Below, in pieces: positions 1 to 64,000 of a stretch of 64,000 nt of DNA. The notes under the pieces were generated by a model. The model had not been told where the DNA came from. It made no database searches and worked only from the letters and a program-made list of their open reading frames with translations. Numbering within the stretch: the first letter of the stretch is position 1; every line of letters starts with the position of its first letter. Source of the DNA: the human T2T-CHM13v2.0 reference genome, Homo sapiens; assembly GCF_009914755.1 (NCBI RefSeq), contig NC_060926.1, one strand, 5' to 3'. The position numbers and the translations under genes were made by a program.

Positions 1-503
<503 letters not shown>

Positions 504-1250
504 CATCTATTTAATGTTTTTGTGCCATTAACCAAATTCAGTTTAAAAGACACACACTGTCTTTTCTTCTGTCTAGTTATTGTACCTGATAATTACACCC
601 GTAGGAATAAACAAATATGGACTTTTGGGATCAATTTATCCTAAAGTTTTTGCATCATCAAGTAGAGACTAAGCTCCATTTTGGTGGCTAGTAACTGAAA
701 TCCACTTGAGCTGGCTTAAGCATCGAAGGAGAATTTATTCTAAAGACTGTTCATCTGCCCTCTGTCTGCTCTGTAGACCAACTTTCTCTGCTTCCCAAGC
801 CATACAATGGCAGGAGAAGGATTCTCATTGGCTTAGCTTTAGTCAGTTTTCCAACCACTGCCCCATCAATCACCTGTGACTAGCAAGGGTGAGGTCTCAT
901 AGAATCTATAAGTAAGCTTTCATTGTAACCAGGGGGATAGAAGGTGGGGCTAGGGGCAGATGAAACAAGAGGAAGACTGCAGATACGAATAAAGTGGGCT
1001 GTTCTGGTTGAAGGAGCTGGCTTCCTATGTAGCCCAGCACTGGGTACGTGGGCTTTGCTAAATGTTACATAAATTAAATGCAGTTATTCTTAGAAAACTC
1101 CTGGGACTATGTGTTAGGCATGTTTTTGTGCAAAGAACAATGATTTAATAACTGTACTGAACAAATGCATAGATGGAAAATTCAAGAGGCAGGTTTTCGA
1201 CTTTGTGTCCGTCACTATGATTTACTTAAGCGTATCCTTAAGAATCCTTT

Positions 1251-3047
1251 TCCCTCTCCCTCTCCCTCTCCTTCTCCCTCTCCCCCTCCCTCTCCCTCTC
1301 CCCACGGTCTCCCTCTCTTTCCACGGTCTCCCTCTCATGCGGAGCCAAAGCTGGACTGTACTGCTGCCATCTCGGCTCACTGCAACCTCCCTGCCTGATT
1401 CTCCTGCCTCAGCCTGCCGAGTGCCTGCGATTGCAGGCACGCGCCGCCACGCCTGACTGGTTTTGGTGGAGACGGGGTTTCGCTGTGTTGGCCGGCCGGT
1501 CTCCAGCCCCTAACCGCGAGTGATCCGCCAGCCTCGGCCTCCCGAGGTGCCGGGATTGCAGATGGAGTCTCGTTCACTCAGTGCTCAATGGTGCCCAGGC
1601 TGGAGTGCAGTGGCGTGATCTCGGCTCGCTACAACCTACACCTCCCAGCCACCTGCCTTGGCCTCCCAAAGTGCCGAGATTGCAGCCTCTGCCCGGCCGC
1701 CACCCCGTCTGGGAAGTGAGGAGTGTCTCTGCCTGGCCGTCCATCGTCTGGGATGTGAGGAGCCCCTCTGTCTGGCTGCCCAGTCTGGAAAGTGAGGAGC
1801 GTCTCCGCCCGGCCGCCATCCCATCTAGGAAGTGAGGAGCGCCTCTTCCCGGCCGCCATCACATCTAGGAAGTGAGGAGCGTCTCTGCCCGGCCACCCAT
1901 CGTCTGAGATGTGGGGAGCGCCTCTGCCCCGCCGCCCCATCTGGGATGTGAGGAGCGCCTCTGCCTGGCCGCGACCCCGTCTGGGAGGTGAGGAGCGTCT
2001 CTGCCCGGCCGCCCCGTCTGAGAAGTGAGGAGACCCTCTGCCTGGCAACCACCCCGTCTGAGAAGTGAGGAGCCCCTCCGCCCGGCAGCTGCCCCGTCTG
2101 AGAAGTGAGGAGCCTCTCCGCCCGGCAGCCACCCCATCTGGGAAGTGAGGAGCGTCTCCGCCCGGCAGCCGCCCCGTCCGGGAGGGAGGTGGGGGGTCAG
2201 CCCCCCCGCCCGGCCAGCCGCCCCGTCCAGGAGGTGAGGGGCGCCTCTGCCCGGCCGCCCCTACTGGGAAGTGAGGAGCCCCTCTGCCCGGCCAGCCGCC
2301 CCGTCCGGGAGGGAGGTGGGGGGGTCAGCCCACCGCCCGGCCAGCCGCCCCGTCCGGGAGGGAGGTGGGGGGGGTCAGCCCCCCCGCCCGGCCAGCCGCC
2401 CCGTCCGGGAGGTGAGGGGCGCCTCTGCCCGGCCGCCCCTACTGGGAAGTGAGGAGCCCCTCTGCCCTCTGGGCCCGTCTGGGAGGTGTGCCCAACAGCT
2501 CACTGAGAACGGGCCAGGATGACAATGGGGGCTTTGTGGAATAGAAAGGCGGGAAAGGTGGGGAAAAGATTGAGAAATCGGATGGTTGCCGTGTCTGTGT
2601 AGAAAGAGGTAGACGTGGGAGACTTTTCATTTTGTTCTGCACTAAGAAAGATTCTTCTGCCTTGGGATCCTGTTGATCTGTGACCTTACCCCCAACCCTG
2701 TGCTCTCTGAAACATGTGCTGTGTCCACTCAGGGTTAAATGGATTAAGGGCGGTGCAAGATGTGCTTTGTTAAACAGATGCTTGAAGGCAGCATGCTCGT
2801 TAAGAGTCATCACTACTCCCTAATCTCAAGTAATCAGGGACACAAACACTGCGGAAGGCCGCAGGGTCCTCTGCCTAGGAAAACCAGAGACCTTTGTTCA
2901 CTTGTTTATCTGCTGACCTTCCCTCCACTATTGTCCCATGACCCTGCCAAATCCCCCTCTGTGAGAAACACCCAAGAATTATCAATAAAAAAATAAATTA
3001 AAAAAAAAATGAAAACAAAACAAAACAAAACAAAACAAAACAAAAAA
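1251..3047 (+). mobile_element. Full-length SVA retrotransposon, SVA_F-like
   Basis: (CCCTCT)n hexamer 1251-1302; antisense Alu-like region to ~1690; GC-rich VNTR ~1690-2470; SINE-R ~2470-2990; AATAAA 2984-2989; A/(AAAAC)n tail; TSD AAGAATCCTTTTCC at 1240-1253 and 3048-3061. CTCATGCGGAGCC, GGTTTTGGTGGAGAC and AAGAATTATCAATAAA recall SVA_F. Confidence 0.97.
1690..2470 (+). repeat. SVA VNTR (about 35-50-bp GC-rich units)
   Basis: Tandem GTGAGGAGCG(C/T)CTCT(G/C)CCCGG...CCCCGTC(T/C)GGGA units with G-runs. Confidence 0.95.
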
Positions 3048-3994
3048 AAGAATCCTTTTCCTAAAAGCGTTTTGTTTTGGTCCTCATAGCTGGTTGATGG
3101 ACCAGTGAGTTCAGCCAAGCACAGGATCAGTAACTGGTAGGTCCAGTCAAACTCTAGAGTCCATGTGTGCATTTACCAATGGATTGAAGCAGCCACATAT
3201 CCCCTTAAATTTCCTTTGCCGTGTTCTCCACAAGTGGAAGGATGGGTGTGTTTGCAGCTCCAGTGTGGACAACTTGCAGTTTCCAAAGGATGCTTTTGGG
3301 GGTGCTACAAATTATAATTTTAAAGTACATCTCTGCAAGAGACTCTCACCTCCTCAAAGTGATCTGGGGACTCTGTATGAATATTGACATCTGGAAATAT
3401 TTCCTTGTATTGTAAAACTACTGTACATGTTTGGGGGCAAATGCAGCAGGAGCTGTAATCTCAAACTTCTTATTCAAAGTATTTTCTAGCTACTTAACAA
3501 TTTTGGTATTTTCATAATAATTAAATAGGCTGTGAGGATTGCTAATGGGTTTCTCCCAGGGGTTCCTTCTTTTCAAAGGTGTCTGGCAGATTTAGGTCAT
3601 ATGTTTTCTTCCTTTTGTGCTGAAAGGGAAAATAAGGAAAAGAAATAGAGAATTCCCAGTAAGAGTCTTTTCAGCTACTTCTACATTAGCTCAAACCAGC
3701 AGAGGTCTGCTCTGCCCATAGCTGTGGGAAACCTGTTAGAGTCTTTAAGGACCTGAGTGAGGAAGGGAGTTCCTGCCAACGGGGTCAGCCATTAGAGCTG
3801 GCTCTTGGTATTATTAGCGGGACCCTCATAGGGAAGCCACGGGGGCACTGGCCTGGGTTGGAACTCACCTTTAGCCCAACATTAGTCTTCACCTTCCCTG
3901 GATTTCTTTGGTCCAGGGAAACTTGTTGGAGGTGAAACCTCCCAGATAGAATCAGACTCAAGCAGAGAATCAATCCATCAAAATGCCTGGACGT

Positions 3995-4448
<454 letters not shown>

Positions 4449-4675
4449 GGATTAGTATTGCAAAGCTTTTCAACCCATTATCATAAACACATTTGTCAAC
4501 AGCAAATATTTGAGCATCTCTTGAAATGATGACTGACCTTTCCAAACAGCGTTCACATCCATTCCTTCATTTATGTCTGGAGATGGCGCTGAGAGGTATT
4601 CTGGCCTGCAGCTATCTCCAGAGGTTACCTAATGGCTCAAGGTCATTCTGCTTACAGTAGCAGTGGGGAGACACT

Positions 4676-4821
4676 CAGGACCTGCTATAGAATTTGGAGG
4701 CCCTAGGGCAAAATGAAAATATGGAGCCTATGTTCAAAAATTAACCGTTGTAAGACTGCAACAGCAGAGGATTAAACCACGGATGGAGTCTTCTACAAGC
4801 AAGCCCATGAAGCTGGCTCCG
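4676..4821. mobile_element. MER45A-like hAT MITE
   Basis: GCAAAATGAAAAT...TGTTCAAAAATT...CAGCAGAGGATTAAACC...GCCCATGAAGCTGG. Confidence 0.65.
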
Positions 4822-5694
4822 GGTAGACTAGGTGCATCAGCTCCAGGGGCTCTCAGGCTGACCCCAGTCTGCCACCTCTCTGCCTACTCCCAGATGCTGC
4901 TGGGGAGCACTGTTGCCATGGACCGGCAGATTCTCTGGATTTCAAGGGTCTAAGGCTGCTCCCAGCCTGGTTGCTTGGGATTTCTTTTGCAGCATTTCTG
5001 CTGGAAGCAGCACTCTGCCCAAGGCCTTCTCCTGGGAACTCTAAGCACCATGGGAACAACTTGCTCCTTCCTGACATGACCTTGACTCTGACTGTTTATG
5101 ACCTCCACCTGGAGCTTTAGTGACAGGCCCCCAAAGCAACGCCGCGGAAGTCGTTTATCTCTTCCTTCCTGCAGTCCTTTGGGTATCTGAAGATGGCTCT
5201 CCCATTTCCCACTCGTGTTTCTTCGGCAAGCCACGTGCTGCCTTTCTTAACATGTGCTGAGAACAGATATGGCTTTCCAGGTATGGTCAGTGTGGGAGGA
5301 TGACTACGTCAGGGGTCATTCAGACAGCAGTGAACACCCACTGTGGCTGAGGTGCCAGGAACACAGAAACAAATATGAGGACTGGCCCTCGACCTGCAGG
5401 CTGGGGCCACAGGTGTGAGTGCTCCCAGCATGGATGGGAAGAGCATGAACAGGGAGCTGCGGGAAGTGGGCTGGGGTACAGAGGGCTTGGGAGTGCATCT
5501 CAGAGGCATGAGCACTTGAGTGGGGCCTGCATCGAGGAAGGGGAACTCATGTGCAGAGCGTTCTGGGCGGTGAACATGGGGCAGAAATTGGTGTGGTGGG
5601 GGTCATAAGGTGCGGTGTGGGGGAGCTGGCCTGTGTGAGTTTATCTGAGGCAGACAGAGGCCAGGGACTAGGTTGTGAAAACCTCTGCCTGAGA

Positions 5695-6043
5695 GCCTGC
5701 CTGCATGCTAGAATCACTGGGAGCTGCCAAGAACTTTCCAGTGCCTGTGCCCATCCCAGGCCAGTTAGACTGGAATCTCTGGGGAGGCCAGGGATGGGAG
5801 TTTTGGAAAGCTCCTCAGGGGCCTCTGATATTCAGCACCGTATAGAGCAGGGGTTCTCAAAGTGGGGCCCTGGACTGACAGCACCAGTATTGCTTGGGAA
5901 CATGTTAGAAATGCAAGTTCTCAGGTCCCGCCTCAAACCGAGGAATCAGAGACTTGGGGGCAGGGGGTGTGGGGGCCCAGTCAGCTGCATCTTAGTCAGC
6001 CCTCTGGGTGACTCTGATGCATTAATGAGTTTGAGAACCATTA
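5695..6043. mobile_element. MER5B/MER5A hAT-Charlie MITEs
   Basis: GGTTCTCAAAGTG...TGTTAGAAATGCA...GTGACTCTGATGCA...GTTTGAGAACCA (5848-6043), with an older MER5-like copy upstream. Confidence 0.75.
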
Positions 6044-6854
6044 TCCTCAGAGCTGACACTTTTGGGACAGAAGATCCAGGAAGACTTGCTGTTTTTTCTG
6101 TTTTCTGTCCTGTGGCGCACCTTCCCTGAGGCACTGAAGGACTGAATCAGCCACTTGCCTGGGCATGGGTAGGGAAAGGGGAAAATGTAAGGAGGAGAAA
6201 AATCCATACATGAATGTCTCAAAATATTATCCAGCCATAGATAAGCTCCCGGACCTTGCAAAGGCGGGCAGATTCTGTGCCTGCAGCTCTCAGTGACCCT
6301 CGCGGGAGTGTGAGGGGACTCACTGGGGCCTGGGCTGCCATTCTAACAGGGACTGGGGTGAGGGTGCAGAGGTCTCCCTCCAGCCAGTCTGGGTGCACAG
6401 ATCCTGCCTCCTGGTAATGTGCTTGCTCCTTCCTGCAAAAGCTGCTGGGCCCAGGCCCTCCGGGAAGATGGGACATTTTCTGTCACTGCTCCCAGGAACG
6501 TCTGAGTCCACTGGTGCCCAGGGTGCCATCTACCCATCCCTGGAGGCTAAGCCTGTGAGGCTATCTCACATCTCTCAGAGGTGCTGAGGACATAGGAAGG
6601 AAGGGAAGGACCTGACTGTTTTGGAGACAGTCATGGTGTGGGTTGAAGTGAGGCGAGCAGGCACCCCCTGTCTAGGGACCAGTGACCCTCAGAACCCTCT
6701 CACCTCATCTGCCTGCCTCACTCCTGTTGGCACCATTGAGAGCTTGGCTGCCGGCACCCTGGACTTTTGGCAGGTTACTTCGTGTTCCCAAGCCTTGGGG
6801 TCCTCACCACCCAACCGGACTCAGCAGCTTTGGAGAGAGAGGATGCATGGTTTA

Positions 6855-7177
6855 CCACTGACTGGGGGGCTTAGCCTACAGAAATGTATTTGCTCACAGC
6901 TCTGGAGGCTGGAGGCCTGAATTGAAGGCATTGGCAGGGTGGTTTCTCCTGAGGCTGCTCTCCTTGGCCAGCAGGTGGCTGTCTTCTCCCTGGGTCCTCC
7001 CATGGCTGTCTCTCATCTCCTCTTCTTGTAAGGACAGCAGCCATATTGGATCAGAACCCACCCTCATGAGCTCACTTTACCCTGTTACCTCCTTAAAGAC
7101 CCTATTTCCCAAAACAGTCCCATTCTTCCACCAAAGAATTTTGGGGGGGGGACACATGTACATTACAACCCATAACA
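6855..7177 (-). mobile_element. MaLR LTR (MLT1A-like)
   Basis: CTCACAGCTCTGGAGGCTGG...TCTTCTTGTAAGGACA...AACCCATAACA. Confidence 0.8.
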
Positions 7178-9384
7178 ACGGTAAATAGCTAATTGTTTGC
7201 TAAATCCAGGCAGCTGGTACAATTCTGTGACTCTCAGTTCTCTGGGAAGCCCTGCCCGACCCCACAGTCTGGGCTGTGGGGCCCCTCTGTGCTCTCCTAG
7301 CCCCTGGGTGCCTTCCCGAGGGCAGCCATCACACAACTGGCCACTGTAGGTTTATGTGCTGGTTTTCTCCCCTGGACCTGGAGTGCCTGCTGACAGCATC
7401 TGTCTCTGTCTCTGTGTGGATCCAAGTACCAGATCTCGTTGCTGGGGCCTTTCCATGCTCTTAGCATCCCCATGCTGCCCTCCATGCTGCTGGGAGGTCG
7501 TTGCTTCCTCCAACCCTGTCATCCTCTCTGTCTAGTCCCTGTGTCTCCTCCCTCACAGTTAACAGCAGCAAGGGGATGGTGGGGACGCGGGAAGGGGAGG
7601 AAGAGGGGGAGATGGGCATTGAGGGATGGGCAGGGGATGATGGATGGCAGAGGGCGCAGTGGCAGAGGGGAACGGGTAGCAGTGACGCCAATTACAACAG
7701 AATATCTGCGGGTGGGGTTCGGGCATTGGTATTTTAAAGAAAACTCAGGAGATGCTGATGTGCAACCAAGGCAGAAGACACTTACTGTTGGACTCACCCC
7801 CATCAGCTGCAGATGGGAGAAATGCCTCTCTGGCTTTTGGGTCCAGAGACTAGGGACTTCCTTTCACCTGTGAACAAGCAGCCTGCATTGGCTGCAGCTG
7901 AGATCATTTCCTTTCTGAGTAATGTGATGTTTTAAGTGACTGCGCAGAAAGTCTGTTGTTGCAAAACCGAGTATTACTGCCAGTGATTAAAACACTAGCA
8001 GCACCTTAACATTATTTTCATGCTGATGAATAATTTAATTTTTAACTTAATGTTGCATTAATGTTGCTGTGCATATCATTACCTTCCTTTTTATTTCAAG
8101 GAAAAATATAGCAAAATACTTGAGTTGTCAAAAGGGCCTGGGATTCTCATAACTGGGGCTTCAGACAGGGGAGTGCTGATGGGGAACAAATTTGACTCTA
8201 AGGCCTTTATCTGAGAAGAGCCTGGGCACTGATGGAGAGTGGAGGATGAACTGGGCAGCACAGCTGGGAGGCTGATGGAAACAACCTCTGAAGCCAGAGT
8301 TGAAAATATTTTTCAGAGTTTCACATACTTCTGATCCATGATGTCAGCTAATCCAAGAAATTGTTCATTCTCAAAATTTGAGTTTGTTTGCACCTTGAAG
8401 TCACAGAGGCCCTTCAGTCTGCATGTTTTTTCTTTCCAGATGTATTTTGGATCGATTTGTCTATGATTGGCCCCTCAAACATGAGGATGGGGCGGGGCAT
8501 GGAAAAGCTCTGTTTTGGTGATTTTGTGTGTGAGACTCAGCCCTTGAGGAGCTGAGAATCCTGTCCAGAGGAACAGACATCAATTACAAACAAAGTTTAA
8601 ACAGAGAAAAGGATTAGGAACATAGTGGAGGAATATGTAAACTGGCCTAAAGAGTGGGAGCATCTGTAACACTTTCTAAGTGGAGGTCACATTTCATTTG
8701 GGGTTTTGAAGGATGAATAAGATTTGCTAGAAGAAGCAGGCAGGGGATAGTGGTGATGAAAATGGTGATGAAAAAAGGCAGAGAAAACAACATTGCATTT
8801 CTCTCAGTGCCCAGGGAGTGGATAGGGCTGACAGGAGTGAGAAGAAGCTGTCAGGAGGTCCAGCTTGAGTGAGCCTGATGGGTGCTCCTGACTCTTTCCT
8901 TGTGGGGCCAGAGTATGGCTACTTAGTAGGAAGAACCTGGACTTTGGGGTTAAAGAGACTTGGTATTGAATCCTGGCTCTGCCTTTGCTAGCCACGAGGA
9001 ACCGGGCGTGTTGTTTTTCTTCTCAGAGCCTTGGTTTTCTCATCCTACTTATTGTGGTTGATAATGAGACTATTGCCAGAGCCCAAGGGGTTATTCCAGA
9101 AGCAGAGGTCATCCTGGTAGGCCAGTGCCTGTGAACATCCCAGGCAAGGGCATCAGGTGGAGATGATGGGCAGAGGCAAGTTTGTGAATGGGACTGTCTG
9201 TTGGGGGAGGGAGAGGGACTCCAGACCTGGGGATCCCAGAGGATTCCTAGTGGGGAGGCCACAGTCAAAGACACAGGCCTGTGGTCAGAACCCCGGAACC
9301 CAATAGGGAAGCCACTGTAGAATGGCACCATGGCGGTGCCTGGCACTGTTCTGCACTATCCATAGCTGAGCCCATCTGACCTTC

Positions 9385-9535
9385 ATACCTTTCCCATGAG
9401 GTAGGAGCTATTTTATCCTTTATTATATAGGATGGGAAATTGGGTCTTAGAGAGGGGAAGTGACTGTCCAAGGTCTCACAGACAGCAAGAGGCAGGGGTG
9501 GGATCTGGACACAGGCATTCTGACTCCAGGACCTG
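9385..9535 (-). mobile_element. MIR
   Basis: ATGAGGTAGG...AGAGAGGGGAAGTGACTGTCCAAGGTCTCACAG. Confidence 0.7.
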
Positions 9536-10914
9536 AGCCTGTGCCTGGTGACTTTCGGGGGCAAAGTCACCTCTGCATCTCTGATCGTCCTCCTCTTGCC
9601 TCTCTGTGGTGGCCTCACTGGGTCTGCATGTTCTGAACTGGGGGTTGGATGATGCAGGATCTCCATTAGGAACTGGGGGCTTTGCAGACCTCAGCTGCTG
9701 TTCATGACTTTTCTCTGCATACCCTGTGAAGGTAGGAGCCCCGTCTGCTCACATCGACGGCCTTATACGAATATGTGGATTTAGAGCTGGCTTGTCTTGG
9801 AGGCCACGACAGAAACTTCAAGCAGGGGCCGAAAGAGTGGCGTAACAGGGTGTGCTGAAGTTAGGAAGTTAGAAGAGAGAGGGGGCCCAGGGGCGGGGGA
9901 CCAGGGAAGGCTTCCTGGAGGAGGAGGTGAGGCTGGAGAGTGACTTTCAAGGGCAGGAGGACTTGAGGATAAGCTGAAGATGTAATTATGCCAGAGAAAG
10001 GTATAAATTCCCCAAGTAAGATGAAGCTAATTGAAATGTCAGCTCCATCACCTCTGCTCTCACACAGAGCCAGGCTCTGCTACGCCTCATAAGAGCCCTG
10101 CTGGAAACGATGGCCGTGAAGTGTTTTTTTAATTGGACAAAGCACTGATTTAGGCAATGCCTCTTTTGCATAGATTTAAAAAAAATGTAAATTGCTTAAT
10201 CTTGGTTGGCTTGATGAAGCGAGTGCTTCTAAGGGGACTGTGGGAAGACCTGGAATTTCTCTTCACCCCATTGGGCTTGCCTAATAGGAAATCAAATCTC
10301 ATCAAGGCGTTTACCTGCTGTGGCAGAGGCTGTGATGAGGGGCTCCCAGCATGCCCTGAGCAACATGGGTACAGGCAACCTCCCTGAACTTCTAGAAGCA
10401 GAGGGGTGAAGAGGGGCGGGAGAAGGGGCAACGCTGGAGGAGTTGTCAAATTGTCACTCCTTGAGGAAAAGCGGGGGACTGAGGCTGAGTTCCAGGGCCA
10501 GATTCCTAGGCTCTGAGACTCTGGCCTGCACCTGAATAGGAGACGGCCCTGTGACCTTGTGCTGATGGGTCTGACACAAGCTCAACACCTCACTTGGAAT
10601 AATAACTGCCACTACTGAACATCCACTCCAGGAGAGACATTTCACCTGTTACATTCTCACCACCATCCCATGCAGCAGTTAAGGATTATCTGCATTAACT
10701 GATGAGCAACTTGAGGTTTGGGAAACATAAAGAAACCTGACCAGGGTTATACAGCTAGTGTGTAGGGGACAGCATGTGCTCTGGGAGCCTCTGTCTTCCC
10801 AAATCCAGACTCCACGTTGCTTTTTGTGGGTTGAACCAGATGGGGTCCCAAGGCCCCTAGCAGATCTGCTGTCTGCATAGTCCTCTTGGTTTTGCCCCTC
10901 ATGTAATATATAGG

Positions 10915-11006
10915 TGTCTTAAGTCTGTTTGGGTGTCTATCACAAAATATCATAGACTGGGTAATTTTGAAACAACAGAAAAGTATTTATCACAGTTCTG
11001 GAGGCT
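10915..11006 (-). mobile_element. MaLR (MST/MLT1) LTR fragment
   Basis: CATAGACTGGGTAATTT...AACAACAGAAA...TCACAGTTCTGGAGGCT. Confidence 0.7.
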
Positions 11007-13221
11007 CTGGGGGGCTTCTGGGCACCCCACCACTCATGACAACACTGTGTAGACAGTAATATGTGTTTTCATTCCCCCAGCGGGTCACCAGGCAGCAGGT
11101 AATGAGGGTCACCAGGTGCCAGGATGGGTGCCACGATTGTTCACCAATCAGCCAACTTTACAATCCAGCTTCAGAAACTTCCAAGTTGAACATTTAGAAT
11201 CAGTTAAAATATTAGGATCTAGCTCTGGGAAGTGAAGTTTATAGGGTAAGAACTGCTTAGAAGTTTTGATTCCAATAATTAGAATTATAAACTAAGCCCC
11301 CATTTCTTACACTATTTTAGCACCATCAGGCTTGGCCAAGAAACCCGTTGGAGTTACAATTTGCACTGCCTACAAAACAGACTCAGAATGATCTCAAAAT
11401 CAAGCCTCGAGACCCGATTAGCTCAGCTGGATGTGATCTGGAATGAAGAAGCATCAGACACTGGGGGGCGCTTCTTGAACAGGCACTGGGCTAGACAGCC
11501 CAGACCTCGCGGAAACAAAGCGGGAAGGGGCCGCTCCTGGGGAGTTTTTCCCAGCTTCCCTGGGCCGGTGAGGGGTCCTGGCGTCCTGAACTGGAGATGC
11601 TCCTTAGAGGGCACTGCTTCAGCCACCCCTGCCTTAGCATACATACGGGTCCCACAGGGGTCCTTCGACACCAGCTCATCGTCTGGGTTCCACCATCCAC
11701 CCACGCACTCATTTGGCAGCTATCAACGGAGTATTCACAGTACGCTGCTCACAGTTCTAACCGCGGAGGATAGAGTTGAGGCCCACACGACAGCCCCTGC
11801 TCTCACAGAACTGATGTCTCTAGAAGAGTCTTCCCTCAGTGAGAACGTTCTGATTTCTAGAACATTCTTTCTTCTGATGAGTGAACAGCCTCACCGGAAC
11901 TTCCCCATCCTCCTGGCTTGGTTCCTGAAGTGGCCCAAGGCTGCCTTCTCCCTCCCGTGGGTGAACAGGGTCACTGCTTCCTCTCTTGTCCAGGCCCCCT
12001 GGCCTGACCCTGAGTCCCGGGCGTAACGGCGTTGTTGAACCACCACAACCCCAGGCGGCGCCTTCCTCTTGGCCCAGGGGCTCTCTTGGGGACAGTGTGC
12101 AGTACTCCCCAAGGGGGCTTTGCTGTGCAAAAGCAGCCCCTGCCGATGCTGCGGCTCCCGTGGATGGAGCACTGCCGTGGGAACAGAGTTGGAACTCATC
12201 CAAAAGGTATCACTTAGAATTACCTCTGTGAGATGGGAGAAGGTTGAAGGAAGGTGGTGAATGGGGTTAGGAGAAACAGAGAGATGGGAAGGGGGGCAGC
12301 TGCTGGTGCCTCCACCCTTCCTTCTGTCCCTTTCAGCCATCTTCCCGGCCAGGTGCACTGAGGCTTTCCACACCCAAGTCCAAAGGGTGTTGCTGCTTTC
12401 CCTCAGTGTCTGGGTGCCAGCTGTTATGCCGGGCGCCAGGAACATGCGATGCTGAACACCCTAGCCCCTCCCCTCCTGGAGCCTGACCCGCTGAGGGAGC
12501 CAGAGCCGGGCAGACGTCTAGGAATGTGGTGAGGGACCGGGCAGGGTATGCACTCGGCACCAGGAGCACAGGGGAAGGGATAGTTTTTGCGACCTCAGGG
12601 TTTGGGGAAGGCTTTCTGGAGGAAGAAATGTGAGAGCATAGAAGCAAAGTAGGCAGTTATCCTTCGTATAGGAGAGCAGGAGGGAAAGTCACTGCTGGTG
12701 CGTGGCAGCTGCAAGCAGTTTGCTTTAGTGCTAGGCTGCTGTGCGTAGAAGGGCATGGGGCACGAGGCTTTATTCTGCAGGGGACTTGGGGCTCCTACAG
12801 GAATTGGAGGTGCTGAGGAAGGGATGGGCTGGGGAGTAGTCTGCAGGACTTTTAGTCACAACCAGGTTTCTAAGGAATTCTGAGGCTTTGGGCAAAAAAA
12901 CCACAACCCTTTGAGCCTCAGTTTCTTAATTTCATCCTTTCACCCTGTCTCCTCCCTCCCTCCCACTTGATGCTGGCCCAGTTCTGGGAGCTGGAGAAGA
13001 TGACTGGCTTTCACCTTGAATGTCCAGGGTAGGAAGGAAGACTTGCGTGGTGGAGGTGGATAGTGGGCCCACCCCACTGCTGGTGTGTTCTGCAGCCTGT
13101 CATGCGGGTGTGTGGCACCCCACTCATTCCTCGGGTGGCCCAAGGCTGCCAGGGCTCTCTGGAGGGCATGCAGCCGAAGGTCATCCCTGCCTCTAGCTGG
13201 TCCCAGGATGGATAAGCACAG

Positions 13222-13404
13222 TTCTCCGGCTGGAATGCTTCAGCCAGGTTCTTAGAAAAATGGTCAAGTGGGCTCTGGGATCCTCACTTCTCTTTGTGGG
13301 ACCCAGCAGGATGGTGGAGCTGGGACCATCTTGGAGGAGGCAGAGCCTGGGGCAAATCACCTAAAACGTTAGACACAAGTCACACCAGCTAACCTACATG
13401 ATTG
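13222..13404 (+). repeat. Direct duplication, copy 1 (partner 14837-15016)
   Basis: Manual alignment: 5 substitutions plus one 3-bp indel over about 180 bp. Confidence 0.95.
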
Positions 13405-14109
13405 CTTTAGATCGATTGCAGTGCTTAGGGGCCAGACTCTGTGGGACTTTGAGCAGGTTGCTTCACCTCTGTTGAGTCTCAGTTTTCTCTTCCAGAAAAT
13501 GGGGATGTTAACAGGACTCACTGCACAGGATCAAGCTGGTTCATGAGCTAAGCCATGCTGGATGGTTAGCACAGGGCTGGTCCGAACAAAGGCAGCATAG
13601 ACGACCCTGACCTTGAGCAGGAAGGTGTGCCCTCTGCACACCAGCTGGAGACAAACTGCAGAACACCGGGCCCGGGCTTGAGGGCAGCCAGGGCACAGCA
13701 CACGGCTCAAACCCGAGGGCAGTGAGAGGGAGAAATTAGTCATGCCACTTTGAGTGGAACTATATTTGACTGCGGTTGGATGCTCTGGGTATGAGTTTGG
13801 AGCAGGTCCTGGCCAGCCTCTCTGACCCACGTGAATGTGTAACCTTTGGAGATGATCAAGCTTTTATGGGTGGAGTGCGGATGTAAAGTTCTCCAATGAA
13901 TGTTCTATAAATGCTTTTTATTAGCCACCACTTTATAATGTGAGAGCCATTGAATTAGGTATCCATTAGTGTCTACTCCCTGGGGAAGCAAGGATGCCTT
14001 CCCGAGGCATCCTTGGATGCTCTGGGGCTGGTTCAGCTTGGCAAGGAAAACATCCAAGTGACAGGTGGTTCTGGACTCAGGCAGGCAGTCTGCTCATATT
14101 TCTTTGTGG

Positions 14110-14135
<26 letters not shown>
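14110..14135. repeat. (TG)n microsatellite
   Basis: Direct inspection. Confidence 0.95.
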
Positions 14136-14140
<5 letters not shown>

Positions 14141-14215
14141 GTTGCCTTGTCAATGACTAGAATCAGAGGGAAGGGGACAGGCTTCTGGGTAACTTTAGCA
14201 GTAGGCAGAAGGCTG

Positions 14216-14468
14216 GGCAGGGCCTCTGTGTACAGTTGTGCAGGCTGTGCACTGCCCAAGGATACATTTAAGAGAGCATTGTTTATATCATAGAAACCAT
14301 AGATTGTATAGGTCTAGTATGACAATTCTGGGAAGTAGAAGTGAAGTGTCTCATTTTAATAAAAATCAGAAAATGGTGAGAATTTAAAAATGAATAGAAA
14401 TGAAGTGTCTGTGAAGGGGAACCTTTTGACTTTGTGCAGAGGTATCATATAGACTCCTAGCATCTCTG
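14216..14468. mobile_element. MER91-like hAT element
   Basis: CAGGGCC...TGTACAGTTGTGCAGGCTGTGCACTGC terminus. Confidence 0.5.
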
Positions 14469-14836
14469 AGGCAGGGCATATGGGCTGGGTCAGTCCATGG
14501 TAGACGAGAAGGAGGGGGACCTGGGGTCAACAGGGGCATGCTGGGCTCCTCCCTGGTATACCCTGGTATACCCAGCCGCACAAGGTACGATGCTACCGTT
14601 GGACGATGCTGCCACAGTTTTCACCAGGTCATGGGTGCCTCCCTTACGGGGATCTGCAGGTGGCTGGGGCAAGGCAAGAGGGGAGAGTGGTGGCATTAAT
14701 ACCATGTCACAGGTTGTGAAAATTGTTTTGGTGAGAGGTTGGCAGGGGGGCAGCAGGTTTGGGGGATGAGGTGGGCTTTTTGTTGAGTGAATCCAGGGCT
14801 TGAGGCAAGAGACGAGGTGGTGCAGACGGCAGTGCA

Positions 14837-15016
14837 TTCTCCAGCTGGAATGCTTCAGCCAGGTTCTTAGAAAAATGGTCAAGTGGGCTCTGGGATCCTC
14901 ACTTCTCTTTGCGGGACCCAGCAGGATGGTGGAGCTGGGACCATCTTGGAGGAGACAGAGCCTGGGGCAAATCACCTAAAACAGACACAAGTCACACCAG
15001 CTAACCTATGTGATTG
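14837..15016 (+). repeat. Direct duplication, copy 2 (partner 13222-13404)
   Basis: TTCTCCAGCTGGAATGCTTCAGCC...CTAACCTATGTGATTG. Confidence 0.95.
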
Positions 15017-15680
15017 TCTGAACAAAGATGGGAATGTGGGAAGACCGGGGACTCCTCCGAGGCTGGAGCCTGGCCACATGACTCTTAGTTGAATCCAACA
15101 GGTTTTTAAAGCTGGGACTGGTGAGAGAATGCCGTCATGATCATGTCGAAGGGTGCTGCGATTTCCAAATGGTTTTTGGTGGAATATCAATCCTGAGATA
15201 CATTTGGCAGAGAAATCAAACCAAACCAACCTTCAAAATATGCTCGGGTTGAGCGAGGTGGAAACACCGCACATGGCATGCTGCGCTCAGGCCCAGAATA
15301 GGTTGGTGCTGAGAAGTTCTGTCTAGTGAGACCAGGCTTGCATCACTGCAGCCAGGATTTCCTAAATATGGCCATAACATTTAAAAAGAATGAATACTTT
15401 TTAATTTCCCCAGGAGCTGGTATTCCTGTGTCATCTGAATACAGAATGGGGCCTGCCCAGGGGTCTCTCCCTGTGCCCAGAAGCCCTGCCGAGCTGCGTG
15501 GAGCAGATTGTAGCTGCACCCGCGCCACCGCCCCCACCCCCCCGCTCCCCCACTCCCCGCCCCACCCTGCCGCTGCCTTTCAACATACCGAGGCTCGAGG
15601 CTCGGAGGAGCTGGCAGCTGCTTGCCTCCAAGGCTTTCCAGAACCCTCTTCAGACAGCTCTCCCTTCAGCCAGTCTCCAC

Positions 15681-15816
15681 TGAATAGTATTCTGTTGTAT
15701 ATATGTACCACATTCTTCCATAGATGGGCTTCTAAATCTTGGCTACTGTGAATAGTGCTACAGTAAACATGGGAGTGCCCATGTCTCTGACTATCATATG
15801 GTGGTTCTATTTTCAA
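15681..15816 (-). mobile_element. Short L1M 3'-region fragment, paralogous to 55568-55710
   Basis: GTATATATGTACCACATT...GCTACTGTGAATAGTGCT...AAACATGGGAGTGC; shares deletions with the 55.6-kb copy. Confidence 0.85.
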
Positions 15817-16113
15817 TTTTTTTTTTTTTTTTGGAGACGAAGTCACTCTTGTCGTCCAGGCTGGAGTGCAATGGTGTGACCTCAGCTCACCGCAGCCTCC
15901 GCCTCCCAGGTTCAAGTGATTCTCATGCCTCAGCCTCACGAGTAGCTGGGATTACAGGCGCCTGCCACCATGCCTGGCTAATTTTTGTATATTTAGTAGA
16001 GACGGGGTTTTGCCATGTTGGTTGGGCTGGTCTCAAACTCCTGACCTCAAGTGATCTGCCTGCCTCGGCCTCCCAAAGTGCTGGGATTACAGGCATGAGC
16101 CACCGCACCTGGC
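15817..16113 (-). mobile_element. AluS
   Basis: Poly-T followed by a full reverse-complement Alu. Confidence 0.96.
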
Positions 16114-16479
16114 AGTGCACATTTTTTGTTTTTGTTATTCTTGGAACACACGAGGAAATGTTGCCATGCTTTGCAATTTCAAAGCACCTTTACCTGCATT
16201 GTCTGATTTCATCCTCACAGTAACTCTATGGGAGGTCTTCAGGGAGCAGTATTCCCAAAGTTAGATAGAAACCTAGATTCCGAAGGATTAAGTGTCTTTT
16301 CCTAGGTCTCAGCCAGTGGCATGGCTCAGTCTTAAACCCAGGTCTCCCAGTCTTTTCACGTACGTATGGGGGTCTGAGAGATGCCCAGGAGACAGCTGGA
16401 TGTGTGGATTTGGCTCACAAGGCAGAGGCCTAGGCTGCAGAGAGAGAGATAAGCCTCACCAGCAAATGTACCTTTTGCT

Positions 16480-17003
16480 TTTCTGATAAAAGGAGACATA
16501 TGCAGCTGCAGCTGGCTTTGCCCATCTCCCCTCTCCTACCTTGAAGGCAGGTGTGATGTCTGGGGCTGTGGCAGCCATCTTGTCACCAAGAACTGGCAAG
16601 TGATGCCAGAGGCCCATTCACCAAAGATTGTGGTGTGGAGGCACAGGAGGCGCCAGTGCTGCTGAGTAGTTGAAATCCCATGGGCATCTGCTTACCTCTG
16701 GACTTCCTGTGATGAGGAAAACAAGCCCTGCTTTTCTAAGTCCCTATAGTCAGGTTTTCTTTGCTTGATGTTTCCCCGGGAGATGTAACACCTAGAGGGG
16801 TAGCATGAAGGAGAAAGAGCAAGTACACTAAAGAATGCAGACAGTGCTGCAAGAGTAGGGAGGCTGGATCTTCAGTGACCCGGGATCAACCTTGCACCCG
16901 CTACCACCAGGCTGTGTGAGGTAAACGGGAGCTGTCCTGGTGTGCTAAGCCACAGCTGGTCAGGTTTCTGTTACGGGTAGACAAAATTATTCCTAATTGT
17001 TAC
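16480..17003 (+). mobile_element. Old MaLR LTR fragments (MLT1J/K-like)
   Basis: GGGCTGTGGCAGCCATCTTG, TACCTCTGGACTTC, TAAGCCAC...GGTTTCTGTTAC motifs. Confidence 0.55.
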
Positions 17004-17060
17004 ACCTGTCTTCCTTGGGTAAAATGCTAAATTGATTTATGAAATAAATTATATAAATGG

Positions 17061-17088
17061 ACACACACACACACACACACACACACAC
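17061..17088. repeat. (CA)n microsatellite
   Basis: Direct inspection. Confidence 0.95.
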
Positions 17089-18689
17089 CCATACACAGAG
17101 ACAGTGTTGAAACAGAGAGAGGCAGAGGCGAAGGTGGGGTGGAGGAGTAAGGGGCAGTCTGGCTGGGACCAGCCTTCCTGGGCAGGCATGAGGAAGGCAC
17201 AGCCTTGGGTCTCGAGGGAGCAGCTCCATCCTGGGAGCTCTGCCAGGCGCTGTAGGCACCGCGTCTTTCTGCCCCCACGGCTCCCTGCTACGTGCTGAAA
17301 GCCTTTGTGCCTGCTGCTGCTGTCTGGGCCTCACTGTCACCCCATGCTGTCCTGTGTCATGTTTCCGTCGTGGCTGACTTGCCTCTGCATGCTGAGCTGT
17401 GTGGCAATTTGTAACAAAGCAGGAAAGCCCTCTCTCCCCTTTCTGGGACGCCCTGTAATGGAGACCTGAGCTGAGTGGCTTGTGCACCAGTGAGGTGTCT
17501 CCTTTTGGTTTCTCTCGGAGCTGTCCCTCTGTCCTGAGCCAGATGCAGGTGCAGGAGGCTGGGCTGTGGGAGGACCAGAGAAGCAGCTGCAGTGCTGGGC
17601 TCAGGATTCCTTTTTGCAACCAAAGACTGGGGCTTAGTGCCTTCTTCTCAGGGTGAGCTGTTTTCAGGGAGGCTCCTCAGTTCCTTGGCAACAGGCATCG
17701 TCCTTTGGGCACCCCACTGATTTGTCAGGTTCGCTGGTTCACATCCGGCTGGGTCTTTCTCAGGAACCTCCTTAGCCTCCTAGGGAAACAGACTCCATTC
17801 AGCACCTCCTTGTCCACTAGACACACATTCCTGGGCCATCAGAAACCTTTTTGGCCACAACCCGTGCCCAAGATGCACTCCCGCTTCCAAGATGGAGAGA
17901 AGGAACACCTAACACTGTCATTTTTTTCAAAGTTTGGGCCCCAGGCCTGCAGCTCTCTTCCCTCCTCCCGGGTGCAGATTCCAGATCCTGCCCACACTCC
18001 TCCTAGAACGCGTCAAGTGGCTACCTGTGCAGAAGCTTCTTTGGGGCTTACTTGTAGAGCGTGAATCCCAGAATAGACACTTCCCTATGAAGGAACACAG
18101 ATAATGGGAGAAGAAAAAAGATACCTCCTTACTGGGGCAGGTTTGCTTTGCCCAAAATAGCCCTGTAACCAACGTGCTTCTGAAGTGCCTTTTGAAATCT
18201 AGGAACATTTGTAGTATTTTACATTCAGCTTAATAATTTATTGATGTTTAATATTTCACAAGAGTAAGGCAGAAAACCTGATAAAATTTTCATATCTGCT
18301 ATTATAAGCTAAATGGAACATGAGGCGCTTCCGGATGGTGCTGAGTGGCTGAGGCCCGGGGTACGCCCCACACCCCCTCCCATCACAGCAGGTCCAGGCA
18401 GCTAAGTCAAACTCCTCCATCCATTAATTTTCCCAAATGTCCTGTGCACTTGGGAGAGCTGGAGGCCTGGGGATGTCGTGAAGTTTAGTTGAGCAGCAAG
18501 ACCTGCTTATGGTGTGATTTGATGAGGGCCAAGCATCTCCCCTTTCCCCCCAATTTTTCCTGCTGACCTGTTGTTGATTCCTGAAATGTCCATCATTAGA
18601 ACAGATTGCACTCCTTGCAGGAGCATCAATACCTGTGAGAAGCGTAGCTTATAAATAATAATATAGCAAATCTGTGTCACTGTTCTCAT

Positions 18690-18875
18690 ATATAATTCAT
18701 TAACTTCTCACAAGAATCCTGTGAGGTAGGAGCTCTTGTTATCCCCATTTTACAGATGAGAAAACTGAGACAGAGAGGAAAAGCTGATTTGCTCAGGATC
18801 ATGCAGTAGCAATGAGCTGGAATTTGAATCCAGGCAGTCTCACTCCAGAGTCTGTGCTCTTAATCATTACACTGT
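18690..18875 (-). mobile_element. MIR
   Basis: ATCCCCATTTTACAGATGAGAAAACTGAGACAGAGAGG core. Confidence 0.85.
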
Positions 18876-19148
18876 TTTTCTTCTCTAAGTACAAATCAAA
18901 TCAACAGTTGATGGTGTCTTCTCCAGGCACAGAGCTCTGGGCCACACACTCTGGAGGAGATAAAAGTGGAGGCTTCTCATCTGAGTGATGAGCCCAGTAG
19001 CACAGATGTGCTCGGAAGGCACTCTGGCCCTCCCCTTGCTAGCTGAGTGACCCGGGCAAATTACCTCATCATTCAGAGCCAAAATAATATCTGCCTCACA
19101 GGTTTACCTGGAAGATGAAAGAAGATACATTAAAAAAATTACACTGGA

Positions 19149-19977
19149 GCCGGGTCAGCAAACTCTGGAGAATGGGCCAAATCTGACCTGTGTACTACTT
19201 GTTTTCTTTTTTCCCTAAACAGTTTATTGATATGCAAATCACACACCGTGACATTTACCCATTATAGGTGAACAATTCAGTCATTTTTAGTGTATTCACA
19301 GAGATTTACAACCATTGCCACAGTCAATTTTAGAACATTTTCATCACGTCGAAAAGAAGTCCTTTAGCTACCATCCCTACCCCTTAATGTCTCCTCATTC
19401 TGCCCCTCCTCAGCAAGTAACTACAGATGCACTGTCTGTCTTTATAGACTTCCCTGTTCTGGGCATACCATTTGAATGAGTGGAATCATATAATACCGGG
19501 TTTTTTGTAACTGACTTCTTGTTTTTAGCACACCACTTTCTAGGTTTTTTCCATGCTCTAGCATGTGCCAGTATCTCATTCCTTCTTATGACCAAATAAC
19601 ATTCCATTGTATGGATAGACCACATTCTGTTCATCCATTCCTCAGTTGATAGACACTTGGATTGCTTCTGCTTTTTGGCTGTTAGGATGCCTACTGCTTT
19701 TGTAAACAAGATTTTATTATGATACAGTCCTGCTCAGGCCTGGGATTAAGGTGAGACAAGCAAGGTGTCCAGGGTTTAACAAATTAAGGAGGCACTCAAC
19801 TCTCGGGGTCCTGCAAGTTCACAGCCAGCCCTGGCCACACCTGTTTGTTTACCTATGGCCCGTCACTGCTTTAGCCCTAGAGTGGCAGAGCTGAATACTT
19901 GTGACAGAGATGTCTGGCCCATAAAGTCCAAAATATTTGCTAACTAGCCCTTCACAGAAAACATTTGTTCACCCTGG
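19149..19977 (+). mobile_element. MER58A split by an L1MB 3' fragment and a MER96-like half element (~19736-19834)
   Basis: GGGTCAGCAAACT...GGGCCAAATCTG start; GCAGAGCTGAATACTTGTGACAGAG...AAAATATTT...CCCTTCACAGAAAA end. Confidence 0.7.
19203..19688 (-). mobile_element. L1MB 3' UTR fragment
   Basis: TTTTAGAACATTTTCATCAC, CATTCCATTGTATGGATAGACCACATT, AGTTGATAGACACTTGGATTGC. Confidence 0.85.
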
Positions 19978-21395
19978 TTTTTAGGTCCCTTACTCTCAAG
20001 TTTGAGATAGAAGACAAAAACGAGGACTTAAAGGGCCATCCAACACTTAGCATAACATCAGCCTGGGTATCAGCCTTGTCTTTGGCTGTGTCTGGATGGG
20101 CCATTGAAAATGATGAAGTGGTTTTAGATTTGAAAATACCACTGCCAGGATGAAAGTGTTTCTTTCAGAGCCATAATATTCTAAAGCTCCCTCCCAGAGT
20201 GTGCATACTTTAAGCACAGAACAATACGGCTTCCCACTCAACATAAACTACCTTTTCCCCAAATGTCCTATCTAATCAAAATCTGAGTGCTCAAGATTGG
20301 ATTAAAAACCCCTAATGCCTGCAAAACTGTTTGCCATCCATTCAAGTAGGGGTGTTTTATTTGTGTTGTCAGAGTCACAAGGAGTGACAGCTCTCCTTGT
20401 CAAGAGTGCGTTTTTCTAAAGATCACTCTGAAAACCCGCCCTCACTCCCCTGCCCCCCACCTTGCCATTATCCTGCTTCCTTGGGCTGGAAGATGTAGTA
20501 GAAAGAACACTGATGTTGGAATCCACTTCCTTTGATAGTAATTCTGACTCTGCTGCAAAATAGCAAAGTAGCTGTGACATTGGGCAAGTCACTTAACCTC
20601 CTCTATTAAATAGCGGACACAATGCTTCCCTCACTCGGGTGTCATAGAATGAAGTGCCAGATAAAACAAGGACTGTGCATCAGTACAATGTCATTGTTTG
20701 TTGCTGACTGAAAATTGTGGGCTAAATGATGAAGAAAATGAAGGATGGCTTTATACCCGTCTCCGCTCAATGCACCTTCTCTTCTCTTGGACAGAATCAC
20801 CACCTCATGATAATCTCTAGGGATCCTCCTGGTATTTCTTTTTTCCTATACTCTCCTTTTGCAATCAAAGAAAGAATGTTCTAGAAAAGACCTGAGCCAC
20901 CAAATTCGTACCAAGGTACTAGTGACTGATAAAACTTTCCCATATTAAAAGCCTCAGAGATGTTTGCCTTACATCAAGAAGCTTTATGCTAAAAAAAAAA
21001 AAAAAAGAAAAAATCTCATTTTGCAATGTACAAAATGTAAGAAAAAGAGAGTGACAGCATGGGATTTGGGGATGAGGCTTTCCTGGGTCCCAGGAGACAG
21101 ACTTTCTTTGTGTCTGTTGAATCACACCATGTGGACATTGTCTATTCTGCACACACAAATGGCCGGGCTTGCACATATGCCTTAGGAACTAGGCAAAAAT
21201 GAACCGAAAATGGGAGAAGAACTTCTAAAATTGCCCTGTGACCCATTACCTTATTTTTTTTTCAGAGTCTATCCTGGTTCCTTTAATCTTTGGGTACTTA
21301 ATTTACCTAAGTACTTGTAGTGGACATTTATTGTTTTGTTGCCTACACAAGGCCCTTCCTACTTGGGAGTATTTCTGAGCCCTACTAAGGAAGCT

Positions 21396-21790
21396 GTGTT
21401 AAGTAGCCTTTAAGGTTGCACCAATACCAGCCTTCTGATATTCACATTCTTGTGTAATCCCTTCTCCTTGGGTGTGGGCTGGATTTAGTGAAGTCCTTTT
21501 AATGAATAGAGTACAGCAGACATAATGTCGCCTCTGAGATTAGGCTATAAAAACACGGTGACTTCTCTCTTGGGGGCTCTCTCTCCCTCTCTGAGATCCC
21601 TTGGTTGAGAGACTCAAGCTGGCATGTTGTGAGCCACTCTCTGTGTCCATGTAGTGAGGGATCAAGACCTGCCAACAACCATGTGTGTGAGCTTGGGAGC
21701 AGATCCACCCCATCCATCACTCCAGTTGACTTTTCAGTTGAAATGGCAGCCATGACTGACAGTTGACTATTGTAACCTTATGAGAGACTT
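21396..21790 (+). mobile_element. MaLR LTR (MLT1F-like), 3'-truncated
   Basis: TGTGTAATCCCTTCTCCTTGGGTGTGGGCTGGA...GAGATTAGGCTATAAAA...GCCAACAACCATGTGTGTGAGCTTGG. Confidence 0.75.
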
Positions 21791-21931
21791 CACCCTGTGG
21801 AAAGGGGCACAGTAAGAGGAGGATCACAGCAGGCCCCCCTATGGTATAGAGCCTGGCACAGTAAACCTGGTTGCCTAGGTCTAAGAGTGGTTCCGAATGT
21901 GCCCCTCAGGAGGGCCTAGACATTGCTTTCC

Positions 21932-22180
<249 letters not shown>

Positions 22181-22344
22181 ACTCTTCTTTAAGGCATTAA
22201 GAGAGACATCTGTGCCGAGAGGAAGGATCAGCATCTTTGAGAAGTATGGTACTGGGATTGCTCTGTATGCTGGTAGGAGACACTGTAGTTGGAAGGGGCT
22301 CCCTGGTTTCAATCTGGGTGAGACAATTCTGGAACAATAGAGGC

Positions 22345-22569
22345 TGAAGATCCACACTAAAGAGAATCAAGATGGTTACCAAATTATGGCTAGCGTGTAG
22401 TTAGAGCAGTAATCAGAATGTTCTGACCTACATGGATCTTTGGGGGCTGGTTAATTTTAGAGACTCTAGAATTGAAATAGGTAGGCAACCCATTAATATT
22501 CTACTTGATCTAAAAAAATAAACAAAACAAATATCCCCTATAGATCTAGTGATCAAGTCATGGTCCTTC
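22345..22569 (+). repeat. Inverted repeat arm, donor (partner 23171-23396)
   Basis: Reverse complement aligns at about 96% by eye. Confidence 0.95.
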
Positions 22570-22944
22570 CCTAATACCTAAATCTAAGTCAGCTGCCAGA
22601 CCCAGAGCTCTTTGGATCGAAGGAAAGACAGGTTCCCTTGAGGAGGGAGCCTGCAATGTCATCACAAATATATACTGTGAGTCTTTCTCAAATCTTTTGC
22701 AAAAGGACTGTGTCTATTTACTAAAGTAACCAGGTACTGGGGGCAGGGAAAAAGCAAGTTCTTTTGGGGATTACTGAACACTAGTTCTGAAATAAGTCTA
22801 AATTCTCAAGGGACAGAATGTCATGCTAGTCTAGTGGTTTTACTGAGAGCTTACAGGAGTCAGGTTGTTGATTTCAGCCTGAGTTTTCTTTATAATAAAC
22901 TACATCCTGAGATTATTTCTTCATATTGTGAGTTTAAAGTTAAA

Positions 22945-22991
<47 letters not shown>

Positions 22992-23073
22992 CTCAGCAGT
23001 TGCTAGAATCCCCATCTTGTCTTTCTGATCCATGAAGTCAAGGATATTATGGGAGAAAGGGTAAAATAAAGTC

Positions 23074-23396
23074 CTTTTTTAAGGAGTTACATGTCCACGT
23101 GTGCAGGGAAGCTTAGGGATAAGCAATACCTTATTTGGAATGGCTTTTCCCTGCTCTGACTGCTGTAACAGAAGGACCATGACTTGATCACTAGATCTAT
23201 AGGGGATATTTGTTTTGTTTATTTTATAGATCAAGTAGAATATTAGTGAGCTGCCTACCTGTTTCAATTCTAGAGTCTCTAAAATTAACCAGCCCCCAAA
23301 GATCCATGTGGGTCAGAACATTCTGAATACTGCTCTAACTACACGCTAGCCATAATTTGGTAACTATCTTGATTCTCTTTAGTGTGTGGCTCTTCA
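23074..23396. other. Composite templated insertion (three local donors)
   Basis: 23074-23149 = 26209-26284 (75/76); 23151-23170 = 25050-25069 (19/20); 23171-23396 = reverse complement of 22345-22569. Confidence 0.9.
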
Positions 23397-23561
23397 CTAC
23401 TAAATGGTAATCCAAAGTAATACTACATTCCAGGGGAATTTCAAAGATTAGCGCCACCACAAAAATCATGATTTCTATCAAGTTTGACTGGTGTGGAATG
23501 TAAATATGGCTTAAAACAAAGACCGAATTATTTTAAACCTAATGATGTAACTATAATTGGG

Positions 23562-23699
23562 TGTCACAGGATAATCTAGCATTATTTCCCTATTTTAAGG
23601 TAATCTAATTAGCAACCTTAATGCTCCTTTGCCATGTAACCTAACATATTTATGGGTTCTGGGAATTAGGACACATGGGTCTATTACAGTACCTCGCAC
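23562..23699 (-). mobile_element. MLT1C-like LTR 5' fragment
   Basis: CCCTATTTTAAGG...ATTAGCAACCTTAAT...CCTTTGCCATGTAACCTAACATATT. Confidence 0.7.
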
Positions 23700-24455
23700 A
23701 CATGGAAACACCAGGAAGCCCTCTAATGGCCACTGTAGTTTATCCCATACACCTTCTTGCCCTCATTGGGTAGAGCAGCATTAATTCCCCTTAAGAGTAT
23801 CAATCATACCAGCTAACATTCTAGCTTCCAATTTTGCCTGTTTCAGGCATGTGAAACAAGAAAGATTCAGGTAGCAGCCTCTGCTACAATTCAGTGGAAC
23901 AGTTGTTGTGTCTTCTGGTAAATCATCCCTCCCTTCAATATGAAAACTTCAAAACTGGCATGTTCCAGACTCATGGGGATGGAAATCGGTATTCTAGACC
24001 ACTGGACCCTGGAAACTGTATTGAGATGACACACCTAAATATTTTCATGGTGTTTATCTCTGACCCTTTGTGTGTTACATAATCATCCAGTATGGCTGCA
24101 GCCTTCTGATTTCTATATTCCATAAGCCTGGCGTCATTAGTATTGTGGGTGAGTATAACATCCTGTAGGATAATGGTGATATAGGAAATACTCCTGTGGA
24201 GTAAGTATGGCATAGAGCTGACGCTATAAAATAGTCCCAAAGAAAGACGGTAAAAGTGTGTTGTTGTCTTTATCAGATGAAGCAAACTGCTTTGGGTTTG
24301 AAAATTTTGTTTTGATTTTCTGCTTATTGAAATAGAGGAAAAGGCATTCTTCAGGTCAATAGCTGCATAGTAGGTGCGAGGGACTATGCGAGAGAACATG
24401 TATTGAGCGATGCAGTTTGGGAGACATAACTGCCATGTTTTCAGAAGCATGGATG
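23700..24455 (-). pseudogene. ERVL reverse-transcriptase and dUTPase-region remnant, inverted relative to the flanking ERVL
   Basis: ORF 23971-24450(-) has YYAAIDLKNAFSSI (RT motif A), QDVILTHNTND (degenerate QDITLVHYIDD) and EINTMKI; the catalytic YxDD is destroyed. Confidence 0.8.
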
Positions 24456-24809
24456 GCTACTGTATTCTTTCATGTCTTTTAATGTATACATTAATATATT
24501 TTAATGAATTTCCTTTCATTGTTGTCTCTAGTGTTGATGGTGGTTGTTTTATAATTTGTTACCTAGGATATAGAATATCAAGATAGAGTGGCAACAATGA
24601 AAAGAAATTCATTAAAATATATTAAGTGGAATGGACATGGTCTAGAAATCTGGGCTAGCTGATGTAATATGGGTGCCTCACCTTGAGGAGAGTTGAGAGC
24701 ACTTTCAGCATATTAAAGGATAGTTGTGCTATGTTAGGAACACTTTTAGAAAGTTCCCATTATGGGAAGACTAGTGTGAGAAAATGTTGGGGAGCTGAAG
24801 AGATGGACT

Positions 24810-25578
24810 GCAACAGGCTGTCCATTACTTTTGGCTGACTAGTTTCCAAATAACTCACTTCAGAAAATGAGGGGGGATGGTTATCACCTACCCTGGTTTC
24901 TTGGAAGCTGGGGTGCAGGCTTATGACCTATCCTACGTCAATTGGATGTTTCTGCCTAGGACTTTGAAACGTGAGTAACAGAGCTGCACAGGCTGAGATA
25001 GAGACTGCAGTCCAGTGACAATGGTGTCAGTGATGGTATGTGTTTTAGTCTGCTTTGACTGCTGTAACAAAATCCCAGAGGCCGGGTAGCTTATAAACAA
25101 CAGAAATTTATTTCTCACAGTTCTGGAGGCTGGGAAGTCCAAGATCAAGGTACCAACAGATTTGGTGTCTGGTGGGGGCTCTTTTCCTCGTTCATAGATG
25201 GTGCTTTCTAACCATGTTCTCATGTGGTGGAAGACACAAGGCAGCTCTCCAAGCTCTTTAATAAGGGCACTAATCCCATTCATGAGGGCCTGTAATTACC
25301 CTGCAAAGGTCCCATCTCCTCATATCATCACATTGGGGATTAGGTTTTAGCATATGAATTTTAGGGGGACACAAACATTCAGACTATAGCTGTGGTGCTA
25401 AGAAGGCTGTTCTCACAGTGTGATCTTCTCAACACCTTATTTTCCTTAGCTTTTTTCTCTTTTCTGAACCTGATTCCCAGGTAATTTCAATTGAATCTGT
25501 GAGCCAGCCAATGCACTACAAACGAATTTCTTTTCTGCTTAAGTTAGCTGGAGTTGTTTGCCTCCCAGAACACTGATT
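24810..25578 (+). mobile_element. ERVL-type LTR (LTR33/40/41-like), split by an MST/MLT1A
   Basis: Follows ERVL 3' internal motif GGATAGTTGTGCTATGTTAGG and a purine tract; ends TTCTTTTCTGCTTAAGTTAGCTGGAGTT. Confidence 0.55.
25039..25391 (-). mobile_element. MaLR LTR (MSTD/MLT1A-like)
   Basis: AACAACAGAAATTTATTTCTCACAGTTCTGGAGGCTGGGAAGTCCAAGATCAAGG...GGCACTAATCCCATTCATGAGGG. Confidence 0.88.
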
Positions 25579-25604
25579 GTTAGAGTATTCAGTATTGTTC
25601 AACC

Positions 25605-25607
<3 letters not shown>

Positions 25608-25648
<41 letters not shown>

Positions 25649-25659
25649 TGTGTCTGTGT
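25608..25659. repeat. (TG)n microsatellite
   Basis: Direct inspection. Confidence 0.95.
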
Positions 25660-28084
25660 AAATTTCACTCAGAGTATTGGAGAATTAGTAATGGGGACTT
25701 TCTTAAATGGAGAAAGAAACAAGTTCATTCACCTGTAGATATTATCCTGAGATAGCTTGTGGCAGAAATTTTTGGTGGAATGCATGAGCTGGCTCAGACC
25801 TGGGCTAACCCTTAATCCAAACTATGATGTGGGAGACTTTTGTTTGAAATGGTTTCTATTTTTATGCCCTGTCCCCCAGCCCCTCGCCAAGCATTTATAG
25901 AGAATGGGGGCTGGGGAATTGTACTGGCATAGAAGCTACTTGGAAAATAGATTGACTGATTAACTAAGAAGTGGAAAGATATTGAATAGTATTTCATTTA
26001 TGTATTCAGCAGACACTTACTGACTTAGTTCCTAGACCCCAGCCTGGCAGCCAGTGACTGTCCCATAGCATGATCTAGGGGCAGGGCACTCAAGGTGTAA
26101 GATACTTATCATCAATGACCTCACTTTGCCACCTGATCCAAATCTAAGTGTGGAGGTTCAAAAAACCATGGAAATGAGTGCATTAGTATGCACGTGGATT
26201 TAGGGTAGCTTTTTTAAGGAGTTACATGTCCACGTGTGCAGGGAAGCTTAGGGAAAAGCAATACCTTATTTGGAATGGCTTTTCAGTCCTAGTGAGAGCC
26301 AAATCAAAACCAAAGTAAAAATTTAAAACACCTCATTACTCCCAACCAAATACAGAAAAAAGTTTTTTCTGACAAAACAACTTGTATTTAGAGTAATGGA
26401 TTCTTTTTTCTTGTGCTTGTCAAATGACCTCACGTGACTTAATCAGGGTGGCTGCAGTCTGGGAACGCTTGGCTGTAGCGGGAGTAGCTTGCGTGCATTT
26501 CTGCCCTCCCTCGTTCCCCATAAAGTGCCCATCATTCTCATTCATGTCTCTACTCCCCACAGCCATGTCTGTGACAGCACCACCACAGGCCTGAGCTCTG
26601 TCCGCGCCTCTCCTCTCAGCTGAGTGGTGCTAACTGCTGTACAAACCACCCCAAATCTCATTGGCACAGTCCATCCCATGCAGGCAGCTATCTTCCAAGG
26701 GGTGACTCACGGACCCAAGCTGCTCCATGTCATGGCGTTGCCATCTTGTGCTGCACAAGGTCGACCTGGAGTCACCCAGGGAAGGGGCATGGAGAATCCT
26801 GCACCTAATGCTTTACCAGGTCAGCCTGGAACACCTATCACTGTCACCCCCATTCCACTGCAAGATGTTTAATTCCAAATGCAGGGGAAGCTGGGAAGTG
26901 CAGTCCCTGGTAGGCTCCCCAGTAGCAGCCTGACTGTGGAGTGGGAGCATGGTCCTTTCTGGGCTGTGATCACCTCTACCACACCATGTAATACCAAACT
27001 TCTTCCCCAACAACAAGCTTTTGACTCATCCCCATGGAGTAAGAAACTGGAGAAACCAATTCACCCTCTGCCACTAATATTTGATGACATTTTATTTCAT
27101 GACCAATTCCAGAATATTTATATCTTTAAAAAGAGGAAAAAGAAGGTAGTCTGCCTGAAGATAACTCAAGGCCATGGCTTTCCAATGGTGGGGGGAGTAG
27201 TTTGGTGGGGGAGGGGAATTCCTGTTATCTTCAGATGATTTGCAGAGGACACACCCATTCACCTATGTGTTAGGGAGATTCAACTTCGAGTCTCAAAGGC
27301 TGATCGTATCAGAGAGGGGACAGAATAGATGCCTTTTGGAGATTTCCAACCAAATTCCAGCCCTGCTGTGTCCTTATTGGCTCCATAAGTCTAGGAGCAG
27401 AGCAGTGGCGCTTGGCTGGCAAACAGCTTGAGGAGTGGTGTGGCCCAGCTCTGTTTTAGTTGGGAGTGAGATTGGGGTGAGATTGATGGGCGCCTCATTC
27501 ATTTTCCAATGCTGATGGATTCCCTGACTCACTCACTGGGGCCAGACATGCATCTCCTGCCCGGCAGTGAAAATGTCAATAACCACTCTCTTTTTACTCT
27601 GCTTCTTTCCAAGCTGGGGATGGGCTTTCATTAAATCCTCAGCCCATGCTTTTTTGGTTAAATCAAATTTACAGCCACTGGAGGGATAGGATTTCAGCTA
27701 TATTTACCTTGCCCTCAGCCAAGTATCCTGGACTAGTTTTTTCAACAACTTACATTTCAGTTTCCAGTTAAAGCCAAGGGCAGGCCCTAAGCTTGAGACC
27801 AGGAGAAGCTGCTTCACCTTCTGTATGGGACTCAGGCACCCTAAGAACTGGAGGGGAATGGGGACATTGTGGTGAGGTGGCTGACCTTGGGGTGAGGGAG
27901 GGTGACATCAGCAGGAGAGTGGGTGACATTAGTGAAAAGATGGGTGACAACTGGGAGAGGCTGGAATTGCTGACTCTTTGGTCAGTTAATTTAAAGCCAA
28001 CCATATCGAAATGTCTATCACCCTGTAAGAACACAGCTGATAGACTAATTAACATTCGAGCATCCAAGATTAATGATAGCAAAC

Positions 28085-28320
28085 ATTCACTGATTGCTTA
28101 CTAGATATTGGTCACTGTGCTAACCAACTTCCACATCACCTCATCTAACACTTCCAACAAGCCAGGGAGGAAAGAGGATGATGATTGTCCTCATTTCTCA
28201 GCTGAGGTATTGGACTCAAGAAGAAGATAAATGACCTTCCCAAGGTCACAGAACCAGTTACATGGCAGAGCCAGGATTTGAATCTCCAAACCTGGCTTTA
28301 GAGCCTGGCCTCATAATTGC
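28085..28320 (-). mobile_element. MIR
   Basis: CCCAAGGTCACAG...TGGCAGAGCCAGGATTTGAA. Confidence 0.7.
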
Positions 28321-28791
28321 TGCCCTACACTTGGTGGTAGCAAGAGCTCCTAATGTCATTGCTCCTGAAATGGTGACATTCTAAAAGAGCCCAGAATTGG
28401 GCCAAAGAAATAAAGCCATAATGGTAGCCCTTTGGTGGGGACATGAGGGAGGAGTTCTTAGCCAGGAGGTTTTTATAAAGTCATCTTTCCAATCATACCA
28501 TGCTTTCGGTAGAACATGCTGCCCATGGAGAAGCCCAGCCCAGGGCCATATCTAAGGGGAAGATGCCATCCTCAGGTGTTATCTTCAGCTGTGGTGTTGG
28601 AGAAGAGATCAGCTACGAGCTGCTCGTGGGCAGAATTAGAAGAAACTAAGAGGAACCCAATCATTACTCTTTATTCTCTGAACTCACATTTGCTCCATGA
28701 CAGAGTTGGTGCATTTTCAGTCTTTTAAAAATTTAGTATTGGGTTAAATTCTTCAATTTGGGCTTACATGGGACATCCTTTCAAATGGAAG

Positions 28792-28810
28792 TTGCCACCA
28801 GGTGGCCCTT
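28792..28810 (+). promoter_or_regulatory. Candidate CTCF motif
   Basis: TTGCCACCAGGTGGCCCTT closely matches the CTCF core CCACCAG(G/A)(G/T)GGC; motif match only. Confidence 0.4.
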
Positions 28811-29249
28811 CCTGGAAGAGCTTTCATAGCTCTGCAGGGGCAGAGAGGCCTTGGGGTGAAGTCCCCCTGGGGAGCCTTGAGCTGTGGGCCCGCTCCTCCT
28901 CCCAACCACCCCAACAGCCTCCTGGGGGATTCCTTTCAGTCTGGTGTGGAATGACAAAGGCAGGGAAGAAGGGCATCAACTGTGGGTCAGAGGAGTCCCC
29001 AGGCATAGGCCAGGCTGAGGTTCTGGAGTGGGTGGTGTGGAACATGGCTCGTACCTGCTGGTGGGACCAGCGTTGGAGCTGGTGTTGGGGGAATGAGAAG
29101 GAAGTTCAGGGAACACAGGAGCTGTCCTTGTCTCTACCGCTACTGCGATTCTCTGCCATCTGTGCAGCCCTGCGCTGAGATGAGAAGCCAGCCTTGGGAC
29201 AGGTGGTCAGGGGCTTGTTCAGAGCTCTGCCTGTGGTTGGGCACAAGGA

Positions 29250-29594
29250 CATGCATCCCCAGTCCCCGGGCCATGGACCAGTATCAGTCTGTGTCCTGTT
29301 AGGACCCGGGCCACACAGCAGGAGGTGAGTGGTGGGCAAGCGAGCATTGCCACCTGAGCTCCGCCTCCTGTCAGGTCAGTGGTGACATTAGATTCTCATA
29401 GGAGCACAAACCCTATTGTGAACTGTGCATGTGGGGAGTCTAGGTTGCTCGCTCCTTTTGAGAGTCTAATGATAAATGTAATGCTGTAATGTGTTTAAAT
29501 CACCCCCAAACCATCCCCCACCACCCCCTAGTCCATGCAAAAATTATCTTTCGTGGATCCAGTGCCTTGTGCCAAAAAGTTTGGGGACTTGCTG
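29250..29594 (+). mobile_element. MER1 (hAT-Charlie)
   Basis: CACAGCAGGAGGTGAG...GAGCTCCGCCTCCTGTCAG...TTAGATTCTCATAGGAGC...GTGCCAAAAAGTTTGGGGAC. Confidence 0.88.
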
Positions 29595-30003
29595 TGCAAG
29601 GACATCAGGCCAAGTGGCATGGTGGGACTGTGCTTGCCCACCTGTGCACCCTGGCATTGGGCTGAGTCTGTGTGGAGGAAGGAGTGCCATCTTCTGATGA
29701 CCATAAAAACACTGTCTGCTCACTCTGCTGTGTGTCCCCAGGGCCATATTGACCAGAGAAGGGCCTTTTTTCTAATTCACACAAAGGCTCTACATGGGCT
29801 AGCTGTGTTCCTGGTTTGGGCATTCCCGACTGCAGCATATTTGAAAAGGGATCCCAAGAAGTGATTGAAGATAAGCAAAGAGAGTTTCCATGGTTTCTGT
29901 TGGCCCCTAGATGGAGTGGCCATTATTGAAGAGTGAAGAAGCTGTGTGTGGCAGTGAAGAATGGGAAGAAGTACTTGTGACATGGAGAAGTGTGAGCTGC
30001 AGG

Positions 30004-30355
30004 TGTATCAGCCTGCTCAGGCTGCACAACAGACTACAGCAGACTCAGGGGCTTAAACAACAGACACTTATTCTATCATGGTTCTGGAGGCTGGAAGTCC
30101 AAGATCAAGGTGCCTGCAGGGTTGGTTCCTGGTGAGGCCTCCCATCCTGCCTTGCAGAAGGCTGCTTTCTCACAAGGCCTTCCTCTGTGCACATGCACTC
30201 CTAGTAGCTCTTCCTTTTCTTATGAAGACACACATTGTATTGGATCAGTGCCTCATCCTAACAAACTCATTTAACCTTAATTACCTCCTTGAAGACCCTA
30301 TCTTTAAATATAATCACATTTGGGGGTGGGGGTGGGGATATAATTTAGTCCATAA
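30004..30355 (-). mobile_element. MaLR LTR (MLT1A/B-like)
   Basis: GGTTCTGGAGGCTGGAAGTCCAAGATCAAGGTG...CATTTAACCTTAATTACCTC. Confidence 0.8.
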
Positions 30356-30402
30356 GAGCAGGAAATGCCTACAATTCTGCAATTCGTGTTTTAGTATCAA
30401 TT

Positions 30403-30405
30403 TGT

Positions 30406-30456
<51 letters not shown>
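30403..30456. repeat. Compound (TG)n(AG)n microsatellite
   Basis: Direct inspection. Confidence 0.95.
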
Positions 30457-30522
30457 GCTGACATCCCAATTGGATCACAATCTTCTGAAGCAAGGCCTTT
30501 GTTTAAAAAGTCATTTTTTTTT

Positions 30523-30834
<312 letters not shown>

Positions 30835-31466
30835 TTAGTCCCCCAGCCCTCCACCACAGTGCCAAACACAGGCCTTCTGCCCATTAGGCACTAGAGAACT
30901 GTATGTGATGCAAGCCCTGAAGGAGCTTCCTGGTGCACATGTGCAGGAGAGAAGAGTGAAGCCAGCACTTCATTCTGGGAGACGCTCTCAAATCCAGATA
31001 GGAGCTGATGGAGGGAAGGCCCCATCAGCTCACTCTCTGAAGAACGAGATGGAATTTTCAGAAAGGAAATGAACTCTAATTTCAGCCCGTTCACACTCTA
31101 ATTTCATTTTGTTAAGTAACATTATTTATTCAGTAACCTTTGGAATTCACATGCTTCATATTTAATGGGTCCAATTATACCCTTTCTGGCATGCCTGTGA
31201 AACATGCCGTTTTCACCATTCGAACGTTTGTTTGACACGATTTCAGATGTTATATTACTCCATAGGGTAATGTGCCTTAATAGCTCCAAACTCCAATAAC
31301 AAGAAGGATTAGCAGAGCAATAAGCCTTTATCCATCAGCATAACTCCAGAATTGCCGCCCACAAGAGACCCTGAAGGCAGCAGATCTCTTATTTACTCAA
31401 AGGCTCTTTTGAAAAAAGCGAAAGCGGCTTTTTAAAAAAACGATAAAGATAATATATGCTCATTAA

Positions 31467-31865
<399 letters not shown>

Positions 31866-31974
31866 TGATTTTCTTCCTGAGCTCACTCTCATGTCTGTAG
31901 GTGTTTGCTGCACTCTTTTGCATAATGGGATTATACTAAATATCCTGTTTCCCTACCCTCACTTTAAAAAATCT

Positions 31975-34330
31975 TTTTTATTATGAAAAACTTCAAACAC
32001 ATACTTAAATGGACTGAAATCCATATTGAATTTCCATTTGTGGCGCCTCTTGTTTCATCTGAACTGCAATTTACCCGCAACCTAGATTATTCTGAAGTGA
32101 ATCCTAGCCATGCTCTCAATTTATCAGTAAATATCTCAGCATGTCTCTATAAAATATAAAAACTCTTAAAAAATGACAATACCCTTTTCACAGCTTAACA
32201 ATTAGCACAGTCTTAATATCCTTAAATGACTCAATCACTGTTTACGTTTCTCTAATTGTCTTGTAATTGTTTTCTTTCCAGTTTATTTGAATCTGGATCA
32301 AGGCATACTTACAATAGGTTCCTTTGGTTGATACGTCTCTTAAATCTTTTTTTTTTAACTCTTATTTTAGGTTTGGGGGTACATGTGAAGGTTTATTATA
32401 TGGGTAAATTTGTGTTATGGGGGTTCGTTGTATTGTTTCGTTACCCAGGTACTAAGCCTAGTACTCAATAGTTATTTTTTCTGCTCTTCTCCCTCCTCTA
32501 AACCTCCACCCTCAAGTAGGCCCTCAAGTAGTGTCTGTTGTTCTCTATGTTCATGACTTCTCTTCATTTAGCTCCCATGTGCAAGTGAGAACATGTGGTA
32601 TTTGGTTTTCTGTTCCTGCATTAGTTTGCTAAGGATAATAGCCTCTAGTTCCATCTGTGTTCCTGCAAAAGACATGATCTCATTTTTTTATGGCTGCATA
32701 GTATTCCATGGTGTATATGTACCACATTTTTTTTAAAGTTAACATGGACATTTTTATTTTTATTTTTTTAACTTGTATTTTAATTTCAGGGGTAGATGTG
32801 CAGGATATGCAGGTTTGTTGCATAGGTAAACGTGTCATGGGGGTTTGTTGTACAGATTATTTCATCATCCAGGTATTAAGCCTAGTATCCATTACTATTT
32901 TTCCTGATCCCCTCTCTCCTCCCACCCTCTGCCCTCTGGTAGACCCCAGTGTGTGTGGTTCTCCTCGATGTGTCCAGGTGTTCTTATCATTTAGCTTCCA
33001 CTTATAAGTAAGGACATCTGGTATTTGGTTTTCTGTTCCTGTGTTAGTTTGCTAAGGATAATGACCTCCAGCTCCATCCATGTCCCTGCAAAGGACATGG
33101 TCTTGATCCTTTTAATGGCTATATAGTACTCCATGGTGTATATGTACCACATTTTCTTTATCCAGTCTATCATTGATGGGCATTTAGTTTGATTCCATGT
33201 CTTTGCTATTTCAGTAGCGGTGCAGTGAACTTTCACATGCATGTGTCTTTATGGTAGAATAATTTATATTCCTTTGGGTATATACCCAGTAATGGGATTG
33301 CTGGATCAAATGGTATTTCTGTCTCTAGGTCTTTGAGGAATTGTCACACTGTCTTCCACAATGGTTGAACTAATTTACACTCCCACTAAGTGTATCAGTG
33401 TTCCCTTTTCTCCACATCCTAGCCAGTATCTATTATTTTTTTACTTTTTAGTAGTAGCCATTCTGACTGGTGTAAGATGTTATCTCATTGTGGTTTTGAT
33501 TTGCATTTCTCTAATGACCAGTGATACTGAGCTTTTTTTCATATGCTTTTGACTGCATGCATGTCTTCTTTAGCAATCTTTTAAATCTATAGGCTCCTCT
33601 TCTATCTTTTCCCCTTATAGTTTATTTGTTGAAGAAATGCAGTCATCTACTCTATCAAGTTTCTGTCTGGATCTTGCTGATTGCTCCCCTGTGGTGTCTC
33701 TTTGCTGTCCCTCTGTCCTGTGTAGTTCCTGTGCGTTGCTAGTTAGATCTGAAAGCTTGATGAAATTCAGGCTCCTTTTTGGCTAGTCACATCTATTAAT
33801 ACATTATAAATGGTGTCGCGTACATGCTCCAGGAGGCATCATGTCTGGTCTCTCTTACGTTACTTAGATCTGTTACCTAGATCTACTAATTCATTACAAG
33901 GTGTAAAATGGTGATGCTGTAATCCCATCATATCATTTTTGTTTATCAGTTGGAATACTTCTGTAAACATAAATTTGCCCTCCACAACTATTTGGTTACC
34001 CAGAGGCATAACTTACACAGTAAGGGCAGGATAAATGCTTGATTCTTTTCCTTTCTTTACCAGTTTTCAAAATAATGGGTAGGTTTCTCATCATCCCACC
34101 ACTGAACAATGAAATGTTTTCTCTCCTTTGTTTTTAGTATTATCATGAACTTGTAGATTTAAAGATATTTGATATGATTTAACATACCTTGTTCCTTAAA
34201 TATATCATAGGTATTTTTGTTTGTCAACATAATTCTAAATGATCAGTTATAATGGCTGCACAATTTTCCCTTACATGAATGTATTAGAATTTACTTAACC
34301 ATTTATTATTATTGGACATTTATGTTCTGC
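31975..34330 (-). mobile_element. Old L1M (MC/MD/ME-type) 3' remnant hosting younger L1PA fragments
   Basis: TTTTTATTATGAAAAACTTCAAACAC; AGGGCAGGATAAATGCTTGATTCTTT...TTACCAGTTTTCAAAATAATG. Confidence 0.6.
32347..33572 (-). mobile_element. Two tandem L1PA (about PA13-16) 3' ends (32347-32733 and ~32751-33572)
   Basis: GTGAGAACATGTGGTATTTGGTTTTCTGTTCCTG...GTTTGCTAAGGATAAT...GTATATGTACCACATTTT-type 3' UTR occurs twice, each with its own T-rich tail. Confidence 0.9.
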
Positions 34331-34902
34331 CTCTGTAGATTTAGCATTTCTACTCTAGTTCAGTCTTGCTTTTATAAATATATGTATTTTTTCCTGAAGT
34401 AAGGTAGTACTTTCTCTAATATTATTTGAAAAGATAAAATTAGTAGATTAATTTTTAATGATGATCATGATATGAAAGGGAGTCTGATTAGTCGAGTAGC
34501 CTTTTTATTGAAGCTTGAAAGATATTTTCTACTTTACCTATTTAAAATATTCATACCATTAGTGAGGGAAAATATTCCTTTTTTTTCCTTCAAGGGTTGA
34601 AGAAGTTCTTCATCAAGGACAAAAGATAAGACTATCAATTCAGCTAAGATAGTAATTAAAAGTATAAGAATGATAGTAGTAAGGTACCTTTTGCTATTTC
34701 CATATTTGATTGAATGTTTTCATAAAAAATACATTTTCTAGCTTTGAAAGAAATCATATTTGCCTTTATTAATTCACCCTAATGGCAGGAACCATCAGAT
34801 GCATGACTGAATTTTGTGTATTGATGCACAGACTAGTGCCAGCGATGAGTCAGGTGACATTCATCCTGATGTGCCTGTGACAGTGCCTGTTTATATCTGT
34901 TA

Positions 34903-35223
<321 letters not shown>

Positions 35224-36139
35224 TTTCCCTAGTGCTCTCAAAAGAGTCCTGGTCATTTGGACAATAAATTGTATGATCACCCTAGATATTAACATTTCTG
35301 TTTTCCTTCTACTTACTCAAGTTTCTTCATGTCCCTTATTTCAACTGTCTCAAAGATAAGAGAGGGATGTCAAAGGATGACCTTCTTCTTCCCAACCCAT
35401 CTGGACCTCCTCCCTTCCCACAATCCCATGGCCACATTTATCTTTCCCCTTTTCTTGCTTATTTTTGATTTAAGCAAGTTGCTACTGTGTCTCTTCCTCT
35501 GCAACCCCCATTTTTACTATAGTGCCCTTCAGTAGGACATGAAGTGGTCAGAGCAGGGAGAAAGTCACTGTGTAACAATAGTAGTTCAGTCCAGATGAAT
35601 AGAATTCAATCCGGATGAGAAGACTGAAGCCAGAAGGGACATGTGGGCCATGGCAACACAGTTAGTTAGTGGCAGAGCAGGACAAGGAGCAGGGTCTATA
35701 AATTCTCTGCTAACTGACCTTTGCTAGTTAGTTCTTTTCATAATTGCCAGAACTTTGGGAGAGTTTGATGTTTTGAGGATGGTAGGACACTAGCTCCCTT
35801 CCCATCCCTTTGCTATCAGGTGCTAAATTATAATGAAAACAAGTCTCGGATCCAGTTCTGCCATACACACTACATTTATGACCAAGCCATATTTATTGGA
35901 AGCAGGCAAAGAAGAGTTCTACAATCTCTTTCTCCAAACTTAGGTCAAGTCCACACCCAATTATTATGTTGTTTGACAAGCACCTTGTATGAAAGGCCCC
36001 CTGGTGCCATGGTAGAGGCAATGCTATTCTAGTGGTAGAACCAGACAGCTGTCTAGTCAAGTCAGCTGACAAAACCTTATGTTAAGTTGAAGATGGTGGG
36101 AGAATACACTCTAGACCTGGAATACTCCTCTATCAGTGA

Positions 36140-36490
<351 letters not shown>

Positions 36491-36817
36491 TAAATCCTGT
36501 AAATCTTTTTAGTCAGTCATATTTTTTGAGTTCCACTCATTTAACCAATGAAGAGGACTTCTAATGTTGTGAAAAGAATGGTTAGCAGCAGTCCTGCAAT
36601 TTATCCCTTTCCCTTGGATAAGGTTGCTGGGATGCCTCTGGGAAAGGAAGAAGGAAGCCAATCTGATTAAGTCTCTTGTAAACATGTTTGTAACAGGCCT
36701 CCTGGAAAACCACTGACTGGTGGTTAGCTACCAATAGTAGCTAACAGGAGAGTCCTTACCTATGGAAGGATTTTTAGCAGGATGTATTTGGTCTTTATAG
36801 GATTGCTTATGGTAAGC

Positions 36818-37209
36818 ATCTTCGTTCTTTCAGGCTGCTACAACAAATTTCCATAGACTGGGTGGATTAAGCAACAAAAATTTTTCCTCACAGTTCTGGA
36901 GGCTGGGAAGTTCAAGATCAAGGTACCAGCAGGTCCTGTGTCTGGTGAGGATCTGCTCTCTAGTCTGGTGAGGACCTGCCTTCTGGTTTGCAGAAGGTTA
37001 TATTCTTCTTGTATCCTTACCAGTGTAGAGCAGAGAGAGGAAGCAAGCTCTCATGTCTCTTTTTATAAGGGCACTGATTACATTCATGAAGGCTCCACCC
37101 TCATGACCCAATTACCTCCCCAAAGCCCTATCTCCTAAAACCATAACATTGAGGGTTAGGATTTCAACATATGAATTTGGTGGGGGACACAAACATTTGG
37201 TCCACAACA
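36818..37209 (-). mobile_element. MaLR LTR (MST/MLT1A-like)
   Basis: CATAGACTGGGTGG...CACAGTTCTGGAGGCTGGGAAG...GGCTCCACCCTCATGACC...GGGGGACACAAACATT. Confidence 0.85.
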
Positions 37210-38801
37210 GTAAAAAAAACCAAAAAAACAAACAAAAAAAACACTTGAGATCTATGGATTTATGTCACAGGACTACCTGGAAAGTATCGTGTAGGCTATG
37301 TAAATATTTAAGTATAAAATTGGAGATGTTTTATGACCACAGCAGATCCCTTTTGTGTGAGTGATGCAGCTGCATGGAATTCCTCAAAGTGCATGCTGAT
37401 GTAGCAAGAGTGGACCTGGGGAGCTATGCCCGGTGTCCAGACTTCTCTTTGCTTTATCTGTGCCTCACAATTACTTGCATCCTTGGACTTATTAGTAAAT
37501 CTTGGTACTGGTTAAGACCTCTGATCCTTGTGAGTCTTATTTGGCAGTATAACACTTTGTGCATCTCTTATCCCTTATGCTAACTAGTGTACTCCTGGTA
37601 TAAATACAGATGAAAACACCTGAACAAGGCCTTACTTTCCTCTGGAGTATGGATTTATGATTAGATGATTCAAATGTTATTCAATAACTCTTGGGTATAA
37701 AGTTAATTTGTATATACGTGTACACCATGCTGTTCATACTGAGATATTTTAATGCATATTACAGACAATATAACATGAACAAAACAGGATTATGTCTTCT
37801 ATGATTTCTAGTGATGGTTATTAACAGCAACAATAGCACTAACTATAACTATCAATTGTTTTGTGATGGTTGTGTGCTGATCACTTTGCATATATTAGTG
37901 GTAGCTCAGTAAACTTGTAAGGTCTCTGTTCTCATTTTACAGGTAAGAAAACTGAGTATTAAAGAGGTTAAGTAACTTATGCAATGTCACATCACTCTGT
38001 GACCTCAAGCCTGATATATCTAAAGCCTTTGGATCTGCCACAAACCCAACTGTTCTCAATTGTGAAACAAAGGACTAAAATGGATGGGAACTTAGGCTCT
38101 CTGTAGTTTTAATGCTATGGTGGCTTTATGACAAAAGTTTCCAAAAAGTTTATGGAACTGCTTTTACAAACTCAGAGGCAACTGGAGACAAAGGCTAGTG
38201 GGCTCCCTGGGGGCTGGTAGGGTGGGATGCGGAGGGCAGGCCTCCCAGCTCCAGGATGATTCAGAGCCTTCTACGTTAGCCTTCATGTAGGGGACATGTA
38301 GAAGCAGCATAAAACACAGTTCCCTTCTCAAGGAACTTACACTGGGCGGAGAGGGGGTAAGATATATGCAGAAAGCAATATTGGCTGATTCAGACTGTTG
38401 AGAATGATGGGCGTCATTGTGTGGCGCATCCTATAAGTGCACCAGGACTTCGGAGCTGGGAATGTGAGAATAGGAAAGTTCATGAAGAAGAGCCAGACTT
38501 TGGAGAAGGTCATGGGTCCCAATCTGGCTGTGATGCTGGACTCACAGTGCAACAGTGGCCTCCCTAACAGCAGTGATGCCCTATTGAGTGCTTGCTACCT
38601 GGGTTCCAGTTAGGCCCTCCACACACATTTTATTGCAAGTCCTCTGAGCCACACTGCAAAGTAGATGTCATTATCTCTATTTTATAGTCGAGGCTCAGCC
38701 AGATTTAGTGACCTGCCCATTATCATATGGGAATTAATCAGTAGGGTTTATACTTGAACCTGAGTCTATGTCAAACCTCAGCTTATACCTATTCCACGAT
38801 T

Positions 38802-38995
38802 CCAGTGGTTCTCAGAATGTGAACCGGGACCAGCAACATCAGCCTCATACAGGAACTAATTGGAAATGCAAATTCCCGGTCCTAATTCAGACCTCGGACC
38901 TCTTGACTTAGAAACTCTGGGGGTGGGCCAGCAACACACGTTTCAGTAAGCCCTCCAGGCGATTCTGATGTACCCTAAAGTTTTAGAATCACTGC
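38802..38995. mobile_element. MER5A flanked by MIR fragments
   Basis: CAGTGGTTCTCA...GAAATGCAAATTC...AAGCCCTCCAGGCGATTCTGATG...AGAATCACTG. Confidence 0.8.
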
Positions 38996-40982
38996 ACCAG
39001 ACCATCAGCTTCTGTTTCTTATCTACAAATGGGGGCAATAATCCCCCTTCACAGTGCTGTGGTAAGGATTACGTGAGACAATGTGTGGGAAACATCTAGC
39101 TTGGTGCCTGGCTTGTAGGAGGAAGGACGGACAGTGGCTGTTCCCTTCCTACCATAAGAATATGAAGTGCCATCTTTTTTTAGCTAGCACCGTATCTGGA
39201 GGATAGTAGGTAGAAGGTTGAGTGAGGACAGACATTTTCAGGGGAAAGGGTGGAGCATTTCAGATGACGGGAATCACACAGCCACCAGCTGTTACTAGCA
39301 GGGCACAGACTTGTTCTTCCATCATCTTCAAATTTCTTCCTTCTTTTTTGTCTGTCTGAGATTATAACAATCATTATTATTGGTGAGACACCTGTTCAGT
39401 GTAATGTACCTGGAGTTCACTACAATTGGCAAATGAACAGTTCCTTGTAATTGGCTCATAAGTATGATAAGATGTAGACAGCCATAGTTAAAATGTTTTC
39501 AGTTCATGCGTGCCATTAGTGGGAGCTCATTAGAGACATGAACGAAGAGAAAATGTAAATAAAGAATCCTGCTTTCGGTAATCACACCTGTACATCTAAC
39601 TCCCTGGTCCCAGGGTTCAGCTGAAAGAAAATCTCTTTGTGCTCACAGCCTGCTGGCCTACCTGCTCTCTGCAGCCTCATTTTCGCGGGTCTCAGACTGT
39701 CTTGTCTCCGTTGAGCTGCAGCCGGGTTGGGGATGTGGCTTACAGTCTGTGGTGGACAACACTGTCTCCATGGCTGTGGGCCCCAGGCAGGACCCCTCCT
39801 TAGCATTTAGCACAGGCCAGGGAGGGGCATGGCAGCGAACCCTTGTTCCTGATGCCTCTTGGAAGCACGGTAGTAACCTGAGTGTGTCCACTGAGTGACT
39901 TAGGTTCCGTGACATGGAGTTCTTGCAGGTTTTACCCCCCTTGCAAAATTAAAGGTAAGTGTATCAGATAGCCAAAATTATATTTAAATGATATACTTAA
40001 TGCATAATCAACAAACTCCATGTCAGGCTCTATTTTGGGGCATTCTTTGATTTTAGCAATTTTCTAACCAAGCAGTATTACCGAGACCAGCTCTATACAT
40101 CGGCAACTCAAGTTACTTCACAGCATGTGTGATTTGAGGCACTAAGAAATACATCTCTCTCATATTTAAAAAGCCCCCTAAAAAGAAAACAATATGGAAT
40201 TAACAGCCAAAAGCCCCAACAAATCCCCATTAAGTAGGGTGGTAGATGCTTGAAATCCCACCATTTTTGCATTCTGCCTGAGGATGCAGGTATTGTCTGT
40301 CTAAATTTGAGATGCAGAATTATTAAACCAGTATCAGTCTTCTGCATGTGTGTTTCAATTTAAAAAAAAATCTGCTTAGTAACTCCTAGAGTGGTGGACC
40401 CTAAGTAGTTTGACTTGGGGATTGCTGAAGTGGGGCTGGGCCCAAATTCCTGGGGAGCTGCTGGGGGCTGAAAGGGAGGTGCTGGCCCTGCAGACCACCT
40501 TTACCTGGCAGGTGTTTTCCTAAGAACCAGCACAAATTGGCCTCCCCCTGCTGTGGATCAGATGGGTGGAGACCAGGCAGGTGATATGGGCTTCCATTCC
40601 CTGCAGCTCCCAGATGCTGGTTGCTGATAAATTGCTTCTTAAGGAGTCACTCTGCATTTCTTCTTTCCTGATATTACAATACAGAGACAGAGATATATCT
40701 CAATGCAAGCTGATGGGAAAATGGGGATTTGTAAGGAATTACCTGAGATGGATATGAGTTTATTTATGGGCTCTGTACTTTCTGCAGGCACTGCACTAGG
40801 GGCTGGGCATTCCAAGACTAAGCAGGTCGACTCTCAGGTCTCACAGCTCAGGACAGTGCTGGCCAGACTTTTTTTCATCATTGCTCCCTACAGAGACTTA
40901 GGCTTCCTTTCCTAATCCCCTCACTCCATCATGAAATTTTAATACCATGGGTTTACTAGATATCTGTTTATGTACTGTGTAG

Positions 40983-41312
<330 letters not shown>

Positions 41313-42554
41313 CATTTATTTATCTGTTTATATATCCATCTATCTCTCTATATATTTTATACATAAAATGAATAAATTTTTTACCCCCTCTTCCAATCAT
41401 CCCTGTTGAAATGCATGGATAGTCTGGATAAAGAGACAGACATGTAGATGGGAAAATGATAAAGATTCACAGAGAGTGAAAAAATAATAACAGCTCTCCC
41501 TATGTAGCGCTCACTCTGTGCTGGGTGCCCTTCCCAGTATTTTACAAGTATTAACAAATCCTCACAGCAGCCCTGCTTGTGAGCTACTTAGTAGATGGGA
41601 ATAATGGCACAAAGAGTTAAGTAACTTGTCCATGGAGGCGCCTGCAGTTGATGTTTTAATCATAGAAGTCCAGGACTTTGGTTAACCCTCCCGTGTTTGG
41701 TGACCTTGTCCCAGCACTTCAGGCCAATGCATATCTCTTTTCTTTAACTTTCAGAGAAGCAGATTCTTCAGAGTCCACCTCCCTGCCTCCCCAGGGAGGA
41801 CCACACTGAGTCCATGTGATGGGAACCAATGTCTTGTGCGTGCCATGGAGGGGCGGCAGCTGCTCCTCTACCCTAGCACTGAGGACAGAGTGGGGGCTCT
41901 CTGCAGTCAACGGAGTTAAATTCCGGCCTCTACATAACTGTCTTCTGTTATGCATTCTAGAAGAACCACCTCAAAAGTGGAGCTAGCAGAGGTCTGATTA
42001 AAGACGTCTTCCATAAGTAGAATGAGCAAGAGCTCTATAAGGTGTAGGATGGAGTCTCTCAGGCCCCCTCCGTACCTTCTTGTCAAATCTCCTGGGCCAC
42101 ATGTTTTGTCACAAGCTGCAGAGTCTGACTGGTAGCTGAAGCTACCTGGAGGGCAACATTTCACCTCCCTAGGTATAAGGAAGGACCTAGCTCCAAGTGG
42201 GTTCCCTGCCTTTGACTATGGTCCCTGAGATGGCTTGAAACCTCGCTCCTCCAGAAGGGACCCTTCTAGTATTCTCTTCCTTGGCATTGGAGAGCTGCTT
42301 GCTAAGGTTTAAGAGGTTTGATTTTAAAAGGCATATATTGAATTCCTCTCAAGTGCTAGGCCCTGCGCACAGCATCCCCAGGGTCCCTGTGGACCACACG
42401 AAAAGGCCTGTGTGGGGTTTTAACCAGCTGATCTAACTCTTGTAATTGTGAGCTTTAAAGTAGACTCTACTGAAAGATAAGGAAATCTATTTTATTTACA
42501 AAGACTTAATAATTTGTACTCCAATCACAAAGTCTGGGTGGGTGCATTCTCCCT

Positions 42555-43040
42555 GAGAACTGAACCAGTCTCCCCATGTTAAATAATGCAGGGAACAAAC
42601 ACACTTTCCTGTCCTTGTGCTAAACAGTTCTGGGAAGAATTGAGAACGTTTTTATACCTGATTTTATACCAAACAATCTTGGGACCAGAGAGAAATAGCT
42701 TAGCTGCTTCCTCCAGGAAATACCTGTTCCTGGAAGATAAGACTGTGAACCAAGATTAACAGCTTTCTCATCAATGCGGCTTTGAGACCCTCACCTCACC
42801 ATGCCCATCAATCTCCAGCTGCTGTGTCAAAACTCTGCTCCATCCCAATCAGTTCTCCACCTTGTAATTCTTGCCATAAAATCAACCAGCCTTGGCCTTA
42901 AAATCTTATAAATACTCTTCCCTGATTTTCCCTTTGAGACACCACTGAGACCATCAAGGTGGTGTCTCCCTTGCTTTGTTGAGTTGGATCCACGTAGTTC
43001 TGCCTGATGGGTTTTCCTGGTGGGCATTAGGGGATTGACA
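42555..43040 (+). mobile_element. Old ERV1-type solo LTR (MER89/MER90-like)
   Basis: CTTATAAATA box, CCCTTTGAGACAC...TCAAGGTGGTG..., ending TTGACA. Confidence 0.45.
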
Positions 43041-43319
43041 GCTGACATCCCTGCTCTATTTGACTCTGTTAGTGAGCCCCTCTTGACCTCTCTGACCCAA
43101 GAGCTGTTCTCTGGGCAGTGTGAACAGCTTCATCTGCACATGTGCGTGGGAATGCAATTAGGGGTCAGGGAAATCCCCATCAGAGCATGGGAGCTCACCT
43201 GATCCTGGAACACTCTGCCAGACAGCCCATGGCTCACTCCTTCACCCCTTCCTCTTGACTCAAATGTGACCTTCTCAGGGAGGCCTATCCAGACCTCCCT
43301 TTTAAAAACAGAAAATCCA

Positions 43320-43645
43320 GGCTGGGCATGGTGGCTCATGCCTATAATCCAGTACTTTGGGAGGCTGAGGTGGGAGGATCACTTGAGCCTGGGAGTTCAT
43401 TCTGGACAATATGGTGAGACCCAGACTGTATTAAAAAAAAATTAGCCTGGTATGGTGGCATGTGCCTGTGGTCCCAGCTATTTGGGAGGCTGAGGTGGTA
43501 GGATTGCTTGAGGCCAGGAAGTTGAGGCTGCACACTCTAGCCTGGGTGAAAGAATGAGACCCTGTCTCAAACAAACAAACAAAAAACAGCAACAACAAAA
43601 ACCAGAAAGCAAAACGAAACAACAAACCCACAAAAACAAAAAATA
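43320..43645 (+). mobile_element. AluJ inserted in an L2-derived duplicated block
   Basis: GGAGGATCACTTGAGCC and GAGGCTGCA J-type motifs; A/C-rich tail; GAAAATC-like TSD. Confidence 0.92.
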
Positions 43646-43730
43646 CTGAAAAATCGCCACCCACTCACATAACTTTAGTATGCCCTGTCTTCCTTAGATT
43701 GATCTACTTTATTTTCATTATATTTTAATT

Positions 43731-44685
<955 letters not shown>

Positions 44686-44796
44686 TGAAATACCAGACAA
44701 ACATTAAAATTAACCAGGCAGTTCCAAAAATACAGATGACTGGGCGTGACTTACAGAGATTCTAGTTTGGTGGACTTGGGTGGGATGGAGAACGAT

Positions 44797-44797
<1 letters not shown>

Positions 44798-44849
<52 letters not shown>
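44798..44849. repeat. (TG)n microsatellite
   Basis: Direct inspection. Confidence 0.95.
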
Positions 44850-44852
<3 letters not shown>

Positions 44853-45337
44853 GCTATGTATGTGATGAAGCTGCGCAGCTGACTGACCTACCTACAAGTA
44901 ACCAACAACAAAGACAAGTACAGTCTGCATGGAGCAGAGCCATCATAAAAATGCACACCCCTTGATCTAGTTATTTCACTTCTAGGAGTTTATTCAAAGG
45001 AGAAAATCCCACAGGTACATGAAATTCTGTTCAACTAGAGTGTTCATTAAGTTTTGCTTATAAAGGGAAATCTAAGACTGAAAAACAATATATTAATATT
45101 TGTCAGAGACCTACACATTTACATTTCCTTCGTTTCAGATAGAATCAAATTTACCAACAAACATGTACCTCTATCCCAATGACGGCTTGCTGATGACAAA
45201 AACTGGAAACACCTTAGTGCTCACAATTAGGTTGGTTCAGTAGAAAGGAACTGCCTCCATGAATGATACACCACTCCATCGTCTAAATGATGATAGAGAT
45301 GAATATTTAACGGTGAGGGAACAATCTTCATGCTGTA

Positions 45338-45622
45338 TTTTTTTTTTCTTGTTTTTTGAGATGGAGTCTCACTCTGTCATCCAGGCTGGAGTGCAGTGAT
45401 GCCATCCCACCTCTCAGGTTCAAGTGATTCTCCTGCCTCAGCCTCCTGAGTAGCTGGGATTACAGGCACCTGCCACCACATCCAGCTAATTTTTGTATTT
45501 TTAGTAGAGACGGGGTTTCATCCTGTTGGCTAGGCTGGTCTCGAACTCCTGATCTCTGGTGATCCGTCTGTCTCGGCCTCCCAAAGTGGTGAGATTACAG
45601 TTGTGAGCCACCGTGCCTGGCC
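45338..45622 (-). mobile_element. AluS with a small internal deletion
   Basis: TSD CTTCATGCTGTATT at 45326-45339 and 45623-45636. Confidence 0.95.
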
Positions 45623-45654
45623 CTTCATGCTGTATTAAGTGAATAAAAATATAA

Positions 45655-47405
45655 CTCAACTCACCAAGTATTTATTATTTATTGTGTGTAGCCCAGGTTC
45701 TGTTCTAGGCTCTGGGAACACCTCGGTGAACACAGAAGTCAAAAGCCCTGACTGCATCATGAGGCTTACATTCCAGTGTGGGGAGAAAGCTGACCTTATG
45801 GTGTGTTCGAAGGTTAAACATATTATGGAAAAAAGTAGATAAGTCTAAGGAAGAGAGGCCATATTAAGGGTGTGTGTTTGGATGGGTGGGGGATTTTCAG
45901 TGTTAGAAAGGGAGGTCTGGATGGGCCTCACTGAGAAGGCTGTGTGTGAGTCAAGAGTAAGGGGTGATGGAGTGAGTTATGGGCTGTCAGCAGTGTTGCA
46001 GGCAGAAGGAACAGCAGTGCAGAGCCGCTGGGGTGCAGAGTCCCTGGCACAGACAAGGACTTTAAGAAGCCGTGGCAGGGCTGCAGTGGGGCGAAGGGAG
46101 GAGGAGCGAGGTCAAAGAGATAAGAGGTGTACGGCTCACAGGGGTTCCTATTGGCTATTGCAGGGGATTTGGCTCTTACTCTGAGGGAAAAGGGGAGCCA
46201 CTGCAGGGTTTTAAGTAGAGGAGCGACATAGTTACTTATGTTCTAAAATGATCATTCTGAAAGCTGTGTTTAGAATATTCTGTAGCTGCACTGTCTACTT
46301 TGGTGGCCACTTGCCACTTGTGGCTACTGAGCACTTGGGTTGTGGCAAAGCCGGAGCTGAGATGTGCCATCAGTGTGAAATACACACTGGCTTTGTATTA
46401 TAAACACTTAGTGTGAAAAAATGTAGAACATGTTACTGATTTTTATACTGATTGCATGTTGAAATGGTAGTATTTTGGATATATTGGATTAAATAAAGAA
46501 TATTGTTAAAATTAATTAATTTAAGTTTTTCCCCCTTTTTAATGTGGCTACTAGGATTTTCTTTAATGTTTTAATTTTTAATTTTTTATAGCTTTCCAGA
46601 AGCAATTTGAGGCTAGAAAATTTTAAATTACATATGTGGCAGCATTCTATTTCCACTGGACAGCTATAATCTGTAGAGGACACTTGGGGAGGTGACCTGC
46701 AATTGTACAGAGAGGAATGGTAGTGGTTTGGGCAAGGGTAATAGTGGTTAAGGGGAGATTTGAGGTAGGATTTATCTGGATGTATTTTGAATCAAGAAAT
46801 GATGATGATTTTTTTTTTGGATGGATTGAATGGGTGAAAGATAAAGATGAAGCCAGGATGATTCCAAGGTTTTGGACTGAGCACCTGGAAGGATTGAGTT
46901 GGGAAAGATCGGGACGTTAAATGTGAGAAGTGCACCACAGAGCCAAGTGGAGGTGTTTTGTAGAGAGTTACAGAGGCAAGTCTGGAGTTCAGGGGAGAGG
47001 TCAAGGCTGGGGACATAACCTGGGGAGAGAGCATGGAGACCTATTTAAAGCCATGGGTCTGGATGAGGAGCCTGAGAGAAGAGAAGAGAACCGAGGACTG
47101 AGACCTGGGTTCGCCCCTCCAATTTCGGGAGGCTGGGAGAAGAGCAGAAACCACAGAGGAAGTGGAGAGAGGTCCAGTGAGGTAGGAGGAAACCGGAGAG
47201 GCTGATGTCCTGGAAGTGGGGTGAAGAAAGTGCCTCCAAGAGGCAGGAGAGGGAAATTGAGGCAAATGCCTTCAAGAAGGTAGTTAGGAAGAAGGCTGAG
47301 ATTCGGCCCTCAGACTGAGCAGCATGGAGGCCACGGGTGATCTTGACAAGAGCCCTTTGGGGGAAGGTAGTGGTAAAAAACCTGACTGGAGGAGTGGCTT
47401 GAGGA
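45655..47405 (-). mobile_element. L2 LINE (about 1.3 kb net), interrupted by MER33
   Basis: AAGTATTTATT...TGTTCTAGGCTCTGGGAAC; GGCCTCACTGAGAAGG; GGAGCCACTGCAGGGTTTTAAG; GTCTGGAGTTCAGGGGAGAGG; GGTGATCTTGACAAGAGC. Confidence 0.85.
46286..46664 (-). mobile_element. MER33 (hAT-Charlie)
   Basis: TGTGGCTACTGAGCACTTG...TGCATGTTGAAATG...AAATTACATATGTGGC. Confidence 0.8.
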
Positions 47406-47419
47406 AGAGCAACCTCTCA

Positions 47420-47867
<448 letters not shown>

Positions 47868-48409
47868 GAAAGTCAGCAATTGGACCCCTGGGATTATAAA
47901 TGTTATTTTTTGAAAAAAATTATTGTTTTTTTTTGCTGTAATGTTTTAAAATTACTTTAATATTTCAAAGAACGAGTTTGAACAAAATTTAAACAAAAAG
48001 TTATAAAGCCAACAGTGGAGTTAGTACAACTTCTTGTTAGCCAAACCCTCCAACTAGCTTAGCTCTTGAACAGAGAATAAACTGGGTTGGAAGGTTCCTC
48101 AGGGATGCTTTCAAATTTTCCTTAAAATGTGTGGTCATGTCTCTTTACCTAAGATGAGATGCAATATTTATTTCTCCTTAAATTACTAGGATCCATTTCC
48201 TACTGGCCTGTCTCTAGAAGAGACCTGAACTAATTGATCCACCACCCGTCGATGAAGGGCTTTTAAAAGGATCTTCTTACTCTTGAGTCTCTTAGAATGA
48301 AAGTCAAGAAGTTGACTAAATCAGGATTACTTCCTCACGACTGGTATTTTGGAAAGTATTTGGTGCAGCAAGTGTTTTTACTTGAGGAGTGCTTATTATT
48401 AACAGTAAA

Positions 48410-48630
48410 ATAGTGGTAAGCGACTATTCACTGAAGTGTTCACCAGGTGCCAGATTCCATGTGAAGGGCTTTACATACCTTTGTTCATATAATCAGCACA
48501 ACAACCCTATGAGTTAGATGTTATTACTTGCATTTTAATGGCTAAGGCAGCTAAAGCTCAGAAATCACACAAGTAGTGTGTGGCAAATCACGGACTCCAG
48601 CCAGGCTTGTCTGATCAAAACTTGATTCCT
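48410..48630 (-). mobile_element. MIR
   Basis: CACAACAACCCTATGAGTTAGATGTTATTA. Confidence 0.6.
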
Positions 48631-49766
48631 GTCCACTCTCAGGAGTGTGCCATACCAGGCGAAAGCTCCCTCCTGCTCCAGGCCCTGCAGATTGCTTTCT
48701 AAGGCAGGGAGAGAGGCAGTGCAGGGGCAAGGCCCTATGGCGCCTCTTGGAAGGTTTCCACCAAGGCTTCAGAATGAACAAAGATGAATTTTATTACTGA
48801 AAGAGGAGCTTTTCCTACATTCTGAGCTTAAAAACTAGTCAAGAAACCTAAGCAGTAACGTCTGTAACCCTGGCCTATGATAGGTTTTTGGCAGAACCAG
48901 ACTCTAGTGTTCCTGTGGGTGGGTCAGAGCCCATTTATCTCTATAGCAGAGGTAGTTACATTACAGTGATGAGAGAAGTGGTCTGAAACTCATCCTGATC
49001 ATTTATCCACAAATTGCTGCAGTGGTCATTTTATTCCCCAAATAAAGGACCCTTGTACAATTGAATTCCATTATATGTCCTTTGTTATTACATGAACTTG
49101 ACTATTTGGCCAACCAGTAGCATCTCCATAGAGTATAAACATTTTTTACAGTGAACTCAATAAATACAACAGACACTTCCTCTAGCCTTGATTTTTCATT
49201 ATGAAGGGGCATAATAATAGCAACCCTCATAGGGTTGGAGCTATTGTCACTGCTTAGCACATTGACTAGCCCATATTAAAGGCTCAGTAAATGTTAGCTG
49301 ACATTAATAATAAATTCATATTAGAAGACTACATAATTAGCATATCAAACACCATCCTGAACATCATACACTGCTTCTTTAGCTGAAATGACATTCTTCA
49401 TAGGCAAATTGTGCTTCTAGGATGTTTAATAGTTTTATTCTCTTAAGTAGGTAAATATTCTTTCTATAATTTCATTTACTCTGTAAGATGAGCCAGTAAG
49501 TTGTTTTGTCCCTAGATAGAGGCATTGATTTTGCATGCCTGAGTTCATGTGAACTCAAAATTAATGAAGAAAATCTGAATTGACAAAAAACTACTGTATG
49601 TTGCAGATTGCAAATTTACTTAGCCAGATGTGTATAGTTTTTTTTATGTTGTCAACAAATAATCTAGTTTTTCTCTAACTTATAAGTTCTTCAAAGTTTA
49701 AAACAGTTTGACTTGATTAAATTGTTAGGTAATACATTCAAATATTTTAGGAAAAAAAGCGCGGTC

Positions 49767-50149
<383 letters not shown>

Positions 50150-51104
50150 TGAAGGAAGGAGAGGGACTCTTGGATGGGCATTTGAGGTGGCAGCTTCCAA
50201 GAGTCCCTCATGGTGAGTAGGAGTGGCCCTCCGGCCTTGGGGGTCCGTGCCCTTCATCTGACACAATCCCTTACATTGCGGCCCTTATCAGCACGTCTCT
50301 GCTTCCTCTTTCCGTAATTCCCTGGCTGGGAGGGGTGGGCTTTCCCTTCCTTTTTCAGTTGCATCTCTCCCTTGTAGAAAAGGACTTAGACTCTGGTCTC
50401 CCAGCCCTGGTCCTTGATGCATCACATAGATTCTAAAGACACTTAGCAAATCCTTTCTGGTTTTTGCAATGTCTGACCTTCTAGCCTACTGTCTTCTTAA
50501 AGAGGTCATGGTCTAGCTGTCTTCTGCCCTGGAGCAATACGCCACATTCCAGGAAATAGGAGGTTGCATGTGGAAAAAGAGGAGGTGGGGTTAAAATGCC
50601 TTGATTTAATATTGGCAAAATATTATCCCTGTAGCTGTGTTTTGGAAATGAGTGCAAACCTGGCCGTCTAAATGGCCACGTTAACTTGGGTAACTGCCAT
50701 ATGTAAATAACATGCAGAAGTGGAAAGATGGACCAGATGGTTAATAACAGATGTGGTGATTGAGTGCTGGAGGAATTAATGGTGAATAATGACTAGAATG
50801 CTAACTGATAGTATTTCTAACACCAGGAGTGACAGACAGTGAACAAACTTGGTAATAATTAGAAAAGAAAGAACAACAAGAGGGTATGTCAAAGTTTGTG
50901 TTAACTGAAGTTCCCATATGGATCCAAGATTGCGGCAGTGATGATTTCTGCAACACGAGGACCATCTGTTTCCTCATAGCAGCATCATTTAACAGTGAAA
51001 GGACAGGGCCTCAGCCTTAAATTCGGGGAAAACAAGTAGCTAGAACCAATGAGAAGGGAAATGTTGATGTTAATATATGAGTTTATTTTCTGTTATTCAG
51101 ATAG

Positions 51105-51532
<428 letters not shown>

Positions 51533-52132
51533 TCTCTCTTCCTCCTCCTCCTCCTTCTTCTTCTTCTTCTTCGTCTTTAAAAAAATCTGTCTTCTTCTGT
51601 CATTCAGTTACAAACCCACTGACTGCTCCAGCCCCACCAATCACTTTTCCTTTGGAATTCTTATTCCAGGCAGCCAGCACAATACAAGTTAGCATTTGAC
51701 TTAATAGTGCTATATTCTGTCTTGTTAACAAAATTATTTCTTGTATATTAGAGCCATCTTCTCAATGGGATTATATATGCTCCCATGGAAGAGAATCTAG
51801 ACATTTGCTGCTCTGTACTTACTGTCCTTCATTAGTGAATGTTAGCTTTATGACAGACTAATAATTATGAGAAAAACAGTAATAGTTATTTTATCAATAG
51901 TGTGGTCTGAATAGTCGAGTGTAGAGATTTGCTTTTGGTTTTGTTTAATGCCTGTTTGAAGAGCTTCCTGATGAAATGGGATGTGCTTGGCATTGTGCTT
52001 GGAGTTGTCATTGTCATTCTCATCATCCTCATCCTCATCCTCATCACCATGTCACAATAAACACTGCTTCCAGTTAATATTCACCCCTTCTTATGTGCCA
52101 ATTATGTTATTTAATTCTCAAAATAGTCTTAA

Positions 52133-53002
52133 TGACATACTCTGAAGGTAAAACCAAACTGTGTTTTTTCCTACCCTCACACAACAGCACTCAGCTCTGG
52201 TCACCAAAATGTGTGTGGGAATTTCTCCCTACCAATAACCAATTCTCTAATTTAATTCCGACGCCATCTACCTGGAGACAGCGTCATGTCCCACAGGTTA
52301 TAGGCTCATTCCCACAAGACTGACCCCACTTCAGATGCCAACCACAAGTCCCGAGTTGTAATCTGTGCTTCTGACTCAATGACTGTAAATGGAGGGTTCC
52401 CAGCACCCCCACCTTGGGTTTGATTAATTTGCTAGAGTGGCTCACAGAACTCAGGGAAACACTTACTTACATTTACTCATTTATCATAAAATATACTACA
52501 AAGGATACAGATGAACAGCTGGATTCTAAAGACACTTTAGCAAATCCTTAGATTTGCAAGGTAAATCTAAGGATTTGTAGGGTGAGGTAAGAGGGAAGGG
52601 GCGCAGAGCTTCCATTCCCTCTCCAGGCACAGCACCCTCCAGGAACCTCTGTGAGTTCAGCAACTGGAAAGCCCTCTGACCCTGTCCTTTCCCATTTTTA
52701 TGGAGGCTTCATTATGCTGGCATGACTGATGACATCATTGGCCATTGGTGATCAATCTCTAGCCCCTGTCTCCTCCTAAGAGGTTGGAGAGTGGGGTGAA
52801 TGCCCCAATCCTCCACTCATGGTTTGGTCTTTTTGGTGATCAGTCCCCATCCTGAAGCTTTCTAGGGGCCCCCAGATGTCATTCATCTTATTAGCATACA
52901 AAAGGCACTCTTATTACTACAGAAATTTCAAGGGTTTTAGGAGCTGTGTGCCAGGATTGAGGGGCAGGATCAAATTTTTTATTATTATATCACAATATCA
53001 CA
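52133..53002 (-). mobile_element. MER21-type LTR
   Basis: TTTGCTAGAGTGGCTCACAGAACTCAGGGAAACAC; AAGGATACAGATGAACAG; terminal TATCACAATATCACA. Confidence 0.85.
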
Positions 53003-54255
53003 CATAGATATCACTTCTCCCATTTTGTAAATGAGAAAACAGGTGTCTAGAGAACTTACTAACTCCATTTATTGTAATTGACTTATTCAACAGTAATAGA
53101 GCACCAATTATGTCTCAAAAATATTTTGAAGTTCTACAAATATCTTATTTCATTCTCAAGACAATCTTAAATGAGGTGAGGTTTCATTGTCCTCATTGCA
53201 CAGATTAGAAAACTAAGAATCCTGGAGAATTTAGTAACTTAACTACTGTTTCATGCAAGTCTGCACACTAAAAGAATGGCGGAATTCAGTGAGTGAACTC
53301 GGTTCTGATTGACTTTGTATCCTGATGCTGCCCTAAGATGCTGGCAAGAGTAACCGTACCCCATGCTCCATGCTTACCGCATACGAGAGGGCCTTGTAAA
53401 TTCCTTGCAAATCAGAAACACACAACACAGATTTGGGAACACATGGACTCCTCTGCCTCCTGGAACTTAGCAGGGGCACAGAGTGACTTGTCTCCTTAAA
53501 CATCCACTGTGTGACTAATACTGTTCCAGCCCCAGGGAAACATTTCTTCACATCTCTTCCTATTTCCTCAGAATAAAAGACAACTGTGTTGGAAGATTGC
53601 CAAGGTTTGTAGCTGTGCCACCGCAGACTTCAGAGATGAACACTGCCTTGGAGACGAGGAGGATTCAAGTTGCAGAAGCATTTAGGTAAAAGAAAAGATA
53701 AGCTAATTAAGTTGTCAAAATTTTCCTTGAAGAAAGACTAATTAAATTGCCAGATTCTCTCTCTCAGAACACGTGAAGACTGTAGAGTCTTGCAAAACAG
53801 AGTATCATTATCCACTAGTGCTAACATTCATTTTCCTACTTCATTTCACGTTCCAGTTGGAAGTACTCACCAGTTAGGTCCATAGTCACAAACATTGCAC
53901 TGATGGCTGGGGAACATTTTGCAAAATTGTATGTCTGTAAGTCTAGACACAACACCATGAAGCATGGTACCCACTCATCATGTTGACATTTAGGAGGACA
54001 GTGAATGCCAGAATCATGAATAGTTTTATGTTTAGATAACCAATTTAAAAGATTTAAACTTTCAAAAACTTAAAAAGAGCTTTTACAAAATACATTTGAT
54101 TTTAAAAGTTGATCATAATTATAACTTTACTTTGCCTTTAACTTTGTTGCATAATTTAGACTATTTTTGAAAAAAAACTTTTTGTAAAATTTAAGAAAAA
54201 TAATTTTAATTTTTCATTGACACCTTTGAAGGAACTTTTAAATTTTGTATTCAAA

Positions 54256-54554
<299 letters not shown>

Positions 54555-55082
54555 CCATTTTGTTTTTTAATCTCTAATATCATTACTGACAATAGAACAC
54601 AAATTATGGTTAAACTTTTAACATAATTTATGATTTTAATAAAATGAAGTAAGGGATAAAAACTTTCATGGAATAAACATGTAATAATATATTAATTAAC
54701 TATTTTTTTATCATCACCCATCCAAACATTACCTACTCATCAGTAGAATACCCAGGAAGGCACAATCACTGCACTCAGCTGTCTTTGGCATCTTGCTAGT
54801 TTTAGTAACATAAAAGCCATAAGGTTACACATTTTGAAAGTTTGTTGCAGAGAAAGGTGTATTTGTCAAGAGAGGAGGATAGAATGTACTTGATCAGGCA
54901 GTTTGTGAGCTTGATTTATATCTTTTAGATATTTGGACACATGGCATGATGGACCAAATTGTGTGCCCCCCCACTCCGATTCATATGTTGAAGGCTGAAT
55001 ATGGCATGAGGGCTCCCAGCTGTACTTTTGCCTTGAGCCCTGCAAATGAACCTGTTAAGGGCAGCCTTGCTAGAAGCCAAGC

Positions 55083-56157
55083 TTTTTTACTTTGTTTTAA
55101 ATTGACACATAATAATTTGTACATATTTATAGGATACAGTGTAATGTTTTGATGCATGTCTATGTTGTACAAGGATCAAATCAGGGTATCTAGTGTATCC
55201 ATCACCTCAAAAGACTTGTCATTTCTTTGTGGTGAGAACATTAAAAATGTTCTCTTCTAGCTATTTTGATATGCGCGATATATTATTGTTAACTACAGTC
55301 ACCTTACTGTGGTAGAACACCAGAGCTCTTTTCTCCTATTTAACTTTGTACTGGTTGGGCAACTTCTCCCTTCACTCCATCTTCCCTTCCCCAGCCTCTC
55401 GCAACCACTCTTCTACTTTCTGTTTCTATGAGATCCACTTTTACAGATTCCACATATGAGTGAGATCATGGCGTAATTGTCCTTCTGTGCCTGGCTTGTT
55501 TAACATCATGTCCTCTAGATTCGATCCATATTGTCTCAAATGACAAGATTTCATTCTTTTTTATGGATGGATAATATTCCATTGTATATATGTACCACAT
55601 TCTTCTGTAGATGGGCACTTAGGTTGCTTCTAAATCTTGTCTACTGTGAACAGTGCTACAATAAACATGGGAGTGCTGATATCTCTATCATATGGTAGTT
55701 CTAGTTCCAATTTTTTTTTTTTTTTTTTTTTTTTGAGATGAAGTCTCGCTGTTATCGCCCAGGCTGGAGTGCAATGGTGTGACCTAGGCTGGCTCACTGC
55801 AGCCTCCGCCTCCCAGGTTCGAGCAATTCTTGTGCCTCAGCCTCCTGAGTAGCTGGCACCTGCCACCACACCCTTCTAATTTTTGCATTTTTAGTAGAGA
55901 TGGCATTTCACCATGTTTGCCAGGCTGGTCTCGAACTCCTGACCTCAGGTGATCTGCCCACCTCGGCCTTCCAAAGTGCTGGGATTACAGGTGTGAGCCA
56001 CCGCGCCTAGCCCTATTTTTAATATTTGAGGCACCTCCATAGTGTTCTCCATAATGGCTGTACTAATTTACATTCCCATCAACAATGTGTAAGAATTCCC
56101 TTTTCTCTTCTAACAGGGGTGAGGTGATATCTCATTATGGCTTTGATTTGCACTTCT
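55083..56157 (-). mobile_element. L1MA-like 3' fragment split by an Alu
   Basis: AATTGACACATAATAATTTGTACATATTTATAGG; GATTCCACATATGAGTGAGATCATG; CATAATGGCTGTACTAATTTACATTCCC. Confidence 0.88.
55711..56012 (-). mobile_element. AluS inside L1
   Basis: Degenerate TSD CTAGTTCCAAT / CTATTTTTAAT; the L1 continues on both sides. Confidence 0.95.
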
Positions 56158-56489
56158 CCACCATAGAAGAATTTTGGAAACACAGATATAACTTCCAAAT
56201 CACACGTGTTACTAGTTAGAAATCCAGGGTTCAAACAGGAGTCTGACTCCTGAGTTTCTGCCTCAAAATGTGTTGCCAAACCTTTGGTAGGTTGTCAGCC
56301 TGGTTAAAGTGCATGCCAGGGAAGTTCCCAACCTCTGCATCCTCTGTGTTAGGAAAGACGAGGGTTAGAAAGGGGGATGGGGCAGGACTGAGGGCTTTGC
56401 CTGCTCTACCAGTCAGAGGTATTTGGAAAAGAGATGGGAAGCACAAACGGATTTGCTGAGATTCCTTCAGTGGCCTGACTGTTTACAGC

Positions 56490-57063
<574 letters not shown>

Positions 57064-58214
57064 ACGTCTAGATGTGCATTTGGACATCTGTGTCTGAGCG
57101 GCCTTGGGGGTTTATGACCCTCTGGGGACCAGGATTCCGTCACTAGTTCTCTCTGGCTCCACACCTAGCTGCATGGTTGATTAGTTCTCTTTTTCTGCTG
57201 GCATGAAGTCAAGTTCACAAGATGTGTGTGGCCACCCTGAATTTATTTCTCAGAGGATTTACAGATCCTACAAGGTGACACACTTGGTGTGCAGTGCTCC
57301 AGCCCCAGCCAAGGAGGCAGTAAAAGTGTATCAAGAAATCCTTGGCCCACAGATTTTTGCCAACAAACATTTCTCTACTTCTCAATGATGACTATGGAAT
57401 GGTAAAAGTTTGAAGATACCTTAATTTTCACAGTCAGCTGGGTTATCTCAGAGAGATACTTTCCCTAGTGAGTGTTCTTAACACTTTCTTGAGTGGAAGG
57501 AAACAATGCTTTTGAAGTGACATTCCACGATGAATTCCTTCTGCTTCTAGAGAGAGTGAACGTTTTCAGTCAAAGAAGGTGCCAGCAATTTGGATTTTGG
57601 ACTTGACTGCTTGGGAGAAGGGTTCAGAATTTCAACCAGCAACATGCCAAATCCACCTGTGTCTCTCAGTGTTCGCTCACAGCCACTTTCTTTTACACAT
57701 TTAAATCCTCTCTCCCCACTCTTAAGCATTTCCTGTGGAATAACACTCCCTGAATCCTAGCTTAAAAATAAACATGGTGGTCAACAGCTGGCCTTTGCAA
57801 TCTGGCAGAATGGAGGTTTTGTTCTGACTGTCACTTAATAGCTGGGTGATCATGGCAAGACATTTCCTCATGGCAAAGAATAGGTGAAAAGGTATTTTCT
57901 CATATGTAAGATAAGCATAATTCCTGTATCCTAGGTTTTTGTGAGGATCAAACGAAATAGTGCCCACAATGCACACAATGCACAGTGACTGCGTACATAT
58001 AGGTAAGCAAATGTCGACTGCTACCGAAGTCTCTTGAGCCCTGGCATCTGCCTGGTTGACCAACCATAGACTGATGCCTAGATCTGATGCTTTGTATAGG
58101 GAGTGGCTTGATTCCTAAGTAAAGGCCTTGACATGCAGAAGTTGATTCTCTTCTCTGTGGAGATCAGAGGTTCTCATACAGTGAGCTGGTACTGGGCTCA
58201 CCACCCCTTGCTGA

Positions 58215-58536
<322 letters not shown>

Positions 58537-59479
58537 CTTGGTAAGTATTTATTTTTTCACTCTTGATTCTTCCTTCTTCTAATTCTCTTCTCTTCACCGC
58601 TTTCACTTCACTTTTTCTTTCTGGTTCTTTTCTAGCTTGTGACCTGGGGATGCTGGTGCCCTGTATATGCGTGGCTTATTTCAGGCAAGGTCTGAGAAGC
58701 AGTTCTTTAATGCAGGCTCCTTGGCACACCTGTTTCCTTTCTTGTGGGTGACAGCTGTGCAGTAATCCTGAGGCGAGAGCTGGGAACCTCCAGTCATTGC
58801 ACTCGGCTCAGTGTGGGTTTTCCATAAATGGCCTCTGATGATGTGCTGGAGGGAGATAATTAACGCCTGGGATGCTCTATTTATACATTTGGTGCAGAGC
58901 TCACCCACCCACCTCCATCCTGGGAACCAGCCTGGCCTCCAGCCTATCGGAGAGGCTGTGTAGCTGCCACTTCACAGGGATACCTGTAGCCCATGTATGG
59001 CAGGGTGAGGGAGTGGCTGCTATGTGGGAGACACAGTGGGAAGGGCCACCAGACAGTCACCTCAGGGAGACCACAGGTAACTGGGTGGCTGGGCAGATGG
59101 CATGGGCAGCAGGACTGGGGAGCTGAGGCCCAACGGGGAAGAAAGGATCAGAGCCAGGCGTGGGAGTGGGACACAAAGGCCAACAGTCAGACTGCAGCCA
59201 GTGGCCAGAAGTCAGGGGGCAGCCGGGAGTCAGGGAGCCCTCAAGACCTAGAGGCAAGGGGAGCCAGTGGTCACAGGTCAGGAGTGTAACTGGACATCAA
59301 CAGCTCATCAGCCCCTTCCTCAGTTGGGTGGCCCCTGCGCACCTCCTGCTGTGGGAGCTGCCGATGGTAGCATGTGGCAGATAGGGCAGGAAGGTGGGTG
59401 GGGGTACTGGGTTGAGAGGTGTGGGATCTGGGGTAAGGGCAGAGTTTGACATTTTGGCAGAAGTAGTGGTACTAGGTGT

Positions 59480-60126
<647 letters not shown>

Positions 60127-60859
60127 AAGACAGTTGTTAAGGTTTGATTTGTGGGGAGTGTGGGGAAGCGAACATGTACTTTGAGAGGCGGGTAGTTTTG
60201 GGTCTGAATCTAGCTTTGTGATTACCAACCTATGTGGCCCTTGGCAGCCTACTGACATTCTTTTGAGTGTCTGTTTCCACTGACTGAAAGGGGCCATGAG
60301 ATGCACCTCTTTGGGGTGTCAGGAGGATTTAAGACAATGAGAAAGTACGGAATGGCAAGATAATTTCAGATATGTGATAACTGCTTTAAAAAGTTGTTTT
60401 TCTCTCTCTTAGTTATTGAAGAAGCTTTTGCTGAACAGGTGATGTGGTCCTATGTGGCAACCTATAATGTTGCCCACTACAGATGACCTGGCTGGAAACA
60501 GAGCCTGGAATGGGCTTGAGGTGGCATGTGCACACTGGGCGCATATGCGTGTACTCATACTTTCTGGCTTTGTTCTCTGCCTCGCTTTACGGCGCCAGGG
60601 ATCTGCCCTAAGCTGAAGTGGGCTGCAGTGTAGATGAGGAAGGGAGTCAGAGATCATCACCTGGCCCCATGGTTGTGAAGCGAAGGAGAGAGACAGCGCC
60701 TTAGTGATTTCTTGATTTCTATGTAGTCACAGAATAGGAATTTGTGACTTTGGGGTCATAAATAGCCGCCACTTGCTAGCCCCAACCTCTGTACCTAATC
60801 CTTGAGACGCGAGCTGTTCAGCTTACCTTGTGTATTTCCTGAGCCCCTGAGATGTGGAT

Positions 60860-61120
60860 GGTCTCAGCTGGGATATGCTGTAAGTGTAAACTATATGCTG
60901 GATTTTAAAGATTTTGAAAAAAAGAAGGTAAAGTATCTCGTAAATAATTTAGAACATTGACTGCATGTTGAAATGATCATATCTGAGATCATATTTGAAA
61001 TGATCACATTGAGTTAAATAAAATTATTTCTCCCAGTTTCTTTTTACTTTTTAAAAGTGGTGCCTAGGAAGTTGAAAATCACATATATAATTCATATTAT
61101 GTTTCTATTGGTCAGCACTG
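60860..61120 (-). mobile_element. MER33 fragment
   Basis: GCTGTAAGTGTAAA...TGCATGTTGAAATGAT...TTTCTATTGGTCAGCACTG. Confidence 0.7.
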
Positions 61121-62382
61121 CTTTACAGCAAAATTCAGGTGATAAAGAGAAAGAATTATTAATACTGAGACCTGGACCCGACCTTAATTCCTAACCAATG
61201 TCAGGCTTTAGAAGATGTAGCTTGTGAGCATATCTGCTAAGCTGCAGCTTTTTCAAATGTTGGCCAACCCATTCCCAAAGTATTAAAAATGCTGGCCTGT
61301 TTTTGGCCACTCTTCGGAAGGGTGCTTGGAAGTCTAGGAGGAGGCAGACTGGTGTTGCCCCACCTCACACCGTGCAGGTAGTGGTCACATGGCAGCAGTG
61401 TGGCTGCTTGACACGCAAAGCATGAATGAGACAGTGGTGGGTACTGCAAGCACGTGATGAACCAGCTGTGAAGCATCACCACACACAGGAGCAGGAGCAG
61501 AAGGTGACCGGGGAATTTGGACAGGAGAATTCCAGAGAAGGCTGGAGCCCGTGGCTGGGCAGCAACATGCCAGATTAAAGAATCCTGCTCAGTCTCTTGG
61601 AGAAGATGTGCTGGGAGAGCCAGACTGTGCCAAAGCTGATGGAGAATCTCAGAGGCACCAACACCCTTGAGGAACTTTGATCCATTTCGGGAACTAAGAC
61701 TTGGATTTGAATCCCGCTCACCCTGTGCTTGCTGTGGGAATGTAGCCCTAAGCTTTAGTTTCTTATCTGTAAAATGGCCATGAACACATACTGGGCTGCT
61801 CTGAAGACTGGCTGATGTGGGCCTGGAAAGCTGAGTGCGTGGACAGGGCCTGTCACGGCCATCTGTCGCACCTGCCTGCCAGCATCCTTTTTCCTTCTCA
61901 TACACCACCCTCATGTCCTTTTGGAATGCTCATTCGTCTTCCACCTGCTCCTGTAGGGGACACACGACCCTGGCCAGGCCAGCCAGAGTCACAGAACCTG
62001 GTTTAGGGCTGGACATGTGACCCTATCCAGGCTGAGTGCAACTCAATTCTGAGACTTTCGCTGGAAAGACTGGAACAGAGGGGATGGGGCCTGGAGTTGC
62101 TGGTGGCCACCTCGGACCCACACAGGCAGAGCTTGCTTGAGAACAAAGCCAACATGCAGGAGGAAGAGGAGGAGAGTTGGATGCATATCAATCCATCCAT
62201 AGACAAGGAGCCTGGAGGCATCCTTAGGCCCAGGATGCAGCTCTGCTGCAACAGGAAGCATCTTTGCATTTCCAGGTTACGCCAGGCAACAGACTCCCTC
62301 TTTGACTAGTTCAGCCTCTTGGGAAAACATCTTGACCCATTCAGTGCTCAGTACATGCTACAGAAAGACTGTTTTTATGTGC

Positions 62383-64000
62383 TTATAAGTGAGAACATGC
62401 TTTATTCAGTTTACTATTCCTGTGTTAGTTTGCTAAGGATAATGGTTCCAGTTCCATCCATGTCCCTGTGAAGGACATGATGTCATGCTTTTTTAATGGC
62501 TGCATAGTATTCCATGCTGTATATGTACCACTTTTTCTTTATCCAGTGTATCACTGATGGGCATTTAGGTTGATACCATGTCTTTGCTATTGTGAATAGT
62601 GTTGCAATGAACATACATGTGCATGTGTCTTTATAACAGAATAATTTATATTCCTTTTGGTATATACCCAGTAATAGGATTGCTGGATCTCTAGGTCTTT
62701 GAGGAATCACCACATTATCTTCCACAATGGTTGAACTAATTTAGTGTATAAGTGTTCCCTTTTCTCTGCAACCTCATCAGCATCTGTTATTTTTTGACTT
62801 TTTAATAGCCATTCTGACTGGTGTGAGATGATATCTCCTTATGGTTTTGATTTGTATTTCTCTAGTGATAAGTGATATTGAGCTTTCTTCATATGCTTGT
62901 TGGTTGCATGTATGTTTTCTTTTGAGAAGTGTCTGTGTCTGTTCATGTCCTTTGCCCACCTTTTAATGGGGTTGTTTTCTTCTTGCAATCTTGTTTAAAT
63001 TCTTTATAGATGCTGGATATTAGACCGTTGTCAGGTGCCTAGTTTGCAAAAATTTTCTTCTGTTCTGTAGGTTGTCTGTTTACTCTGTTGATAGTTTCTT
63101 TTGCTGTGTAGAAGTTCTTTAGTTTAATTAGATCCCATTTCTCAATTTTTGCTTTTGTTGCAATTGCTTTTGCTTCATTATGTGTCTTCATTATGAAATC
63201 TTTGCCCGTGCCTACGTCTTGAATGGTATTGCCTAGGTTGTCTTCCAGGTTTTTTATAGTTTTGGGTTTTACATTTAAGTCTTTAATCTATCTTGAGTTA
63301 ATTTTTGTATGTCGTGTAAGGAAGAGGTCTCGTTTCAATCTTCTGCATATGGCTAGTTAATTATCCCAGTAACATTTATTGAATAGGGAATCATTTTCCC
63401 ATTGCTTGTTTTTGTCAGCTTTGTGGAAGGTCAGATAGTGTAGGTGTGTGGCCTTACTGTTGTGTTCTCTGTTCTGTTGCATTAGTCTATTTTGTCTCTT
63501 TCTGTGCCAGTACCATGCTGTTTTGGTTACTGTAGCCCAGTAGTATAGTTCAAAGTTGGGTAGCATGATGGCTCCAGCTTTGTACTTTTTGCTGAGGATT
63601 GCCTTGGCTATTTGGTCTCTTTTTTAGTTATCCATATGAATTTTAAGGTAGTTTTCTCTTCTGTGAAGAATGTCAATGGTAGTTTAATGGGAATAGCATT
63701 GAATCTATAAATTGCTTTGGGCAGCATGGCCATTTTCATGATATTGATTCTTCCTATCCATGAACATGGAATATTTTTCCATTTGTTTGTGTCATCTCTG
63801 ATTTCTTTGAGCAGTGGTTTATAGTTCTCCTTGCAGAGATCTTTCACCTCCCTTGTTAGCTGTATTCCTAGGTATTTTTTTTTTTGTGTGTGTGTGTGTC
63901 AGTTGTGAATGGGAGTTCATTTGTGATTTGGCTCTCAGCTTGACTGTTGTTGGTATATAGGAATGCTAGCGATTTTTGCACATTGATTTTGTGTCATGAG
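62383..64000 (-). mobile_element. L1PA fragment (ORF2 C-terminus plus 3' UTR), runs off the window
   Basis: Disrupted ORF2 peptides [58 protein letters not shown]. Confidence 0.95.

What the first reader, a model, noticed from the sequence alone, without database searches (positions are those of the whole stretch)
23074..23396. Three-piece patchwork insertion stitched from local templates
Seen: about 320 bp built from 26209-26284 (direct, 75/76), then 25050-25069 (direct, 19/20, the MaLR end), then 22569 to 22345 (inverted, about 96%). Removing it rejoins the ERVL pro/pol remnant, so this copy is the derived one. The first two donors share a TTTT(C)AGTC-like motif near the switch point. Known: serial template switching (FoSTeS/MMBIR) and Pol theta-mediated end joining give such chains. 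Inference: a fossil germline multi-switch event. This is the most striking structure in the window.
Basis: partly seen in the sequence, partly recalled or inferred. Interest (0 to 1): 0.8.

Follow-up and report, generated by a model that had tools for sequence, protein, structure and literature searches.

The report
Old three-template patchwork insertion, human chr2
A 323-base insertion inside a dead retrovirus remnant was copied long ago from three nearby stretches of the same chromosome, a clear but ordinary fossil of error-prone DNA repair that touches no known gene.

Summary
Window 23074-23396 consists of three abutting copies of local DNA:
- 26209-26284, direct, 75/76.
- 25050-25072, direct, 21/23. 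This lies at nt ~8-30 of a complete LTR.
- 22569-22345, inverted, with 9 substitutions and 2 indels in 226 nt.

One base (23150) is unassigned. In the whole T2T genome the two long pieces match only these local places.

The host retroviral fragment (22182-23073, + sense) resumes at 23397. About 13-18 nt that its paralogues carry are missing there, so the insert is the derived state.

The copies differ from their donors by 3.4% (CI 1.7-6.2%). Outgroup polarisation puts changes on both copies (4 on the donor, 3 plus one deletion on the insert). The event is therefore old and germline-fixed, not an assembly artefact.

Junction microhomology is only 1, 0 (+1 nt), 2 and 0 nt.

Best reading: one repair or replication event with serial template switching (MMBIR/FoSTeS-like). 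A single-event origin could not be tested because no primate orthologues were on hand. [quoted passage not shown] Interest is low to moderate.

The parts
23074..23149 (+). Insert piece 1: direct copy of 26209-26284 (75/76). Base 23074 (C) could equally belong to the host element, giving 1 nt of microhomology.
23150..23150 (+). One base (C) that matches neither donor 1 (A at 26285) nor donor 2 (T at 25049). It is either untemplated or a later change.
23151..23173 (+). Insert piece 2: direct copy of 25050-25072 (21/23). The last 2 nt (AA) are shared with piece 3.
23171..23396 (-). Insert piece 3: inverted copy of 22345-22569 (9 substitutions, 2 indels). The first 55 nt are identical to the donor.
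26209..26284 (+). Donor 1, in DNA that is unique in the genome apart from the insert copy.
25050..25072 (+). Donor 2, at about nt 8-30 of a complete LTR.
25043..25395 (+). Complete high-copy LTR of about 353 bp (75-78% identical to at least 40 scored copies of 5809 candidates). The name MaLR/MLT1-type is recalled, not tested.
22345..22569 (+). Donor 3, inside the + sense retroviral fragment and collinear with paralogues.
22182..23073 (+). Host element, left part: an old retroviral fragment lying upstream of the RT domain, + sense. The homology to paralogues ends at 23062-23083 in 20 of 21 loci.
23397..23470 (+). Host element, right part: it continues the same retroviral sequence in the same sense. 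Weaker alignments carry it as far as about 23546-23580.
22945..22995 (+). (CA)n(TA)n microsatellite about 80 bp 5' of the insertion site. It is absent from the paralogues shown. Its role as a fork-stalling trigger is inference only.

Best explanation
This was probably a single ancient germline repair or replication accident. A free 3' DNA end at about 23073 left its template. It copied 76 nt from 3.1 kb downstream, then 20-23 nt from 1.9 kb downstream. It then moved to the opposite strand about 0.5 kb upstream and copied 226 nt backwards. Finally it rejoined its own template 13-18 nt beyond the point of departure. That path is serial template switching of the MMBIR/FoSTeS type, or equivalently a multi-invasion synthesis-dependent break repair.

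Shown: the insert is fully templated, the donors are local and intact, the insert is derived, and it is old. Inferred: that it was one event, the order and direction of the switches, and the enzyme pathway.

The event left a 225-bp inverted repeat with a 601-bp spacer in intron 1 of lncRNA LOC105373592. No function is evident.
For: - Piece matches and their uniqueness in the genome.
- The donors are retained and collinear with their own families or unique context, so the pieces are copies rather than moved fragments.
- The host ERV continues across the insert: nhmmer gaps of 8-32 reference nt in L017, L019/L045 and L036/L043, and 16 of 17 paralogues in pairwise alignment.
- The pieces abut directly, with 1, 0 (+1 nt), 2 and 0 nt of overlap. 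There is no target-site duplication and no poly-A; the T-run at the insert start is also in donor 1.
- Divergence is 11 substitutions in 320 nt (3.4%) and is homogeneous among pieces (Fisher p=0.46 and 0.52).
- Polarisation with 17 ERV paralogues gives 4 changes on the donor, 3 plus a deletion on the insert, and the rest ambiguous. The insert therefore preserves older states of the donor.
- Comparable germline insertions copied from several templates (up to five) are described (PMC8421209, passages read).
Against: - No orthologue could be examined, so simultaneity of the three pieces is unproven.
- Piece 1 has 1 difference in 76 nt against 9 in 224 for piece 3. This is not significant, but it is compatible with a later arrival of piece 1.
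- Microhomology is no more than chance would give, and the flank homeology tests were negative, so the hallmark of MMBIR is not demonstrated.
- One base (23150) is unexplained.
- The same ERV carries a nearby inversion and deletion (23700-24385). This shows that the locus was rearranged more than once or in a more complex way than modelled.
Confidence: 0.65

Rival explanations
1. Two or more successive events hit the same site. For example, the inverted copy (piece 3) was inserted first. The new 225-bp inverted repeat then stalled forks at its edge, and a later switch added pieces 1 and 2.
For: Piece 1 is less diverged (1/76) than piece 3 (9/224). The locus shows other rearrangements. Inverted repeats are known fork obstacles (established knowledge).
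Against: The difference in divergence is not significant (p=0.46). The pieces abut exactly, with no host sequence or scar between them. This reading needs two rare events within a few bases of each other.
Confidence: 0.17
2. A two-ended double-strand break was repaired by polymerase-theta-mediated end joining, with repeated rounds of templated synthesis.
For: The junctions have 0-2 nt of overlap, one unassigned base and a small deletion at the site. These features fit end joining.
Against: Templated insertions ascribed to this pathway are short and copied from close to the break. A study of 33,279 junctions scored the potentially templated class at 2-15 bp (PMC11541566, passages). Here the pieces are 76 and 226 nt long and were copied from 0.5-3.1 kb away.
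Confidence: 0.08
3. An RNA-derived patch (class 2 templated sequence insertion): cDNA fragments of the local lncRNA intron transcript were captured at a break, or a reverse transcriptase jumped between templates.
For: All donors lie in intron 1 of LOC105373592 (hub annotation). Class 2 events show microdeletion, little microhomology, and no target-site duplication or poly-A (PMC5110952, passages), as seen here.
Against: Piece 3 is antisense to that transcript while pieces 1 and 2 are sense. Three fragments drawn from within 4 kb of the break, out of a transcript of about 530 kb, would be an unlikely coincidence. No splice or poly-A signature is present.
Confidence: 0.04
4. An assembly artefact, or recent gene conversion between pre-existing repeats.
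For: None specific.
Against: The copy and its donors differ at 11 substitutions and 2 indels. At 4 sites the insert keeps the ancestral ERV state that the donor has lost, which a mis-join of reads cannot give. Donor 1 and the insert copy are the only two copies in the genome. The ERV flanks are contiguous across the insert, so piece 3 is not a resident ERV segment.
Confidence: 0.01

Closest known systems
Complex germline MMBIR-type templated insertions (MMB-TI; Osia et al. 2021, PMC8421209, passages read)
   Same: The insertion is wholly copied from nearby templates, with several templates in one event (up to five reported). It mixes forward and inverted copying, returns to the original locus, and is present as a germline or evolutionary variant without a larger rearrangement.
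   Different: That survey detects inserts from 10 bp up to read length, with templates within 100 bp. Here the insert is 323 bp and the templates lie 0.5, 1.9 and 3.1 kb away. The event is fixed and roughly 3.4% diverged.
FoSTeS/MMBIR complex rearrangements at genomic-disorder loci (model as summarised in PMC11541566 and PMC8421209; the original papers are recalled, not read)
   Same: Serial switches of a nascent strand between templates in cis, in either orientation, with short or no microhomology and small insertions at the junctions.
   Different: Those events usually give kb-to-Mb copy-number changes. This one adds only 323 bp and deletes 13-18 bp. Microhomology here is not above chance.
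Short-range template switch mutations in hominid genomes (Walker, Loytynoja & Goldman 2021, PMC7954356, passages read)
   Same: Evolutionarily fixed, inter-strand template switches that create inverted copies and hairpin-capable repeats.
   Different: Those are single out-and-back switches with a median copied tract of 12 nt and a maximum of 128 nt. Here there are three templates and a 226-nt inverted tract.
Class 2 templated sequence insertion polymorphisms (PMC5110952, passages read)
   Same: A patch at a presumed break, with microdeletion, little microhomology, no target-site duplication and no poly-A.
   Different: Class 2 patches come from distant loci, are thought to be RNA-derived, and are single pieces. 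Here there are three local pieces in mixed orientation.

Membership tests
Serial template-switch insertion (MMBIR/FoSTeS type) | The inserted DNA is fully templated and the donors remain in place (copy, not move) | tested here: met
   322 of 323 nt are assigned to three donors. The donors are intact within the ERV, the LTR and unique DNA.
Serial template-switch insertion (MMBIR/FoSTeS type) | Two or more templates are joined directly, lie in cis and nearby, and may be in either orientation | tested here: met
   Three templates lie 0.5-3.1 kb away, two direct and one inverted. There are no other genomic sources for the long pieces.
Serial template-switch insertion (MMBIR/FoSTeS type) | Microhomology at the switch points | tested here: inconclusive
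   The junctions share 1, 0 (+1 nt), 2 and 0 nt. Flank similarity is not above chance: p=0.13 at junction 2; none at junction 1; mostly p>0.05 at junction 4.
Serial template-switch insertion (MMBIR/FoSTeS type) | All switches belong to one event | not testable with these tools
   This needs primate orthologues or intermediate haplotypes. Only homogeneity of divergence could be checked, and it was not rejected.
Polymerase-theta end-joining templated insertion | A short insert (a few to some tens of nt) copied from sequence next to the break | tested here: not met
   The pieces are 76 and 226 nt long and were copied from 3.1 and 0.5 kb away. The size class of 2-15 bp was used in PMC11541566.
L1-mediated insertion (class 1 templated sequence insertion / processed copy) | Target-site duplication, a poly-A tail, and a single sense-strand RNA source | tested here: not met
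   There is a deletion of 13-18 nt instead of a duplication. There is no poly-A, and the T-run at 23075-23080 is templated by donor 1. Strand orientation is mixed.
Retroviral (ERV) pol-region fragment as host element | Homology to genomic copies that carry RT, RNase H and integrase domains | tested here: met
   nhmmer E-values down to 1.8e-47 against paralogues. The paralogues score RVT_1 4.7e-16 and RNase_H 5.5e-10, both above Pfam's cutoff; rve (4.5e-6) and Integrase_H2C2 (0.0051) fall below their cutoffs. The window's own RT frame gives only RVT_1 E=0.12. The family label ERVL could not be tested because no repeat library was on hand.

The most novel reading that the evidence does not exclude
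The site may be a recurrent template-switch hotspot rather than the scar of one accident. The candidate trigger is the (CA)n tract 80 bp away. The three-piece insert, the inverted and internally deleted ERV block at 23700-24385, and the 135-bp imperfect palindrome at 24491-24625 would then be successive products of the same instability. In addition, the 225-bp inverted repeat that the event created would fold the LOC105373592 intron into a dsRNA stem of about 220 bp. Such a stem could be edited or processed.
Probability: 0.1. Interest if true: 0.5.

Novelty: new member of a known kind. Interest (0 to 1): 0.3.

Why it matters
This is a clean, datable fossil of a multi-template copying event in the human germline. 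It is larger, and has more distant templates, than the events that short-read or alignment-based surveys are built to catch. Together with orthologues it could serve as a worked example or a benchmark for tools that search T2T primate genomes for such chains. It changes no known gene or regulatory element, so its biological consequence is probably nil.

Tried and rejected
It is present, but 13% of random 20-mers from the window align as well. Rejected as evidence.
- **Flank similarities I thought I saw by eye.** I suspected similarity between the ERV stretch missing at the site and the flanks of donors 1 and 3. Tested against 16 paralogue segments (L023 dropped for its unreliable left alignment): junction 1 gave p>=0.26 in all 16; junction 4 gave p<0.05 in 1 of 16. 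Rejected.
- **The ~100-150 bp high-copy hit at 23547-23715.** It is not part of the ERV (no hit of an ERV paralogue to L005-L013). It aligns with the ends of other repeat copies and looks like the 3' part of an LTR (name recalled).
- **That fragment as the missing half of the LTR at 25043.** Rejected, because the LTR at 25043-25395 is complete.
- **Piece 3 as a resident ERV segment homogenised by gene conversion.** Rejected by ERV collinearity across the insert and by its reference coordinates.
- **Pfam on 16 window frames** gave only RVT_1 at E=0.12.
- **One review (PMC10962320)** is not held.
- **No primate genome, repeat library or human variation resource** is among the tools. Orthologue dating, family naming and polymorphism status were therefore not done.

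Full report
**The observation**

The sequence, the repeat finder and pairwise alignment confirm the three matches.
- 23074-23149 equals 26209-26284, direct, 75 of 76.
- 23151-23173 equals 25050-25072, direct, 21 of 23. This is 19 of 20 for the part not shared with the next piece.
- 23171-23396 equals the reverse complement of 22345-22569, with 9 substitutions, a 1-nt gap and a 2-nt gap. Its first 55 nt are identical to the donor.
- Base 23150 fits neither neighbouring donor.

A search of the whole genome that holds the window (3.1 Gb, 24 contigs) with 23040-23430 returned three places only: the query itself and the two long donors (E 5.3e-94 and 1.1e-28).

The short middle piece is significant on its own. 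The expected number of matches at 21/23 or better within +-5 kb is 6.7e-7. Genome-wide, 8 sites match with two or fewer mismatches, counting the insert and the local donor, and none matches better than the local one (the tool calls its counts lower bounds). The chance that one of seven such sites lies within 5 kb of the insert is about 2e-5.

**What the insert sits in**

Stop-to-stop frames of 22180-25050 were searched against paralogous copies fetched from the same genome. An nhmmer run followed. Both show that 22182-23073 is an old retroviral fragment in + sense.
- In 20 of the 21 loci that matched this part, the homology ends between 23062 and 23083. The exception is L031, which ends at 22962.
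- The paralogues are 67-76% identical at the DNA level.
- Downstream of the homologous stretch they carry RVT_1 (4.7e-16) and RNase_H (5.5e-10), both above Pfam's cutoff, plus weaker rve (4.5e-6) and Integrase_H2C2 (0.0051) matches below their cutoffs.
- The window's own RT-like frame scores only E=0.12.

**Is the insert derived?**

Yes. Three distinct paralogues gave a separate nhmmer hit to the right flank, and each hit continues the reference directly after the left flank:
- L036/L043: 23076-77 at reference 3982, then 23393 at 3994.
- L019/L045: reference 9748, then 9737.
- L017: reference 2142, then 2110.

Pairwise alignment of the two flanks to the site in 17 paralogues placed the right flank 24-36 nt downstream of the aligned end of the left flank in 16 of them. 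L023's left alignment was unreliable. After allowing for unaligned flank ends, about 13-18 nt that the paralogues carry are absent from the window. The event was therefore an insertion of 322-323 nt with a small deletion and no target-site duplication.

**Are the donors original?**

- Donor 3 lies inside the collinear ERV alignment.
- Donor 2 lies at about nt 8-30 of a complete LTR of about 353 bp at 25043-25395. That LTR aligns end to end with high-copy relatives (5809 candidates, 40 scored, 75-78% identity). The name MaLR/MLT1 is from recall.
- Donor 1 lies in DNA with no other copy in the genome except the insert.

Because the donors are intact, the pieces are copies made by synthesis, not captured fragments. 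The boundaries of piece 2 fall inside the LTR and those of piece 3 inside the ERV. The three pieces therefore cannot be a relic of an ancestral contiguous arrangement.

**Age**

Copy and donors differ by 11 substitutions in 320 nt. That is 3.4% pairwise, with a 95% CI of 1.7-6.2%. The pieces are not significantly heterogeneous (1/76 against 9/224, Fisher p=0.46).

I polarised the differences in piece 3 using 17 ERV paralogues as outgroups. These were chosen because their hits covered the donor-3 region; L017, L024, L032 and L039 were left out, and L026 was left out as a duplicate of L029.
- The donor carries the derived state at 4 sites: 22374, 22488, 22493 and 22513.
- The insert carries the derived state at 3 sites (22412, 22478, 22490), plus one deletion.
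- The remaining differences are ambiguous.

Both copies have therefore drifted since the copying. This rules out an assembly artefact or recent conversion and marks a fixed germline event. Against recalled primate divergences, 3.4% sits near the human-orangutan value. The interval runs from about the gorilla split to about the macaque split. This is an inference to be tested with orthologues.

**Junctions**

In the same register, the junctions share 1 nt (C at 23074), 0 nt with one unassigned base, 2 nt (AA at 23172-23173) and 0 nt.

However, the junction as it stands is not a simple merge of that motif, and 13% of random 20-mers from the window align to the donor-1 flank equally well.

I also tested whether the ERV stretch lost at the site resembles the unused flanks of donors 1 and 3, using the real sequences of 16 paralogues. 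There was nothing at junction 1 (p>=0.26 in all 16). At junction 4, p<0.05 in 1 of 16 and p was 0.05-0.07 in 3 more. Microhomology therefore neither supports nor contradicts a template-switch model.

**Mechanism**

The anatomy requires a 3' end that copied three local templates in turn, changed strand once, and came back 13-18 nt ahead of where it left. That is serial template switching, as in MMBIR/FoSTeS or in a multi-invasion synthesis-dependent break repair.
- Polymerase-theta end joining is less likely. Its templated insertions are short and copied from next to the break (a 2-15 bp class in PMC11541566, passages).
- An L1-type origin fails on target-site duplication, poly-A and strand.
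- An RNA patch (class 2 TSIP; PMC5110952, passages) fails on the mixed strands and the strictly local origin.
- A two-step history remains possible. Piece 3 could have come first, with its new inverted repeat provoking a second switch that added pieces 1 and 2.

The (CA)n(TA)n tract at 22945-22995 lies about 80 bp from the site and is absent from the paralogues shown. It is a plausible fork obstacle, but that is inference only.

**Comparison with what is known**

- Germline templated insertions copied from several templates (up to five) have been catalogued, though with templates within 100 bp and inserts no longer than a read (PMC8421209, passages).
- Fixed short-range template switches in hominids have a median tract of 12 nt and a maximum of 128 nt (PMC7954356, passages).

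The present event is larger and reaches further, but it is of the same kind. It lies in intron 1 of an uncharacterised lncRNA (hub annotation) and touches no exon.

One by-product: the two arms pair in the predicted RNA fold of 22300-23440. There are 220 arm-to-arm pairs, and the duplex energy is -382 against -68 +- 6 for 30 shuffles.

**Verdict**

The structure is a new instance of a known kind of mutation. Interest is about 0.3.

Noticed in passing
window 23700-24385: The same retroviral element is itself rearranged. The RT part (23992-24385) and a part from the integrase side (23700-24008) lie in the opposite sense to 22182-23470, with about 1.9-2.2 kb of the element missing between them. 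In 17 of 18 distinct paralogous loci that hold both parts, the upstream part and RT share one sense and lie about 270 nt apart. L024 has its own different arrangement. Whether this inversion belongs to the same event as the insert is unknown.
   Followed up: partly
window 23547-23715: A fragment of about 150 bp from a high-copy repeat (348 candidates, about 76-83% identity) sits at the left edge of the inverted ERV block. It aligns with the terminal part of other copies and is not ERV-internal. It looks like the 3' part of a MaLR-type LTR (name recalled). It is not the missing half of the LTR at 25043, which is complete.
   Followed up: partly
window 24491-24625: An imperfect 135-bp palindrome: 39-nt arms, 92% complementary, with a 57-nt spacer, and 74% identity over the whole length against its own reverse complement. 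It lies within 24386-25042, a stretch with no other match in the genome at the sensitivity used. [quoted passage not shown]
   Followed up: no
window 22945-22995 and 25607-25677: A (CA)n tract next to the insertion site and a (TG)n tract 2.6 kb downstream are mutually complementary on one strand (up to 39 nt at 97-100%). They could pair in single-stranded DNA and bring the site close to donors 1 and 2. This is speculative.
   Followed up: no
window 21922-22180: A high-copy element of about 260 bp (72-86% identity to many copies present in the fetched loci) abuts the left end of the ERV fragment. It looks like an Alu in minus orientation (name recalled).
   Followed up: no
window 22345-22569 with 23171-23396: The event created a 225-bp inverted repeat with a 601-bp spacer. 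In the + strand transcript it is predicted to form a stem of about 220 bp.
   Followed up: partly
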